Shown in pieces: positions 1 to 64,000 of a stretch of DNA of 64,000 nucleotides (within the stretch, counting starts at the first letter, position 1; every line of letters starts with the position of its first letter). The notes below the pieces were generated by a model. It was not told the DNA's origin and ran no database searches. It was given only the letters and a program-made list of their open reading frames with translations. Source of the stretch: an uncultured Methanosarcinaceae archaeon (GTDB lineage Archaea; Halobacteriota; Methanosarcinia; Methanosarcinales; Methanosarcinaceae); contig CAVTET010000012.1 in NCBI GenBank assembly GCA_963733675.1, positions 96,001 through 160,000 on the forward strand, in the 5' to 3' direction. Made by a program: the position numbers and the translations under genes.

Positions 1-188
1 ACTTCACCTGAGATATTTTTGTAAGATTCAGTCCCGCGCAACACATGCAGCAGGATTGTTTTTCCTGACCCACTTTTCCCCAAAACTCCAACTATTTCCC
101 CTTCATTGATGCTTAAATTTATATTTTTCAGCGCTTTAAGACCTTCAAAATCTACATTTAAATTTTTAATTTCAATGAACACTGGCAT
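1..188 (-). CDS. atwA: Methyl-coenzyme M reductase system component A2 (ABC-type ATPase), 5' part only
   Basis: Manual translation from ATG at 188: MPVFIEIKNLNVDFEGLKALKNINLSINEGEIVGVLGKSGSGKTILLHVLRGTESYKNISGE. Walker A plus the LHVLRG..SGE segment typical of AtwA; GGAGGAG RBS upstream; runs off the window. Confidence 0.8.
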   Translation of the reverse strand, partial: MPVFIEIKNLNVDFEGLKALKNINLSINEGEIVGVLGKSGSGKTILLHVLRGTESYKNISGE

Positions 189-444
189 TAATTCTCCTCC
201 AAATTGTGAGCTGTAAATAACTTTATGGTGGTTCTTTCTTGCCTGCTTGAGCATGTCGTTGAAAGTGAAAAGCTATGACTTCAAGTAAATAATGCATTAT
301 ATAAATAATAAATTTCACCCATTTGAGCAACAAATACATGAGAGTAAACATTACATAAATATACCGTATTATTTTTCCACTGTTAACATTAAAAATTAGG
401 ATCATTTAGAAATTTGGCCCATTAATATTAGTTCTATTTATAAT

Positions 445-535
445 AGAGGATTTGATAAAAATCATAAATATCGTCATATGCCAATAAATAATATATAAAT
501 GACTCATTAAAATCAGAGATTTATCAAAATTCTCT
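445..535. mobile_element. MITE family A copy (~90 bp)
   Basis: Terminal inverted repeats AGAGGATTTGATAAA...TTTATCAAAATTCTCT; same length and ends as other copies in the window. Confidence 0.65.
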
Positions 536-561
536 TTATTAATTACATGTCATATAGGCCA

Positions 562-1362
562 TTATAGCCTTTTTATTACATCCACAACTTCAATTATATC
601 ATCAATTATCATATCTGCTGCTGCTCTTAGTTTTTCAGGTCTTTGATCTCCTTGTTGTGTTGTCATTATCCCCACGTCTGCTGCTCTAAGAGCCAATATA
701 TCATTGATCCCATCACCTACCATAACTACTTTTTCGTACTTCTTTTTCAGTTCAAGCACTAGATTTTCCTTCATGAAAGTGTTTGAAAGGGGGAATACCT
801 TTTCCGGAGAAATGTTTATAAATTCAGCAAGTTTCGTGAGGGCGAACACTCCATCCCCTGAAGCTATATACGTATCCACTTTCATGGCCTGGAGAGTCTG
901 AATAGTTTGGAGGGTAGTGCTGAATACATGCCCACCTGTACTAAGGACATAGGGCACGCTTTTGACCTCTGAGTCAATTATCAAGCCAGAAGCACGATAA
1001 AAAATGTCCGGGCAGCGGTATGTGACCATTTCCAATACATCATGCAAGTCGCTCATAAAAAGTGCGGTCCCTTCTATAATCTCGTAGGCAATAGCTGGGG
1101 AAAATTTTCCTTTTGAACAGCTTATACCAAGTGAAATTCTGTGTTCTTTTATAAACTCAAACAAAGGCATATCTTTCCTTGAACTCAGGATTATATCGCT
1201 TTCGGTATTGAAAACAACAAGCCCACATCCATTTTTTTGAGCGACAATAGCAGTGCTCTCGATATTTTCAAGAATATTCCCGGTGCTGGCTTCCTTTGCA
1301 ACCCTGTACATATGTAGGAGGGTTCCAGCACTGTCAAAAATCACTGCAATTTTTTTAGCCAT
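562..1362 (-). CDS. HAD-superfamily hydrolase (soluble P-type ATPase-like)
   Basis: FDSAGTL motif I, ASGD, and MVGDGINDILALRAADVGI motif; likely start MAKK at 1362. Confidence 0.85.
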   Translation of the reverse strand: MAKKIAVIFDSAGTLLHMYRVAKEASTGNILENIESTAIVAQKNGCGLVVFNTESDIILSSRKDMPLFEFIKEHRISLGISCSKGKFSPAIAYEIIEGTALFMSDLHDVLEMVTYRCPDIFYRASGLIIDSEVKSVPYVLSTGGHVFSTTLQTIQTLQAMKVDTYIASGDGVFALTKLAEFINISPEKVFPLSNTFMKENLVLELKKKYEKVVMVGDGINDILALRAADVGIMTTQQGDQRPEKLRAAADMIIDDIIEVVDVIKRL

Positions 1363-1474
1363 ATTAAGTAATAAGCTGTAAAATAAAAAAAATCTATGTA
1401 AAAACCAAAAGAACTGCAAGGAATTGGAATTTTATAAAAAAAATGAAAACTTGGATTAAGTCAAATTTATCCTT

Positions 1475-2371
1475 TCAAGTAATTGATGACCCTGATAGTA
1501 GAACACCGATAAAAAATCCAAGGATTACTCCTGAATTCAGAAAAGGAAGTCCTGCCTGTGGTTTTCCTTTCATTACGAGAACAAAAAGCACTACAAACCC
1601 TGCAAGGGTACCCAACATTGCTCCTAGTACTGGATAGGTGTTTCCTCCAGTGTTATTTATAAAAATGCTTGCTGAGACCACAAGAAGCGTGGGCATTATG
1701 GCATCTCCAAGGCCCATGAAAAAAGCTTCTCGTTCCTCTCCCTTTTCAACTTTTTCTTGTAGGAAGGAATACTTTGAGTGCTTTGGGATCACGAATAGAA
1801 TGGGGAGTTTGAGATCCATAATACCCTCGGCCATGGTTATCATATGCTTTGTCCTGTACACTGATATGGCATCATAGATTGCAAGGAGCATTAGGAGAAA
1901 AATAACCGGGATAACTGAAAGGGAGATCCCTATCAAAGCACTGACCCCACCTGCAGTGCAAATTCCCACAAGGTCAATTAAGTACCATTCAGGATACTTG
2001 TAAAGCAGCACTGTCACTCCTACAGATACCAGAATTGAGACAATAGCTTCAAATCCGGAGAGAGGTGGCAGGAGGGTGAAAAGAGCATAGAATACATAAT
2101 AGAGAGTGCTTATTATGGCGAAATATATGAGGAAACTGATAATAAATTTCATATTTTTCTTTATTGCGATCAAGACAAACAAAGTGAAAACCAATATTAA
2201 TCCCATATAATAGATAACGTTGGACAGTTGAGTTGGGTCCTCAAAAGTTTTCATCCCGCTAACTTCCATGGGTGTGGATAAAAACAGTGCAAGAACCTGT
2301 ACCGTAATGATAAGTCCTCCCATAGGAAGAATAGGTAAATAATCTTTAAGTGATCGTTCGCTGGAATTCAA
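1475..2371 (-). CDS. Presenilin-family intramembrane aspartyl protease (PSH)
   Basis: Multi-TM protein with YD (IYDAISV), GxGD (MGLGDAI) and PAL-like (QAGLPFLN) motifs. Confidence 0.9.
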   Translation of the reverse strand: MNSSERSLKDYLPILPMGGLIITVQVLALFLSTPMEVSGMKTFEDPTQLSNVIYYMGLILVFTLFVLIAIKKNMKFIISFLIYFAIISTLYYVFYALFTLLPPLSGFEAIVSILVSVGVTVLLYKYPEWYLIDLVGICTAGGVSALIGISLSVIPVIFLLMLLAIYDAISVYRTKHMITMAEGIMDLKLPILFVIPKHSKYSFLQEKVEKGEEREAFFMGLGDAIMPTLLVVSASIFINNTGGNTYPVLGAMLGTLAGFVVLFVLVMKGKPQAGLPFLNSGVILGFFIGVLLSGSSIT

Positions 2372-3106
2372 GTGTTAAACTCCTTAATTCTTAGAATATG
2401 CCTTTTCATACTTTTTTAGATTTAACTGCCTTCTGTCTTCGTGCATTATATGTAATATTCCCTTTACCGGCAATTTTTTATTTTCAACCTTTTTTCTTAG
2501 GCAAGGAATATTTTTCTACCAAAGGCTGAAATAGAGCGTAATTTTATGCTCCTTTTCAACATCATCTATATAAAGGACTCGGCTTTCTTTCGAAAGCCAG
2601 GCTTAGTAGCAGAGAAGCTTATCTTGTATCAACTGCTAGGAGTTAATTAGATCAAGAAAGTATCTCCGTAATGTGGGCTGCTAGTTAATTATTAGAGTTG
2701 TATGAATAGAGTTGCATGAAGGTAAAATTTTTATCAAGGTGACTATTTTGTGCTCCTTGTTACCTAAAAACTATCCGGAAATTGTTGTGACGTATGAAAA
2801 CATTTACTATGACTAAATGTACAACATAAAGAATACTTGAATTATAGACCTATAGCAATTTCTAAAACATGGCATTATTGACTCTTCGAATAGGTTTTTA
2901 GACACAAATATTTAAATCCAAATTCTATTACAAAAACTTGATAATTAGAATTATTTGTTGTTAAGTTGTTGACATGTGAAATTTTTAGATTTTTTAATAT
3001 TGTAAGGTTATTATTCGAATGATGTCAATTGTTTGTGAAATTATAGTAAATTTTGACTACTCCAGAAGATATTAAAAAGTCTCCCCACTCTCTTTTCCAA
3101 AGTATC

Positions 3107-3224
3107 TAGGACTTACGCAATTGAAGTGGAAAATCAATAGCATTAAACTCAAAACATTCTAAAAAATAGTTTTTTAACTATACTTTTATCATACTTATTT
3201 TGCATCATAAGTGCGTAAGTTCTA
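3107..3224. mobile_element. MITE family B copy (118 bp)
   Basis: TIRs TAGGACTTACGCA...TGCGTAAGTTCTA; inverted homologous 118-bp copy at 5149-5266. Confidence 0.7.
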
Positions 3225-3715
3225 ACATTAATAATATCATTTTACTTATTGGAGATTTCTATTTTTCCTTCTGCTTCATTTAGCTTTTCTCTTTCTTGAA
3301 AAGAACTTGCTGATCTTCTCTGCATCAGCTAAGCCTATTTTGTGGGGCTTTGACAAGGTGTTCTAAACCTTTAAAAGTGTACCTTTTTTCCCGCGTTCCT
3401 TCAATTCCATATGCTCTATGAGTCACATGAGCTCCATGAGTCAAGGTTATAAATTTTTTCTGATTTGGTGTGAAATTGATGAAATTCAAAGATTTTAACA
3501 CGTAACTTTTCCAACAGTATTATTTATATAGTTGTGTTCTACCTTATAATGTAGCTTTAAACTTGTAATGGTATTCAGTTTAAATTTTTGGCTTAAAATA
3601 ACTATTTTGGAATTTAAATGTTGTTGTTCAGATGATGATATTAAAAATTATATAAATTTGACAACTAAATATAATGTAACACAAATTTTAATAGATCCAA
3701 AAATATAATTTTTAC

Positions 3716-4569
3716 GGTTCCGTTGCAAAAAATCCTTTCTAATGATGCAATAGAATAAAACGAAAACCAAAGATAGTAATATGCTATCTAATTCCTTTAA
3801 ATGGAAGCCTTATGAAGGAGAAATTATCCTATTGAATGTAAGATGGTACTTAAAATACCCATTGAGCTATATAAATTTAAAGGAAATGATGATAGAAAGA
3901 GGAATTCAAGTTGATCACAGTACTATAATGAGATGGGTACATCAATATTCCCCTGAAATAGAAAAGAAAATAAGAAAATATTTAAGACCAACAAACGATT
4001 CGTAGAGAGTTGATGAAACCTATATCAAAATAAAAGGTAAATGGAAATATTTTTACCGAGCAGTTGACTCAAATGGAGATACAATTGATTTCATGTTAAG
4101 TTCAAAACGAGATAGAAAGGCAGCGAAGAGATTCCTTAAGAAAGCTTTGAGTTCTAATCATAATCAAATTCCAAGAGTAATAACAGTTGATAAGAATCAA
4201 GTTTATCCACCTGCTATAGATGAACTAAAAATTGATAAAATACTACCTAAAAACGTAGGCATTCGACAAATCAAGTGTTTGAATAACATTATAGAACAAG
4301 ATCATAGATCTATAAAGCGAATCGTTAATCCAATGTTAGGATTTCAGTTTTTTCGATCTGCTAATAAAACTTTAAAAAGAATTGAAGCTATGAATATGAT
4401 CAAAAAAGGACAAGTAATCGATTTAAATTACTCGATTCTTAATGAAGTCAAATACATTAATCAGTTGTTTGGTATTATTTTATAATGTTAGTACATTTTC
4501 CTTAAATATTTTGATTTTATTCATTACTTATAAATTTACATATTTTGTTGAAGTTTTTGCAACGGAACC
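3716..4569 (+). mobile_element. IS6-family element copy 1; transposase 3781-4485 interrupted by one in-frame TAG (4003-4005)
   Basis: TIRs GGTTCCGTTGCAAAAA at both ends; DDE motifs VDETY/TVDKN/IEQDHR; TAG where other copies have TGG. Confidence 0.95.
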
Positions 4570-4664
4570 GTATTTGTTCATATTTTGTCTTTGGCACTGT
4601 TTTTTAGCTTTTTACTCTCAAAATAGATCTTGGGCCTTCAAAATTATGGAAGTCAAAATAAATT

Positions 4665-5039
4665 TTAGCAGGTTACGTGGAACATTGCAATTACTTTTCC
4701 TTTACTTCTGTTCCATAGCTTAATTGCTTTTGTGGTGGGAAGAAGTTTTGTTTTGCAGTCTTTCTCTACGAAAAACTTTTTAGCTTTTCTTGAAAGTTCA
4801 ACGTATCCAGTCTGGCCTGTACCAATAATTAGCTCCCCGGCTCCCTTGTCATAAATGTATTTGGCCTCAGCAAGCGAGATTTTGTGGGAGGTTCCGTAGA
4901 TTTTTTTCGAAAGCTTTTTCCTGCGCTTTTCTATCAGCCCATCCTTACGGATAATGATATCATGCTCATAGGTCTTACTTTTAATCATGATAGAGCCAAA
5001 ATTGGTTGAATTTATCTTCGGTTTCATAGCTTTCTCCAT
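4665..5039 (-). CDS. Mth938-like (DUF498) protein
   Basis: FGSI..KTYEHDIII, LIIGTGQTG and C-terminal FHVTC motifs. Confidence 0.8.
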   Translation of the reverse strand: MEKAMKPKINSTNFGSIMIKSKTYEHDIIIRKDGLIEKRRKKLSKKIYGTSHKISLAEAKYIYDKGAGELIIGTGQTGYVELSRKAKKFFVEKDCKTKLLPTTKAIKLWNRSKGKVIAMFHVTC

Positions 5040-5148
5040 TCATAATTATCTATTTCATTGCCATTTTTCATATTTTTCTTCTAGTTTCTACTCTTAGTAT
5101 ATATAATTTAGATAAATTTCTGATTTGATTGATAATCTATATATTTAT

Positions 5149-5266
5149 TAGGTTTTACGCACTTGATATCTAAAATCAAATATTTTGGACATTGCAGTTA
5201 AATCTATGCTTTAAACAGTTTGAAGTCAAAACTTATTGATATCTTTATTAAACTGCGTAAGTCCTA
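5149..5266. mobile_element. MITE family B copy (118 bp)
   Basis: TAGGTTTTACGCA...TGCGTAAGTCCTA; reverse-complement homolog of 3107-3224. Confidence 0.7.
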
Positions 5267-5509
5267 TTCATTAAAAATAATTAATGGTTTTATTTTACTA
5301 AATATAGACTATTAAATTTTTGTTTCGTAGAATTGGATGATATTAACAATTGGTTAAAATTTTCAGAAAATGATAAGTCATAATATCATTGCGTCAAATT
5401 TGTAGTATCCAAAAAAATTTATATTTCCTTTAATCTAAAGCACAATGTCCAAATGGTTACCAGAAACCATTTCATTGAATTACTTATGGGATATACCTTT
5501 AATAAATTC

Positions 5510-6364
5510 GGTTCCGTTGCAAAAACTTCAACAAAATATGTAAATCTATAAGTGATTAATAAAAATCAAAACATTCAAGGAAAATGTACTAACATTATAA
5601 AACTATACCAAATAATTGATTAATGTATTTGACTTCATTAAGAACAGAGTAATTTAGATCGATTACTTGTCCTTTTTTGATCATATTTATAGCTTCAATT
5701 CCTTTTAAAGTCTTATTAGCAGATCGAAAAGACTGAAATCCTAACATTGGATTAACGATTCGCTTTATAGATCTGTGATCTTGTTCTATAATGTTATTCA
5801 AATACTTGATTTGTCGAATGCCTACGTTTTTAGGTAGTATTTTATCAATTTTTAGTTTATCTATAGCAGGTGGATAAGCTGGATTCTTATCAACGGTTAT
5901 TAATCTTGGAATTTGATTATGATTAGAACTTAAAGCTTTCTTAAGGAATCTCTTCGCTGCCTTTCTATCTCGTTTTGAACTTAACATGAAATCAATTGTA
6001 TCTCCATTTGAGTCAACTGCTCGGTAAAAATATTTCCATTTACCTTTTATTTTGATATAGGTTTCATCAACTCTCCACGAATAGTTTGTTAGTCTTAAAT
6101 GTCTTCTTATCTTCTTTTCTATTTCAGGGGAATATTGATGTACCCATCTCATGATTGTTGTATGGTCGACTTTTACTCCCCTTTCTGCCATCATTTCCTT
6201 TAAATTTCTATAACTTAATGCATATTTTAAGTACCATCTTACATTCAATAAGATAATTTCCCCTTCATAATGCTTCCATTTAAAGGAATTAGATAGCATG
6301 TTACTATCTTTGGTTTTCTTTTTATTCTATTGTATCATTAGAAAGGATTTTTTGCAACGGAACC
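5510..6364 (-). mobile_element. IS6-family element copy 2 with intact 234-aa transposase (5595-6299)
   Basis: Both TIRs present; uninterrupted DDE transposase ORF. Confidence 0.95.
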
Positions 6365-6387
6365 ACAAATACTATTAAGAGGATTTA

Positions 6388-6477
6388 AGAGGATTTTGGA
6401 AACCTCCGATTTAAACAAATTGCTAATGTAGGAATTATAAATAAACAGCAAAAAAAGAGTAATTATCGAAATCCTCT
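6388..6477. mobile_element. MITE family A copy
   Basis: AGAGGATTTTGGAAA...TTATCGAAATCCTCT, 90 bp. Confidence 0.6.
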
Positions 6478-6689
6478 TATAAAAATAGGTTGAATTCGAA
6501 TGAGAAAATTTAAAAATTGGTGATTCGTACCTTTCTCAAACCCGATCAAACTTCTCAATAACTTGTTCCCTAATCCAATTTAGATCATGAAGGAATGACT
6601 CTATATTCGTTTTTATTCTCTAAAACAATATCTTTTTCAATATTCACTTCTGCCGTAGTCTTCCTGAAAACATCGCTTCAAATTTTATT

Positions 6690-7145
6690 TGCGTTTTAAT
6701 CCACTTGACACTCCTACAAGCAAGACACCTTTTCTAAAGGATCATATAATTTAAAAACATCCTGTAGATACTCTTTTGTGGTATATCTGTATTAGCCTCA
6801 AATGACATTGTTTGGTTCCTACACTGGGTCAAGTAGGTATCTCAATATAGAAATTCTGGTAAAAGCTTGTGACTCCCATTAAGTGGTTTAAACTGTTCTA
6901 TCGGCATTCTCCCTCACTTCTTGCAAGTGCTTTCTGAATCCAATTAGATACTTTTTTATACTGCGTTGGCGCATCAATTTAAGAGATTTAACTCCTGCTC
7001 AGCCTTGGTTAAAAGTTCATCGGAGTTTTTCCGATTCATTCAGTAAAATGTTTCATGGCTAGCAGTAATTCCTTTCCGTATTCGATCGCTGGTTTAGAGT
7101 TTCAATCTACTCAATGATTTCCGGATCGTTTAGTAAGTCATAAAT
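6690..7145 (-). pseudogene. Tyrosine recombinase/integrase N-terminal remnant
   Basis: Multi-frame fragments LNDPEIIE, LLAMKHFTE, MRQRSIKKYLIGFRKHLQE, SFYQNFYIEIP, DPLEK, LLVGVSSGL resemble Methanosarcina integrases; many stops and frameshifts; boundaries approximate. Confidence 0.65.
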
Positions 7146-7289
7146 TATCACAAATCCTCCGTAATATGGATATACTTCCTTTTGGACTAATACTTTAATG
7201 AAGTATCTCCACATAAGAATTTTTAATATTTATGACATGGAAATTTTGATAATTAAGGAAATTTTTACAGATACACTAGAGGTATAACT

Positions 7290-7613
7290 ATGGAAACTAG
7301 AGATACAGTATTTTTTGTTGTGATGGTTCTGTCATCCTTCCTTTTATCCTTTGAATGGCTTAGAAGATTTGAATATGCATCCACAAATCCACTAATTATT
7401 TTATCGGTTATGATCTTAGTCGGAACACTAGCTGTTATGCTCATCTCTATCAACAACAAACTTCAGGAATTTGAAGATAAGATAGAAGCAAAAGATCGTA
7501 CACTCAAAGTAAATATTGAGAGTACGGAAACGAAAATTGACGAAAGAATGAATGAACTCTCAAGCAAAGTTGATAATGCAATTTGCGAATTCAACCGTAG
7601 GAAATACCATTAA
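7290..7613 (+). CDS. Hypothetical membrane protein (2 TM plus coiled coil)
   Basis: GAGGT RBS, two hydrophobic helices, charged heptad-like tail. Confidence 0.7.
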   Translation: METRDTVFFVVMVLSSFLLSFEWLRRFEYASTNPLIILSVMILVGTLAVMLISINNKLQEFEDKIEAKDRTLKVNIESTETKIDERMNELSSKVDNAICEFNRRKYH

Positions 7614-8128
7614 ATTCTACTAATTACCCTTAAGCATGCTCATAACTTCACTTTTTTGGTAGAAATGAAATTTTGAATTTATTATTAAAGAAGGTTATTT
7701 TTTGATTCGAAATTTTTCTGATAAATAAATATAATTGTGTATTTTAAAATATGTAAAAGTCTAACATTCATCCTTTATGGCATAGGATATGCTACTTAAC
7801 GTAGAAAAGTACGTACATTATTAAATAATTTATTAGTTTAACTTTAATTTTACTCAATTTTAATAAATTAAGTTCTATTCATCACCATTTTAATGGAAAA
7901 ACATGTTATTTTTTTTATTTTAAATCATATACATTCAGGCATTTTCAAAGTCAGGCCCAGCTTTTTGGTAAAGTATATATATCTGTTATTATGTACAATT
8001 GAGGAATATTCAAAACCAAAGTCATTTTAAATATAATGGATCCGATATCACACATCTTGAATTGTTATTACTCTGAGTTAGTATTATTTGATGATACTTG
8101 TGTTAACAGGTAAAGAAGGAAAGCTAAT

Positions 8129-8431
8129 ATGCACCTCAATCTGGAACCTATTGGCATCATTAAGAATGTTGCAAATAAGTCGGAGATTTTAATTTATTCT
8201 GATTTTGAACAGGTCATACAAAATATTTTTTTGACAATTGGAGAAAGAGCTGAAGTGGGCCAGAAAATCCTGGTTATTCACAAAAACAATAGTAAGAAAC
8301 TGGAAGATGGTCATCAGGTTCAAGTAACAAAAGCGACATTATTAGGAAGAAAAGGTAATTTGCTGACAATATCTAAAATTGAGGCAAACGAGGATTCTGT
8401 GATCGATGTTCGACTTGATCTTATTGCCTAA
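8129..8431 (+). CDS. Hypothetical protein
   Basis: Clean 100-aa ORF with protein-like composition; LEPIGII start resembles small beta-barrel proteins. Confidence 0.65.
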   Translation: MHLNLEPIGIIKNVANKSEILIYSDFEQVIQNIFLTIGERAEVGQKILVIHKNNSKKLEDGHQVQVTKATLLGRKGNLLTISKIEANEDSVIDVRLDLIA

Positions 8432-8793
8432 TTCTTCAAGTTATCATTAAACTCAAAAGCTGATAAGGCTCACTTGTTATTGAAATCCTCTTATTTCCTT
8501 GTTAGAAAGCTGATAATTTTCAGGAAAGTTTAGGCCATCCAAAAACTATTGAACAGGAACTCTGAACATTTATATTTATTTTAAACTCAACATGTGATAG
8601 TCATTCTTTCAGCCATAACTGAAGTTCTGGCAATGTCTTTGAGTTTAGTACTTCACTAACTCTTAATCGATAACTCAAAAAATCAAATCTACTTTTTGTA
8701 GCTATTATAAAAGATTATTGATAGCGTAGAAGTATCTTTTTTGCTTAGTAAAAGAGTTATTGGAAACCTATTTAGAAAATTTATCTGAAAGAG

Positions 8794-9663
8794 TTATACT
8801 CCAGCGATGAAAGCTAGCAGAGCAAAGAACATTGCGATCTTGAACATTTTCGAAGATTTCGCTGGATTTTTGAGGGCGAGGATCTGGTGGATAGCCTCAA
8901 AGAAACCCAAATCTGCCAGGAGGACGAAGTAAAGATAACGTAAGCCAAGAACTGACATAAAGTAAGGAAGAGGACTTAAAAATATGGCAAGAAAACCTAT
9001 TAGCACTGCAATATAGCTTGCTTTTTTTGCTCCTATCCTAATAGGTAGGGTATCTATTCCTTCCATCTTATCTCCCTCCATATCTTCGATATCCTTAACA
9101 ATTTCTCTGGCAGTAATAGCAAGAGATGAAAGCACAAAAAGCACAAAAAGAGCTTTAAGTCCGTCAAATCCTAAAACAGAAGCTCCGAACAAGAATGTTG
9201 AACCAGTAAGATAGCCTATACTTAGGTTTCCTAAAAAAGGAGTACTTTTAAGAGTTTTTGCATACAGGATAAGCATTAAAGAATTGAAAAAAGCAATAAA
9301 CCCACAAATCTGTTGAATCGAAAAAGCCAGAAAAGTTCCGAAAGCAAAAAGGAGAAAAGAAAAATATAAGGCGTTCTTTAATTTCACCCTTCCGGAGGGG
9401 ATAGGTCTTTCAGGGCGGTTGATTGAATCTATCTTAAAGTCATAGTAGTCATTAATGGCATTTCCTGCACCTGAAATCAGAAATACTACCAAAAACACAA
9501 GCCCCATATCAAGAAAAGGATAATTTTTCAAATGAAACAAGTCAAAGGCATCTGATGTCATAATATTTTCAGCTATAAATGTTCCTGTTGTAGCCGCAAA
9601 ACCTGCCATAAGGCAGTTTTTGTATCTAATCAGTTCCATATATTTGCGTATCCCTACAGACAT
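8794..9663 (-). CDS. UbiA-family prenyltransferase, probable digeranylgeranylglyceryl phosphate synthase
   Basis: [23 protein letters not shown] and [13 protein letters not shown] aspartate-rich motifs; multi-TM. Confidence 0.88.
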
Positions 9664-10063
9664 CAAAAGATAGCAGCTTTATGAAGTATTAAAAGTATCG
9701 GATCTTTCCAGCCTAATTTTTGCCAGTCTAGTTTCTCTTCTACGATTCCTTAATATAGTACGTTATTGTGTGGCTGTCACATTTCCAACTGTACTATAAA
9801 TATATTTAGATAGCTCTAGAAAATACCATTTTTCAATAGATTGTTCACACATATGTTAATTTTAAAAAATAGATGCCTTCCTAAATTAATGGTTGATGTT
9901 TTTATGATTCAATTCTCAGTTAAGGACCGATGTATTTTTACGCATTGAAGTTTTATCTGCCTTTGTCTAACAGAAAGCAAAATAAAAAAGCTGTATAATG
10001 AAAAATTTTGCTATGAATATTCCAATTTATATTTATTTTATTTGATTCCTGTTACACTTTCCT

Positions 10064-10699
10064 TCATGCTGTAAACACTACATTTATCCTTTTCACATCC
10101 CATAAAGACCTCAACTTTTCTATAATATCCTCTTTGATTGCCGAAGCAAATTGGTGATCTGCAGGCAAGTCTACAACCACCCTCACCACTCCATCTTCAA
10201 TACTTGTTTTAAGTATAAGGTTCGTGCGTATAATATCAAGGCCTGTTAGTGGGTTCATAACGTGCTTGAGCCTGCCACGGACAACTTCTTCGGTTGTGGT
10301 TTCCTTTTCGATAACAAGTCCGTGTTTTTCTTCATAGTCCCGAATCGCAGCACGCAGGCCCTCAACTGCAAGCACTGAGCAGTGGGCTTTGATCGGAGGA
10401 AGCCCTCCAAGCTCTTCAGAAGCCAGTTTCCATGTTATCTTCTTTGCCTCATCGAGAGTCTTTCCACGTGCAAGGTCTGTAATGACAGAAGCTGTGGCAA
10501 TATTTGAGGCACAGCCGTAAGATTCGAATTTAATATCTTCAATAACCTTTGTTTCTGGATTTACCTTAATATAAACTGCAACCATATCTCCACATGCCTG
10601 GCTCCCTTCAAGGCCTTTTCCATCAGGATTCTCTATATTTCCCACATTGTGTGGGTTCCTGAAATGCTCCAATACCTTTTCACTGTAAGGAAACTTCAT
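10064..10699 (-). CDS. iscU: IscU/NifU-type Fe-S scaffold with C-terminal DUF59-like extension
   Basis: YSEKVLEHFRNPHNVG, ACGD, YGCAS, KAHCSVLA; extra ~85-aa tail (LKHVMNPLTGLDII). Confidence 0.88.
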   Translation of the reverse strand: MKFPYSEKVLEHFRNPHNVGNIENPDGKGLEGSQACGDMVAVYIKVNPETKVIEDIKFESYGCASNIATASVITDLARGKTLDEAKKITWKLASEELGGLPPIKAHCSVLAVEGLRAAIRDYEEKHGLVIEKETTTEEVVRGRLKHVMNPLTGLDIIRTNLILKTSIEDGVVRVVVDLPADHQFASAIKEDIIEKLRSLWDVKRINVVFTA

Positions 10700-10787
10700 T
10701 GTCTCACCGATCTCTCCGTCTTTAAAATTATATTCTGCTTTTCATCTATTCTACTTTTCCTGTGCTATGTTTCCCAGTTATTAGATT

Positions 10788-11954
10788 TTATTTTCTTGCA
10801 AGGGGGCTTATTTCCCTGAGCCTTGCCACAATTTCTCTCATGGCATCAATTGCCGCATCAGCATCTCCCATATGATTGTAGCGCCCGAAGGTAAAGCGTA
10901 CCGAACCATGGGCTCTCTCATGGTCTCCTCCTATACCTCTGATTACATGGCTTGATTCAAGAGAACGGCTAAAACAAGCTGAACCTGTGCTCACTGCAAA
11001 ACCCTTCATATCCATATGCAAAGTTATGGATTCTCCCTCTACATAATGAAAAGTTAGGTTTGCGTTCTGTGGTAGACGTTTATTTCTGTTTCCGTTGAGG
11101 GTAACATCCGGGATTTCGGAAAGAGATTTATCAATTACCCGATCTCTCATCGCCTTAAGATGTCTTATTTCTTCTTCGTTTACGAGTTCTACAGCCTTTC
11201 CAAAGCCTATAGCTCCGGGAATGTTTTCTACCCCTGCCCTCAAGTTGAATTCTTGAAAACCTCCGTCCATGAATTTATTTATCTGGGTGTCTTTCCGGAT
11301 AAAGAGAGCGCCTATTCCCCGTGGGCCATGAATGGTATGTGCGGACATTGTTATTAGGTCTATGGGCAATTCTTTCACACTGAGGGGAAGCCGCGTAAAG
11401 CTATGGGTAGCATCGGTATGCAGGAACACATCTTTTTCTTCACAGATTTCTGAGATAACCTTCAGGTCCTGCACTGTCCCTATTTCCTGGTTTCCGTGCT
11501 GAATCGAAACAAGAACGGTCTCTTTTGTGATTGCTTTTCTTAATCCTTCGATATCTGCAAACCCCTCTGCATCCACATCCAGAAAAGTCACATCAAAACC
11601 CTGTTTTTGGAGTGCTTTTGCCGTGTTCAGCACAGAAAAATCCTCTATCTTCGAGACAATAATATGCTTGCCTTTCTTTTCCTTAAGGGCCCAAGATACT
11701 CCTTTAAGCGCTGTATTATTCGACTCCGTGTCACCAGAAGTGAAAATTACCTCGCCGGAGCTTGCTTCGAGTTTTGAAATTATGCTTTCGCGGGCTTTTT
11801 CAAGTCCTTCTTTTGATTCTATTCCCATAGAATAGCCAAATTCAGATGTAGCTACTGCATATTTATCAAAAAAGTAAGGCGTCATTGCCTCAAGTACCCG
11901 TTCATCCAATCGGGTGCTTGCAGCATTGTCAAGATAAATTATACTCTCAAATAT
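10788..11954 (-). CDS. iscS: IscS/NifS-like cysteine desulfurase homolog with degenerate PLP site
   Basis: Frame extends 5' of the ORF call to IYLDNAAST, with ATA at 11954 after a GAGGAGG RBS. Has FTSG and STGSAC, but SAHT replaces the canonical S.HK. Confidence 0.8.
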   Translation of the reverse strand: MFESIIYLDNAASTRLDERVLEAMTPYFFDKYAVATSEFGYSMGIESKEGLEKARESIISKLEASSGEVIFTSGDTESNNTALKGVSWALKEKKGKHIIVSKIEDFSVLNTAKALQKQGFDVTFLDVDAEGFADIEGLRKAITKETVLVSIQHGNQEIGTVQDLKVISEICEEKDVFLHTDATHSFTRLPLSVKELPIDLITMSAHTIHGPRGIGALFIRKDTQINKFMDGGFQEFNLRAGVENIPGAIGFGKAVELVNEEEIRHLKAMRDRVIDKSLSEIPDVTLNGNRNKRLPQNANLTFHYVEGESITLHMDMKGFAVSTGSACFSRSLESSHVIRGIGGDHERAHGSVRFTFGRYNHMGDADAAIDAMREIVARLREISPLARK

Positions 11955-12934
11955 TTTGTCCCCTCCTCAGCCTGGATAATAAATTCTTAATTTTAAATTT
12001 AAAATTTTAGAGTTTCCAGCAAATTGCTGGAATTTTAGGATTAGAACTCTATGTATAATAACTTAGTTTATTATACAGATTTGAGTCGAAATCAAAAATA
12101 GTTTCACATCTTTAAATATAAAAGAATTTATTCCAATTGAAATAAGAATGATTTCAATAACACAATCTCTCAAACATTATGAAGTGTTAGAAATTACCAT
12201 CAAACATTTGTTCCTAGAATTATTTTACTGAAGAAGAACCATTTGGATCTATAGAAGATCCTGTTCAACGAAAATAATCCAGCTATATTTATAAATATAT
12301 AAGAGTTAGTTTGATCGTGCTCAAATATTCTGTTGTTATGATTATTAACTCTCCTACAATTGAAGGCGATAAGAATTGCAATGATAGTAAATATTACAAA
12401 TGCTAAATATGAGAATATTATTATTGATATATGATACAAGCTCATTACCAATAATAGCGTTTCACAATTTTTAATAATATTTTACCAACAATTACACCGG
12501 CTATGAATCTAAATATAAATTCAATGATATTTTGTAATAATGGGTATTGATTTTCGATATCTTTAACATATATCCTATCAAATTTTAAAATGTCCAACAT
12601 AGTAATATATAAAAAAATTATAACCGTCTTTATGGCTTTAATTATGAATATTACTAAACCTATAATAATAGCTATTCAACACAAAAGATAAGATTTTAAA
12701 TATATATAGTACCGAAAAGAAAACTTATAAAGTAATAGAACTAATATCCCTTTGCACAAAAGATACGCAAGTTTTTTGAAGTAAATTAAATACTGTTAAT
12801 GTGTGCAACATCAACAGTATTGTCTCAAACCAGTCCGTGATGAATTATGATTTTCATAATGGTGAATTCTTTTAAGGCTCGGAATATATTTATGTCTCTA
12901 TGGCGCTTTCACATCTTTTATCTGAGATGTCGTC

Positions 12935-13308
12935 TCATGCCATTTCCAATCCCAATAACAAATTGTCATCATGAGTTGTGTTATGAGATCCTGAAGAAGT
13001 ATGAGCATAAATAATTGCCGAAGATGAATGATTAGGTTCTACAGCAAACGATCCTGCTAAAATGATTATTACCAACAAAAATCTTACCACTCCAGATAAT
13101 AAAATATTAAACTCTGATTCGATCAAGTTGAAATCGGCGAAAACGATATAAAAACTGCCATAAACATGAATACAGCTGGAAAATATTCATGTTCGATAAT
13201 CATTCCTAAAGCAATTACTATACAGAACAATCCAAATATCCAACGGAGTATGCCGGTTAACGTTATTTTTATGGGTTCTTTTTGATCCATCTCTATACTC
13301 CAAATCAA
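12935..13308 (-). pseudogene. Small membrane protein split by a frameshift
   Basis: ORFs 13123-13308 and 12935-13126 join by a 1-nt indel (..PIST/LIESEFNILLSG..). Confidence 0.5.
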
Positions 13309-13489
13309 TTTTTTGTTTAATATGCAAAAAATGATCTTTATATTAATGTATGTTACTTAATCCCGGTTTTTGCAAAGTTAAAGACTTGATGTAGTTTCTT
13401 CTGACCACATATCTCCGGAAATAGGTAGGATCAGAGGAACTCGGCATATCTTGGCAACTAGAACTCAAAAACCCTCCAAAACTCCAATA

Positions 13490-13815
13490 AAGAGATTTGC
13501 ATTAGAATTTCTTGCTTTTTGGGTATAAGAGCCCAAAACTCACCAATAACTTCTATTCCATTGTAAGATCTTCTTTCATTATGCTCATGATTTCCATGGT
13601 CATTTTGATGGATATTATCCTTCCTCCGATTTCCTTGAAATCATTCATCTGTCTTTCGTGTGAAATAACTTTAGCCTCATATATCGTATTTTTACCATCT
13701 TCCTGCTGAATCCCAGCATATCATCTTGGGAAATAGTTTTTTCAAGCTCTCCTTTTTCCAACAGCATTAGTCTCCAGAAAGTGAAATAACATGGAGATTC
13801 CCATGCCCATTTCCA
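13490..13815 (-). pseudogene. DsrE/DsrF-like sulfur carrier remnant
   Basis: Fragments MGMGISM, FTFW, DFKEIGGRII..MTMEIMSIMKEDL across frames; lies directly downstream of tusA; boundaries approximate. Confidence 0.65.
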
Positions 13816-13901
13816 AGGTTCAGTTTTAAATTATCAGTAGACAATCTAATTTATCTATATCACCAGTATAATTACCGTCTTTTCTACTATTTCGATTCCT
13901 T

Positions 13902-14129
13902 TTACCTTCGTATCTTTATCTCCCACTCTTTTCCTCCTTCTTTATCCTCAATTTTCAGCACTTCGAGCCCCATTGCTTTGCAGGCCATAGGAATCTCTTC
14001 CTTAGATGCTGGATGCGTGCCCTTTACAATTAAAATGTCCCCTGGAGACGCTCTCTTGAATGCTCTTCTGCATACTACCAGCGGAACCGGGCATGTTTGC
14101 TCCCGAACGTCGATTTCCATTTCTGCCAT
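13902..14129 (-). CDS. tusA: TusA-family sulfurtransferase
   Basis: IDVREQTCPVP (CPxP) motif, 75 aa, AGGAG RBS. Confidence 0.85.
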   Translation of the reverse strand: MAEMEIDVREQTCPVPLVVCRRAFKRASPGDILIVKGTHPASKEEIPMACKAMGLEVLKIEDKEGGKEWEIKIRR

Positions 14130-14818
14130 TAATCTTACTCCTTTATTCGAGAAAGAGAAGGTTCTTGACAGCAGTTCCTGCTGCCTTACCCAAAATTCAT
14201 GTATTTAAAAAATATATAATTTGATCGTGTTGTAAATATTATTTAGAAATCACCCTGATTTTCTTATTTGGAACTCTCATTCTCTTCAGAAGCTCTCCTG
14301 ATTTACTAAAGGCAATTCTCTCTTAAAATGATTCGCTAGCCAGATTTATTTAAGTGAATGTTAACACATTCCCATGACCTTAGGAATCTTCTCTAAATCA
14401 GCCTCGGATCTCTAGCAAAAAAACTCATTTAACGATAGATTGCACTCACTTCTACTCATACACTAAACCCCTTTATTTTTTATTATTTTCTGGAATTGCA
14501 AAATTATCATTGTTTCCTAGCAATTAACAAACATCAATCAAAAACCCATAAAGCAACTATAAGTCTCATGTTTCTCTTAGACATAACTTTAGTTCTTGTT
14601 CTGGAGTTATTATCAAATATGGAAAAAAAGAGGACATCACTCTTTTTGGGAAAATACAAGATATTATTGTGCTTACTATTTTCAGTAACTATGGGCATGA
14701 TTAAACAGATGAAGGAATTACTCGAAGGAAGCTTCTCCCTCGGAGGGCCAGTTCACTGGACAAAAATTCATTCACCTGAAAGCTTAAAACCTAATGCCAC
14801 CTTTACTACTAATTACGC

Positions 14819-16129
14819 ATGACAGGTAAATCCAATGATGGCGAAATGAAAATTGAACATGATGTTCATACTCAGAGAAAAAGCAGAAGAATACAAAAGA
14901 AATATGCTGAAAATATATCTAGATATTTTTCTGGTCCCTATCATTCATCGGCTGAAGTTCCGACAGATGTGGTTATAATCCGTTACGGAGAACTTGCTCT
15001 CAAAAGTCCTGGAATTAGGAACTGGTATGAGAAAATTCTTATAAAAAACATTGTGGCAATGTTGAATTCGAGAGGAATTACATATTCTCGAATTCGTCGG
15101 GAATGGGGACGGATATTCATCGAGACTATCGATTCTCATGCAGCTGAGGCGGCTGCCGATGTTTTTGGGGTTGTCTCAACTTCCGCTGCGTTGACAACAA
15201 AACCCAGCCTTGAGGATGCAGCTAGTGTGTGTGTGGCTCTTGCTCAAAATTTTATTCGTGATGGTGAATTTTTTGCAATCAGAGCAAGGAAAAGTGGAAA
15301 CCACCCTTTTTCCTCAGTAGATATTGGTAGAGCCTGTGGAGATGCTGTCTGGAATTTCATGGAGAATGAAGGAAAAAAACCTAGAGTTGACCTGACATCT
15401 CCTGATAAGGAGATCTTCGTCGAAATGCGGCAAAGCTTAGCGTATATTTATCTAAAAACATTTATTGGGGTTGGAGGGCTTCCACTTGGCACACAGGGCA
15501 GCATGGTAGTTCTAATATCAGGAGGATTTGATTCACCGGTTGCTGCCTGGATTATGATGAAACGTGGAGTTATGATCATTCCGGTCTATTGTAACAATAC
15601 TCCTTATGCCCAAAACGAAGCAAAAGAACGTGCTTTTGAATGCATTCGCCAACTTAATAAGTGGGCTCCAGGGCATCAGTTTACAACTTATGAGATTCCT
15701 CATGGTTCTAATCTGCAATCCTTTATTGCAAAATGCAATCGGAAAAATACCTGTCTTCTCTGTAAACGAATGATGTACAGAGAAGCCTATGAGATTATGA
15801 AAAAGGAAAAAGCAAGTGGAATTATCACCGGCTCTTCCCTCGGACAGGTAGCATCTCAAACTGCTGCCAACATGTACGCTGAGATTTATCAACTTCCAGT
15901 TCCAGTCTACCACCCTTTGATTGCCTTTGATAAAACAGAGATTATGGATATGGCCCGCAAAATTGAAACCTATGATATCTCCAGTCGATCGGCAGGAAGC
16001 TGTACTGCCGTTCCAGAACGTCCAGAAATCGGGGCAAATTACGATATGATTGCGCTTGAAGAAAAAAAAATGGATATCGAAACTATGGTTTCCAGTGCTT
16101 TAAAAGCCGCAAAGATTCTTAAACTATGA
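14819..16129 (+). CDS. thiI: tRNA 4-thiouridine synthase
   Basis: IRYGELALKS, THUMP domain, PP-loop LISGGFDS, CLLC, GSSLGQVASQT, and a C-terminal Cys (methanogen Fe-S type). Confidence 0.93.
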   Translation: MTGKSNDGEMKIEHDVHTQRKSRRIQKKYAENISRYFSGPYHSSAEVPTDVVIIRYGELALKSPGIRNWYEKILIKNIVAMLNSRGITYSRIRREWGRIFIETIDSHAAEAAADVFGVVSTSAALTTKPSLEDAASVCVALAQNFIRDGEFFAIRARKSGNHPFSSVDIGRACGDAVWNFMENEGKKPRVDLTSPDKEIFVEMRQSLAYIYLKTFIGVGGLPLGTQGSMVVLISGGFDSPVAAWIMMKRGVMIIPVYCNNTPYAQNEAKERAFECIRQLNKWAPGHQFTTYEIPHGSNLQSFIAKCNRKNTCLLCKRMMYREAYEIMKKEKASGIITGSSLGQVASQTAANMYAEIYQLPVPVYHPLIAFDKTEIMDMARKIETYDISSRSAGSCTAVPERPEIGANYDMIALEEKKMDIETMVSSALKAAKILKL

Positions 16130-16189
16130 TATGGATAAAATCATTTTTCAGATTTAATTTATAATTCTCAGTAACCAAGAATTCCTAAG

Positions 16190-17555
16190 ATTTTAGAGGA
16201 ATGTCCATTCCCACAACAAGCTGCGTGAATCATCATCTTTGGCTCCTACCAAACTAGGGAAGATTTGATAGACTTACTTGTTCCATATTTCAAAAAGGAC
16301 TGGAAAATAATGAATTTTGCATGTGGGTCACATCACAACCTTTGGAAGTAGAAGAGGCAAAAGAAGCCCTTAGGAAGGTGGTTCCTGATAGTGATGTTTA
16401 TTTTGAGAAAGGACAACTTGAAATTATTCCTTACTTCCAGTGGTATGTAAAAGAGGGTACTTTCGATTCAGATAGAGTCTTGAATGGGTAGGTTGAAAAA
16501 CTCAATCCGGCTCTGGCTAATGGCTATGATGGTTTGAGGTTAACTGGAAATACTTTTTGGTTGGAAAAAGAAGATTGGGACGATTTTTTTGATTATGAGA
16601 AAGAGGTTGATAGAGTGATCGGTAACTACCAGATGATAGCTTTCTGCGCCTATCAGTTCGACAGGTGCAACGCAACCGGAATCATCGATGTAATCGTCAA
16701 CCACCAATTTGCTTTGATCAAAAAGAAAGGAAAATGGGAACAGACAGAAAGTTCCAAGCGTAGAGAAGCAGAAAAAAAGTAATTCTACAATCTTTGCATA
16801 GGAAAAAGGCAGAAGATACCCTACTCCAGGCTTATGAGAATCTCCAGATGAAATCCGAGGAGCTACAGCTTCAGTCTGAATAGGTCCAGGCGCAGAATGA
16901 GGAGTTGCGTACTCATCAGAAGAACTTCATGAAGCATATGAAACTATGAGGGAGAGCGAGGAACGTTTCCATACTCTGGCTAATGCGATACCACAATTGG
17001 CTTGGATTGCTCATCCAGATAGTTATATTTACTGGTATAACGAACGCTGGTACTCTTATACCGGTACCACACAGGAACAAATGAAGGGCTGGAGCTGGCA
17101 GAGTGTTCACGATCCAGACATGGCTACCAAAAGTACTTGAAAATTGGGAGGCTTCGCTTGCTACGGGGCAGATGTTTGATATGGAGTTTCTCCTGCGCGG
17201 CGCGGATGATATTTTCCGCCCGTTCCTTACTCGTGTTTTGCCGTTGAAAGACGCTGCAAGAAACGTTCTCCAATGGTTTGGGACAAATACCGATGTCACA
17301 GAGCGCAAACAAATGGAAGATCTTCTGCGTGAAAGTGAAGCACATCGTAGGGTTATTAAAGCTATCGAAGTTGAACGGCGGCGGTTATTTGACGTGCTAG
17401 ATACGCTTCCAGCAATGATATGTCTGTTGACATCTGACTATCGTGTCGCCTTTGCCAACCGCAGCTACCGCAAACATTTTGGTGCTTCAGGTGGGCGGCG
17501 CTGTTATGGATATCGCTTTGGATTCACAAAGCCGTGTGAGTTCTGCGAATCATAA
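16190..17555 (+). pseudogene. MEDS-PAS sensor histidine kinase, fragmented, kinase domain missing
   Basis: MEDS fragments (GLENNEFCMWVT, RLTGNTFWLEK) and PAS fragments (ESEERFHTLANAIPQLAW, WFGTNTDVTERK) with TAG/TAA stops and frameshifts. Confidence 0.85.
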
Positions 17556-18251
17556 ATTGATCATGGAACAGATATCATTGTGAATTCGGCAACCAAATTT
17601 ATCGGTGGGCATGGGAGTTCAATCGGTGGTTCCATAGTAGATTCCGGAAAATTCTCATGGAACAATGGAAAGTTCCCGGAATTGACAGATCCTGATCCCA
17701 GTTATCACGGTTTGAAATATTGGGATACGTTTTCAAAATTCCCTGGTCTTGGTAATGTAGCATTTATCTTTAAAGTACGGCTGCAACTTCTTAGGGATAC
17801 CGGTGCTACTCTTTCATCCTTCAATCCTTTTCTATTACTTCTAGGAATTGAAACACTGCATCTGAGGATACAGCGACACTCAGAAAACGCCCTCACGGTA
17901 GCAAAATACCTTTCAAGCCATCCAAAAGTCTCATGGATAAATTATCCCGGTTTACCGGATCATCCAAGCCATGAGCTTGCATCTAGACACCTCAGAGATG
18001 GTTATGGTGCATTGATAGGTTTTGGTGTGAGTGGTGCAGATAAAACTTTTATAAATAATCTGAAGCTGTTTTCACATGTTACCAACATAGGAGACTCCAA
18101 AAGTTTTGTCATCCATCCTGCAACTACCACACATCAGCAGCTAACCCCAACTGAGCAAGAGGCAGCAGGCGTTAAGCCAGATTTCATACGCCTTCCCATT
18201 GGTATTGAGGATGTCGAAGATATAGTCTCGGATCTGAAACTAGCTCTTTAA
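17556..18251 (+). pseudogene. metY: O-acetylhomoserine sulfhydrylase, C-terminal half only
   Basis: [15 protein letters not shown] (PLP Lys), [17 protein letters not shown]; N-terminal half absent, abuts the PAS fragment. Confidence 0.85.
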
Positions 18252-18367
18252 AAAGTGTGACAATAAGTTCTATTTCACATAATATTAGAGTTTCACTTTG
18301 AAACGCATTCAATAGGAACTCAAGAAAACCAGATTAGTTCATATAATAAGGACACTAACTGATTTTA

Positions 18368-18610
18368 TCATTTTGTTTTTACCATGTTATAAGCGTCTGC
18401 TACTGCAAATATCCATATACCAAAAAATGTGAACAATCCAATGATAAGAGCCATCAAACAGAAGCTAAACCCCAATTCAGCAAGTATTGCAATTCCTCAA
18501 AATAAATCACCTGCATAGATCTGACAGGTCCTGGAATTATGAAAGATAATAACGCGGCAATCAGTGGACTTTTCTTTTTACTTTCGTTTTTTTTTCTATG
18601 TCACATTCAT
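18368..18610 (-). pseudogene. TM2-like small membrane protein remnant
   Basis: KSPLIAALLSFIIPG..QIYAG and IWIFAVADAYN fragments with stops and frameshifts. Confidence 0.55.
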
Positions 18611-19171
18611 AGCTCAAAGACAATATCAATTCACCACTAAAACTATTTTTGTTTTACTTATTAAATATAATTTCGGCGTCTCCTTGAACCTTCATCACTC
18701 GAAACCTATACTTGCAGTCTTCAGGATTCAAAAATTTGAGTCATCTTTTTGAGTGTTTCAGTCATTTGTATTTATGCTTGCTTATTTGTTACTAGTGTTG
18801 ACGGATTCGAATTGTTAACTTGATTTTAAGATATTACATTTTTTTCTTCATTGTAAATAATAAAAACAATTCAAGGATCAGTATCGTAGAAAAAGACATC
18901 TGGATAATGTTTTCAATTTTGCTTATGTTTGATATTACTTTGTAAATACTGGGACAAACAAGTCAGACAAATATATTCTTATATTATTTGGAATGATCAG
19001 GTTTAAAAACACTTAAGCAAAAATTTTGATTTTTTATTTTTGCCGTGTAACTACAAAAAATTTGGAGAAAAATAGGAAAATTTCACAAATATAATAGAAT
19101 TTTTCAAAGCTCGGAGAATTAAACTTTAGGAAATATAATGTGATCTACCAGCATCTTCCATTTTTTTTAAT

Positions 19172-19453
19172 TTACTGTTTGTTTTGTATATCTTTTTCTA
19201 CCTCTTTGATCATCGATTCTACAATGTTTGCTTTTTCGCAGTGAGAAGCTTCTTTTGGCTTGCAATTTATGAGAATACTCATCAATCTGTCGGCTGTCTG
19301 GTAAAACTTCATATCTTCCAGCCTGACAAGCAATTCTGACAAAATCTCGCTAAATCCCCTGCATTTATCGTGGTTACAGACTGCCTGCTGATGAAGCTGA
19401 CATAAGTGCTGTAAATCTTTTAATATTTCGTTTGGGATATTATTCTCAATCAT
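19172..19453 (-). CDS. Hypothetical Cys/His-containing helical protein
   Basis: Clean 93-aa ORF with GGAG RBS. Confidence 0.65.
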   Translation of the reverse strand: MIENNIPNEILKDLQHLCQLHQQAVCNHDKCRGFSEILSELLVRLEDMKFYQTADRLMSILINCKPKEASHCEKANIVESMIKEVEKDIQNKQ

Positions 19454-19715
19454 AAGAAATGCTCCAATTTAATAATTTGATCGTGTCAGTAGGTTCTTGA
19501 TTAATTATGAAAAATGAGTACTACCCAATAATTTAACAAAAATACAGAGATATCCTTATGCTCACTATTTTCAGTAACTTGCGGCCATTAGCTAAAAATT
19601 AGATTTTTAGACAAAACTATGGGCGCGAAAAAATTTACGTGGTTAGCATTTTCGAACGCTGTAGGCAAATCTTGGACATATTCTTTTGCAATTAAAGTAA
19701 TAAGGATAATTCAAT

Positions 19716-20300
19716 ATGACACAAATGGATATTGTAATATTTTTCCTTGAGATCTCTGTGATGCTTTTCATGGCACTTTTGCGTTGTCATATAATGGGTA
19801 TCTTCGTTTTCATGTGTATTAGTTAAGTTTTTTGGGGGCATCATTCTCGAGCCGACGGTTTTTAGATGGCTTAGTCCAGTTACTTATCGAGTGCTATTTC
19901 CAGCATTTGGTGCTATTTTTCAGGGTAAGAATGCACCACTCATATTTGCATCCTTTTCTTTTTATTCATTGCAGGTCTGCAAATAACCTGAGGCTCGTTA
20001 GAAACAGAGGCATTCACATAGAATGAGCCACCTTAATTGGCATATTGTTACCATTTACAATTGGTTTTGGTATGGTCGTCACGTTCCCGAATATGTGGGG
20101 AGTATTTCAAGAGCGGAACATTTTTTTGTGATGTTCATGGGAACAGCATTGCAATATCAGCCCTTCCAGTCATTTCTAGAACTCTCATGGACCTAGTTTG
20201 CTGAATACAGATATAGGGGGTGATAATTATTGGGCCGCAACAGTCAATGATCTGATCGGGTGGTCGTTATTTGCTTTTATTCCGAGCAATTTCGTACTAC
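19716..20300 (+). pseudogene. Cation:proton antiporter (CPA2) remnant truncated by IS6
   Basis: GGIIL, LFLFIAGLQI, ISALPVISRTLMDL, AATVNDLIGW fragments across frames. Confidence 0.75.
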
Positions 20301-20803
20301 CTATAGTAGGTGGATAAGCTGGATTTTTATCAACGGTTATTACTCTTGGAATTTGATTATGATTAGAACTCGAAGCTTTCTTAAAGAATCTCTTCGCTGC
20401 TTTTCTATTTCGTTTTGCACTTAACATGAAATCGATTATGTCCCCATCTGAGTCACCTGCTCGGTAAAAAAATTTCCATTTACCTTTTACTTTGATATAG
20501 GTTTCATCAACTCTCCACGAATCATTTGTTGTTCTTAAATGTCTTCTTATCTTCTTTTCTATTTCAAGGGAATATTGATGTACCCATCCCATTATAGTAC
20601 TGTGATCAACTTGAATTCCTCTTTCTATCATCATTTCCTTTAAATTTCTATAGCTCAATTGATATTTTAAGTACCATCTTACATTCAATAAGATAATTTC
20701 TCCTTCATAATGCTTCCATTTAAAGGAATTAGATAGCATATTACTATCTTTGGTTTTCTTTTTATTCTATTGTATAATTAGAAAGAATTTTTGCAACGGA
20801 ACC
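20301..20803 (-). mobile_element. IS6-family element copy 3, 3'-truncated
   Basis: One TIR at 20803; transposase homology ends after NPAYPP and joins the antiporter remnant. Confidence 0.9.
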
Positions 20804-21456
20804 AGTCCTTTTCAGTATACTTTCAATATTAGGTTAAAATCGGATTTAATGCGATAGCTGCAATTTGACTTAGAGATATACAGCTATTATAATAAAATTT
20901 ATGCATTCTTCTCAAATTTCAGTATAAAAATCTCCGAAAATTTCAGCCTAAATTGGTAAAATGCAGAGATTTTACTACAAAAAAACGATGTATGAATCCC
21001 GATAAAAATTTGATAAAACAATAAATGCACATTATTGAATAAAACCGAGAAAAGAGTCTAGAAGTTTCGTGAATTTGTTGTAAATGTAATGTAATTAACA
21101 TTTATTCAGATTTTATATATAATTTAAAATTTCTTTGGTTAATTAAGAAATTTTTTAATATGTTCTTAACAAAATAAGCTGATATAATACATTTGTATTT
21201 CTCCAGTTAATGAAATAACTGGGAAACAATTATGAAAACTTGAAAATATTTAAATTGCAATTTTACATAGATTCTCTGTGTTCATTTCGATTCTCAGGTA
21301 CTAAATTCTATAAAATCAAATTGTGTACATAGATGATGAGCATATTTTTTTTCAGTCAGTTGTATAAATTTTTATTCCCCCAAATGAAAAGGCTTTTATT
21401 TTCTAATTATAACATATTAATGGATATTTTTTTCATAAATATTATTTGGGGATAAA

Positions 21457-21783
21457 ATGAATACGAGTGAAAATTCAAAAGTTCCGTATATTGTAGAAAA
21501 TATCAAGAAATGTATGTGTCCAAAGTGTCCAGTTCAAACAAACAGCAAATGTGCAACGGATAAACTCGAAAACTTAGTAAAGGGGTTAGAAAATGCACGA
21601 GAAGGTGAGGTTCCTGAACCTCAAAACGTTCCTGGAATATATTGTTCGACGGGCAAATCTACCTGTCAGGATCTTAATCTAAAAGAACAGTGTATATGCT
21701 ATACCTGCGCTGTCTGGAAGGAGTACGATCTGCAAAATGTAAAGCTTGGGATGTATTTCTGTCAGAAAGGTAAAGCTGTTTGA
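21457..21783 (+). CDS. DUF2769-type Cys-rich metal-binding protein
   Basis: CMCPKCP, YCSTGKSTC, CICYTCAVWKEYDL, YFC pattern. Confidence 0.8.
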   Translation: MNTSENSKVPYIVENIKKCMCPKCPVQTNSKCATDKLENLVKGLENAREGEVPEPQNVPGIYCSTGKSTCQDLNLKEQCICYTCAVWKEYDLQNVKLGMYFCQKGKAV

Positions 21784-21800
21784 AATAAATAAAAGAATTA

Positions 21801-21833
21801 GGGACTTTTTAAGTCCCAGGAATTCCTTTTTAA
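21801..21833 (+). terminator. Hairpin plus T-tract after the DUF2769 gene
   Basis: GGGACTT-TTT-AAGTCCC followed by a T-run. Confidence 0.4.
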
Positions 21834-21925
21834 ATAGTTCGTTTTAGTATCCTATTCTCTTTCTATCTGTTGAAGAGGCCCAGGAACTTTGAATAATATT
21901 TGGAAATTTGCTGGTAGGAAGTAAA

Positions 21926-22316
21926 ATGTCCCTAGGCTCAAGACCTTTTATGCTATCTGATCTCTCACTGCTTATTTAGATCTTAGCTTTTTCCTGTCTT
22001 TTGTACGCAGTTTACAGGAGAAGAGAAAGCATAGTCAGCCATGGGAAAATAGCTTCAATAGCTTTTTATCTTGCATTGCCTGCCGTTTTCTATATGCTGT
22101 ATAATAGATTAAGAAACACTACCCTATTACAATTTGCTTCTGAACCTGCACATGCTTCTCGGCATACTAACTATCACAACTGGAACTCTATTTGTTACCA
22201 ATCAGTGGAAGTGGAAAATAAAAAAATATATGGACCTCGAGATTCTCCTGTGGATAGGTACTTTACTCTTAGGTATCACAGTTTATATGCTACTTTACGG
22301 TCCAGGTTTATTCTAA
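21926..22316 (+). pseudogene. Small 4-TM His-containing membrane protein (DUF420-like)
   Basis: ATG 21926, in-frame TAG 21977-21979, and a frameshift near 22135 joining ORFs 22001-22324 and 22134-22316. Confidence 0.55.
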
Positions 22317-22437
22317 TCTATTAAGTTGCTGAAATCTTAAAAATTCTCTAATGAATATGGATTGTTCTTACCACCTGAGAGCAAAACCAAAAACTTACGA
22401 TTTGTCTCAGCACTCTATTATCAGTCTTGTGAAGCTT

Positions 22438-22821
22438 TCACTTTTTCTCAGTCACTGTTATAGTCCCTTTCATAGAAGGATGGATTGAACAAATATAATC
22501 ATATGTTCCGGATTTTGTAAACGTGAATTCATAAGCATCTTTTTGTGCTAATGATCCGGACTCGAAATTAGATCCTTTTACTATATGAGTGACAGAGTCC
22601 TGATTTGTCCACCTGACGGTATCACCTACTGATATTGTTACTAATGTATGATTAAAGGCAAAATTCTTAATCGATATATCGACAATCTTACCTTGACCAG
22701 TAACTTGAAGTGTAGCAGTTGTTTCGTTTGGAGCTGCTGGCTTCTGAGTATTATTTCCGACACACCCTGTTGCCAAAAATACAATAAACATGACTAGTAA
22801 AATAATAAGATGTTTTCTCAT
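22438..22821 (-). CDS. Cupredoxin (plastocyanin/azurin-type) lipoprotein
   Basis: Lipobox LATGC, WTNQDSVTH, type-1 Cu motif YICSIHPSM. Confidence 0.9.
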   Translation of the reverse strand: MRKHLIILLVMFIVFLATGCVGNNTQKPAAPNETTATLQVTGQGKIVDISIKNFAFNHTLVTISVGDTVRWTNQDSVTHIVKGSNFESGSLAQKDAYEFTFTKSGTYDYICSIHPSMKGTITVTEKK

Positions 22822-23539
22822 TGGCTCTCACTTGGAAAAATTATATATAATTGATATTTTGATTTTAAAAATTGCTTTTAAGCTCTAGATATAGCAAGTA
22901 TTGATAAAGCTTAACTCTTGCTGGTCATTAAATTCAAACTTTTGAAGATGCTGCTTTTTGATGCTTGGCGAATTCTTTTATTCATCTATTTTTATCAAAT
23001 AGTTAGTATTATGTATAAATAAAGACAGTTATATTTTTGGAAACTAAGTTTCTGAACAAAATATATTAAAATCAGTTTTGAGTCTCTGCCTATCTGAAGA
23101 GCAATCGAGAAGTGGCGTGAAGAACAGATAGAAAAATGGAAAATGAAGGTCTGAGCTCCATAATTCAAGATACTTTAATATATTTTTCTAAAACTATGTC
23201 ATGCTAAGATTCTGGAAGTTGCGTAACTAATAACTTCTTAAGTGAGCTATAAAAATTTGTTAAAATTTCAACTTATATTTAGCAGCTATACATTTTCATA
23301 TTTAGTGATTGGCTGCATGTCTTTTTATAGGCACGCATGCAAGCTTCTATAGTGAAGTATTGCTAAATTGTCCTCTTCATATGATATCATTTTTTATAGC
23401 TCATTCAATAATCTCGCCAAATAATCATTATACCTAAAATGAAATGATCTGCTAATACTCTCCAAGCTTGAACTGACCCTGTAGCTTTATATCTTTATGC
23501 AGCGAATTATTAGGCATAGATTATTTTTAAGAGCTGAAT

Positions 23540-25532
23540 ATGCCAAGAGGGACTATAATAGGTAATGGTAGGCTGGCTATCGCTTTTGATAGGGAATCGA
23601 GGGTCAGAGATCTATATTATCCCCAAATAGGCCTAGAGAATCATGTAGGAGGCCATATTTTTAGGAATGGCGTTTGGGTAGATGGAAAATTCAGATGGGT
23701 CGATGGCAGCTGGGGTATTAAGATGGAATACATGCCTGAGACGCTAGTCAGCAGGACCAGAGCTAGTCATTCTGAGTTGGGCATCACTATAGAAACCAAT
23801 GAAGGAGTCCATAATTATTTGGATGTTTACCTTAAGAAATTGATTATCCATAACAACGAGGATTCACTTAGGAAAGCTAGGCTCTTTTTCAGTCATGATT
23901 TTCATATCTACGGCGATGCATTTGGCGATACTGTAATGTACGACTCTGCTCTAAACTCTATAATCCATTATAAACGTATGCGCTACTTCCTTATTGATGG
24001 CATAACTAGTCAAGGCAAAGGAATCCACCAGTTTGCTACCGGAAGCAAGGAGATACCCGGCATGACAGGCACCTGGGTGGATGCAGAGGACGGACTACTT
24101 AGTGGATTCCCCATTTCCCAAGGATCTGTAGATTAGACAGTTTCCTTTGAGCTTGATCTGGCTCCTAAATCATATGAAATACTCTATTACTGGATAGCCT
24201 GTGGCCAAGATTTGAATGATGTCCAAAATATGGATTCTAGGGTTAAAAAGACTGGCGTAGAACAACTACTCCTAGAGACTGAAAACTATTTTGCCGCTTG
24301 GGTGGACAAGAAGGGATCGAACCTTAGCATTTTGCCTAACGAGATAACAAAAATGTTCAAGCAATCATTGCTGATAATGAGAGCAGGCATGGATAACGGT
24401 GGTGGCATAATTGCCTCATGTGATTCAGATAACCTTCAATTCAATAGAGATACCTATGCATATATATGGATGAGGGATGGAGCTTTTATAGCCAATCCTT
24501 GGGACCTAGCAGCCGTTCAGGATGTCTCTAGACTTTTCTTTCAGTTTTGCAATAAGACGATAACTACTAAAGGGTATTTCCATCATAAGTATGCTCCAGA
24601 TGGCTCTGTAGGCAGCAGCTGGCTCGCATCCATCGGCCAAAACGGCAGAATTCAGCTTCCAATTCAGGAAGATGAGACTGCTATTGTTCTCTATGCCCTT
24701 TGGAAACACTTTGAGAACCACAATGATATCGAGTTCATAGCGAAAGTTTACGATAAGCTGGTGGTAAAGGCTTCAGAGTTTCTTCTGGATTATATTGATC
24801 CCAAAACAGGGCTTCTCAGGCCATCCTTTGATCTCTGGGAGGAAAAAGCAGGGACATTTACCTGGACCGTCTCTGCAGTCTATGCTGCCCTAATAGCAGC
24901 TGCTAATTTTGCAAAGGTATTCTTTGATAGATATCATTATGATGTCTTGTGCAGTGCTGCAAAAAGTATCAGAAAAGCAATGATTACCTATCTATATAAT
25001 GGCAATATGCACAGATTTGCTAAAGCGATCAATGAAGACGGGTCTCAGGATATGACCATAAACAGCAGCCTGTCAGGAGTCTTTTTATTCGAAGTTTTTG
25101 ATGCATCTGACGAAGTCGTCGAGGGCACAATGAGGGCAGTTGCGGATAAACTCTGGGTAAAAACGGATATAGGGGGCGTTTCACGCTATGAGAATGATGG
25201 ATACTTCCGTGTCTCAAAAAATGTTGCAGGAAACCCATGGTTCATCTGCACCCTCTGGCTAGCTAGGTGGTACATTGGCCAGGGCTTCTAGACTAGATCA
25301 GCTCAAAAAAGGCTTAGATTTGCTTTTCTGGGCTACAAAACACGCTCAACCTTCAGGGGTAATGGGGGAGCAGATAGATCCCAATACTGGAGTACCTTTG
25401 AGTGTTTCTCCACTATTCTGGAGCCATGCGAAATTTGTAATCGCTGTGTGCGAATATTTGAAAAGGTATAACGAGATATCATCTTTTGTCGCCAGCCAGA
25501 GCAGGGATCCATATGTACCTAAAACTATGTAA
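23540..25532 (+). pseudogene. GH15 glucoamylase/trehalase-like, disrupted
   Basis: IGNGR, YIWMRDG, DLWEE, GEQ..PLFWSHA; in-frame TAG at 24134-24136 plus a +1 frameshift near 25277. Confidence 0.88.
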
Positions 25533-25902
25533 TACGAATAATGTTCCCGTTGGAAGTATGAAGAAATTCTATCTGAGGGAGCAGGAGTTTTTAGTTGTCA
25601 ATTTAAATAGCCAGTTCCACTGCCTTGATGGTAGGTGCACCCATGCAGGGGCACCCCTAGCAGAAGGGACTCTGGAAGGGGAAGTCCTTACCTGCCCATG
25701 GCATTATTCACGATTCAAAATTACAGATGGATCAGTGATTAATGGACCTGCGATGAAGCCCCTGAATGTTTACCGATATGAGATAAAGGATGGTCAGTTG
25801 TTGTTGGAGCTTAAGACGAAGACACTGTTTTTATACTTTATGAGATTCCGTTGCAAAAAATCTGGCTTTCATGCAAAATCAGAAAAAACCCTTAACAATT
25901 AG
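25513..25902 (+). CDS. Rieske [2Fe-2S] ferredoxin
   Basis: CTHAG and CPWH motifs; 3' end reads into the IS6-ended mini-element. Confidence 0.88.
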   Translation: MYLKLCNTNNVPVGSMKKFYLREQEFLVVNLNSQFHCLDGRCTHAGAPLAEGTLEGEVLTCPWHYSRFKITDGSVINGPAMKPLNVYRYEIKDGQLLLELKTKTLFLYFMRFRCKKSGFHAKSEKTLNN

Positions 25903-25994
25903 GAAAGGTAATCATTTTCATTAGAAAGAAAATGACATATAAAGGTGAAAATTATAGTGTCAAATTGCAGAAATATTATTTTTACAACGGAACC
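25844..25994. mobile_element. Non-autonomous 151-bp element with IS6 TIRs
   Basis: GATTCCGTTGCAAAAAA...TTTTTACAACGGAACC; no transposase inside. Confidence 0.75.
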
Positions 25995-26118
25995 ATATCT
26001 AATATAGGAATATGCTTGTTTCCTTCTGTAAGTAGTCGATTAAATGCAAAAAAGATAATAAGAACCACATCTATACTAAAGAATCATCATTCTTTGGATT
26101 AATTTTGTGGCTACATGT

Positions 26119-26973
26119 GGTTCCGTTGCAAAAAAAGATGAGACCGATACTATGAAATAAATAGGAATTTAAGAATATATAATATGCCAGTAAATGCCTT
26201 TAGATGGAAACACTTTGTAGGATAAATCATTCTGCAAACGGTAAGATGGTACTTAAAATATCCATTGAGCTATATAAATTTAAAGGAAATGATGATAGAA
26301 AGAAGAATTCAAGTTGATCACAGTACTATAATGAGATGGGTACATCAATATTCCCTTGAAATAGAAAAGAAGATAAGAAGACATTTAAGAACAACAAATG
26401 ATTCGTGGAGAGTTGATGAAACCTATATCAAAGTAAAAGGTAAATGGAAATTTTTTTACCGAGCAGGTGACTCAGATGGGGACATAATCGATTTCATGTT
26501 AAGTGCAAAACGAAATAGAAAAGCAGCGAAGAGATTCTTTAAGAAAGCTTCGAGTTCTAATCATAATCAAATTCCAAGAGTAATAACCGTTGATAAAAAT
26601 CCTGCTCATCCACCTGCTATAGGTAAACTGAAAAATGATAAAATACTACCTAAAAACGTAGGTATTCGACAAATCAAGTATTTGAATAACATTATAGAAC
26701 AAGATCATAGATCTATAAAGCGAATCGTTAATCCAATGTTAGGATTTCAGTCTTTTCGGTCTGCTAATAAGACTTTAAAAGGAATTGAAGCTATAAATAT
26801 GATCAAAAAAGGACAAGTAAATGATCTAAATTACTCTGTTCTTAATGAAGTCAAATACATTAATCAATTATTTGGTATAGTTTTATAATGTTAGTACATT
26901 TTCCTTGAATATTTTGATTTTTATTCATTACTTATAGATTTACATATTTTGTTGAATTTTTTGCAACGGAACC
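26119..26973 (+). mobile_element. IS6-family element copy 5, chimeric left end, early TAA
   Basis: Both TIRs; 5' part encodes MPVNAFRWKHFVG*IILQTVRW, unlike the other copies; the remainder matches them. Confidence 0.92.
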
Positions 26974-27393
26974 TTTTCGTTCATTCTCTTTAAAGATTAA
27001 CATGCATTTTTGTTTTAAATTTTTTTTGGAATTTATGAAGTTATTACCTTTAAGAGTGTAAAAAGCATTAGTTTTTTCTTCATTTACTGACTACTTTTGA
27101 ATATTTCAGATTTTTAACAAAAGACCAGACTACCTATATCTGTTGCTATTAGTAAAAAAATTCGTCAAATAAGCCGATGGAATAGTATCACTTAGTGATA
27201 TATTTCCCATTATATCTATTACTAAGTTTTTTATAATTTTTACGCATTTTCAGATATTCTATAATCCAAAAAATAAAAGATATTAGGTTTCATATCAATT
27301 TTGCGTAATAAATTCCTTATAGAATTTAAGCAATCATCGATATCAAACTCATCTTTTGTATAATATTTATTTTTTCCAGTGCTCTAAAAATCT

Positions 27394-28278
27394 TTATTCT
27401 CCGTTATGGTCTTCAGTACCAACCTTTGATTTTTTCGAGTTAATTTCATTCGCTTTGTTTTGTGCATTTACTGCTTCATCATATCTCTTTAATTCATTTA
27501 GAGGATCTACTTTGTTGTTCCAAGCATCTGAATTCTGTGGGTTAATTTCAAGTGCTTTGTCATATGCTCTTAATGCTTCATCGTATTTATTTTGTTGAGA
27601 TAGAGCATCTCCTACATTGTTCCAAGCATTTTCATCTTTCGGGTTAATTTTAATTGCTTTATCATATGCTCTTAATGCTTCATCGAATTTATTTTGTTTA
27701 GATAGAGCATCTCCTTTATTATTCCAAGCATCCGAATTTTGAGGGTTAATTTCAGTTGCTTTGTCATAGGCTTTTATTGCTTCATCGTATCTATTTTGTT
27801 TAGCTAAAGCATCTCCTTTAATGTTCCAAGCATCTTCGTCTTGTGGGTCAATTTCAATTTCCGTGTCATTTGGCTTTAATGCTTCATTATTTTTATTTTG
27901 CTGAGATAGAGTATCTCCTCCATTGTTCCAAGCATTCTTGCTCTGCGAGTTAATTCCAATTACTTTGTCATATATTTCAATCGCTTTTTGATATGGTTTT
28001 AATGCTTTATCGTATTTATTTTGTTGTGAGAAAGCAGCTCCGTTAGTGTTCCAAATCATTGGATCCTGAGGGTTAATTGCAATTTCTGTTTCATATGGTT
28101 GAAATGCTTCATCGTATCTATTTTGTTGTGATAAAGCATCTCCGTTAGTGTTCCAAATCATTGGATCCTGCGCCGCGCCTGCGATTCTTACTAAAATCAA
28201 AAACACCAGCACAGCCATTCCTATAAATATTGTAAATGTGTGCTCTCTACTTGTTTCATGATATGTAGCTTTTCCCAT
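27394..28278 (-). CDS. TPR-repeat protein with N-terminal signal/TM segment
   Basis: About six 34-aa repeats (AWNNKGDAL..QNRYDEA..AYDKA.EINP), visible as 102-bp DNA repeats. Confidence 0.88.
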   Translation of the reverse strand: MGKATYHETSREHTFTIFIGMAVLVFLILVRIAGAAQDPMIWNTNGDALSQQNRYDEAFQPYETEIAINPQDPMIWNTNGAAFSQQNKYDKALKPYQKAIEIYDKVIGINSQSKNAWNNGGDTLSQQNKNNEALKPNDTEIEIDPQDEDAWNIKGDALAKQNRYDEAIKAYDKATEINPQNSDAWNNKGDALSKQNKFDEALRAYDKAIKINPKDENAWNNVGDALSQQNKYDEALRAYDKALEINPQNSDAWNNKVDPLNELKRYDEAVNAQNKANEINSKKSKVGTEDHNGE

Positions 28279-28343
28279 TTTTAGCCTCTAATGTTTGTTC
28301 AGATATTACAGCTGAAAAATAACTACAACTTGCTATATACTAT

Positions 28344-28432
28344 AGAAGTTTTCAATAAACCACTAATTTTCACGAGTCAATTATAGACCCTTATAAATAT
28401 ATGATGAAAGTTAGGGGTTTATCAAAGTCTCT
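28344..28432. mobile_element. MITE family A copy (degenerate)
   Basis: AGAAGTTTTCAATAAA...TTTATCAAAGTCTCT, 89 bp. Confidence 0.5.
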
Positions 28433-28977
28433 TACATTTATATATATATAATTATAAGACCTTTTGCATATTAATTTCTTAAACTCTGTATAACAGTTGC
28501 AACGAGCTCAGTACCTGGAGCCTATATTTATCTTCATCAAAAAGAACTATACTGAGGTGATCCACAAAAATTTAAACTATTATTCATACAAGCCGATCTT
28601 GTCGGCTATAATATCAAAGCAGCAACCGTTTCAATCAATGTAACGAAGATTTTAATCCTGATAGCAGAACCTGTGGATGTAGAATAACCTTGAAACCGAT
28701 CCGCAAGTTCAATCACTGAATTTATTAAAATTCCCAGTTGGAAATTTTGATATGTATATTTTGAAACCAATTTATTAAGCATTTTAGTCCCTTTTGTCGA
28801 GCGTAATTGGCTTTAAAATTTGAAACCATTATAAAATAAAAAAGCTTAAAATAAGAAAATTGGCGAGGAATTATCCGACATAAGTGATGTGATCGTGAAC
28901 ATGATTTTCATATGAGATTATAAGATATCATAAGAGTTTACACGCGATCAGATGAAAATTCACGATCAATAAGCTTT

Positions 28978-30109
28978 AGAGGATTCGAATTTACCTATAT
29001 TTTTTTTTCGTGAAATTCCTGTTTCAAATCTTTCCCACTAATTTATGTATTTAACCCCATTTTTCCTTATCCTGTTCATTATTATTTGATTTTAAAGATA
29101 GCTCCTGCTATCGTTAAAACACTCCTTTTATTTCCAATGTACTAAATTGATAGAGATTATAACAAAAAGTTGTACACAACATCATTAGATTCACCCTTTG
29201 AATAGTAGTGACAAAAATTTTCCTGCTTTAAATATTTTTAGAGTCACTGCATAAACTCTTTCTCTTATAACTCTTTTTGAACTTATCCTTTTGTTTCTTA
29301 ATATATTTCTTATTGCTAGAGGAGATCCTTTTACTGCTCTTTTCGTTGTTGCAGTATAACCTTTTGATTTTGCTCCAAAATATCCTCTGTACCTGTAAAC
29401 CACTTACTCTTTTTCTGATAAATTTACATACGGATCATGAAGTGATACAGTTGTCGTTTTGAATCTTCTGTCCAGCTCATAATTTCTGTCTGTTATGCTA
29501 TGATGCTTATAGCCAGAGTGGGAATTTCCACTATTTTTTAACCGTGTTCCATCTCTGCTTCTCCTTGTTCTTGCTTCACTTTCTCGAGGTTTATCCGTTT
29601 TTGCATGTTCAGAACCTGAATAGATAAAAATAGCCTATTAATTAGTCCCTTTTTAATCTCAAAACAAGGCAATCAAATTGCCTTTGCAACTGTCCCCATA
29701 TTTCTTCCTATAAAGTCTTAACAAATCTTTTTCTGAATGAACAAACTATAGTGCTTCTTTTATATATTCAAGAAAAAAATTCTCCAAAGAAAGTCAACCA
29801 ATTTATTGCTTTCCATGTTCAAAGCCGGAAAGATCATGCATTATTATAAAAAAATATTCTAAACATAACGATTTCATAGGCTTTAGGTCTACATAGTACT
29901 GTTTTGTTGAAATATATGACTCAAAATTTATAAGAAAAGATTTCTAATCAATTACTTAATAAATCTCTTCAATTTGGTCTCCAAAGACCGAAGACTTTTG
30001 TATTCTTCTTTAAGTGCAAAATCAGTAAAATTACCTATGAACAAAAATTAATATTGAGAAATTTGAACTAACAAATACTCATATGCATAGGGATTTATCG
30101 AAATTCTCT
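28978..30109 (-). mobile_element. Decayed IS5-family element
   Basis: Fragments FTDFALKEEYK, VYRYRGYFGAKSKGY, RNKRISSKR..RERVYAV; end GGATTTATCGAAATTCTCT at 30109. Confidence 0.8.
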
Positions 30110-30912
30110 ATGGTATTTGCTGATAACGTCGTGATATAATCCAGAAATGACAATAGGATATAATTACTATTTAATTATAAATATTTTTTAGAATATTTTC
30201 TAAAAATGAGTCATGAAAAAGTAAATATCATTCGGGGAAAATGGTAATACTTAATTTATATATAATTTTTATTCCATGTTAAAAGATTCTATAGAAAAGA
30301 ATTTATTTTTGGGAACTATTTTTTTAGAAACAATTTTGAATGATAATTTTAAGATATATAGACCCAGCTAAGAAATATAATCTACAGAGATGCTCTAAAA
30401 TAAAAAAGTGTTAAATGTATATCATATGTATGATATTTCAAATATAAATTTTAGGAAGATATTAAAATTGAGGAATCAGGAATAAATTTGTACCAAGGAT
30501 TTTGGTAACATTAATCGTTATGATAATTATTCTCAATGATAATAACTTCAACGACATTTGCTGCTAATTCTAACGCAAATGGATAAGCAAAGATCAATCG
30601 AAGTATGGAATGCTTAAATTTATAATTGAATCCGAAACATTTAAATTTTAAATAAACTGTTTCTCCATTTCTCGTGACTGAATAATCCTAGCATGATCTT
30701 CAAAAAGTCAACCAGTTTTTGGTATCTACTGTTGGAATGACACTCTCTCAGCAAACACTGAAGAAATCACAATTTTGAATTAGTTGATTCGTGCTATTTA
30801 CATTGTTTGTTAATCGAATAAGGATATTTGCCATTAGATTATTTCCTTTAGAGGATAATTTTTGCCTATTTTAGGAAATCTTTATAAAATCCAGATATAG
30901 ATAATTGAATAC

Positions 30913-31740
30913 ATGACACAACAATTTGGGACACAGCAATTCACTCTTACCATCATATCAGGAAAAAATAGATTTAGGGAGCAGGAAGGATTTGACAGAA
31001 TAGAGATAAGACCAGGGGATACCTTATCAATAGTGGGTCCTACAGGCTCAGGAAAATCAGCACTTATTAATGATATTGAAACCCTTGCACAAGGAGATAC
31101 AGTAACAGGGAGATTTATTCTCATCAACGGGGAAGTTCCTCCAGAGTCCTTTGTACGGGAGCCGGCTTTCAAACCGATTGCCATGATAACCCAAAACACA
31201 CGTTGTTTGGCTGATCTCACAGTCGAAGCATTCCTATTAATGCATATAAGAGCGCGGAGACCTGGTAAGGAAGATTTGCTTGGTGAGACAATAAATCTTG
31301 CAAATACGTTCACTGGAGAAAAAATAGGTCTTAAGAGTCGAATGAGTGCTTTATCCGGAGGCCAAACTAGGTCTCTTATGATCGCAGATGCACTTATAAT
31401 CGGCGATACTCCAATACTTCTTCTCGATGAGATCGAAAATGCAGGCATCTTCAAAAACCGTGTTATGCAAGCTATTCAGGGAGGAAGTAAGGCCGTAGTT
31501 CTTGTAACACACGATCCATATCTCGCTCTTACAGCAGATAGGCGCATAGTGATGAGAAATGGAGGAGTTCACTCTGTGATCAAACCTACAGGACAGGAGC
31601 AAGATATTATAGAAGATCTTGCATTAATTGAAAGCAAGCTCAATCAAATAAGAGAAAAAATCAGACTGGGAACTGCTTTTTCTTCCAGTTCTTCGGAAGC
31701 TTTGATGATTGCAGTTGGACAGGGTGTGACTTCTAAATGA
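30913..31740 (+). CDS. Soluble ABC-type ATPase
   Basis: GPTGSGKS, LSGGQ, LLLDEIEN, LVTHDP; no permease nearby. Confidence 0.88.
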   Translation: MTQQFGTQQFTLTIISGKNRFREQEGFDRIEIRPGDTLSIVGPTGSGKSALINDIETLAQGDTVTGRFILINGEVPPESFVREPAFKPIAMITQNTRCLADLTVEAFLLMHIRARRPGKEDLLGETINLANTFTGEKIGLKSRMSALSGGQTRSLMIADALIIGDTPILLLDEIENAGIFKNRVMQAIQGGSKAVVLVTHDPYLALTADRRIVMRNGGVHSVIKPTGQEQDIIEDLALIESKLNQIREKIRLGTAFSSSSSEALMIAVGQGVTSK

Positions 31741-32441
31741 AGCTCCTCATAATTGCAGGTCCTCCAAGTGGCGGAAAAACTGCTGTGATTCGCCAGATTA
31801 TAAAAAATCTTCCTGAAGATATACTTCCCTCCTTTCTGAAAATTGATGTTGTACATGCAACTGAAGATCAGGAACTTGCAGAAGAATTTTGTATTCCTGT
31901 TAAAAAGGTATATTCCGGAGATGTTTGTCCTGATCACATGGGAATTTTGGTTCTTGATGACGCATTGAACTGGGCTAAAAGCCTATCCAGAAATATTTTG
32001 ATAATCGAAAGTGCAGGCCTCTGTCTGAGGTGTACACCTTATACAACGCAATCTCTTGGAATTGCAGTTATCAGCGCGATATCAGGAACAAATTCACCAC
32101 TCAAAATGGCACCTTTGCTTGCTCTTGCAGATGTCGCAGTTGTTACCAAAACCGACCTTGTGTCACAGGCAGAAAAAGAAGTTTTTAGGGAAAGTATCAA
32201 AAAAGTTGTCCAAGATATTGATATTGTAGAGACAAATGCAATTCAGGGAACCGGGTTAAGATACCTGATGAGACGGATTACCAACCAGCCGGAGATGGGG
32301 TTAGAACCTATAGTACTCAGAGGCTCACCTCCGCTTGGCGTATGCACGATATGTATAGGTAAAAAAGAGATCGGATGGAAAAATCACTTTGGAGTCATCA
32401 GGTCACTGGATATGCCAGATCCTATGTACAGAGGCGACTGA
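31737..32441 (+). CDS. HypB/UreG/CobW-like (G3E) metallochaperone GTPase
   Basis: GPPSGGKT, VCPDH, ESAGLCLRC, TKTD; ATGA overlap with the upstream gene. Confidence 0.85.
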   Translation: MKLLIIAGPPSGGKTAVIRQIIKNLPEDILPSFLKIDVVHATEDQELAEEFCIPVKKVYSGDVCPDHMGILVLDDALNWAKSLSRNILIIESAGLCLRCTPYTTQSLGIAVISAISGTNSPLKMAPLLALADVAVVTKTDLVSQAEKEVFRESIKKVVQDIDIVETNAIQGTGLRYLMRRITNQPEMGLEPIVLRGSPPLGVCTICIGKKEIGWKNHFGVIRSLDMPDPMYRGD

Positions 32442-33100
32442 TGGTTAATAAATGGAGTCCACCAGGGAAAAATTGTGGGGCTTGTGGCTCACATACATGT
32501 TCTGATTTTATTGAACGTCTTGGAGAAGGATCAGCTGATCTAGACCTGTGTCCATTCTACAGCAATGAGAATATCATGGGCCAGGATAATATTGTGACCC
32601 TGGGAAATTCCGAGATTCATATAAAAACTGCTACTTATTCTGGTATAGATGTTACCGGAAAAGAATATGACTTCGTCCTTCTGCCGTTACCGGGTGAACC
32701 ATCAGCACGTAAATTTATAGTACCTTTTAGGGCAGATCTTGTCGAATTGTGGGGGATTAAAAAAGGGGACCTTGTAATTGGTCGTCCTGCAGGACCAGGC
32801 TGTCCTCTGTATCATGCGTTAAGGATCTTGAGCGCAAACTATGTAACAGGTGTACTTGAGTGTCATACCGTAGGCCCTATAGCTGCACGAAAAGAAGATG
32901 CTCATGATGTCCAAGCATATCACGTCCATGCTTTCGAAGGAGTCGTCAGTATTATAAAAAATCCTCCCGTTCTTGGAACCCGCCAGTATTTCCTGCCTAG
33001 TAACTGTATGATGGATCTTGCACATACTGCTCTTGTGAACATGATTTTCCACAAGCCCTTTGGAACTCATGTCCGGCTTGAGGATATAAGGATATTATGA
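32441..33100 (+). CDS. (Fe-S)-binding protein
   Basis: PGKNCGACGSHTC..CP Fe-S domain; start ATG 32441 overlaps the upstream TGA. Confidence 0.8.
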   Translation: MVNKWSPPGKNCGACGSHTCSDFIERLGEGSADLDLCPFYSNENIMGQDNIVTLGNSEIHIKTATYSGIDVTGKEYDFVLLPLPGEPSARKFIVPFRADLVELWGIKKGDLVIGRPAGPGCPLYHALRILSANYVTGVLECHTVGPIAARKEDAHDVQAYHVHAFEGVVSIIKNPPVLGTRQYFLPSNCMMDLAHTALVNMIFHKPFGTHVRLEDIRIL

Positions 33101-34366
33101 AGAATATTGAAGAGATCGGTATACATGAAGAATATTGAAGAGATAAATGGAAAATCACACGTGAAGAAGCAATAATTTTAACAGCTGCCGAGCTCAAATC
33201 CATCGTACGTGATGGTCAAACGATAACTGCTGACGATGTGGATGTGGTTACTACAGGAACATTTGGCGTGATGTCCGGTACGATGGCAGTAATGATGGTA
33301 CCTGTTGTGGAAAAATGTAGTTTTGAGAAAGCGGATTTCATTTGGCTAAATGGTGTCCCTGCTCAGCCTGGCCCCTGTCCAAACGAACGTTTTGGAGTTG
33401 TGGACCTTGTCATTCACGGAACATCACATGAAGATGACCGATATGGTGGGGGACATCTTTTCAGGGATCTTGTAAAAGGAAAAGAAATCGATATCCTTGT
33501 CGAAGCACATGGCAGAACTTATGAAAATAAAGTCACGCTTGAAGATATCGATTTTGCTAGAATAATTATCACAAGACTTGCATTTAAGAATTACCATGCG
33601 CCGGTAAACCCCACCGCAACTACAATTAGCACTATATTCTCTGTGACAGGTCTGACAGGTCCTTTCACAGAAACATCCGTATCAGGATGTGGCGAAATAA
33701 ACCCTTTACAGAATGATTCATCACATAGAATAATCGGCATAGGTACAAGAGTCCTCTTAAATGGAGCTACAGGATATATTATGGGAAAAGGGACCAGATC
33801 CAGCCCAGATAAACCGAATGCCTCGGCTTTTGCAGACATGAAGGCCATGGATCCTGACATGATGGGCGGAATGAAAACTTTCCATGGTCCTGAGTGCCTA
33901 ACTTCACTTGCAGTTGCAATACCTGTTTTAGATGAAGAGATCATGGTTGGGCTAAAAATTCTTGAGTGTGATATTCCATTTCCCGCTTAGGACATAAACA
34001 GGCGTATCGCTCATACAAAAATAAACTACGCGCATATCTGGGAGGGCACCGATAAAGTTATCTGGGTCGACAAGGACAGGTGTCTGAACCATCCCGATTG
34101 TCCTGCAATGCGCATGTGTCCTACAGAAGCAATTTCAGACCGTTTCGTCATCAACAGACATCTCTGTATCAACTGTGGCACCTGTTACCCTACAATGTTC
34201 TGGAGGGGTATTCTGTGCAAGACTGGGAGCCCTAGAATTGGCTGAAGGATCTGTTCCTATTTCGCTAAGACAATCGGACAGAGCCAGGGCAGAAAAGCTC
34301 TGTATGGTTCTTAAAAATCGTATTCAGCATAAATTCATACCAACGAAGATGATGGAACCGCTGTAA
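33097..34366 (+). pseudogene. Methanogenesis marker 16 metalloprotein (COG1900 family), disrupted
   Basis: VDVVTTGTFGVMSGT, GPCPNER, YGGGHLF, SGCGEINP, ferredoxin CINCGTC, LRQSDR. Duplicated start (33097-33116 = 33125-33144), two frameshifts, TAG at 33988. Confidence 0.85.
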
Positions 34367-36922
34367 CAGAGTCAAAATTTGTGACCATACTTGATATTGC
34401 AGCACTGGTAGTAGGTCAGCACTATAATGTTGTAGAATTCACGGATATATGGTTGATCTTTTATATTCCCTGTGTAGTTAGTTCAAGTTTTGATAATGTC
34501 TATATTGATTAAAATATTGAATTTCAAGAGAAATTATTCTTTAAGCGGGTTTATTATATATCATTTAAAGTCCATTTTAGTCCGACTTTTTTGAGGTTTT
34601 GTGTCTGATCATTTTTTTGTTTCTATGTCCAAATAGTTATTGAGGGTTTCTAGATGATTTCCAAGATAAAAAAAATATCTAAGTACTCATTTATGCGTAC
34701 TTTCCGCCATTCTGGCATTCATTCTCAGCTTTTATTTTCAGTTTTAAGCTTTTGATTAATACCTCATGTTCTGCAGACTCTCTAAAAACATTTAAATATA
34801 TTCTAAACATTATCAAAATTTTATTTTGCAATATACATGGAAGGTGTAATATAAGCTTGTACGAAGAACATACAATTCCCCAATATTTTGAAAGTTGATT
34901 GCATAGATAAGATTATTTCTGTTTGGGTGGAATATTAAAAGCAACACTGGGTCTATTTTATACAATATACTGCCGATGTTTCTATACCTTATGAATTAAA
35001 CCACATTGGTTACTAGCAAAATATGGTTAACAATCATGAAGCTTCAATGAAGTATTTTCGGCTATATATTTGGACCTCCTTTATACTTGAACCTCTGTTT
35101 TAGGCTCATAGGCTCACTCATAATATGTTTAAATCAGATTAATGCCGTTCTAAAATAAGTTCCAAAATATTTGCAAAATATTGGCTTTTGAATTCATCCA
35201 TCGATTTACGGATTTCCTACTAAACAAGGATTTTATTTTGGGACCGATGCACTAGTATTTTTTGTTTAGATAAAAAAATTTTCTTCAAAAAGTTTCTTTT
35301 ATTCAAATAACTTTGCATGAAAATATGTGGAGTAACTTTTGAGCCGTATGAGAAAACTTCCAAGCCATAACTCAGAATAGTATTAGGATGAAGTGCATCT
35401 CTTTATCCTAGCCGCAACGCTAAGCCTCATTATGAGCTGACAATGTACAATACTCATTGCTAATATTAAAGCCCACATTTTACGTCAAAAGTACTTCAAA
35501 TATCTACGTATGCTGATGTCCAATTGGCGGCGTGTATAATATCAGTAAAATCTGCTATATACAATTTAATCTTCTTTTTTGATTAAACTGCAATGTTTGC
35601 AGTGTTTTGTTTTTATTCGATCTCCACTGCAAAGATGAAAATCACAGAATTTTTGCATATGTTTTTGATAACTTTATTATTATATAGTTTAGATAACTGT
35701 ACAATTTCATGCCGATTATACGCAGATTAAATGCAAAAAAAATAATAAGAACCATATCGATAGTAAAAAATAGTCATTCTTTGGATCAATCTTACGGTTA
35801 CAGGTTATACTTTGTAGTTAACTGCATGGATTTTTGCCTGGAAACTTTTATAATAAATTAATGATTAATTCTAAATATCTCTATTGAACATTTAGGAGAT
35901 GGATAGACATTACAAACATTTTAAAAGAGCTTTAGGTGATCTTTGCGAAAATTTTCTGTTCATAGAGTTTTGCAAAAAGAGCAGAATAATTCTTTCTTAA
36001 AGGCATGAAGATTCCTTCGTCCAATTTTGTAACATGAAGTGTTTTCACTTTTGAAAGCTGGTAAAATGATAGATGCTGAGCTCCTTCAAGGTTAGCTTAT
36101 ATAAGATTAGCTACTTGAAAAATAGATCATCGAAGGTCTTTTATCTCTGAAACATCCACTTGCAATTATCGGCTTTGAACTAAAATAAAGATTACTATGC
36201 TAGGTCTGTATCTTCTGTTCTTCATGCTTTGGTTTTTAAAAGTTGATCTATTTATAGCCTGGATCTATAAAGCCTGTATGAAATAATAGCTATGTTCTTA
36301 AAATGAGAACAGTGCTCTTTCCAAGATTTCACACCTGTTTTTTTTGAATTTTTGCTCTTCGATAGATTAAATAGCAAAGTGTTGGTTGTTTTAGGCATTG
36401 GATGGCTTTTAGTAAATCAGGTGTATTTTCCTCAAATTTAGGTAAAAAATTCGATATCATAAATCCAATTATGTACAAGTATACATATAGTTTGAACAAA
36501 TCGAGTGGAAAAAATTTCCATGTTGTATAAATAATTTTAAAGTTTTGTTTTTCCGGTATTGTGCGTACTCTTACAACCAACAAAAAAACATATAACTGAC
36601 ATTAGCACTACAGCGTAATGGAAGTTCTGTAAATTCTTTTTCTTCATCACAAAAAAACAGGATTTTATCTTTCTTTACCGGTGTAAGTTTTTTGTGTTAA
36701 AACCTATGTATTTTCTCCGTTTTAGTCAAAATCATTGAACCGATAAAAACAATAGCTTAAATATATAAATTTTAAAGCTTAATATTTGTGATAGATCTAC
36801 TTACGCTTGATTTTATTCATTATGTGCATAAGTCCTAAGTTTTATCAAAACAGTGCTCACGATGTATTCAGACCTGGGAGAATACACTAGCCTGTTTATA
36901 AATTCATTTATTCTAGCTATTT

Positions 36923-37906
36923 TTATTTCATTAACGTATCGATCAAATCGTGGCCAAGGTCAGCAACGTGACCATCTAGATCTGTAAGGTTAGCAGCAGC
37001 ATACCACGAGGCATCTGCTTCTGGATGTGGTCCCGAAACGCCGATCTTTCCATTGCCGTAAGGCTGCACCATTGCGGCAACTTTACCATTCATATAAGTT
37101 GCAAGGATTGTTTGGCCTTCTATACAGCTCTTTGGTATGAAATATGGTCCATCCTGGAAATACATCCAGCGATTAGTTCCTCTCCACATAACTTGTACTA
37201 AAGTATCAGCTTTAGTTTTCACAGTAGCTCCTGGAGATTTAATATACTGATTCGTATTCAAACATAAGTTATATCCCGGATTATGATCAACCATATATCC
37301 TCCCATGCAAATGCCGAGATATCGTCCACCTTTCAAGACGAAATTTCGCACTGCAAGAGCATCTTTTTTTAATTTACTAAATGCCTGATTTACGCTTCCT
37401 TCCCCTCCGGGCTGCGCATACAGAACCACATTTGGAAGCCGTAGTCCAGCCTGAACAGACATGTTCTCATTGGGACCTACATATATTACACTGAAATTCC
37501 ATAGAGTATCACTTTTCAGCAATGCTGCAACTGCTTCAGAACATCCAGCACAACCTGCAGGTCCTCTGTACACTAATGCTATAGGGTTTGTTTCGGTTGG
37601 GTTGATCGCACTCTCTACTATTTTTTTGAAGCAGTCGGTTCTGTCAGATACTATCTCAAACTCTCTACATTTGGATTTGTCTGCAGGTACCGTGTGGCGT
37701 TTTATCAACGCTTCCTCAACATATTCATAGAAGTCGTCTCCAAGTTGTACTAAGCGATTAATGCTCAAGATATCGAAGCCTTTGCCATGTTCTAAGATGA
37801 TTGTATTGCCTCTAAATATTTCAAAAGAACCAAAAGCTACAGGGGTTAAAGCGATAATTAATGCGATTCCAAAAGCAAATAGGCGCATTACTCTCTTTAT
37901 TTTCAT
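36923..37906 (-). CDS. Exported BPL_N / class I glutamine amidotransferase-like protein
   Basis: Signal peptide; YAQPGG, GGRYLGICMGGY (Cys nucleophile elbow), SGPHPEA (His-x-Glu). Confidence 0.8.
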   Translation of the reverse strand: MKIKRVMRLFAFGIALIIALTPVAFGSFEIFRGNTIILEHGKGFDILSINRLVQLGDDFYEYVEEALIKRHTVPADKSKCREFEIVSDRTDCFKKIVESAINPTETNPIALVYRGPAGCAGCSEAVAALLKSDTLWNFSVIYVGPNENMSVQAGLRLPNVVLYAQPGGEGSVNQAFSKLKKDALAVRNFVLKGGRYLGICMGGYMVDHNPGYNLCLNTNQYIKSPGATVKTKADTLVQVMWRGTNRWMYFQDGPYFIPKSCIEGQTILATYMNGKVAAMVQPYGNGKIGVSGPHPEADASWYAAANLTDLDGHVADLGHDLIDTLMK

Positions 37907-38010
37907 GCTTCTACAATTCCTATGGATCCCAGGGAACCCTTTAAACTATAGTATATAATGGTCACTTAATTGTATGTGATTAGTTTCCCTAGAACCACTC
38001 TATTATGATC

Positions 38011-38126
38011 AAACAATACGCACTTGAGTTTCAAAATCAGGTACCATTTAGATAATTGTTTTGACTTCTAATTCGGACGATTTCAGGCTTAAGCCATTGA
38101 TTTTTCAGTTAAATCGCATAAGTCAC
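38011..38126. mobile_element. MITE family B copy (degenerate)
   Basis: TACGCACTTGA..TCAAAATC..ATTGATTTTTCAGTTAAATCGCATAAGTC aligns to 5149-5266. Confidence 0.5.
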
Positions 38127-38509
38127 ATTTTATATCCAAATTAGATTCATATAGAGAGGCTATTTAATGATTCAATTAATTAGCAGCAATCGATCTATGT
38201 TTTTCCAGAAATAATCGTCTATAATAACCTTCACAGTGTACATGTTGTCCTCATTCAAGATGTATCCATAAGGTCCGCAGGCGAGTAAAATTCTAAAGGG
38301 CTTGTAGAATATTCTATTAATGACTGATATAACTTTAAATTAAATAATCAGAGTATTTTTACTCTTGCTTAATAATATATCCAGAAGTATAAATAAGAAA
38401 CTAATAATAAGTAGAAATAAATTCTAACTGAAAATAAAATAAATAACACTATTTTTATATTTAATGTCCCGAAATATAATAAAATTAAGAAAACATGAAA
38501 AATGTGAAT

Positions 38510-39639
38510 CTGTCATAAATTCACATGTAGATCCAAAAAATCCTGTTGAAATCTTTCTCGCGAATTTTTGTATTTGATCCGATTTTTTCTTTTTCTATTT
38601 ATTATTCTCTGATTTTGAAGATAGCTTCCGGTATCCTTAAAACACCCCTTTTATTTCCAATATCCTTAATTGATATAGATTATAACAACAGGCTGTACAC
38701 AACATCTTTAGATTCACTCTTTAGATAATAGTGACAAGAACTTTTCCTGCTTCGAATGTCTTTTTAGTCACTGTATAAATTTGCCCCTTGAACTATTTTT
38801 TAGCTACTCCTCTTGTTTCTTAATATATTCCTTCTTTCTAAAGGACGTTCTTTTCTGCCCATTTCATTGTTGCATCATAACCTTTTGATTTTGCTATCAA
38901 GTATCCTTTGTCCCTATAGACCTCTTCATTTTTTTTAACAAATTTATATAAGGATCATGAAATGTTACAATTATTGTTTTGAATCTTCTAATCAGCTCAT
39001 ATCTCTGCCTTTTATGCTTTAGAGTTCATATTCAAAGTGTGACTTTTACTTTTTTTTGACCATGTTCCGTCTCTACTTCCCCTTGTTTTCACTCCATTTT
39101 TCTCGAAATTTATTCGCTTTTACGTGTCACGAATCTAAAGTTATGAAAAGTAGCTTTCTGAATCATTTCATTTTTTATTTTCAAACCAAAGTAATTAAGT
39201 TAGCTTTGCAACTGTCCCCATTATTTCTTCTCTGCATTATAAATAATTCTTTTTCTGAATTACCAGACTGTAGTACTGTCTGGTATATATTTCAGGAAAA
39301 CCACAAAAATTCCTACAAGAAAGTCAATCAATTCACCGCTTCCCAAGTTCAAAGCCTGAAAGACCATGTATTATTATAAAACAAGCATTTTAAACATAAC
39401 GATTACATAGGCTTTCAGGCTACTAGTGCTTTTTGTTAAAATATATGGACACAAAAATGATAAGAAAAAATTCTCAATAAATTAAGGAACCAATTTCAGC
39501 AGTTTATCTCCAATTGACTGAAAACGTTTTTAGTCTTTTTTAAGAGCAAAATCAATACGAGTTTTCATGAGTAGAAATTATTGTCAAGAGATTTAAACTC
39601 TCCAATGCTCAAATGTGTAGGAGTTTGTCGAAATTCTCC
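38510..39639 (-). mobile_element. Second decayed IS5-family element
   Basis: Colinear with 28978-30109; end GAGTTTGTCGAAATTCTCC at 39639; left boundary approximate. Confidence 0.75.
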
Positions 39640-39840
39640 ACATACATTTCCCATGTTTAAGTAAAGTATGGAGAAATGCTTAGGCTCGCTTTTTTCAATA
39701 ACCCAACTCAAAACTCTTTATCGGTAAAATTAAATAAGTACAGACTCTTTGAGCAGGTCCATCCATTTTAGAGACCTTTGTAAGCTTTTGTTTAGATTGA
39801 AATTTTTGTTCAGAAACATATTTATATAAATTTCATATAA

Positions 39841-39916
<76 letters not shown>

Positions 39917-40086
39917 TATTTCTGTATTAGGACTTCAAAAACATCATATTTCTTAATACGTTTATAAAGGATATCTAAATACTCTTTAAAATTAGAGGTT
40001 TGGATCCTCTCTACCTTCTAATATTATAAAAATATTTTAGATATTTAGATAAATATAAATATGTATATATCTTTATTACTGAATTA

Positions 40087-43000
40087 ATGTCACTAGAAAC
40101 AAAATTTTCTGACTTGGGGCTATTAGAAACTCAAGAAATTAAGGCTGAAATAGCTCGAGTTCCGAATATTGAACAAATTCTAGCGGCAGACGATTTCTCT
40201 AAAACAATTTCCATGTATTCTATTAACCATGGTCCAGTTGATTCGAGCCTTATCAGGGATGAATGCCTTTTTGAAATATTTGAAAGCACTTCTGATGCTT
40301 ACCCAGAAAGACCCGCTATCATTTTCCAAAATAAAGAATATAGCTACAAGGAAATTGATTTAAATGCAAATCGTCTTGCACGGTATCTCAGGGAAATGAG
40401 TATTCAAACCGGCGACAAAGTAGGTCTATTGCTAGAAAATTCAGTAGATATGTACGTCGCAATGCTTGGGATAATGAAGTCAGGAGCAGCCTATGTGCCT
40501 ATTGATATCGGGTATCCTGAAGATCGAGTAAAATATATTTTAGAAAATAGTGAGGTATCACTTACAGTTACGTGTTCATCAATTGCCGATTTTTTTGCTA
40601 TTAATGATAACATTCTTTTACTTGATCAAGAGAGTGACATAATTAATAGACATACATGTAGACGCCTTGAACGTGCTGAAACAGGCGTAACACCAAATGA
40701 CCTGAGCTACATAATCTATACTTCAGGTTCTACCGGACGTCCAAAGGGTGTTCAAATAGAACATAAAAGCGTCTGCAATCTCGTCAGAGCATCACAGAAA
40801 ATCTACCAAATCAAGCCTGAAGATAGAGTTTATCAAGGGTTTACAGTTGCTTTTGATGCTTCTATTGAGGAGATTTGGATGGCTTTTGGCCATGGAGCAG
40901 CACTAATTCCAAAGACCATGAAAATGCAAAAGGCGGGATTCGATTTTGGAAAACTGCTAATTGAGGCCAAAGTTACGATCTTGTCGTGTGTACCTACTTT
41001 TATGTCAATGATTACTGAGGATATCCCAAGTCTCAGACTGATTATTCTGGGAGGTGAAGCTTGCCCCCAGCATTTGGTAGACAAATTGAGTAAACCGACA
41101 CGTAGGCTTATCAATACCTATGGACCTACAGAAGCAACAGTAATTGCCACCTATTCAGAATTGGAGCCTAATAAAAAAGTTACCATAGGCCGACCTCTTT
41201 CTAACTACAGCGTTTATATTCTAAATGAAGACGGCTCTCTTGCACTCCACGGCGAGGCTGGTGAGCTTTTAATTGGAGGAATCGGTCTGGCCAGGGGATA
41301 TATTGGAAATTCAGACTTAAACCAGGATAAATTTATTGAAAATCCTGAGTTTAAAAGCTCCAAAGATCCTAAAAAATTCAATGAAATATACCCTCAAAGG
41401 CTCTATAGAACAGGAGACTTGGTAAGATTTGGTCAAGGTGGCGAAATTGAATTTCTTGGGAGAATAGACAGTCAAGTCAAAATAAGAGGATTCAGAGTTG
41501 AACTCTCTGAAATTGAATCTGTAATTAATTCTTCAAAAAGTGTCCTTACATCAGTTGTTTCAGTGCATGATTCGCCTGAAGGCATTCAGAAATTGGCGGC
41601 ATATATTGTACCTGAGGACAAAAAGGAATCCGTAGATTTGGCTAATATTTATACACTAATGAAAGAACGGCTGCCTAGTTATATGGTACCTCGATATATA
41701 GAATTCATTGATAAACTCCCAATGCTTCAAAGCGGCAAAATAGATCGCAAAAGCCTTCGATTACCCAACAAAATAATTATACCTCAAAAGTCAAAAAATG
41801 AAGTTAAGCCGCGAACAGAGTTGGAGGATAAAATAGCTGAAGTTTGGAAATCGGTTTTTAAAATGGAATCTATCTCGATTAAAGACCATTTTTTTAACGA
41901 CTTGGGTGGGCACTCACTTTTTGCAGCTTCGACAATTTCTGCGCTTAGAAAATACCCCGAAATGAGCTTTTTAAATTTTGCAGACATATATGAAAGTCCA
42001 ACAATTGAACTGCTTGCAGAAAAAATAAACTCATATAAATACACTCAACCAAATAATGTAGAAAAAATTAAGAAAAGTTTTTTGACCTCGTCTTCAATAT
42101 CGCATGCATTATGCGGAATTGGACAAGCCTTGTGTTTTTCTTTGAGTTCCCTTTTATTTTCGTTTTTACTTATGGGAGGTGTATATCTGTTGTTGTGGGC
42201 AGTGTTATCGGGAACCCCCAATGTTGGAAATATTGTGATTATTTCCGGTGTTTTGCTGCTTCTTGGAGTGGGATTATTTCCCTTCTTTATACTTCTGACC
42301 ATCGCCATAAAATGGATAGTTATAGGACGCTATAAACCTGGTAGGTATCCTTTGTGGGGAAGCTACTACTTACGCTGGTGGTTTGTAAGAGCATTTTCAC
42401 TTGCTCCAATCTCTTTATTTGAAGGGACTCCTCTGATGCCTTTATATCTAAGGCTAATGGGTTCGAAGGTTGGGAAGGATTGTTATATTAACACAAGCAC
42501 TATACAAACTTTTGACCTTATTAGTATTGGAGACAAAACAAGTATAGGATTTGATGCCCAGCTCTTGGGCTATACCGTAGAAGGCGGTTGTTTAGTCCTT
42601 GGTAAGGTAGATATTGGCAGCAAATGCTATGTAGGAACTCACTCAATTCTCTGTCCCGACACAAAAATGGAAAACGGATCAATGCTTTTAGATCAGTCCA
42701 CTATATCAGAAGGTATCACTATACCTTCAGGGGAAAGTTGGTCGGGCTCTCCAGCATCAATCTCAGAACCTGATGAAGATATTTTAGCCATAAAAACCTC
42801 ATCAATTGGATCATCATTAAAGAGAAAGGTTGCATTTGGAATAGCCCAGTTTACAGTAGCTAGTTACATTTTTGAGCTCATTACTCTGATAGCTTCTATA
42901 CCTGTACTAATCAACATGTATTTTTTGTATGTTAGCCAAAAAATATGGATATTGGCATTTTTACCCTTGGCAGCAACTATGTTCGTTCTCATTATGTGCA

Positions 43001-44208
43001 CCGAAATGGTATTTGTTAAGAAAATTATTTTGGGCAAAATTAATCCCGGCATATATGGAATCTATTCAAGTTTTTATTTTAGAAAATGGATGATTGATCG
43101 TTTAATGGCCATGTCTTTGTCAATTTTGCACACGCTTTATGCTACGCTCTACATAGTGCCTTTTTTAAGGGCTATGGGTGTAAAAATTGGGAAAAAAGCC
43201 GAAGTTTCTACAGTCATGCATATTTCTCCAGACCTTCTGTATATGGGAGATGAAACTTTTTTCGCAGATGCTGCGATGATTGGAACACAGAAAGTATATA
43301 TGAATCGAATGATGATCGCAGAGTCAAGGATAGGTAAGCGTTCCTTCATAGGAAATGGTTCTATGTTGCCAATAAACACGACGATTGGAGATAACTGCTT
43401 GATTGGAGTGTTATCTGTCCCACCGAAAGGAAGAATTACTCCCTCAGGTACTTCATGGCTTGGTATGCCAGCAATGTATTTACACAAAAGGGATATAAAC
43501 AACAGTTTCCCTGATACTGAAACTTATTCGCCAAATAAGCTGCTTTATGCAAAAAGGCTTACAATTGAGTTTTTTAAAGTGATTCTTCCTGTCGCTGTAG
43601 ATTGCTTAGCAGTTACGCTGATGCTTCCAATTTTGTATTATATGTATATAGACTTATATTTTTGGCAAAGTGTACTTTTATTTCCACTTGTTGTGATTGC
43701 ATTCTTAGCTGCATCCTTATTAATCGTGCTGCTTGCTAAGTATGTGCTAATAGGCACTTTTAAGCCACAGGACAAACCCCTTTGGAGTAAATTCGTTTGG
43801 ACAAACGAGCTTATAACAGGACTCTACGAAACAATGGTTGCCCCGTTCCTTTCTGTTTTGGTGGGAACTCCATTTATTGCTTGGTTCCTGAGACTTTTCG
43901 GATGCAAAATAGGTAAAAGAACTTTTATTGAAACAACATTTTTTACAGAATTCGACCTTGTAAAAATTGAGGATGAAGCTGCAATAAATCACAATGCTAC
44001 AATGCAAACTCACCTTTTTGAGGATAGAGTCATGAAAATGTCATATCTCAGAATCGGAAAGTGCTGTACAGTCGGAAGTGAAGCAATAGTTCTTTACGAC
44101 ACTGTCATGGAGGAAGGAGCAAAACTTGGAAGCCTGTCACTTCTAATGAAAGGTGAAACACTACCTTCGTGGACTTCCTGGGAAGGGAATCCAGCGAGAA
44201 CTAGATAA
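40087..44208 (+). CDS. Pls/PosA-type membrane-bound single-module NRPS (homopoly-amino acid synthetase-like)
   Basis: A-domain cores YTSGSTGRPKG, FDAS, NTYGPTE, LYRTGD, GRIDSQVKIRGFRVEL, SGKIDR; T domain DLGGHSL; three TM-separated hexapeptide repeats (LRLMGSKVG/LRAMGVKIG/LRLFGCKIG ... SW.G.PA); no C or TE domain. Confidence 0.92.
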   Translation: MSLETKFSDLGLLETQEIKAEIARVPNIEQILAADDFSKTISMYSINHGPVDSSLIRDECLFEIFESTSDAYPERPAIIFQNKEYSYKEIDLNANRLARYLREMSIQTGDKVGLLLENSVDMYVAMLGIMKSGAAYVPIDIGYPEDRVKYILENSEVSLTVTCSSIADFFAINDNILLLDQESDIINRHTCRRLERAETGVTPNDLSYIIYTSGSTGRPKGVQIEHKSVCNLVRASQKIYQIKPEDRVYQGFTVAFDASIEEIWMAFGHGAALIPKTMKMQKAGFDFGKLLIEAKVTILSCVPTFMSMITEDIPSLRLIILGGEACPQHLVDKLSKPTRRLINTYGPTEATVIATYSELEPNKKVTIGRPLSNYSVYILNEDGSLALHGEAGELLIGGIGLARGYIGNSDLNQDKFIENPEFKSSKDPKKFNEIYPQRLYRTGDLVRFGQGGEIEFLGRIDSQVKIRGFRVELSEIESVINSSKSVLTSVVSVHDSPEGIQKLAAYIVPEDKKESVDLANIYTLMKERLPSYMVPRYIEFIDKLPMLQSGKIDRKSLRLPNKIIIPQKSKNEVKPRTELEDKIAEVWKSVFKMESISIKDHFFNDLGGHSLFAASTISALRKYPEMSFLNFADIYESPTIELLAEKINSYKYTQPNNVEKIKKSFLTSSSISHALCGIGQALCFSLSSLLFSFLLMGGVYLLLWAVLSGTPNVGNIVIISGVLLLLGVGLFPFFILLTIAIKWIVIGRYKPGRYPLWGSYYLRWWFVRAFSLAPISLFEGTPLMPLYLRLMGSKVGKDCYINTSTIQTFDLISIGDKTSIGFDAQLLGYTVEGGCLVLGKVDIGSKCYVGTHSILCPDTKMENGSMLLDQSTISEGITIPSGESWSGSPASISEPDEDILAIKTSSIGSSLKRKVAFGIAQFTVASYIFELITLIASIPVLINMYFLYVSQKIWILAFLPLAATMFVLIMCTEMVFVKKIILGKINPGIYGIYSSFYFRKWMIDRLMAMSLSILHTLYATLYIVPFLRAMGVKIGKKAEVSTVMHISPDLLYMGDETFFADAAMIGTQKVYMNRMMIAESRIGKRSFIGNGSMLPINTTIGDNCLIGVLSVPPKGRITPSGTSWLGMPAMYLHKRDINNSFPDTETYSPNKLLYAKRLTIEFFKVILPVAVDCLAVTLMLPILYYMYIDLYFWQSVLLFPLVVIAFLAASLLIVLLAKYVLIGTFKPQDKPLWSKFVWTNELITGLYETMVAPFLSVLVGTPFIAWFLRLFGCKIGKRTFIETTFFTEFDLVKIEDEAAINHNATMQTHLFEDRVMKMSYLRIGKCCTVGSEAIVLYDTVMEEGAKLGSLSLLMKGETLPSWTSWEGNPARTR

Positions 44209-44433
44209 AGATCTCGTCTTGTCTTCCTTGGAGGCAAATCAACCTACACTACAACAATATTTTTTTCTGTGAATTATTTATTAAACCTTAAAACAGGACA
44301 TTTTTTCCTTATTTGAGAAAATGCAGATAGATCCTTTTGCTGATGATTTTTAGCAATTCAAGGTCCAATTGATCGCAATTAATCAAATATCCAGAAAATG
44401 ATACAAATTATCCTATTTTTAGATGGTTTTGAG

Positions 44434-45123
44434 ATGAAAATATTTGCCTTAAATGACCTAGAAACAATGGATGATTTAACATTTCTGAAGCTATTGACAA
44501 ATATACCTGACGAAAATCAGAAGAGGATTATAAAATTTACAAAACCTGATGATGCAAAACAAGTTTTGCTGGCGGACATTCTTGTAAGGTATGTCGTAGC
44601 GAGCGAGCTGAAAATTAGCAGTAAAACAATAGAATTTAATCATAATAGATACGGTAAGCCTTTTCTGAAGGGAAATTACAGACTTTATTTTAATGTCTCA
44701 CATTCTGGAAATTGGATTGTTTGTGCAATCGATGATGAACCCGTTGGTATCGACATCGAGAAGATAAGGTCAATAGAATTTGAAACACTTGAACAGTTTT
44801 TCTCAGACGAAGAGTACAAAATGTTTATGGCAAAAAATCCGAAAAATTGGCAGGTTTTTTTCTTTGACTTATGGACACTAAAGGAAAGTTATATAAAAGC
44901 AGTCGGGGAGGGGTTATCGATCCCTCTAAATTCATTTACAATTAGTTTTCTTAAAACAGGTGAGATAGCTGTTAAATTAGGCAATAAATTAACAAATTGG
45001 ACCCTAAAACAATATTTTATGGACCCGAAATATAAAATGTCAGTATGTGGTACACATAAGGCCTTTCCAGAGAATGTGATTATAAAAAAATTAAAATATA
45101 TTTGTTCGGAACATAGTATGTGA
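44434..45123 (+). CDS. Sfp-type 4'-phosphopantetheinyl transferase
   Basis: YGKP, FNVSHSG, VGIDIE, WTLKESYIKA motifs; start is either 44398 or 44434. Confidence 0.92.
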   Translation: MKIFALNDLETMDDLTFLKLLTNIPDENQKRIIKFTKPDDAKQVLLADILVRYVVASELKISSKTIEFNHNRYGKPFLKGNYRLYFNVSHSGNWIVCAIDDEPVGIDIEKIRSIEFETLEQFFSDEEYKMFMAKNPKNWQVFFFDLWTLKESYIKAVGEGLSIPLNSFTISFLKTGEIAVKLGNKLTNWTLKQYFMDPKYKMSVCGTHKAFPENVIIKKLKYICSEHSM

Positions 45124-46465
45124 TGTAAGCATTCAACTCATCAGAAAAATTAATTGATATCAATTTTAACATAATAGTTACGTTCGATTACTAACTGAAT
45201 AAAAAAGAAAAAACATAATCATAGCCAACAATTAAGAATATCAACTTCAGCTCACTGAAATTTGCCTATTGGATCTTAATGAAGATAGCTATGATGTTGT
45301 TTTACACTGGTTGAATAGAATCTCTGAATTGAATCGTTCGGGAATTCAGAGTGTTTTTTCGTAAGCTCCCAGCTATTATAGAGTAATGCAAGAGAATTTA
45401 GGGTCGCTGCAACATCTAGGTGTTACGGACCCCAGAACTTGTTCAAAATTTCACGAGCCCTTTGGTAAAGTAGGAGCTATTTTTTGTAATCTCCTATCTA
45501 AAAATAGAGATTGAAGATATATTTTAGTGTTGTTGCAATCAATATATATTTTTGCCAGAGTTCAGATTTAAGAATTTGTAACATCTCTTCAAATATTGGA
45601 GAATTTAACTACCAGTATGCAGCTGCATATTATCTACTTCACACCAACAAAAACCACAACAATGAAAGATTTTTTGTACATTTGGATGCAAGCCTGAAAT
45701 TCTTAACTGTGCATACCATATTCACAGAAGCACTGGAATTGTAAGAGCTGGAGAAAGATCAGATTCTACGAAATTTATAATAGAAATCGAAAAAGAAATA
45801 GTTCAAAATCTGAAAAGAAAATTATCTAATAAAAAAATATAGCCTATTTCAGAGAAGGGTTTTTGCTTTATTGGAAGAAAATTACTATCGAATCAATATT
45901 AACAGTCTTAACAAAATTTGATGCGAAATCCATGTTCATAAGCATATAAAATTAAAAACTAAAAAAGTGTGTTATGGGATGCTTGAGTTTAGCGGAATTA
46001 AATTTGAAGGAAATACTGTCGAATACTTTCCTTAACTCTATATTACAAATGTTCTTAAAATTGTCCCTTATGTGCCCTTTTTTCCAAATTAAGAAACAGA
46101 TATTTATACGAACATCAGAATTGCTATAATTATACCACAAATGTGACTATATATAATTCCTTATGTATACCAGAATAATATAAGAGGTAGGCATCCGGCA
46201 GCAACCCGAAATTAAGTGAGTTAGAGTCTGTGTCTGATTTAAAAAAACTGAAAAAGTAATGGGATAAAAGGATGTTGTAAATTATCAGCGTTCAGAAAGC
46301 GTTTGAAGCCCGATCCACCCTTGAATATATAAGTGATATTTCCAGAGGAACTTTACCCATGAATCTGAAGGATACTGAAAACATACCGTTCAATGCAGAA
46401 AATACACTTTCTGAGGTATGAAAATGGAAATTTCGGCCCACGTTTCATCATTTAAAAATTTATTT

Positions 46466-47928
46466 ATGGGAAACAAAAACCAAAATTCAGTGATAGTTCA
46501 TTCAATGAACCATAATATTCCTGGTATTTTAACCCTGGAGAGCAGAAAAAACTCTTTCCGCAGTCAAGATAGAATATGAGGTTGATGGAGAGATGAATGA
46601 TGGTAAGAGCAATGTAACCTGATCTGCCAACCTTAATAGGTGATGCCCATGCTGAAGGGTTTCATAGGGGAGATAAAAAGCCAGGCCTGTGAAACATTGT
46701 AATTGGCCCAAATAAAGCATTTGATACAGAAAAATACTGTGTCATTTGTTCAAACATACTGAGAGGTTTTAAGGGATCCACATGTCCCTTTTTCATAGAT
46801 CCTGAAACCGGAAAGCCCTATGCACCTCATTTTCTATAATTACTATCGCAGATGTTGTGAACCCCCAGAAAAAATTGATCCAATATCTAGTAATAAGACA
46901 ACTTTATGCAGTTGTAGGTGGCTCAATTGGTGGAATGCAAGTTCTTCAATGGACAATAAGCTATCCATATATGGTAAAAAAGGCTATCGCAATAGCTACA
47001 ACTGCATCTTCAACCCCGCAACAAATTGCATTTGGAGCATAGGTAGGAAAGCCATAACTTATGACCCTAAATGGGATGGAGGAAATTACTGTGGGAAAGA
47101 AATACCTGCACAAGGACTCGCACTTGCACGCATGGTAGGCCATATAACATACCTAAGTGATGCTTCGATGCAAAAGAAGTTTGGAAGAGTTCAGCAGGAT
47201 GAAGAAGGTATAGATCGCTCACCAAATTTTCAGATCGACAGCCACCTAAATCATCAGGAAGATACCTTTACAAAGCGTTTGACGCTAATTCATACTATAT
47301 GTTACAAAATACGTGGATTTCTTCGACCTTTCAAGGAATTGGCCCCTCATAGATGGCTTTGTTGGAGTTACAGCAAAATATCTCGTATTCTCCATAACTT
47401 TAGACTGGCTGTATCCTACGTATCAATCCCAAGAAATCGTATCTGCTCTTACAGCAAATGTAATTGATGTAAAATACGAAGAAATCAGGTCTCAATATGT
47501 ATATGATGCCTTTTTGCTTGAAGAAGGACAGATGAATTACCTAATAAGGGGTTTTCTATCCCAGATCCTTGTAAAGGACATTATAAATCAGAATTTTTAT
47601 TCAGTTTTCAGAGATGAAACAATAGAAAACGTATCAATACTCATGGTAAAAAGAAGGTTAAACATCTACTTTTCGTATCTGAAGGAAAGCTTGAAGGATT
47701 GTCACCTTCTGGGATATTACAAAAGCATTTGCCTGTAAAATAACTGAATTAAATGAGATAATTACACGTGATGTCTGGTATGATCATGGAGGCGATAAAG
47801 TTGAGATTGCATCGTCAAGAATGGAAAACTATTCAATTTTTGCACTTCCAGTCATCGACTTAAAAAACCACATAACAGGTATGGTTACAGGTGATAATAT
47901 AAGTGCTCTTATTGAAAAGTTCCATTAA
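46466..47928 (+). pseudogene. metX: Homoserine O-acetyltransferase with C-terminal CBS pair, multiply disrupted
   Basis: [56 protein letters not shown]-like LPVID; many frameshifts. Confidence 0.88.
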
Positions 47929-48383
47929 TTCTGAAGGAGGCTCAAAATTCTATTTTTTTGTCAAACTCGATTATTAGAGTACTATACCAAAAAGATTAGA
48001 TATATAGTATAAAGAAGAATGATAGAATAAGATTATATTCTAAAAATATTAAATATGTTGAGAACATATTATAACCTACGTTCTCATCTGTTACTACATA
48101 GTCAAGACCTATTCCACAAAAACTCCATTCAGTAAATACTCCTTAAAAATATAGTCTATATAGTGAAGGGATAAAATCAAAAGATGTAACTTGTGGGTCC
48201 AATATTAAATCTCTTCTATATGGGATCGTGCCTTTCGGAACTTCAATAATTTATCAGGTGAGAACGCAATTTATCCCTAAAATATAACCTAATATTATTC
48301 TTTTTTTGATTGATTAAAGCCACAATAAACCTTTTATAGGATCATTTACTATAGCTTCCACCTTTTACATAATTAAATTAATC

Positions 48384-48500
48384 TATGACTACGTGATTGA
48401 ACTGAAAAATCAATAGCTTTAAACCTTTAACTATTTTAAATGCGAATTTAAAGCACATTGTTTATTGTGCTTGATCTTGTACCTCAAATGTGTAAGCCAT
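48384..48500. mobile_element. MITE family B copy (degenerate)
   Basis: TATGACTACGTGATTGAACTGAAAAATCAATAGC...AATGTGTAAGCC aligns to 3107-3224. Confidence 0.5.
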
Positions 48501-48573
48501 TGAATACTGCCAGTGGATTGTAGAAAATCCTCTTACATAAACGCACCCCTAATTTCCCTGCAAAAAGATATCG

Positions 48574-48901
48574 TCAAACCCTACAATCACATCCTTTTGC
48601 TTTCAGGATCTGTACCTGTTCCTCATAAGAATTCACAAATTTATCCTGAAAGGCTTTTCCTGTAGCTAGAAGGTTCTAGAAGAGTATGATGTTTATAACC
48701 ACGCTCCACCATCTCATGGGCAAGGGATTTATGCCGCATGTAAAGAGCCTTGAGCCTCCCTCTCCATCGCAATGTTTCTGGATGATGGGAATATGCCTTC
48801 TTTTTTTTAGTTATTATGGACCATATAGCATGCAACTCTCTATGTTTTCCCAGAAGGTGCTGCCTACATAGCTTCTCAGGTGGTATATCCCAAGTTCTCA
48901 T
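48574..48901 (-). pseudogene. Pyrimidine-dimer DNA glycosylase (T4 endonuclease V-like), frameshifted
   Basis: LCRQHLLGKHRELHAIW, HPETLRW; C-terminus ..QDKFVNSYEEQVQILKAKGCDCRV lies in another frame. Confidence 0.75.
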
Positions 48902-49886
48902 AGTACTAATCTAAATACATTTCAGAAAGATCTTTCGGAAAAAAGGTTTAATCATTTTCAAAACTTAGTTTAATATTTTGTATCTGATTCTTCATTCTGA
49001 CATTTGTTTATAGATTACCAGAAAAACTTTATCCATGCAAAAGTGGGTATTCCGATGCTTGCATTATCTTGATTTTACTAATTGCTACATTTACTTTCAA
49101 GAGATGAATACAAAAATGCCTTATTTTTTCAATATAACAATAGCTTCAAAGTTTATCTACTATTCAAAACCATAGATTTCGATTATAAAGACCAAAAAAT
49201 GCAGAGGAGATTATGTTAAAAATTTAGCAAAGCGATATCAAAAGATTTAGTTCCAAATGAGCAATATGTCTCAGGTTCCCGTGATGAAGCTTCAACACAA
49301 ATTAAAGTAGATATTCAAAGTTTATGAACATTATATAAATTTTTTATAGCTAAAAATACTGATTATACAGGCCAAATGCTTTTGTATTTACTCCATTAAT
49401 GGAATCAATGCATTGATTTTATGAAACATTCCAAATCAGAGATTGCATGTGAATTTTTGGAAAAAATAGTGGAAATGAATCATGGAAGAATAAATCTTGT
49501 TCTAATATATAGAGGTCGCAACATGCTGAAAGTTCCGCAAATTCTGACTGATTTCATACTTCTTTGTCTCCACCACAAAAAACAGAAAACTTTATTAGCA
49601 CAACCTTTGATTTCGTGCTCCGTTAATTATTGGCATAATATTACATTAAATTTCTTTTAATTGCTTTAAGAATTTTTTGCAAAATAAACTATATTATCAA
49701 ATATTATTGGAAAAAAAGAATTATGTGGGAAATGACAAGACATTAACTAATTTAATTATTTTATTCACTAGTACTCTAAACTCACAAATCTAAAAGTGTA
49801 GAAAGGCGCATATCTAAATTAGTTTAACCAAGCAAGTTTATTTCCAATCCAATTTGCTTGTATGTTTGTAGTCTAATACTAATTGT

Positions 49887-50740
49887 GGTTCCGTTGCAAA
49901 AAATCCTTTCTAATGATACAATAGAATAAAAAGAAAACCAAAGATAGTAACATGCTATCTAATTCCTTTAAATGGAAGCATTATGAAGGGGAAATTATCT
50001 TATTAAATGTAAGATGGTACTTAAAATATGCATTAAGTTATAGAAATTTAAAGGAAATGATGGCAGAAAGGGGAGTAAAAGTCGACCATACAACAATCAT
50101 GAGATGGGTGCATCAATATTCCCCTGAAATCGAAAAGAAGATAAGAAGACATTTAAGACCAACAAATGATTCGTGGAGAGTTGATGAAACCTATATCAAA
50201 GTAAAAGGTAAATGGAAATATTTTTACCGAGCAGTTGACTCAAATGGAGATACAATTGATTTCATGTTAAGTTCAAAACGAGATAGAAAAGCAGCGAATA
50301 GATTCTTTAAAAAGGCTTTAAGTTCTAATCATAATCAAATTCCAAGAGTAATAACAGTTGATAAAAATCCAGCTTATCCACCTGCTATAGATAAACTGAA
50401 AAATGAGAAGAACTTGTTTAAAAATGTTGAAATTAGACAAGTGAGGTATTTGAATAACATTATAGAACAAGATCATAGATCTATAAAGCGAATCGTTAAT
50501 CCAATGTTAGGATTTCAGTCTTTTCGATCTGCTAATGAGACTTTAAAAGGAATTGAAGCTATGAATATGATCAAAAAAAACAAGTCAATAATCTAAATTA
50601 CTCTGTTCTTGGTGAAGTCAAATACATTAATCAATTGTTTGGTATAGTTTTATAATGTTAGTACATTTTTCTTGGATATTTTGATTTTTATTAATCACTT
50701 ATAGATTTACATATTTTGTTGAATTTTTTGCAATGGAACC
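49887..50740 (+). mobile_element. IS6-family element copy 6; transposase with C-terminal frameshift
   Basis: Both TIRs; A-run at ~50573 shifts the last ~20 codons. Confidence 0.95.
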
Positions 50741-50804
50741 ATAATTACAATGAATCAGAAAAAGAATCAAAAGGTGTGCGAATCCTTTTAAAACATCTCT
50801 TTTG

Positions 50805-51130
50805 CCCATTAATGAAGGTGGAACTTCCAAATAGTGTTTATAGCAATTAAACCGTACACTGGTGCAATTAAACATCTATAACGCGAATTTTCATAAGGTA
50901 TTTGAATGTGCCTGATGACTGGGTCACAAAAAAATTATGCGACAAGAAAAGTTCCAAGAGATTTATTGCTCCATTTAGATCCATATAACTCACGCTTCAA
51001 TAACCACATTTCATAGTTCTGTTCAAAAGAAGAATTTAGTTTCGAGTTTCACATCCATAGCACTTTATATATTTGTGGTTTTTACCTGTTGTTTTTAATT
51101 TCTTACCCATGGTTTCTTTCGTTGATGACA
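50805..51130 (-). mobile_element. Possible IS200/IS605 TnpB 3' relic
   Basis: Degenerate Zn-ribbon KCYGC..KCG and DLNGAINL, followed by a GAAGTTCCACCTTCA right-end-like motif. Confidence 0.4.
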
Positions 51131-51697
51131 TCTATTAATAATTCTGTCAGATATTTTACAAAAGTATAATTCCCTATAAATTTGCTTGGTCTTGTTCTAA
51201 TGATCCCTATTAAACTTTTAGAGTTGGACAGATCTAGACTTATTGAGTTATTTTAAAACTTTTTTTATAAGAACTTAAAATTGTAGTTAAGTTATTCAAA
51301 TTTTGAGAATGTGGAAAAAATAGACATAGGTTCGAAGCGAAGTTATTTCAGGATTAAACAACCTCTTATTTCAATGAATTGTATATGTTCCTTATAACAA
51401 ACCAAATCAAAACGAAGGTTTTCAAAAAATGATCAAAACCTAATGGATCAGCATAGGTGATACTTAGTAATGTACTTAGATGTGGAATTTGTTTGCCTTC
51501 TTGCTACTACTATTCATTGAAAGTTGGATTAATTGTTACGCTACTGTCATATTTCGAAAATATATTGCATTCTTGCGCAAATATGCAAAAAGTGATATTG
51601 TTTGAGAATTCAAATTAAATTTTGCATTGTCTTCCATAGGTAGAATTTTCCTTATTGGATTAAAGAAATTAAGGAAAACAGAGTTGGAGGTGTTCAG

Positions 51698-53677
51698 ATT
51701 AGACCGCTGATTTTCGGAAATGGAAGAATCCTTATCTGTGAAGATGAAATAGGTACTATAAGGGATATCTATTTCCCATACGTGGGGCTTGAAAATCACG
51801 GAAACTCGATAAAGATCGGGATATGCGACCTTGACTCCCGTTATTGCAGCTGGCTTGAAAACTGGAGGATTCAACAGCGGTACAAATCAGTGTTCGCTGA
51901 ACAATTCTGTAACCACAATCTTGAAATTTCAGAAGATGGAGGGGACAAAGAGGAGGTAAGAGAAGAAAATGGTAAAAATAAGTTACCTGAAACTGGGATG
52001 AAAGTTGTTTCAAATATAGGGGAAACATTATTTGAAAACCCTGATCTAGGACTAAGGATTACAATATGGGAAGCTGTCCACCCATCGGTAAACATCTTTT
52101 ACAGAACCTTTGATGTCAGAAATATTTCCAAAACTTCCAGGTGTCTGCGTCTGTTTTCCAACCAGAACTATCGTATTCTTGAGACCAAAATCGGAGAAAC
52201 AGCTATTATTGATAAACAGAATCTTATTCATTACAAGCGCGATCGTTATTTTCTGCATTCTAGCGCCCCTGTCTTTGATCAGTATGCTGCTGGGACTGCA
52301 GAATGGAGGGAGTTTGAAGGAACATGGAAAGATATGGAAAACGATGCTTCTTTGAGCGGAAATTCTGTTGCTCACGGCTCGGTAGATTCTACCCTTGGCT
52401 GGACCCTTCCCGAGCTTAAATCCGGAGAATCTACAAGGGTACACTACTGGATTGTTCTAGGGAAAAAGTATTGCAATGTGCTCAAAGTCAATAAAAAGAT
52501 AAAGGAAGCTGGAAGAAGCACTCTTTTTCACCATAATTTAAATTTCTGGAATTCATTTACTGAAAGGATATCCGTTCTTCGAGAATATCCCAACATGCTT
52601 CAGCTTCCTGAAAAAGTCTCAAAGTGCTTTTACAGGAGTCTCCTTGTAGTTGTCGCCCACATGGATATTACAGGTTCGGTGATTGCATCCTGTGATTCGG
52701 ATATCAAGCAATTTGGAGCAGACCTTTATAGCTACTGTTGGCCCAGAGATGCTGCTTGGATATGCCTTGCGCTGGATAGGGCGCGATACCACCACTTGAG
52801 TACTGAGATATTTGAGTTTTTCTCAAAAATCATCACACCCAAAGGTAACTTCCTTCACAAATATACTCCTGCAGGAGATTTCGGTAGCACATGGCATCCT
52901 GTTCCAATGATTCAAATTGATGAGACAGGACTTCCCCTATATGCTCTATATAATAACTGGAAAATCGCAAAGAGCGTATGGACCACAGGCAGATACTACA
53001 GAGAGCTTGTGATTCCAGCAGCTAACTATCTTACGAAAGCCATTGACAGGAAAATAGGCCTCCCAATTTCAAGTTTCGACCTATGGGAAGAGCGAAAAGG
53101 AGTACATACCTACAGTGCCTGCGCTGTCTATGCCGGCCTTAACGGTGCCTCTGAACTTTCCCGCTCCCTTGGCGATAACGACATAGCAAAAGGATGGAAA
53201 GAAGCTGCAGATAGCATTAAAAAATCTATTATTGCGAAACTCTATGATAATAAACTCAGGCGCTTCAGGCGTTCTCTAGACGATCCTACACTTGATTCGT
53301 CGGCGTTTGCAGTCTGGTACTTCGGAATTCTCCCTCCCGATGATCCAAAAGTTATCCGGACAATGGAAGCTATTGAACGAGAACTTAAGCGTCCCTCCGG
53401 CGGAATTGCCCGGTATCTTCATGACAACTATTATGGCTACATGAATAGCTGGATCATTTGCACTCTCTGGCTATCTCAGTGGCATTCCGCAATCGGAAAC
53501 TTAGAAAGGGCTCTTGAACTTCTGGACTGGTGTGCAACCCACACTTATCCCACGGGCCTTATGTCCGAGCAAGTGGATGACAGAGGAAAACCTATTTCGG
53601 TTCTTCCTTTGGCTTGGTCTCATTCAGCCTATGTGTTGTCTGTACTTGAATATCTCCAGTCCCTTGGAAAAACATGA
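51698..53677 (+). CDS. GH15 glucoamylase/trehalase-like glycoside hydrolase
   Basis: Open frame from ATT 51698 (RPLIFGNGR..) after a GGAGGTG RBS; YCWPRD, DLWEE, MSEQ..PLAWSH. Confidence 0.88.
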   Translation: MRPLIFGNGRILICEDEIGTIRDIYFPYVGLENHGNSIKIGICDLDSRYCSWLENWRIQQRYKSVFAEQFCNHNLEISEDGGDKEEVREENGKNKLPETGMKVVSNIGETLFENPDLGLRITIWEAVHPSVNIFYRTFDVRNISKTSRCLRLFSNQNYRILETKIGETAIIDKQNLIHYKRDRYFLHSSAPVFDQYAAGTAEWREFEGTWKDMENDASLSGNSVAHGSVDSTLGWTLPELKSGESTRVHYWIVLGKKYCNVLKVNKKIKEAGRSTLFHHNLNFWNSFTERISVLREYPNMLQLPEKVSKCFYRSLLVVVAHMDITGSVIASCDSDIKQFGADLYSYCWPRDAAWICLALDRARYHHLSTEIFEFFSKIITPKGNFLHKYTPAGDFGSTWHPVPMIQIDETGLPLYALYNNWKIAKSVWTTGRYYRELVIPAANYLTKAIDRKIGLPISSFDLWEERKGVHTYSACAVYAGLNGASELSRSLGDNDIAKGWKEAADSIKKSIIAKLYDNKLRRFRRSLDDPTLDSSAFAVWYFGILPPDDPKVIRTMEAIERELKRPSGGIARYLHDNYYGYMNSWIICTLWLSQWHSAIGNLERALELLDWCATHTYPTGLMSEQVDDRGKPISVLPLAWSHSAYVLSVLEYLQSLGKT

Positions 53678-53748
53678 GGCTTTTTCAGTAGCTATCCAAT
53701 AAAACAGGACAATTCAAGAATAATAAGAAAATTATAATTGGAAACTAT

Positions 53749-53837
53749 AGGAAATTTCGATAAACCTAAGATTTCAACAAATTGCTATATGAGTTCTATA
53801 AATAATCAGCCAAAAATTAGGTTTATCGAAATTCAAT
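53749..53837. mobile_element. MITE family A copy
   Basis: AGGAAATTTCGATAAACCTAA...TTAGGTTTATCGAAATT; interior resembles 6388-6477. Confidence 0.65.
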
Positions 53838-54100
53838 ACAGTCAGTAGCAAAATCTCTTAGCTAATTCAAAATTAAATTTAAACCACCGGAAATACTAAA
53901 ATACCGAAAGTAGTTTCCGCATTCTCAAATTAGTCAGTTTCAGTAAGCAAATCTAATGAAGCAGATAGTACATTTTGGAGCTGCGATTCTAATGGTGCAC
54001 TCAAACATTAGAGAAAATTTTAATTAACCTCTGACTTTCATGATTCATTTGCAAGCCACTCATAAGAATATGACAAAATTTTGTGATTTATCAAAATGAA

Positions 54101-54538
54101 TTAAAATTTTTTCTCAAAGTACATTTGCCCTTTTTTTTCTTTCTGGAAAGTAAAGCCATTCTTGAGGTACATGTCTATAGCGTTCTTGAGAATGTGATCG
54201 GTTTTAAGCATAACACCTGAGCAGTTTTCTTCGGCAAAATGCAGAGCAGTTAGAAAAAGCTTTCTTCCATTTCCTTTTCCTCTGAAATCTTTTTTAAGGT
54301 AGATGCGCCTGATTTCACATAGATTATCCTTGCATTTTCGGACACCTGCAGTACCTACAACCTTGCCCTCGGCAACCCCTATAAAAAAAGTACCTCCACT
54401 TGTAAAGTAATAATTGTTAATATCCTCAAGGTCGGCATCCTTAAACCTGTCATATTCAAAACCATGTTCCAGCAGGATATCAAGAACAACATCACAGACT
54501 TCTTCCTTTCTGGAATCTTCATATCTTTGTATTATCAT
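54101..54538 (-). CDS. GNAT N-acetyltransferase
   Basis: EIRRIYLKKDFRGKGNG acetyl-CoA motif; AIDMYLKNGF. Confidence 0.88.
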   Translation of the reverse strand: MIIQRYEDSRKEEVCDVVLDILLEHGFEYDRFKDADLEDINNYYFTSGGTFFIGVAEGKVVGTAGVRKCKDNLCEIRRIYLKKDFRGKGNGRKLFLTALHFAEENCSGVMLKTDHILKNAIDMYLKNGFTFQKEKKGQMYFEKKF

Positions 54539-54750
54539 TTTCGATCTTATCCATGAGTTGTGGGAATCGTATACAAAAAACGATCTCTAAATTTCCTAAA
54601 AAATATGACATACTAGTTTTTAAGATCTGATAGATGAATTTGAAGCACTAAACAATTTATTTATTTCCCAAAAAAGGACCCGAGATACCTATGCTCCCCA
54701 ACCTATAGGTCATCAGGTTTGTACCAAAGTATTTCAGGATTGAAATATTT

Positions 54751-55986
54751 CTAGTGGAAATATCCTTTCGAATTGATGTATTTCTCGGGATTTTTCAAAA
54801 AGTCCAGGGAAACAGTATAAAAAATATTTGTACCAATAATTAGGATCTCTTCATCTATATCAAATGTGCATGAGTGATTGATTTCAACATTTTTTTTTTG
54901 TGGATTCCGTGTGCCTAGAGAAATAAATACCCCAGGCACTATTTGGAGATAACTTGCAAAATCTTCGGATTTGAACGTTTTTTTTATCTCTGAATATATT
55001 TTGAGTTCTGGGAAGCTCTCCTGAATTTTTGAATGAACTGCACCTGTGAAAACAGGGTCATTTACAAGGACAGGATAACCATGGAGGATTTCAAGATCAT
55101 AATCTGGAAAACCTATAAATCCTTCTCCAGGTTTTCTATACTCTTCCATTAAGCTATTCAAGCAATCTTTTATAGTTTTGTCAATAGTATCTGTGGTCTC
55201 CCTGTTAAAAGTCCTGTAGCTTCCAAGGATTCCTACAATATCAGGAGTTCTGTTGAATTGAGCTCCACCCTGAATCCTCCCTATTCCCATGACATATTTG
55301 TCAGGTTCAAGCTGATTTTCCAGGGCATCGTAGAGGATATTTATGAAGTCTGTTGAAATCCTGATAGGATCAATGCAACTTTCAGGTTCTGATATGTGAC
55401 CTCCTTTTCCTTTAATCGTGATCTCGAATCGGTTGGTACTTGCCATGAAGGGCCCAGAATGAAGACCAATGCTACCTGATTCGTGGTTGATAAAGATATG
55501 CATACCCATTATTGCATCCACCCCATGAAGACCTCCTTCTGCAATCACTCTTTTCGAACCACCTTGAGGGATTTCTTCGGCAGGTTGAAAGATCAGGCGG
55601 ACTTCTCCAGGAAAGTTTCTAGTTTCTTGAAAAAGCCTTGCAGCCCCAAAGAGCATTGCCATGTGTCCATCGTGCCCGCAGGCATGCATTACTCCATTGT
55701 TTTTTGAAATATATTCTCCGTTCCTTTCGGTCAATTTTTCCTGTACTTCCAATCCGTCAGTATCCGATCGAAGGGCGATGCAGGGACCAGGTACATTACC
55801 ACTAATACTTGCAACCACGCCGGTACCCGCAATTTTCTTTGCTTTTATTCCCAGTTCTCCAAGGTTTTTTAGGATTTGTTTCTGGGTTTCATATTCTTCA
55901 AAACTAAGTTCCGGGTATCGGTGAAATTCGCGCCTAAGTCGAATTATCCAGGCTTCAAGCGCTTCTGCACTCGTATAATTTCTCAA
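54751..55986 (-). CDS. M20D-family amidohydrolase
   Basis: HRYPELSFEE, MHACGHDGH, FQPAEE, GKGGH, SEDFA, NHS motifs; TTG start with GAGGT RBS. Confidence 0.9.
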   Translation of the reverse strand: MRNYTSAEALEAWIIRLRREFHRYPELSFEEYETQKQILKNLGELGIKAKKIAGTGVVASISGNVPGPCIALRSDTDGLEVQEKLTERNGEYISKNNGVMHACGHDGHMAMLFGAARLFQETRNFPGEVRLIFQPAEEIPQGGSKRVIAEGGLHGVDAIMGMHIFINHESGSIGLHSGPFMASTNRFEITIKGKGGHISEPESCIDPIRISTDFINILYDALENQLEPDKYVMGIGRIQGGAQFNRTPDIVGILGSYRTFNRETTDTIDKTIKDCLNSLMEEYRKPGEGFIGFPDYDLEILHGYPVLVNDPVFTGAVHSKIQESFPELKIYSEIKKTFKSEDFASYLQIVPGVFISLGTRNPQKKNVEINHSCTFDIDEEILIIGTNIFYTVSLDFLKNPEKYINSKGYFH

Positions 55987-56056
55987 AAGTATTACCTCGG
56001 ACTTCCTACACCTAAAATTTTTTCAGTTTACTAGTATGTGATATTCCGTATTCTTT

Positions 56057-56146
56057 AGTGGATTTCGAGAAATCTCTGACCTTCAAGAATCATTAATATG
56101 CAATTAATACGTGATGACAAAATATTTGGATTTATCGAAACCCTCT
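56057..56146. mobile_element. MITE family A copy
   Basis: AGTGGATTTCGAGAAAT...ATTTATCGAAACCCTCT, 90 bp. Confidence 0.6.
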
Positions 56147-56613
56147 TTATTTTTTTGGTAGTTACTATCATTGGTTGATTTTAAAACACAAACTTTCTTT
56201 ACACTGGAAACTTAATAGGATTCTCGATAAACATCGAATCTTCATGAACTCTTTGTATAACATAACTACTATAATTACCTATACTGCTTACAGTTATCAT
56301 TTGCTACAACTTGAAAATTAGTAAATATTTCTTTCGTAAATAATAAAATAATATTTCTCTATGAGCCTGCAAGATGTCACAGCAATTTTAGGAAGGAGCA
56401 GATATTATATTTCATATATGATTAAATCCATTAAATTTGAAAAGGATACAAAAAACTGATGTTACCAAATTAGATTGGAGAAACAAAGATAGTGGTACCA
56501 CGAAAACCGTGGCTCGCTTCACTGGTAATATTTATAATTTGGGTTAATTGTAGTGACTGCTACAGGTTAAGTGGCAGCACACGAAACTTGTTGACTTAGT
56601 TAAAAACCAAATC

Positions 56614-57198
56614 ATGTTTGAGGTAATGGTTGCGATGGTCTTTTTGACCGGAGTTATTACCTATTTGAAATGGTGGCCACGAGTCGGGTGGAAAGGCCCG
56701 AATAACTTATTGGATTTGCTTTTATTGTGTCCACCAACCATGTTTTTGCTATCCATGTCACTGCTTGTTTTATTTACAGGTCTGCCATCAATCAGTGTTC
56801 TTATGATTGTAATTATCAATACCTTGATGGTAGGAATCAGTGAAGAGTTGATGTTTCGGGGCATATTGTTCTATGGGATTTCATCCTCATTCGGAATCTG
56901 GCGTGCAGTGTGGAGCACAGCGATTATTTTCGGTGCGGTCCATACATTCAACAGCTTTATCACTGGAGACTTTAATGCGAGCATACTTCAGGCTCTTTTT
57001 GCATTTATGTTTGATATTTACATAGTAGCTTTGCGAGTCCGCCTCGACACAATTATTCCGGGAATCATCTTTCATTGGCTATGGGATTGTTTGGCATTTC
57101 TGCTAATTCTGACAAATTCCCTTTGGAAGCTGGCATTGCTTTCATTCTCCATGATACTTGTCATTCATGGACTCTGGTTATTACGAAAATATAGTTGA
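56614..57198 (+). CDS. CPBP (CAAX/Abi) intramembrane metalloprotease, N-terminus possibly disrupted
   Basis: EELMFRG, FGAVH, HWLWD motifs. Confidence 0.78.
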   Translation: MFEVMVAMVFLTGVITYLKWWPRVGWKGPNNLLDLLLLCPPTMFLLSMSLLVLFTGLPSISVLMIVIINTLMVGISEELMFRGILFYGISSSFGIWRAVWSTAIIFGAVHTFNSFITGDFNASILQALFAFMFDIYIVALRVRLDTIIPGIIFHWLWDCLAFLLILTNSLWKLALLSFSMILVIHGLWLLRKYS

Positions 57199-59937
57199 TT
57201 AGGTTCTTCGATATGCTTCAAGTCTTATTCTCTTGCTTTTGTCATATCTAAACCTCTTTTATCAATAGTTTTTCTTAATCCATATTCAGCAGTAACATAT
57301 ACAATATAATTATATAAAGTATCAAAAAAGAGTCCAGTTATCTGTTAGATAATTATGTACTAGATTCATCTAGTGGGTTAGTTGATATATTTGAAGATTA
57401 TTCCTTGATCAATGTTACAGAATATGTTGTTTATTTAATTGAGATCTATATGTTATGACTTTTCTATTTCGAGATTTTCAGGAATAATTTAGTGTTTAAC
57501 CTTCTGTTCTCCTGGATCAATGTTTGAATTTTAATCTCCGGATTATGCACATGTTTTACTATAAAACTATGCATTAGTGCAAACCAAGGAATCCCGTTTT
57601 AGGAAATGGATGAAGAAAAGCCATTTTTACAAAACTTTCAATACATTCCTATTTAATTAGAATCGATCAGGAAGGTATTGAATTTCGCTATGTTTTTCTT
57701 ACTATTCTTTTACATTTACTGGGATGTAATCGATATAAGCGTGTGTATTCACATGCTGTTTGGAATGGTTAAATTCACGGAAACATAGGCTAAAAATCAG
57801 TGGCCCCAAAAAAATATGATCTGTTAGTATTGCAAGTCTATAACAATCTTGAACGATTATTAGTTATATTTATAACAGTTAATTGCATAATGTTATTTAA
57901 TGCAGTCTGAGTACTGCTACAAAGCTGCTGGTGCTCGGATCAACTGAATCAGTTAAATGCTAACAAAGATTTTAGTTATCTATTGGAAAAAAGTATAAAT
58001 TTTAACAAAATCGCCGTGATTACTAAATATCGAAAAAAGAGAAGTATCAAAATTGAGCTTAAAATAATAACTATTCAGACTAGTTAAAACAAGTTCAATG
58101 TCTCTTCTTACATAAATATACAGCAAAAAATTTTTTGAGTTTATTTTATTTAGCTGTTGTCTATTAATCTTTTCATCTTTCCATACGTTAGCAATCAGAT
58201 AGACTGAGTAGTTACTTCTTTGTGTTATAGCCGACCCAGACAAGGTAGTCAATATCAACTGTATACACATTTTTTGATTTACGTCCGAACTTTTCAAATC
58301 TGTGGGCGATAATTCAAATTCTATATCTACTTTTTATAGCCTTATTAAACAATAATAGACGTCATGATAGCTAAAGTTGGGAACTGTTTGAAAAATAAAA
58401 CCGATAACTCTAAAAAATTTTAATATTAATCGATGATATCGATATAATGACTCACAAAATGTATTTCGTTATACTGCCATGTACATAATAGGACAGTAAT
58501 CAAAACAGAAGATTAAGGAGTATATAGCACATTTTGGATAAAATTATGCATTCTGCCAAATCAAGCGCATTAAAAAAAATTGGATAAAAATTTGGAAGAG
58601 TTGTGTATACTGTCGCAGCAGAAACAGTCACTTTAAATATATGCACCCAATAGTATATTTAATTCGAAATAAGATTAACGTCTTACACGCAATTCAACTT
58701 TATCGATTAGTTCTTAGTCTTTTAAAGTGTCTGTTCGGTTTGTAATACAATATACAATTATCTGCCGAATTACTTTAAATTAATAATATGAAAAATAGTT
58801 TCTAAACGAAAAACAATACCGTATAGTATTTTTCACAATCAAAAAACAATTAAATATTAATAATAATTTTTTAGTGTTTCCTAAGTCTTCAAAGTTTTAA
58901 AAGTAGGTAAATTACCGTTATTCTAGCAGTGATTTTTGCAGCATCTCGCTAGTGTCGATCCTATGGGTTACTAATATAATATATTATAGGGACATTTTTC
59001 GATTATTTTGTTAGTTGTTCTTACTCGCAAATTTCTTCTTCTATAAAATATATATGTATCTTTCCGTCTGGATCGATGTAAAAATCCATTTCGCCATATT
59101 TTGTTTCAAGTGAATGCATGTTGAGATCCTTTTGTATATTTATATCCGTATCTTAATTTTGTTTTGTTTCATAGAGTGTATAATTTTTATGATCTTCTTG
59201 GCTCCTACTGGTTGATAGCCCTGCAATTATCTAGCTAAATATAATGCAATACCAACAATTTCAGAGCATAAAACTTGAAATTAAACAGAAGTAGTATACA
59301 TTGCAAATACATAGCCTTATTATGTGCGCCATTCAAAGTATACTAGTGCATTGGTGCAATGGAATGCACAATACTTTTCTCTATTTAAACTGATATTTTC
59401 ATGTATCTAAACAATTTAGTACATATTTTGATAGTAATTAATCAAGGATTAGTCTTCACAGGTGGTATTTATTAAAATAAACATTAGTTTAGTGTGTTTG
59501 TTTGTCGATTAATTTTTTTTTCATGGGAAATGCACTATGGACTTAATTCGAGCGCGCAAATTTAAATTTGTTCAATTCTATAGTTGGCTATCTGCCATTT
59601 GAGTGTAAGACAGTTAATTAAGTTTTATAAAAGCGTATCGATTTATTTGTAAAAAATTGCCATGCATGTCCATAAATTGAGAAAACAACCTAGGAATTAA
59701 TTCAAATTGATAAACCACAGTCTCAAATGATGCCGAAATAAACTAGATAATTAATATAAAAAAGCCACGCTTAATTAAAAATCATCAAATAAATAGGTAC
59801 GGCCAAATATTTCACGGAAATCATCATGATCTAGGCTACGGTCTCTATCGTGATCAAGCTCTCTGCTGTGATCTCTTCCGCAATCATCAAGGACACCATA
59901 ACATCTACCAAACTAATAATAAAAATGAAACAAAATT

Positions 59938-60791
59938 GGTTCCGTTGCAAAAAATCCAAAAAAATATGTAAATCTATAGGTCATGAATAAAAATCAAAAT
60001 ATCCAAAAAAAATGTACTAACATTATAAAACTATACCAAACAATTGATTAATGTATTTGACTTCATTAAGAACAGAGTAATTTAGATTATTGACTTGTTT
60101 TTTTTGATCATATTCATAGCTTCAATTCCTTTTAAAGTCTTATTAGCAGATCGAAAAGACTGAAATCCTAACATTGGATTAACGATTCGCTTTATAGATC
60201 TATGATCTTGTTCTATAATGTTATTCAAATACCTCACTTGTCTAATTTCAACATTTTTAAACAAGTTCTTCTCATTTTTCAGTTTATCTATAGCAGGTGG
60301 ATAAGCTGGATTTTTATCAACGGTTATTACTCTTGGAATTTGATTATGATTAGAACTTAAAGCCTTTTTAAAGAATCTATTCGCTGCTTTTCTATCTCGT
60401 TTTGAACTTAACATGAAATCAATTGTATCTCCATTTGAATCAACTGCTCGGTAAAAATATTTCCATTTACCTTTTACTTTGATATAGGTTTCATCAACTC
60501 TCCACGAATCATTTGTTGGTCTTAAATGTCTTCTTATCTTCGTTTCTATTTCAGGGGAATATTGATGTACCCATCTCATGATTGTTGTATGGTCGACTTT
60601 TACTCCTCTTTCTACCATCATTTCCTTTAAATTTCTATAGCTCAATGGATATTTTAAGTACCATCTTACATTTAATAAGATAATTTCTCCTTCATAATGC
60701 TTTCATTTAAAGGAATCAGATAGCATATTACTATCTTTGGTTTTCTTTTTATTCTATTGTATCATTAGAAAGGATTTTTTGCAACGGAACC
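59938..60791 (-). mobile_element. IS6-family element copy 7; early TGA plus C-terminal frameshift
   Basis: Both TIRs; codon 8 TGG>TGA; shares its frameshift and KNEKNLFKN block with copy 6. Confidence 0.95.
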
Positions 60792-61314
60792 TGCGTAAAA
60801 ATTGGAATAGACGAAGTTACTTTTTTTGGATTTACTCCAGATAACACAAAAAGACCTGAAGATCAAAAAAAGCGTTTGTAGATGCTTGTATAAAATCAGT
60901 TAAAGAAATTGCTAAATTTGATGCCGAAATACTTGTAGCAGGGAATACTAATTCGAATATCTTTCCTGAAGAGCTACTTGCATATACAAACAAGACTAAA
61001 GTTGGGCAAGGTAAAATAAAGATAAATTTTTTGATAAATTATGGCTGGTATTGGGACTTAATGCATGCATTTGACAGATCTTCAGATAAAAATGTAGTAG
61101 AAAACATTGCATCAGTAGATATCTCAAGAATAGATTTACTTATTCGCTGAGGAGGGATATGTAGACTCAGTGGAATGCTTCCAATTTAGACGGTGTACTC
61201 AGACATTACTCAGACATATATGTAGTTGATGAAATGTGGCCAGATTTTAAACCGGAACACTTGTATAATGCATTAAAGTTTCATCAAAATCAGGATATTA
61301 CATTAGGTGGGTAA
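60792..61314 (+). pseudogene. cis-prenyltransferase (undecaprenyl diphosphate synthase family), 5'-truncated by IS6
   Basis: FFGFTPDNTKRP, FLINYGW, IDLLIR*GG.CRLSG, WPDF; stops, frameshift and an 11-bp tandem duplication TACTCAGACAT. Confidence 0.82.
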
Positions 61315-61419
61315 AAAAATAGTTCGCCTCTTATTATTCCTATGAAAAATTAAATCTCCAATACTGTTTTTCATGATTCATTAATGTGTGTTGCATCCTG
61401 AAATGATTTAACATATTCT

Positions 61420-61640
61420 AGAATGTAGATACGTTATTGTTGTAACGGCCACATTAGTAGTGGTGATGCCAATAGAGATTGCCCTAGACATAGTAACCGT
61501 CGTGGTAGCTGTAATAACCCCAGCACGGTAGTCAGGGCAATGGCGGCCACTACTGCGACGCGTTGTGCAACACTAACTGCTGCTGAAGTTACTTATAATA
61601 CGAAAAGAACTACCAGCAAAATAGCCAGTACCTTTTTCAT
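61420..61640 (-). pseudogene. Small secreted-protein remnant
   Basis: MKKVLAILLVVLFVL*VTSAAVS signal peptide with an in-frame TAA; 3' boundary approximate. Confidence 0.4.
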
Positions 61641-61865
61641 TCTATAAAGTACTTTAGATAAATTAGTTCCAACTGTTCCATAAGCTCAATATGTTCTATG
61701 AGTCACATAAGATTCATGAGTCTAGACCAACGAAGCTTTCTCTTTTCATATAGAACTTAGAAAATTCATAGATTTTAACATAAAAACTATGTGTTTTATT
61801 TTTTGGCAGCAACCATTATACTTAATACTGATGCACAAAAATGAAAAGAAATATTCAAATGTTTT

Positions 61866-62540
61866 ATGCTGGTAAAGAAAAACAGGAGCAATTGTGTGAA
61901 AAATTGGTTGAGGGCAGAGAAAGAGTTGAATTATAGAATTAAACAAGAAGCAAATAATTTAATAAACAAAGGTTATAATTGGCAAGTTTCAGTGGAGAAA
62001 GCTAAAAACATCGTTAAATCAGAAATCGAGTTTCGCGCTTATTTAATATGCTGTGCAACTAAAGACAATACTCTGGATAACTGGTTAAAAGCAGAGAGCG
62101 AGTTTTATAAAAGGGCAGAGATTTGCAGTAATTGCGAAGAGTATGCCCAAAAGTTGTTACAAAAAACGAACAATCAATTGGATCAAAATGCTGCATCTGT
62201 GTGGGCAAAAATTGAATTTATAAGAGTCAAAGCTTATTTTATTTGGAAAAACGCTAGTAATATGGAATTTGAGTGGTATGATTCAGAAAAATACTTTGTA
62301 AATAGAATAATTGAAAAGTCTAAAAAAATATTGAATAGTCAACGATATTTATCACAAGAAGAAGCAATTTATTGTTCGTATGACCAGTTCTATAAAGAAA
62401 TAAAACTAATAGCAGAGGTAAAAAGAGAATGGGTTTCTGAACGAGCTTACTATATTTCGCGACAGTACCCTAATTATTCTGAAGAACATAATTGGTATCG
62501 TGCAGTACAAGAATTCGACGCTGAAAATTCAAGAAGGTGA
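61866..62540 (+). CDS. Protein with tandem DUF2934-like (RAY..W..AE) motifs
   Basis: NWLRAEKEL; IEFRAYLIC..DNWLKAESE; IRVKAYFIW..EWYDSEK; VSERAYYIS..HNWYRAVQE. Confidence 0.6.
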   Translation: MLVKKNRSNCVKNWLRAEKELNYRIKQEANNLINKGYNWQVSVEKAKNIVKSEIEFRAYLICCATKDNTLDNWLKAESEFYKRAEICSNCEEYAQKLLQKTNNQLDQNAASVWAKIEFIRVKAYFIWKNASNMEFEWYDSEKYFVNRIIEKSKKILNSQRYLSQEEAIYCSYDQFYKEIKLIAEVKREWVSERAYYISRQYPNYSEEHNWYRAVQEFDAENSRR

Positions 62541-63470
62541 AAAATAGCGATGGGGTATAGTTTCCGCGATATGATTATTATTTCCCAAGTTCGAGTAGTA
62601 GCTCTGAGCATCTTATTACCAATAGTTCTGCAGTGTATTGAAAGTTCTGTAAAAATGACTGTTCTCAATCTATTTTATTACAAAACAGAATTTCCTGATT
62701 TTCACTGATACATAGGTTTTATAGCAAAAACTGTGTATCAACTAAACAATAAAAACGTAGTTTAGTTAGCACAACCATTGGCTTGACATCATGCTTTTTG
62801 CAGTGAAAAAAAGATGCAGAGTCCGTCAGAAAGAAGTACGGAAAGACAATCGGTATGATCAACCTATTCGAGCTGATCGCGATTCTACATCTTCAGAGGA
62901 GGCTTAAAGCCTTAACTTAACGTCGAAGAAGTAGAATCGGCTCTTGTGACCGCGACGTCGGCGCCTTATATCGCTTTCACTCAACTCATTACTCTACCCA
63001 ACCTCACTTGGGAAAGCCGTCAGTGTCATGCCATAAAATTTGCAAGCGGTGACAACCCTGGATGACCGGGTGTATATTTTCTAGGGGATGCCCACGCAAT
63101 AACAGCAATGTTTATCCTAAAACGTAGCTGTTCTTTGGGTTTTTGAAGTATACGATAACTCGATACTGTTGATCTTTGATTAAGAAATTTTCGTGCCTGA
63201 AGGGTCGATTTAAAAGCAAAAATTATTTCAAAGTTTCGAGCACTGAAACTTAGATAGATATCAATTCTACCTTCAAATCGCAGATGTTTTGAAAAGATTT
63301 TATGAATGTTGATATAATTTATAAAAATTCCTCACTTAACCGATGACTTATGAATTCTAGTTATATTTTTAGATTTTATAATAATTATAATATATTTTGA
63401 ATCTATATAATTAGATATTATTGGAGCTTCAACATATAGTTATAGCACAAAAATAAAAGAGTTGAAAAGA

Positions 63471-64000
63471 GTGAAAAGCAAACTAGAACTTCCTCCGCTT
63501 CATAAGCTTGGGGCTTGGGGAGATAAGCAGGATTCTAAATTTGTCAACTTTGGAATGTTTTTGCCGAAAATATCGGCAGAAGAAGGAAATCGACTGTGGG
63601 TGAAAGTTATTCATGAGAAGGACCAGTTCCTCCAGGATATACAACCCAAAAGTTTTGAAATGCAGCATTCAGAGGACCTGGAATATGGAGATTACTGGTT
63701 TGCAGCGATACCTATTATATCCACAGACGAGTCAAAAAAATATTCTGCATGGGGAACTCCTGGAAAATATGTTTACCGATATTATCTTGAAAATTCTGAA
63801 AAACAAGGATCTATTGACTGGATTATCGATCCTTTTGCCAGGGAGTTTGGAGTCGGTAAGTTCTCTGCATTTACCCTCGGGTGTGAACCTTATGTATGGA
63901 GCAAGAACGAAACTGTATGGAAAACACCCTTATTAAACGAAATCATTCTCTACGAACTGATGGTCAATGAGTTTGCAGATGATATCGACGGAACGATTGA
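63471..64000 (+). CDS. GH13 alpha-amylase-family enzyme (branching/debranching-like), 5' part
   Basis: Manual open frame from GTG 63471 to the window end: KLGAW..VNFGMFLP, YVYRY, IIDPFAREFG, IILYELMVNEF. Confidence 0.75.
   Translation, partial: MKSKLELPPLHKLGAWGDKQDSKFVNFGMFLPKISAEEGNRLWVKVIHEKDQFLQDIQPKSFEMQHSEDLEYGDYWFAAIPIISTDESKKYSAWGTPGKYVYRYYLENSEKQGSIDWIIDPFAREFGVGKFSAFTLGCEPYVWSKNETVWKTPLLNEIILYELMVNEFADDIDGTI

What the first reader, a model, noticed from the sequence alone, without database searches (positions are those of the whole stretch)
40087..45123. Intact archaeal epsilon-poly-lysine-synthetase-like NRPS with its own PPTase
Seen: a 1373-aa protein with A domain, T domain and three TM-separated beta-helix repeats, lacking C and TE domains, followed ~200 bp later by an Sfp-type PPTase. 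Both are intact while most accessory genes nearby are broken. Manual alignment to GrsA gives the A-domain code D-A-E-S-I-G-T-V-I-K. Established: this architecture defines Streptomyces Pls, which polymerises diamino acids through isopeptide bonds at the membrane. From memory, lysine-activating domains have DAESIG-type codes. Inference: this methanogen may secrete a cationic polyamide (epsilon-poly-lysine, or poly-beta-lysine since Methanosarcina make beta-lysine) acting as an antimicrobial or aggregate/matrix polymer. I know of no characterised archaeal product of this class, though homologs may already be annotated.
Basis: partly seen in the sequence, partly recalled or inferred. Interest (0 to 1): 0.88.

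Follow-up and report, generated by a model that had tools for sequence, protein, structure and literature searches.

The report
Methanogen poly-lysine synthetase gene with PPTase
A methane-producing archaeon from soil and peat carries an intact, bacterial-type gene for the membrane enzyme that chains lysine into the antimicrobial polymer epsilon-poly-lysine, next to the helper enzyme that switches it on; the enzyme family is well known, but it has no characterised member in archaea.

Summary
Window 40087-44208(+) encodes a 1373-aa A-T-(6 TM/3 beta-helix) protein that scores 620.9 bits on TIGR02353 (Pls/PosA family, cut-off 423.1). It has no C or TE domain. An Sfp-type PPTase follows at 44398-45123. 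The specificity code DAESIGTVIK is confirmed and matches solved S. albulus Pls (7wew) at 9 of 9 pocket positions visible, differing only V/I at position 9. The host is a Methanosarcina-like methanogen.

The gene was found in 0 of 100 other genomes of the family and 0 of 400 of the phylum. Its clade nests among Clostridia and Bacillus sequences, so it was acquired horizontally. It lies in an IS-rich, decaying region and is the second-longest open frame of a gene-poor genome. RNA-library contigs from three studies cover both genes.

The best reading is a functional epsilon-poly-L-lysine-type synthetase. Poly-beta-lysine is disfavoured. Archaeal homologues are already mentioned in print, with a different code. 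This is a new member of a known kind, of moderate interest.

The parts
40087..44208 (+). pls-like gene: a 1373-aa single-module NRPS of the Pls/PosA family (A-T-polymerisation domain)
   Evidence: ORF. TIGR02353 scores 620.9 bits against a cut-off of 423.1. It is the second-longest stop-to-stop frame of the genome.
40279..41739 (+). Adenylation domain (residues 65-551), with pocket code DAESIGTVIK at residues 257, 258, 261, 300, 320, 322, 344, 352, 353 and 551
   Evidence: Pfam AMP-binding and AMP-binding_C; TIGR01733 at 415 bits. Code. For the pocket region, the best PDB match is 7wew_A (epsilon-poly-L-lysine synthase) at 106 bits.
41827..42021 (+). Thiolation (carrier) domain, with the phosphopantetheine-attachment serine in GGHS (Ser610)
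   Evidence: PF00550 at residues 581-645. GGHS at 607-610. The serine is invariant in the 11-sequence alignment A1.
42049..44205 (+). C-terminal membrane polymerisation domain: three repeats, each a TM helical hairpin followed by a left-handed beta-helix
   Evidence: TIGR02353 at residues 706-1370. Hydrophobic pairs. AF2 model with pLDDT 90.2 and pTM 0.90. Foldseek best matches are hexapeptide acetyltransferases, with TM-score (target) about 0.6 for one repeat. No solved relative covers the whole domain.
44398..45123 (+). Sfp-type 4'-phosphopantetheinyl transferase; the likely true start is 44434 (229 aa)
   Evidence: PF22624 plus PF01648. It is the only ACPS match above the cut-off in the genome. 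dN/dS is 0.165 against the 75%-identical copy in same-genus genome G063.
39840..40086 (+). Upstream region: an (AAAT)19 microsatellite at 39840-39916, followed by AT-rich DNA with TATA-like stretches. This is a putative promoter region and is an inference.
   Evidence: Sequence; TRF. No promoter tool for archaea was available.
26119..26973 (+). IS6/IS240-family insertion sequence copy on the left side of the genome-specific segment
   Evidence: Repeats. Terminal inverted repeats GGTTCCGTTGCAAAAAA. The DDE_Tnp_IS240 domain is seen in the sister copy.
49887..50740 (+). IS6/IS240-family insertion sequence copy on the right side, in the same orientation as the left copy
   Evidence: No matching 8-bp target duplication was found between the outer flanks of the two copies.
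46406..47922 (+). Decayed pseudogene downstream of the PPTase
   Evidence: tblastn of a 512-aa ORF of G023 (L171 559-2094) matches here in pieces spread over at least 6 frame changes.

Best explanation
This is a horizontally acquired and probably functional cationic homo-poly-amino-acid synthetase of the Pls/PosA family, sitting in a Methanosarcina-like methanogen.

Proposed mechanism, by homology to S. albulus Pls and A. baumannii PosA. None of these steps was assayed here.
1. The adjacent Sfp-type PPTase converts Ser610 of the carrier domain to its holo form.
2. The A domain activates L-lysine as the adenylate and loads it as a thioester.
3. The membrane-embedded C-terminal domain uses the side-chain amine of free lysine, or of the growing untethered chain, to attack the thioester. 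This domain has three beta-helix repeats packed like a trimeric hexapeptide acyltransferase.
4. The result is an isopeptide-linked epsilon-poly-L-lysine-type polycation, released at or through the membrane.

Shown here: the architecture, family membership, a lysine-type pocket, intactness, foreign origin, and presence in RNA libraries. Inferred: the substrate, the polymer, its export and its ecological role.
For: Family and architecture: TIGR02353 scores 620.9 bits against 423.1. The order is A-T with no C or TE domain. There are three TM pairs, a confident three-repeat model and a beta-helix acyltransferase fold.

Substrate:
- The code DAESIGTVIK is shared by 99 of 121 aligned family members, query included.
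- In the pocket region the best of all PDB chains is the Pls A domain 7wew_A (106 bits). Its aligned code is DAESIGTVV, against DMEHNGTVS for the PosA chains 8g95 and 8g97.
- Ala at position 2 is the lysine-length determinant proposed in PMC10522769 (passages).
- BacB-M1-Lys is DAESIGSV.

PPTase link:
- It is the only ACPS above the cut-off in the genome.
- A PPTase-like ORF lies beside the pls homologue in 32 of 160 fetched loci.
- Two database homologues carry PF01648 fused to the protein (P0046 and P0048).
- PPTase dN/dS is 0.165 against G063.

Constraint:
- It is the second-longest open frame in a genome with only about 56% of its DNA in frames of at least 100 aa, against 75-78% in two same-genus genomes.
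- The neighbours are broken.
- The catalytic motifs are invariant across relatives of 55-96% identity.

RNA libraries: contigs from three studies cover pls and the PPTase at about 93-98% identity. Examples are X15 record 10 (1338 nt, 40192-41529, 35 differences) and X18 record 22 (44542-44833).

Origin:
- 0 of 100 other family genomes and 0 of 400 other phylum genomes hold the domain.
- The clade nests among Clostridia and Bacillus rows.
- The best species-representative genome match is 51%, in an Oscillospiraceae MAG.
Against: - No biochemical data exist for this clade or for any enzyme I could identify with exactly the code DAESIGTVIK. Patel et al. stress that codes in this family are degenerate and that some homologues defy prediction.
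- The protein is only about 37% identical to actinomycete homologues and sits in a different clade, so it is not an orthologue of the characterised Pls.
- RNA-library contigs do not prove transcription, because DNA can be present in such libraries. They also differ from the window by 2-7%, so they come from relatives.
- The PPTase type also occurs, at 75% identity, in a same-genus genome (G063) that has neither pls nor any PP-binding match. It is therefore not strictly dedicated to pls and was not necessarily co-transferred with it.
- G000 also has a second PP-binding ORF elsewhere.
- No dN/dS could be computed for pls itself, because no DNA of close relatives was obtainable.
Confidence: 0.6

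Rival explanations
1. The enzyme is functional but polymerises another diamino acid (L-ornithine, Dab, Dap, D-lysine or beta-lysine), or makes only short oligomers, so the product is not epsilon-poly-L-lysine.
For: The family makes at least six different polymers and its codes are degenerate (PMC10522769 passages). The query is in a different clade from the characterised actinomycete Pls. Position 9 differs from Pls, Ile against Val.
Against: - Position 2 is Ala, as in the lysine enzymes. It is not Met (Orn), Phe (Dap/Dab) or Gly (beta-Lys).
- The code matches Pls at 9 of 10 positions, against 6 of 10 for the beta-lysine polymer synthetase code.
- AblA was not found in the genome (the genome is 92% complete).
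Confidence: 0.17
2. The gene pair is a recent passenger on an IS-rich island. It is still intact only because too little time has passed, and it makes no product that matters to the host.
For: - It lies in a genome-specific segment between IS6-family copies. There are six copies or fragments in the window and 112 near-full copies in the genome.
- The surrounding genes are decaying.
- It was not found in the other genomes searched of the genus, family and phylum.
- G063 keeps a related PPTase without pls, which may be a relic of loss.
Against: - A 96%-identical copy sits on a contig of about 1.02 Mb in another assembly, and 65-72% relatives keep full length and all motifs.
- Codon-usage score and GC lie within the host range, at the 21st and 18th percentiles.
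- RNA-library contigs from three studies cover it.
- The PPTase lineage is under purifying selection, with dN/dS 0.165.
Confidence: 0.15
3. This is an assembly or binning artefact: the pls-PPTase segment is bacterial DNA wrongly joined into an archaeal contig at repeated IS copies.
For: - The genome is a metagenome-derived assembly of 15 contigs, 2.66% contamination, found in soil and peat runs.
- The segment is bounded by repeats.
- Its nearest named relatives are bacterial.
Against: - The flanking IS copies are only 85-90% alike, so they are poor substrates for misassembly.
- Sequences matching same-genus genomes lie on both sides and inside the segment.
- The PPTase is 75% identical (80.5% at DNA level) to one in a same-genus genome, and a 76% relative is labelled Methanosarcina sp..
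- The 96% homologue lies on a contig of about 1.02 Mb.
- Eight DNA runs hold at least half of the sampled words.
Confidence: 0.04

Closest known systems
Epsilon-poly-L-lysine synthetase Pls of Streptomyces albulus (A-domain structure PDB 7wew)
   Same: - The same A-T-(6 TM/3 tandem domain) architecture with no C or TE domain.
- It passes the same family model, TIGR02353.
- The pocket code is identical at 9 of 10 positions (DAESIGTVIK against DAESIGTVVK).
- 7wew is the best PDB match for the pocket region.
   Different: - Only about 37% identity to Streptomyces homologues (L041 and L043), and a separate clade in the tree.
- The host is an anaerobic archaeon.
- A PPTase is encoded directly downstream.
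- Product and chain length are unknown.
Delta-poly-L-ornithine synthetase PosA of Acinetobacter baumannii (PDB 8g95-8g98; PMC10522769)
   Same: The same family and the same predicted pseudo-threefold beta-helix polymerisation domain. The model described in the passages matches ours. Asp and Glu at code positions 1 and 3 are conserved.
   Different: The PosA code is DMEHNGTVSK, with Met at position 2 restricting chain length; ours has Ala. About 35% identity to A. baumannii copies.
Uncharacterised Pls/PosA-family proteins of Clostridia and Bacillus (for example the Oscillospiraceae MAG L010, the Acetivibrio MAG L011, Aneurinibacillus soli P0019 and Bacillus spp. P0032-P0034)
   Same: These are the nearest named relatives, at 48-51% identity. 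They have the same code, DAESIGTVIK, and form the surrounding clade in the tree.
   Different: They are bacterial hosts. L010 and L011 are not among the 32 of 160 fetched loci where a PPTase-like ORF was detected. None is known to me as characterised.
Archaeal CHPA-synthetase homologues mentioned by Patel et al. 2023
   Same: They are archaeal members of the same family, noted in print and without a known product.
   Different: Their reported code is DLEDIGTV(T/V/I)K, placed in 'group 4' with unknown substrate. Ours is the lysine-type DAESIGTVIK. Their identities are in Supplementary Table 2, which I could not open.

Membership tests
Pls/PosA family (cationic homo-poly-amino-acid synthetases, TIGR02353) | The C-terminal domain of about 700 aa scores above the curated model cut-off | tested here: met
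   620.9 bits against 423.1, residues 706-1370; 623.4 bits in the genome search.
Pls/PosA family (cationic homo-poly-amino-acid synthetases, TIGR02353) | A single N-terminal A-T module with no condensation or thioesterase domain | tested here: met
   Pfam lists only AMP-binding, AMP-binding_C, PP-binding, Hexapep and LbH_EIF2B at E<=0.01. TIGR01733 scores 415 bits.
Pls/PosA family (cationic homo-poly-amino-acid synthetases, TIGR02353) | Six TM helices in three pairs, separating three homologous soluble domains that form left-handed beta-helices | tested here: met
   Hydropathy pairs. AF2 model with pLDDT 90.2 and three repeats. Fold matches to hexapeptide acetyltransferases. Sequence matches to LbH and gamma-CA chains.
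Pls/PosA family (cationic homo-poly-amino-acid synthetases, TIGR02353) | An A-domain pocket with Asp at position 1 and Glu at position 3, for an alpha-amino and a side-chain amino group | tested here: met
   D257 and E261. The role of these positions comes from PMC10522769 passages.
Pls/PosA family (cationic homo-poly-amino-acid synthetases, TIGR02353) | Makes an isopeptide-linked homopolymer | not testable with these tools
   Needs enzyme assays and mass spectrometry.
Epsilon-poly-L-lysine synthetase in the strict sense (orthologue of S. albulus Pls) | A lysine-type specificity code | tested here: met
   9 of 10 positions identical to the code read from 7wew_A. Ala at position 2.
Epsilon-poly-L-lysine synthetase in the strict sense (orthologue of S. 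albulus Pls) | Falls in the actinomycete Pls clade | tested here: not met
   In the FastTree of 117 rows, the query clade sits with Clostridia and Bacillus rows, and the actinomycete rows form another clade. Identity to Streptomyces loci is 37%.
Epsilon-poly-beta-lysine synthetase | Code DGESISVVNK and a supply of beta-lysine | tested here: not met
   6 of 10 code positions match. TIGR03820 AblA was not found in G000, which is 92% complete.
Sfp-type (group II) 4'-phosphopantetheinyl transferase | A two-lobed protein of about 230 aa with AASDHPPT_N and ACPS domains | tested here: met
   PF22624 at 62.7 bits and PF01648 at 68 bits. The nearest NCBIfam models are AusB and HetI, both below their equivalog cut-offs.
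Sfp-type (group II) 4'-phosphopantetheinyl transferase | Modifies the carrier domain of the neighbouring synthetase | not testable with these tools
   The only support is adjacency here and in 32 of 160 homologous loci, plus fused forms.

The most novel reading that the evidence does not exclude
A methanogenic archaeon living in peat and wet soil makes and releases epsilon-poly-L-lysine. This would be the first NRPS-derived polymer, and the first polycationic antimicrobial or adhesive, shown for any archaeon. The enzyme came from anaerobic Bacillota and is kept intact and expressed while much of the rest of the genome decays. That suggests it is important for how this methanogen competes with, or sticks to, its bacterial partners.
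Probability: 0.4. Interest if true: 0.7.

Novelty: new member of a known kind. Interest (0 to 1): 0.52.

Why it matters
No archaeal non-ribosomal peptide product has been characterised as far as my four searches show. Epsilon-poly-lysine is a broad-spectrum, industrially used antimicrobial.

A methanogen that produces it would add a chemical-warfare or aggregation tool to the ecology of methane-producing consortia in peat. It would also give a clean example of a bacterial secondary-metabolite enzyme, together with its activating PPTase, working in an archaeal membrane of ether lipids.

The locus is directly testable: two genes, a predicted substrate, and a simple mass ladder as read-out.

The setting is also of interest: an IS-swamped, gene-poor genome within an otherwise ordinary genus.

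Tried and rejected
- **Poly-beta-lysine idea.** Rejected as the less likely reading (code mismatch; AblA not found).
- **Composite transposon.** The two direct IS copies at 26119-26973 and 49887-50740 have no matching 8-bp flanks and are only about 87% alike. The idea is not supported, and how the segment moved remains unknown.
- **Functional partners among the neighbours.** I scanned an ABC ATPase, a CobW/HypB-like GTPase, an Fe-S protein, HcyBio, a BPL_N-like ORF at 36923-37906 and small ORFs. Nothing pointed to a polymer-degrading enzyme, exporter or regulator.
- **DNA of the close relatives (P0003-P0009) for context and dN/dS.** So the taxonomy of the 65-72% clade is unverified; one member is labelled 'Euryarchaeota archaeon' on a 4.8-kb contig.
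- **Depth pattern in RNA libraries.** The bin upstream of pls (39681-40140) and the pseudogene bins (45661-47040) have little or no cover in the four RNA runs, while the pls bins do. The tool warns that contig depth and uncovered parts are no evidence, so I do not use this as proof of transcription.
- **Listed differences in the RNA contigs.** The eight shown inside pls (40157-40329) lie in the poorly conserved N-terminal extension and are too few for a selection estimate.
- **Literature.** No paper with the exact codes DAESIGTV, DAESIGTVIK or DAESIGTVVK was found. Supplementary Table 2 of PMC10522769, which lists codes and archaeal accessions, could not be read because supplements are closed.
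- **Not used.** Complex prediction (carrier domain with PPTase), the protein-atlas search and the search of protein representatives, because the families are clear.
Full report
**1. What is there**

The two ORFs are exactly as reported. Window 40087-44208(+) encodes 1373 aa (P0001), and 44398-45123(+) encodes 241 aa (P0002).

P0001 has AMP-binding (65-405), AMP-binding_C (475-551), PP-binding (581-645) and hexapeptide matches. It has no Condensation or Thioesterase match at E<=0.01. It scores 620.9 bits on NCBIfam TIGR02353, 'Pls/PosA family non-ribosomal peptide synthetase' (cut-off 423.1), over residues 706-1370. It scores 415 bits on the amino-acid adenylation model TIGR01733.

Hydropathy gives three pairs of membrane helices, at about 675-745, 917-985 and 1158-1226.

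An AlphaFold2 model of residues 655-1373, built on 48 aligned sequences, is confident (pLDDT 90.2, pTM 0.90). It shows three repeats of a helical hairpin, short helices and beta-helix strands. Its best fold matches in the PDB are hexapeptide-repeat acetyltransferases, with a TM-score of about 0.6 on the target for one repeat. By sequence, the only solved relatives of this part are beta-helix or gamma-carbonic-anhydrase-like chains. This is the pseudo-threefold model that Patel et al. 2023 describe for PosA (PMC10522769, passages).

P0002 has the two lobes of an Sfp-type PPTase: AASDHPPT_N and ACPS. Most relatives are 229 aa and align from residue 12-13, so the true start is probably Met13 at 44434.

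**2. Substrate code**

I mapped the ten Stachelhaus positions to P0001 residues 257, 258, 261, 300, 320, 322, 344, 352, 353 and 551, which gives DAESIGTVIK. Of 121 aligned sequences (the query plus its 120 best database hits), 99 share this code. Variants with Phe at position 2 also occur.

A PDB search with the pocket region alone (residues 240-360) ranks the epsilon-poly-L-lysine synthase A domain 7wew_A first (106 bits). Next come the chains 8g95 and 8g97, whose aligned residues spell the published PosA code. The printed alignments give DAESIGTVV for Pls and DMEHNGTVS for PosA. They also confirm the register against TycA.

BacB-M1-Lys is DAESIGSV (Table 2 passage of PMC3207962). Patel et al. 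show experimentally that position 2 sets chain length: Phe for Dap/Dab, Met for Orn and Ala for Lys. They give DGESISVVNK for the epsilon-poly-beta-lysine enzyme.

The beta-lysine alternative fits poorly, at 6 of 10 positions. In addition, no AblA (TIGR03820) was found in this 92%-complete genome, although the M. acetivorans control rings.

**3. Host and origin**

The window is C12:96001-160000 of a 3.92-Mb, 15-contig assembly (92% complete, 2.7% contamination). The genome has mcrA. Its best solved relatives are chains 1e6y_A (1206 bits) and 8gf5_A, which I recall as the M. barkeri and M. acetivorans enzymes. The host is therefore a Methanosarcina-like methanogen.

TIGR02353 was found in none of the other genomes searched:
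- 0 of 100 other genomes of the same family, including 11 of the same genus.
- 0 of 400 other genomes of the same phylum, covering 36 families.

These are samples, so the gene was 'not found in those searched'.

In the protein database the nearest relatives are as follows:

| Relative | Identity to P0001 | Note |
|---|---|---|
| P0003 | 96% | on a contig of about 1.02 Mb |
| P0004-P0009 | 65-72% | one labelled 'Euryarchaeota archaeon', on a 4.8-kb contig |
| P0010-P0012 | 55-57% | one labelled Sericytochromatia |
| Clostridia and Bacillus proteins | 48-51% | nearest named bacterial group |

Among species-representative genomes the best match outside the window's own genome is 51% (an Oscillospiraceae MAG).

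I built a FastTree of 117 rows: the query, the P0003-P0045 proteins longer than 1200 aa, and L010-L089 ORFs longer than 1150 aa. I left out P0046-P0122 and L091-L170. In this tree:
- The query and P0003 fall in a 9-row clade (support 100).
- That clade sits inside a 29-row clade with the Clostridia rows (100).
- Both sit inside a 42-row clade with the Bacillus and Aneurinibacillus rows (100).
- The actinomycete rows form a separate clade.

The tree is unrooted, FastTree joins long branches readily, and many rows deviate in composition. Even so, the nesting together with the rarity in archaea points to transfer from bacteria, most likely anaerobic Bacillota.

Family members also sit on 41 plasmid records at 80% coverage or more.

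GC (38.0%) and the codon-usage score (21st percentile) of pls lie within the range of the host's own long ORFs. This is compatible with either amelioration or a low-GC donor.

**4. Setting**

The window holds six copies or fragments of one 855-bp IS6/IS240-type element, with terminal repeats GGTTCCGTTGCAAAAAA. The genome holds 112 near-full copies.

pls and the PPTase lie between two direct copies, at 26119-26973 and 49887-50740. I found no matching target duplications. The stretch from about 27 to 46 kb has almost no DNA match in five same-genus genomes. Genes further out do match, at 72-83%, but at scattered places in those genomes.

Two neighbours are verifiably broken.

The decay is genome-wide:

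| Measure | This genome (G000) | 200-kb samples of two same-genus genomes |
|---|---|---|
| DNA in stop-to-stop frames of at least 100 aa | about 56% | 75-78% |
| Frames of at least 300 aa per 200 kb | 42 | 71-76 |
| GC | 35.8% | 41-42% |

Against this background, the pls frame is the second-longest in the genome.

**5. The PPTase**

It is the only ACPS match above the cut-off in the genome; a second match, at 24 bits, lies just below it. The genome has one other PP-binding ORF, on contig C3.

PPTase-like ORFs lie beside the pls homologue in 32 of 160 fetched loci, and two homologues are fused to one. The pairing is therefore a recurrent solution.

The PPTase has a wider distribution than pls, however. 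About 40 database proteins are 61-90% identical, one of them labelled Methanosarcina sp.. The same-genus genome G063 has a 75%-identical copy in an unrelated context, beside an ABC-2 transporter and a LysE-type translocator. G063 has no pls remnant in 20 kb and no PP-binding match in the genome. dN/dS between the two PPTase copies is 0.165.

Another same-genus genome, G037, has a 3008-aa multimodular NRPS frame about 3 kb from its own, more distant PPTase. NRPS-plus-PPTase acquisitions therefore recur in this genus.

**6. Expression**

The stretch is held by 20 listed runs from 11 studies of soil, peat and wetland samples; five are RNA libraries. Contigs of four RNA libraries from three studies lie on pls and the PPTase at about 93-98% identity. 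Examples:
- X15: 1338 nt at 40192-41529 with 35 differences.
- X15: 1075 nt at 42330-43403 with 20 differences.
- X13: 420 nt at 45041-45460.
- X18: 292 nt at 44542-44833.

These contigs come from close relatives, not necessarily this genome. An RNA library can also carry DNA. The result is compatible with expression in situ but does not prove it.

**7. Verdict**

The thing is a genuine member of the Pls/PosA family with a lysine-type pocket. It was acquired by a methanogen from bacteria, it is intact in a decaying genome, and a PPTase sits next to it.

The most likely function is synthesis of an epsilon-poly-L-lysine-type polycation by the mechanism established for Pls and PosA (confidence about 0.6). 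The role of that polymer is open.

It is not an orthologue of the characterised actinomycete enzyme. Archaeal homologues of the family, with another code, have already been mentioned in print. I therefore rate it a new member of a known kind, of moderate interest, with a cheap and decisive experimental test.

Noticed in passing
whole genome G000; window 1-64000: The genome looks as if it is in large-scale decay. About 56% of the DNA lies in frames of at least 100 aa, against 75-78% in two same-genus genomes. It has roughly half as many frames of at least 300 aa, and GC is 35.8% against 41-42%. It carries 112 near-full copies of one 855-bp IS6/IS240-type element. IS expansion with pseudogenisation in a free-living-type methanogen genus deserves its own look; assembly quality should be checked first.
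   Followed up: partly
window 3716-4569(+) and 5510-6364(-): Two inverted IS copies about 0.9 kb apart share the same 8-bp flank, GTATTTGT: the right flank of the first and the left flank of the second, in IS orientation. This pattern is expected from intramolecular replicative transposition of IS6-type elements.
   Followed up: no
window 33139-34366(+): A methanogen-type homocysteine-biosynthesis gene (HcyBio, PF01837) is interrupted by an in-frame TAG at 33988-33990. A Fer4 piece follows, and the HcyBio C-terminal end lies in another frame. It is probably a pseudogene. Read-through of TAG was not examined.
   Followed up: partly
window 39840-39916: A perfect (AAAT)19 microsatellite lies 170 bp upstream of the pls start codon. 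RNA and DNA contigs appear to be cut there. It could vary in length between strains and affect the promoter region.
   Followed up: no
window 27394-28287(-): A TPR-repeat protein is built from 102-nt tandem DNA repeats, with five copies at 63-78% identity to the reference copy. TPR ORFs also lie near the PPTase of G063.
   Followed up: no
G063:C3:27001-47000 (L200): A same-genus genome has a 75%-identical PPTase with no pls and no PP-binding match anywhere in the genome. It lies beside an ABC-2 exporter pair, a LysE-type translocator, an M48 peptidase and PspAB. This may be a relic of a lost pls locus, or a PPTase with another client.
   Followed up: partly
G037:C89:30052-39878: Another same-genus genome carries an open frame of 3008 aa with three PP-binding domains, which is a multimodular NRPS. 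It lies about 3 kb from a PPTase that is 32% identical to P0002.
   Followed up: no
G000:C3:141840-147547 and G000:C6:35795-35974: Elsewhere in the genome there is a stand-alone PP-binding ORF (108-aa frame) about 5 kb from a hexapeptide-repeat match. There is also a weak ACPS-like match (24 bits, just below the cut-off) in a 237-aa frame. This may be a second carrier-protein system.
   Followed up: no
database proteins P0046 and P0048 (1745-1759 aa); P0054 and P0147: Two Pls-family proteins carry a fused PPTase domain (PF01648). A 49%-identical Pls homologue (P0054) and a 65%-identical PPTase (P0147) both have a longest contig of 149,675 bp, so they probably sit on the same contig.
   Followed up: no
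window 48641-48910(-): A short ORF matches pyrimidine-dimer DNA glycosylase (PF03013, 96 bits) within the decayed stretch between the PPTase and the IS copy.
   Followed up: no
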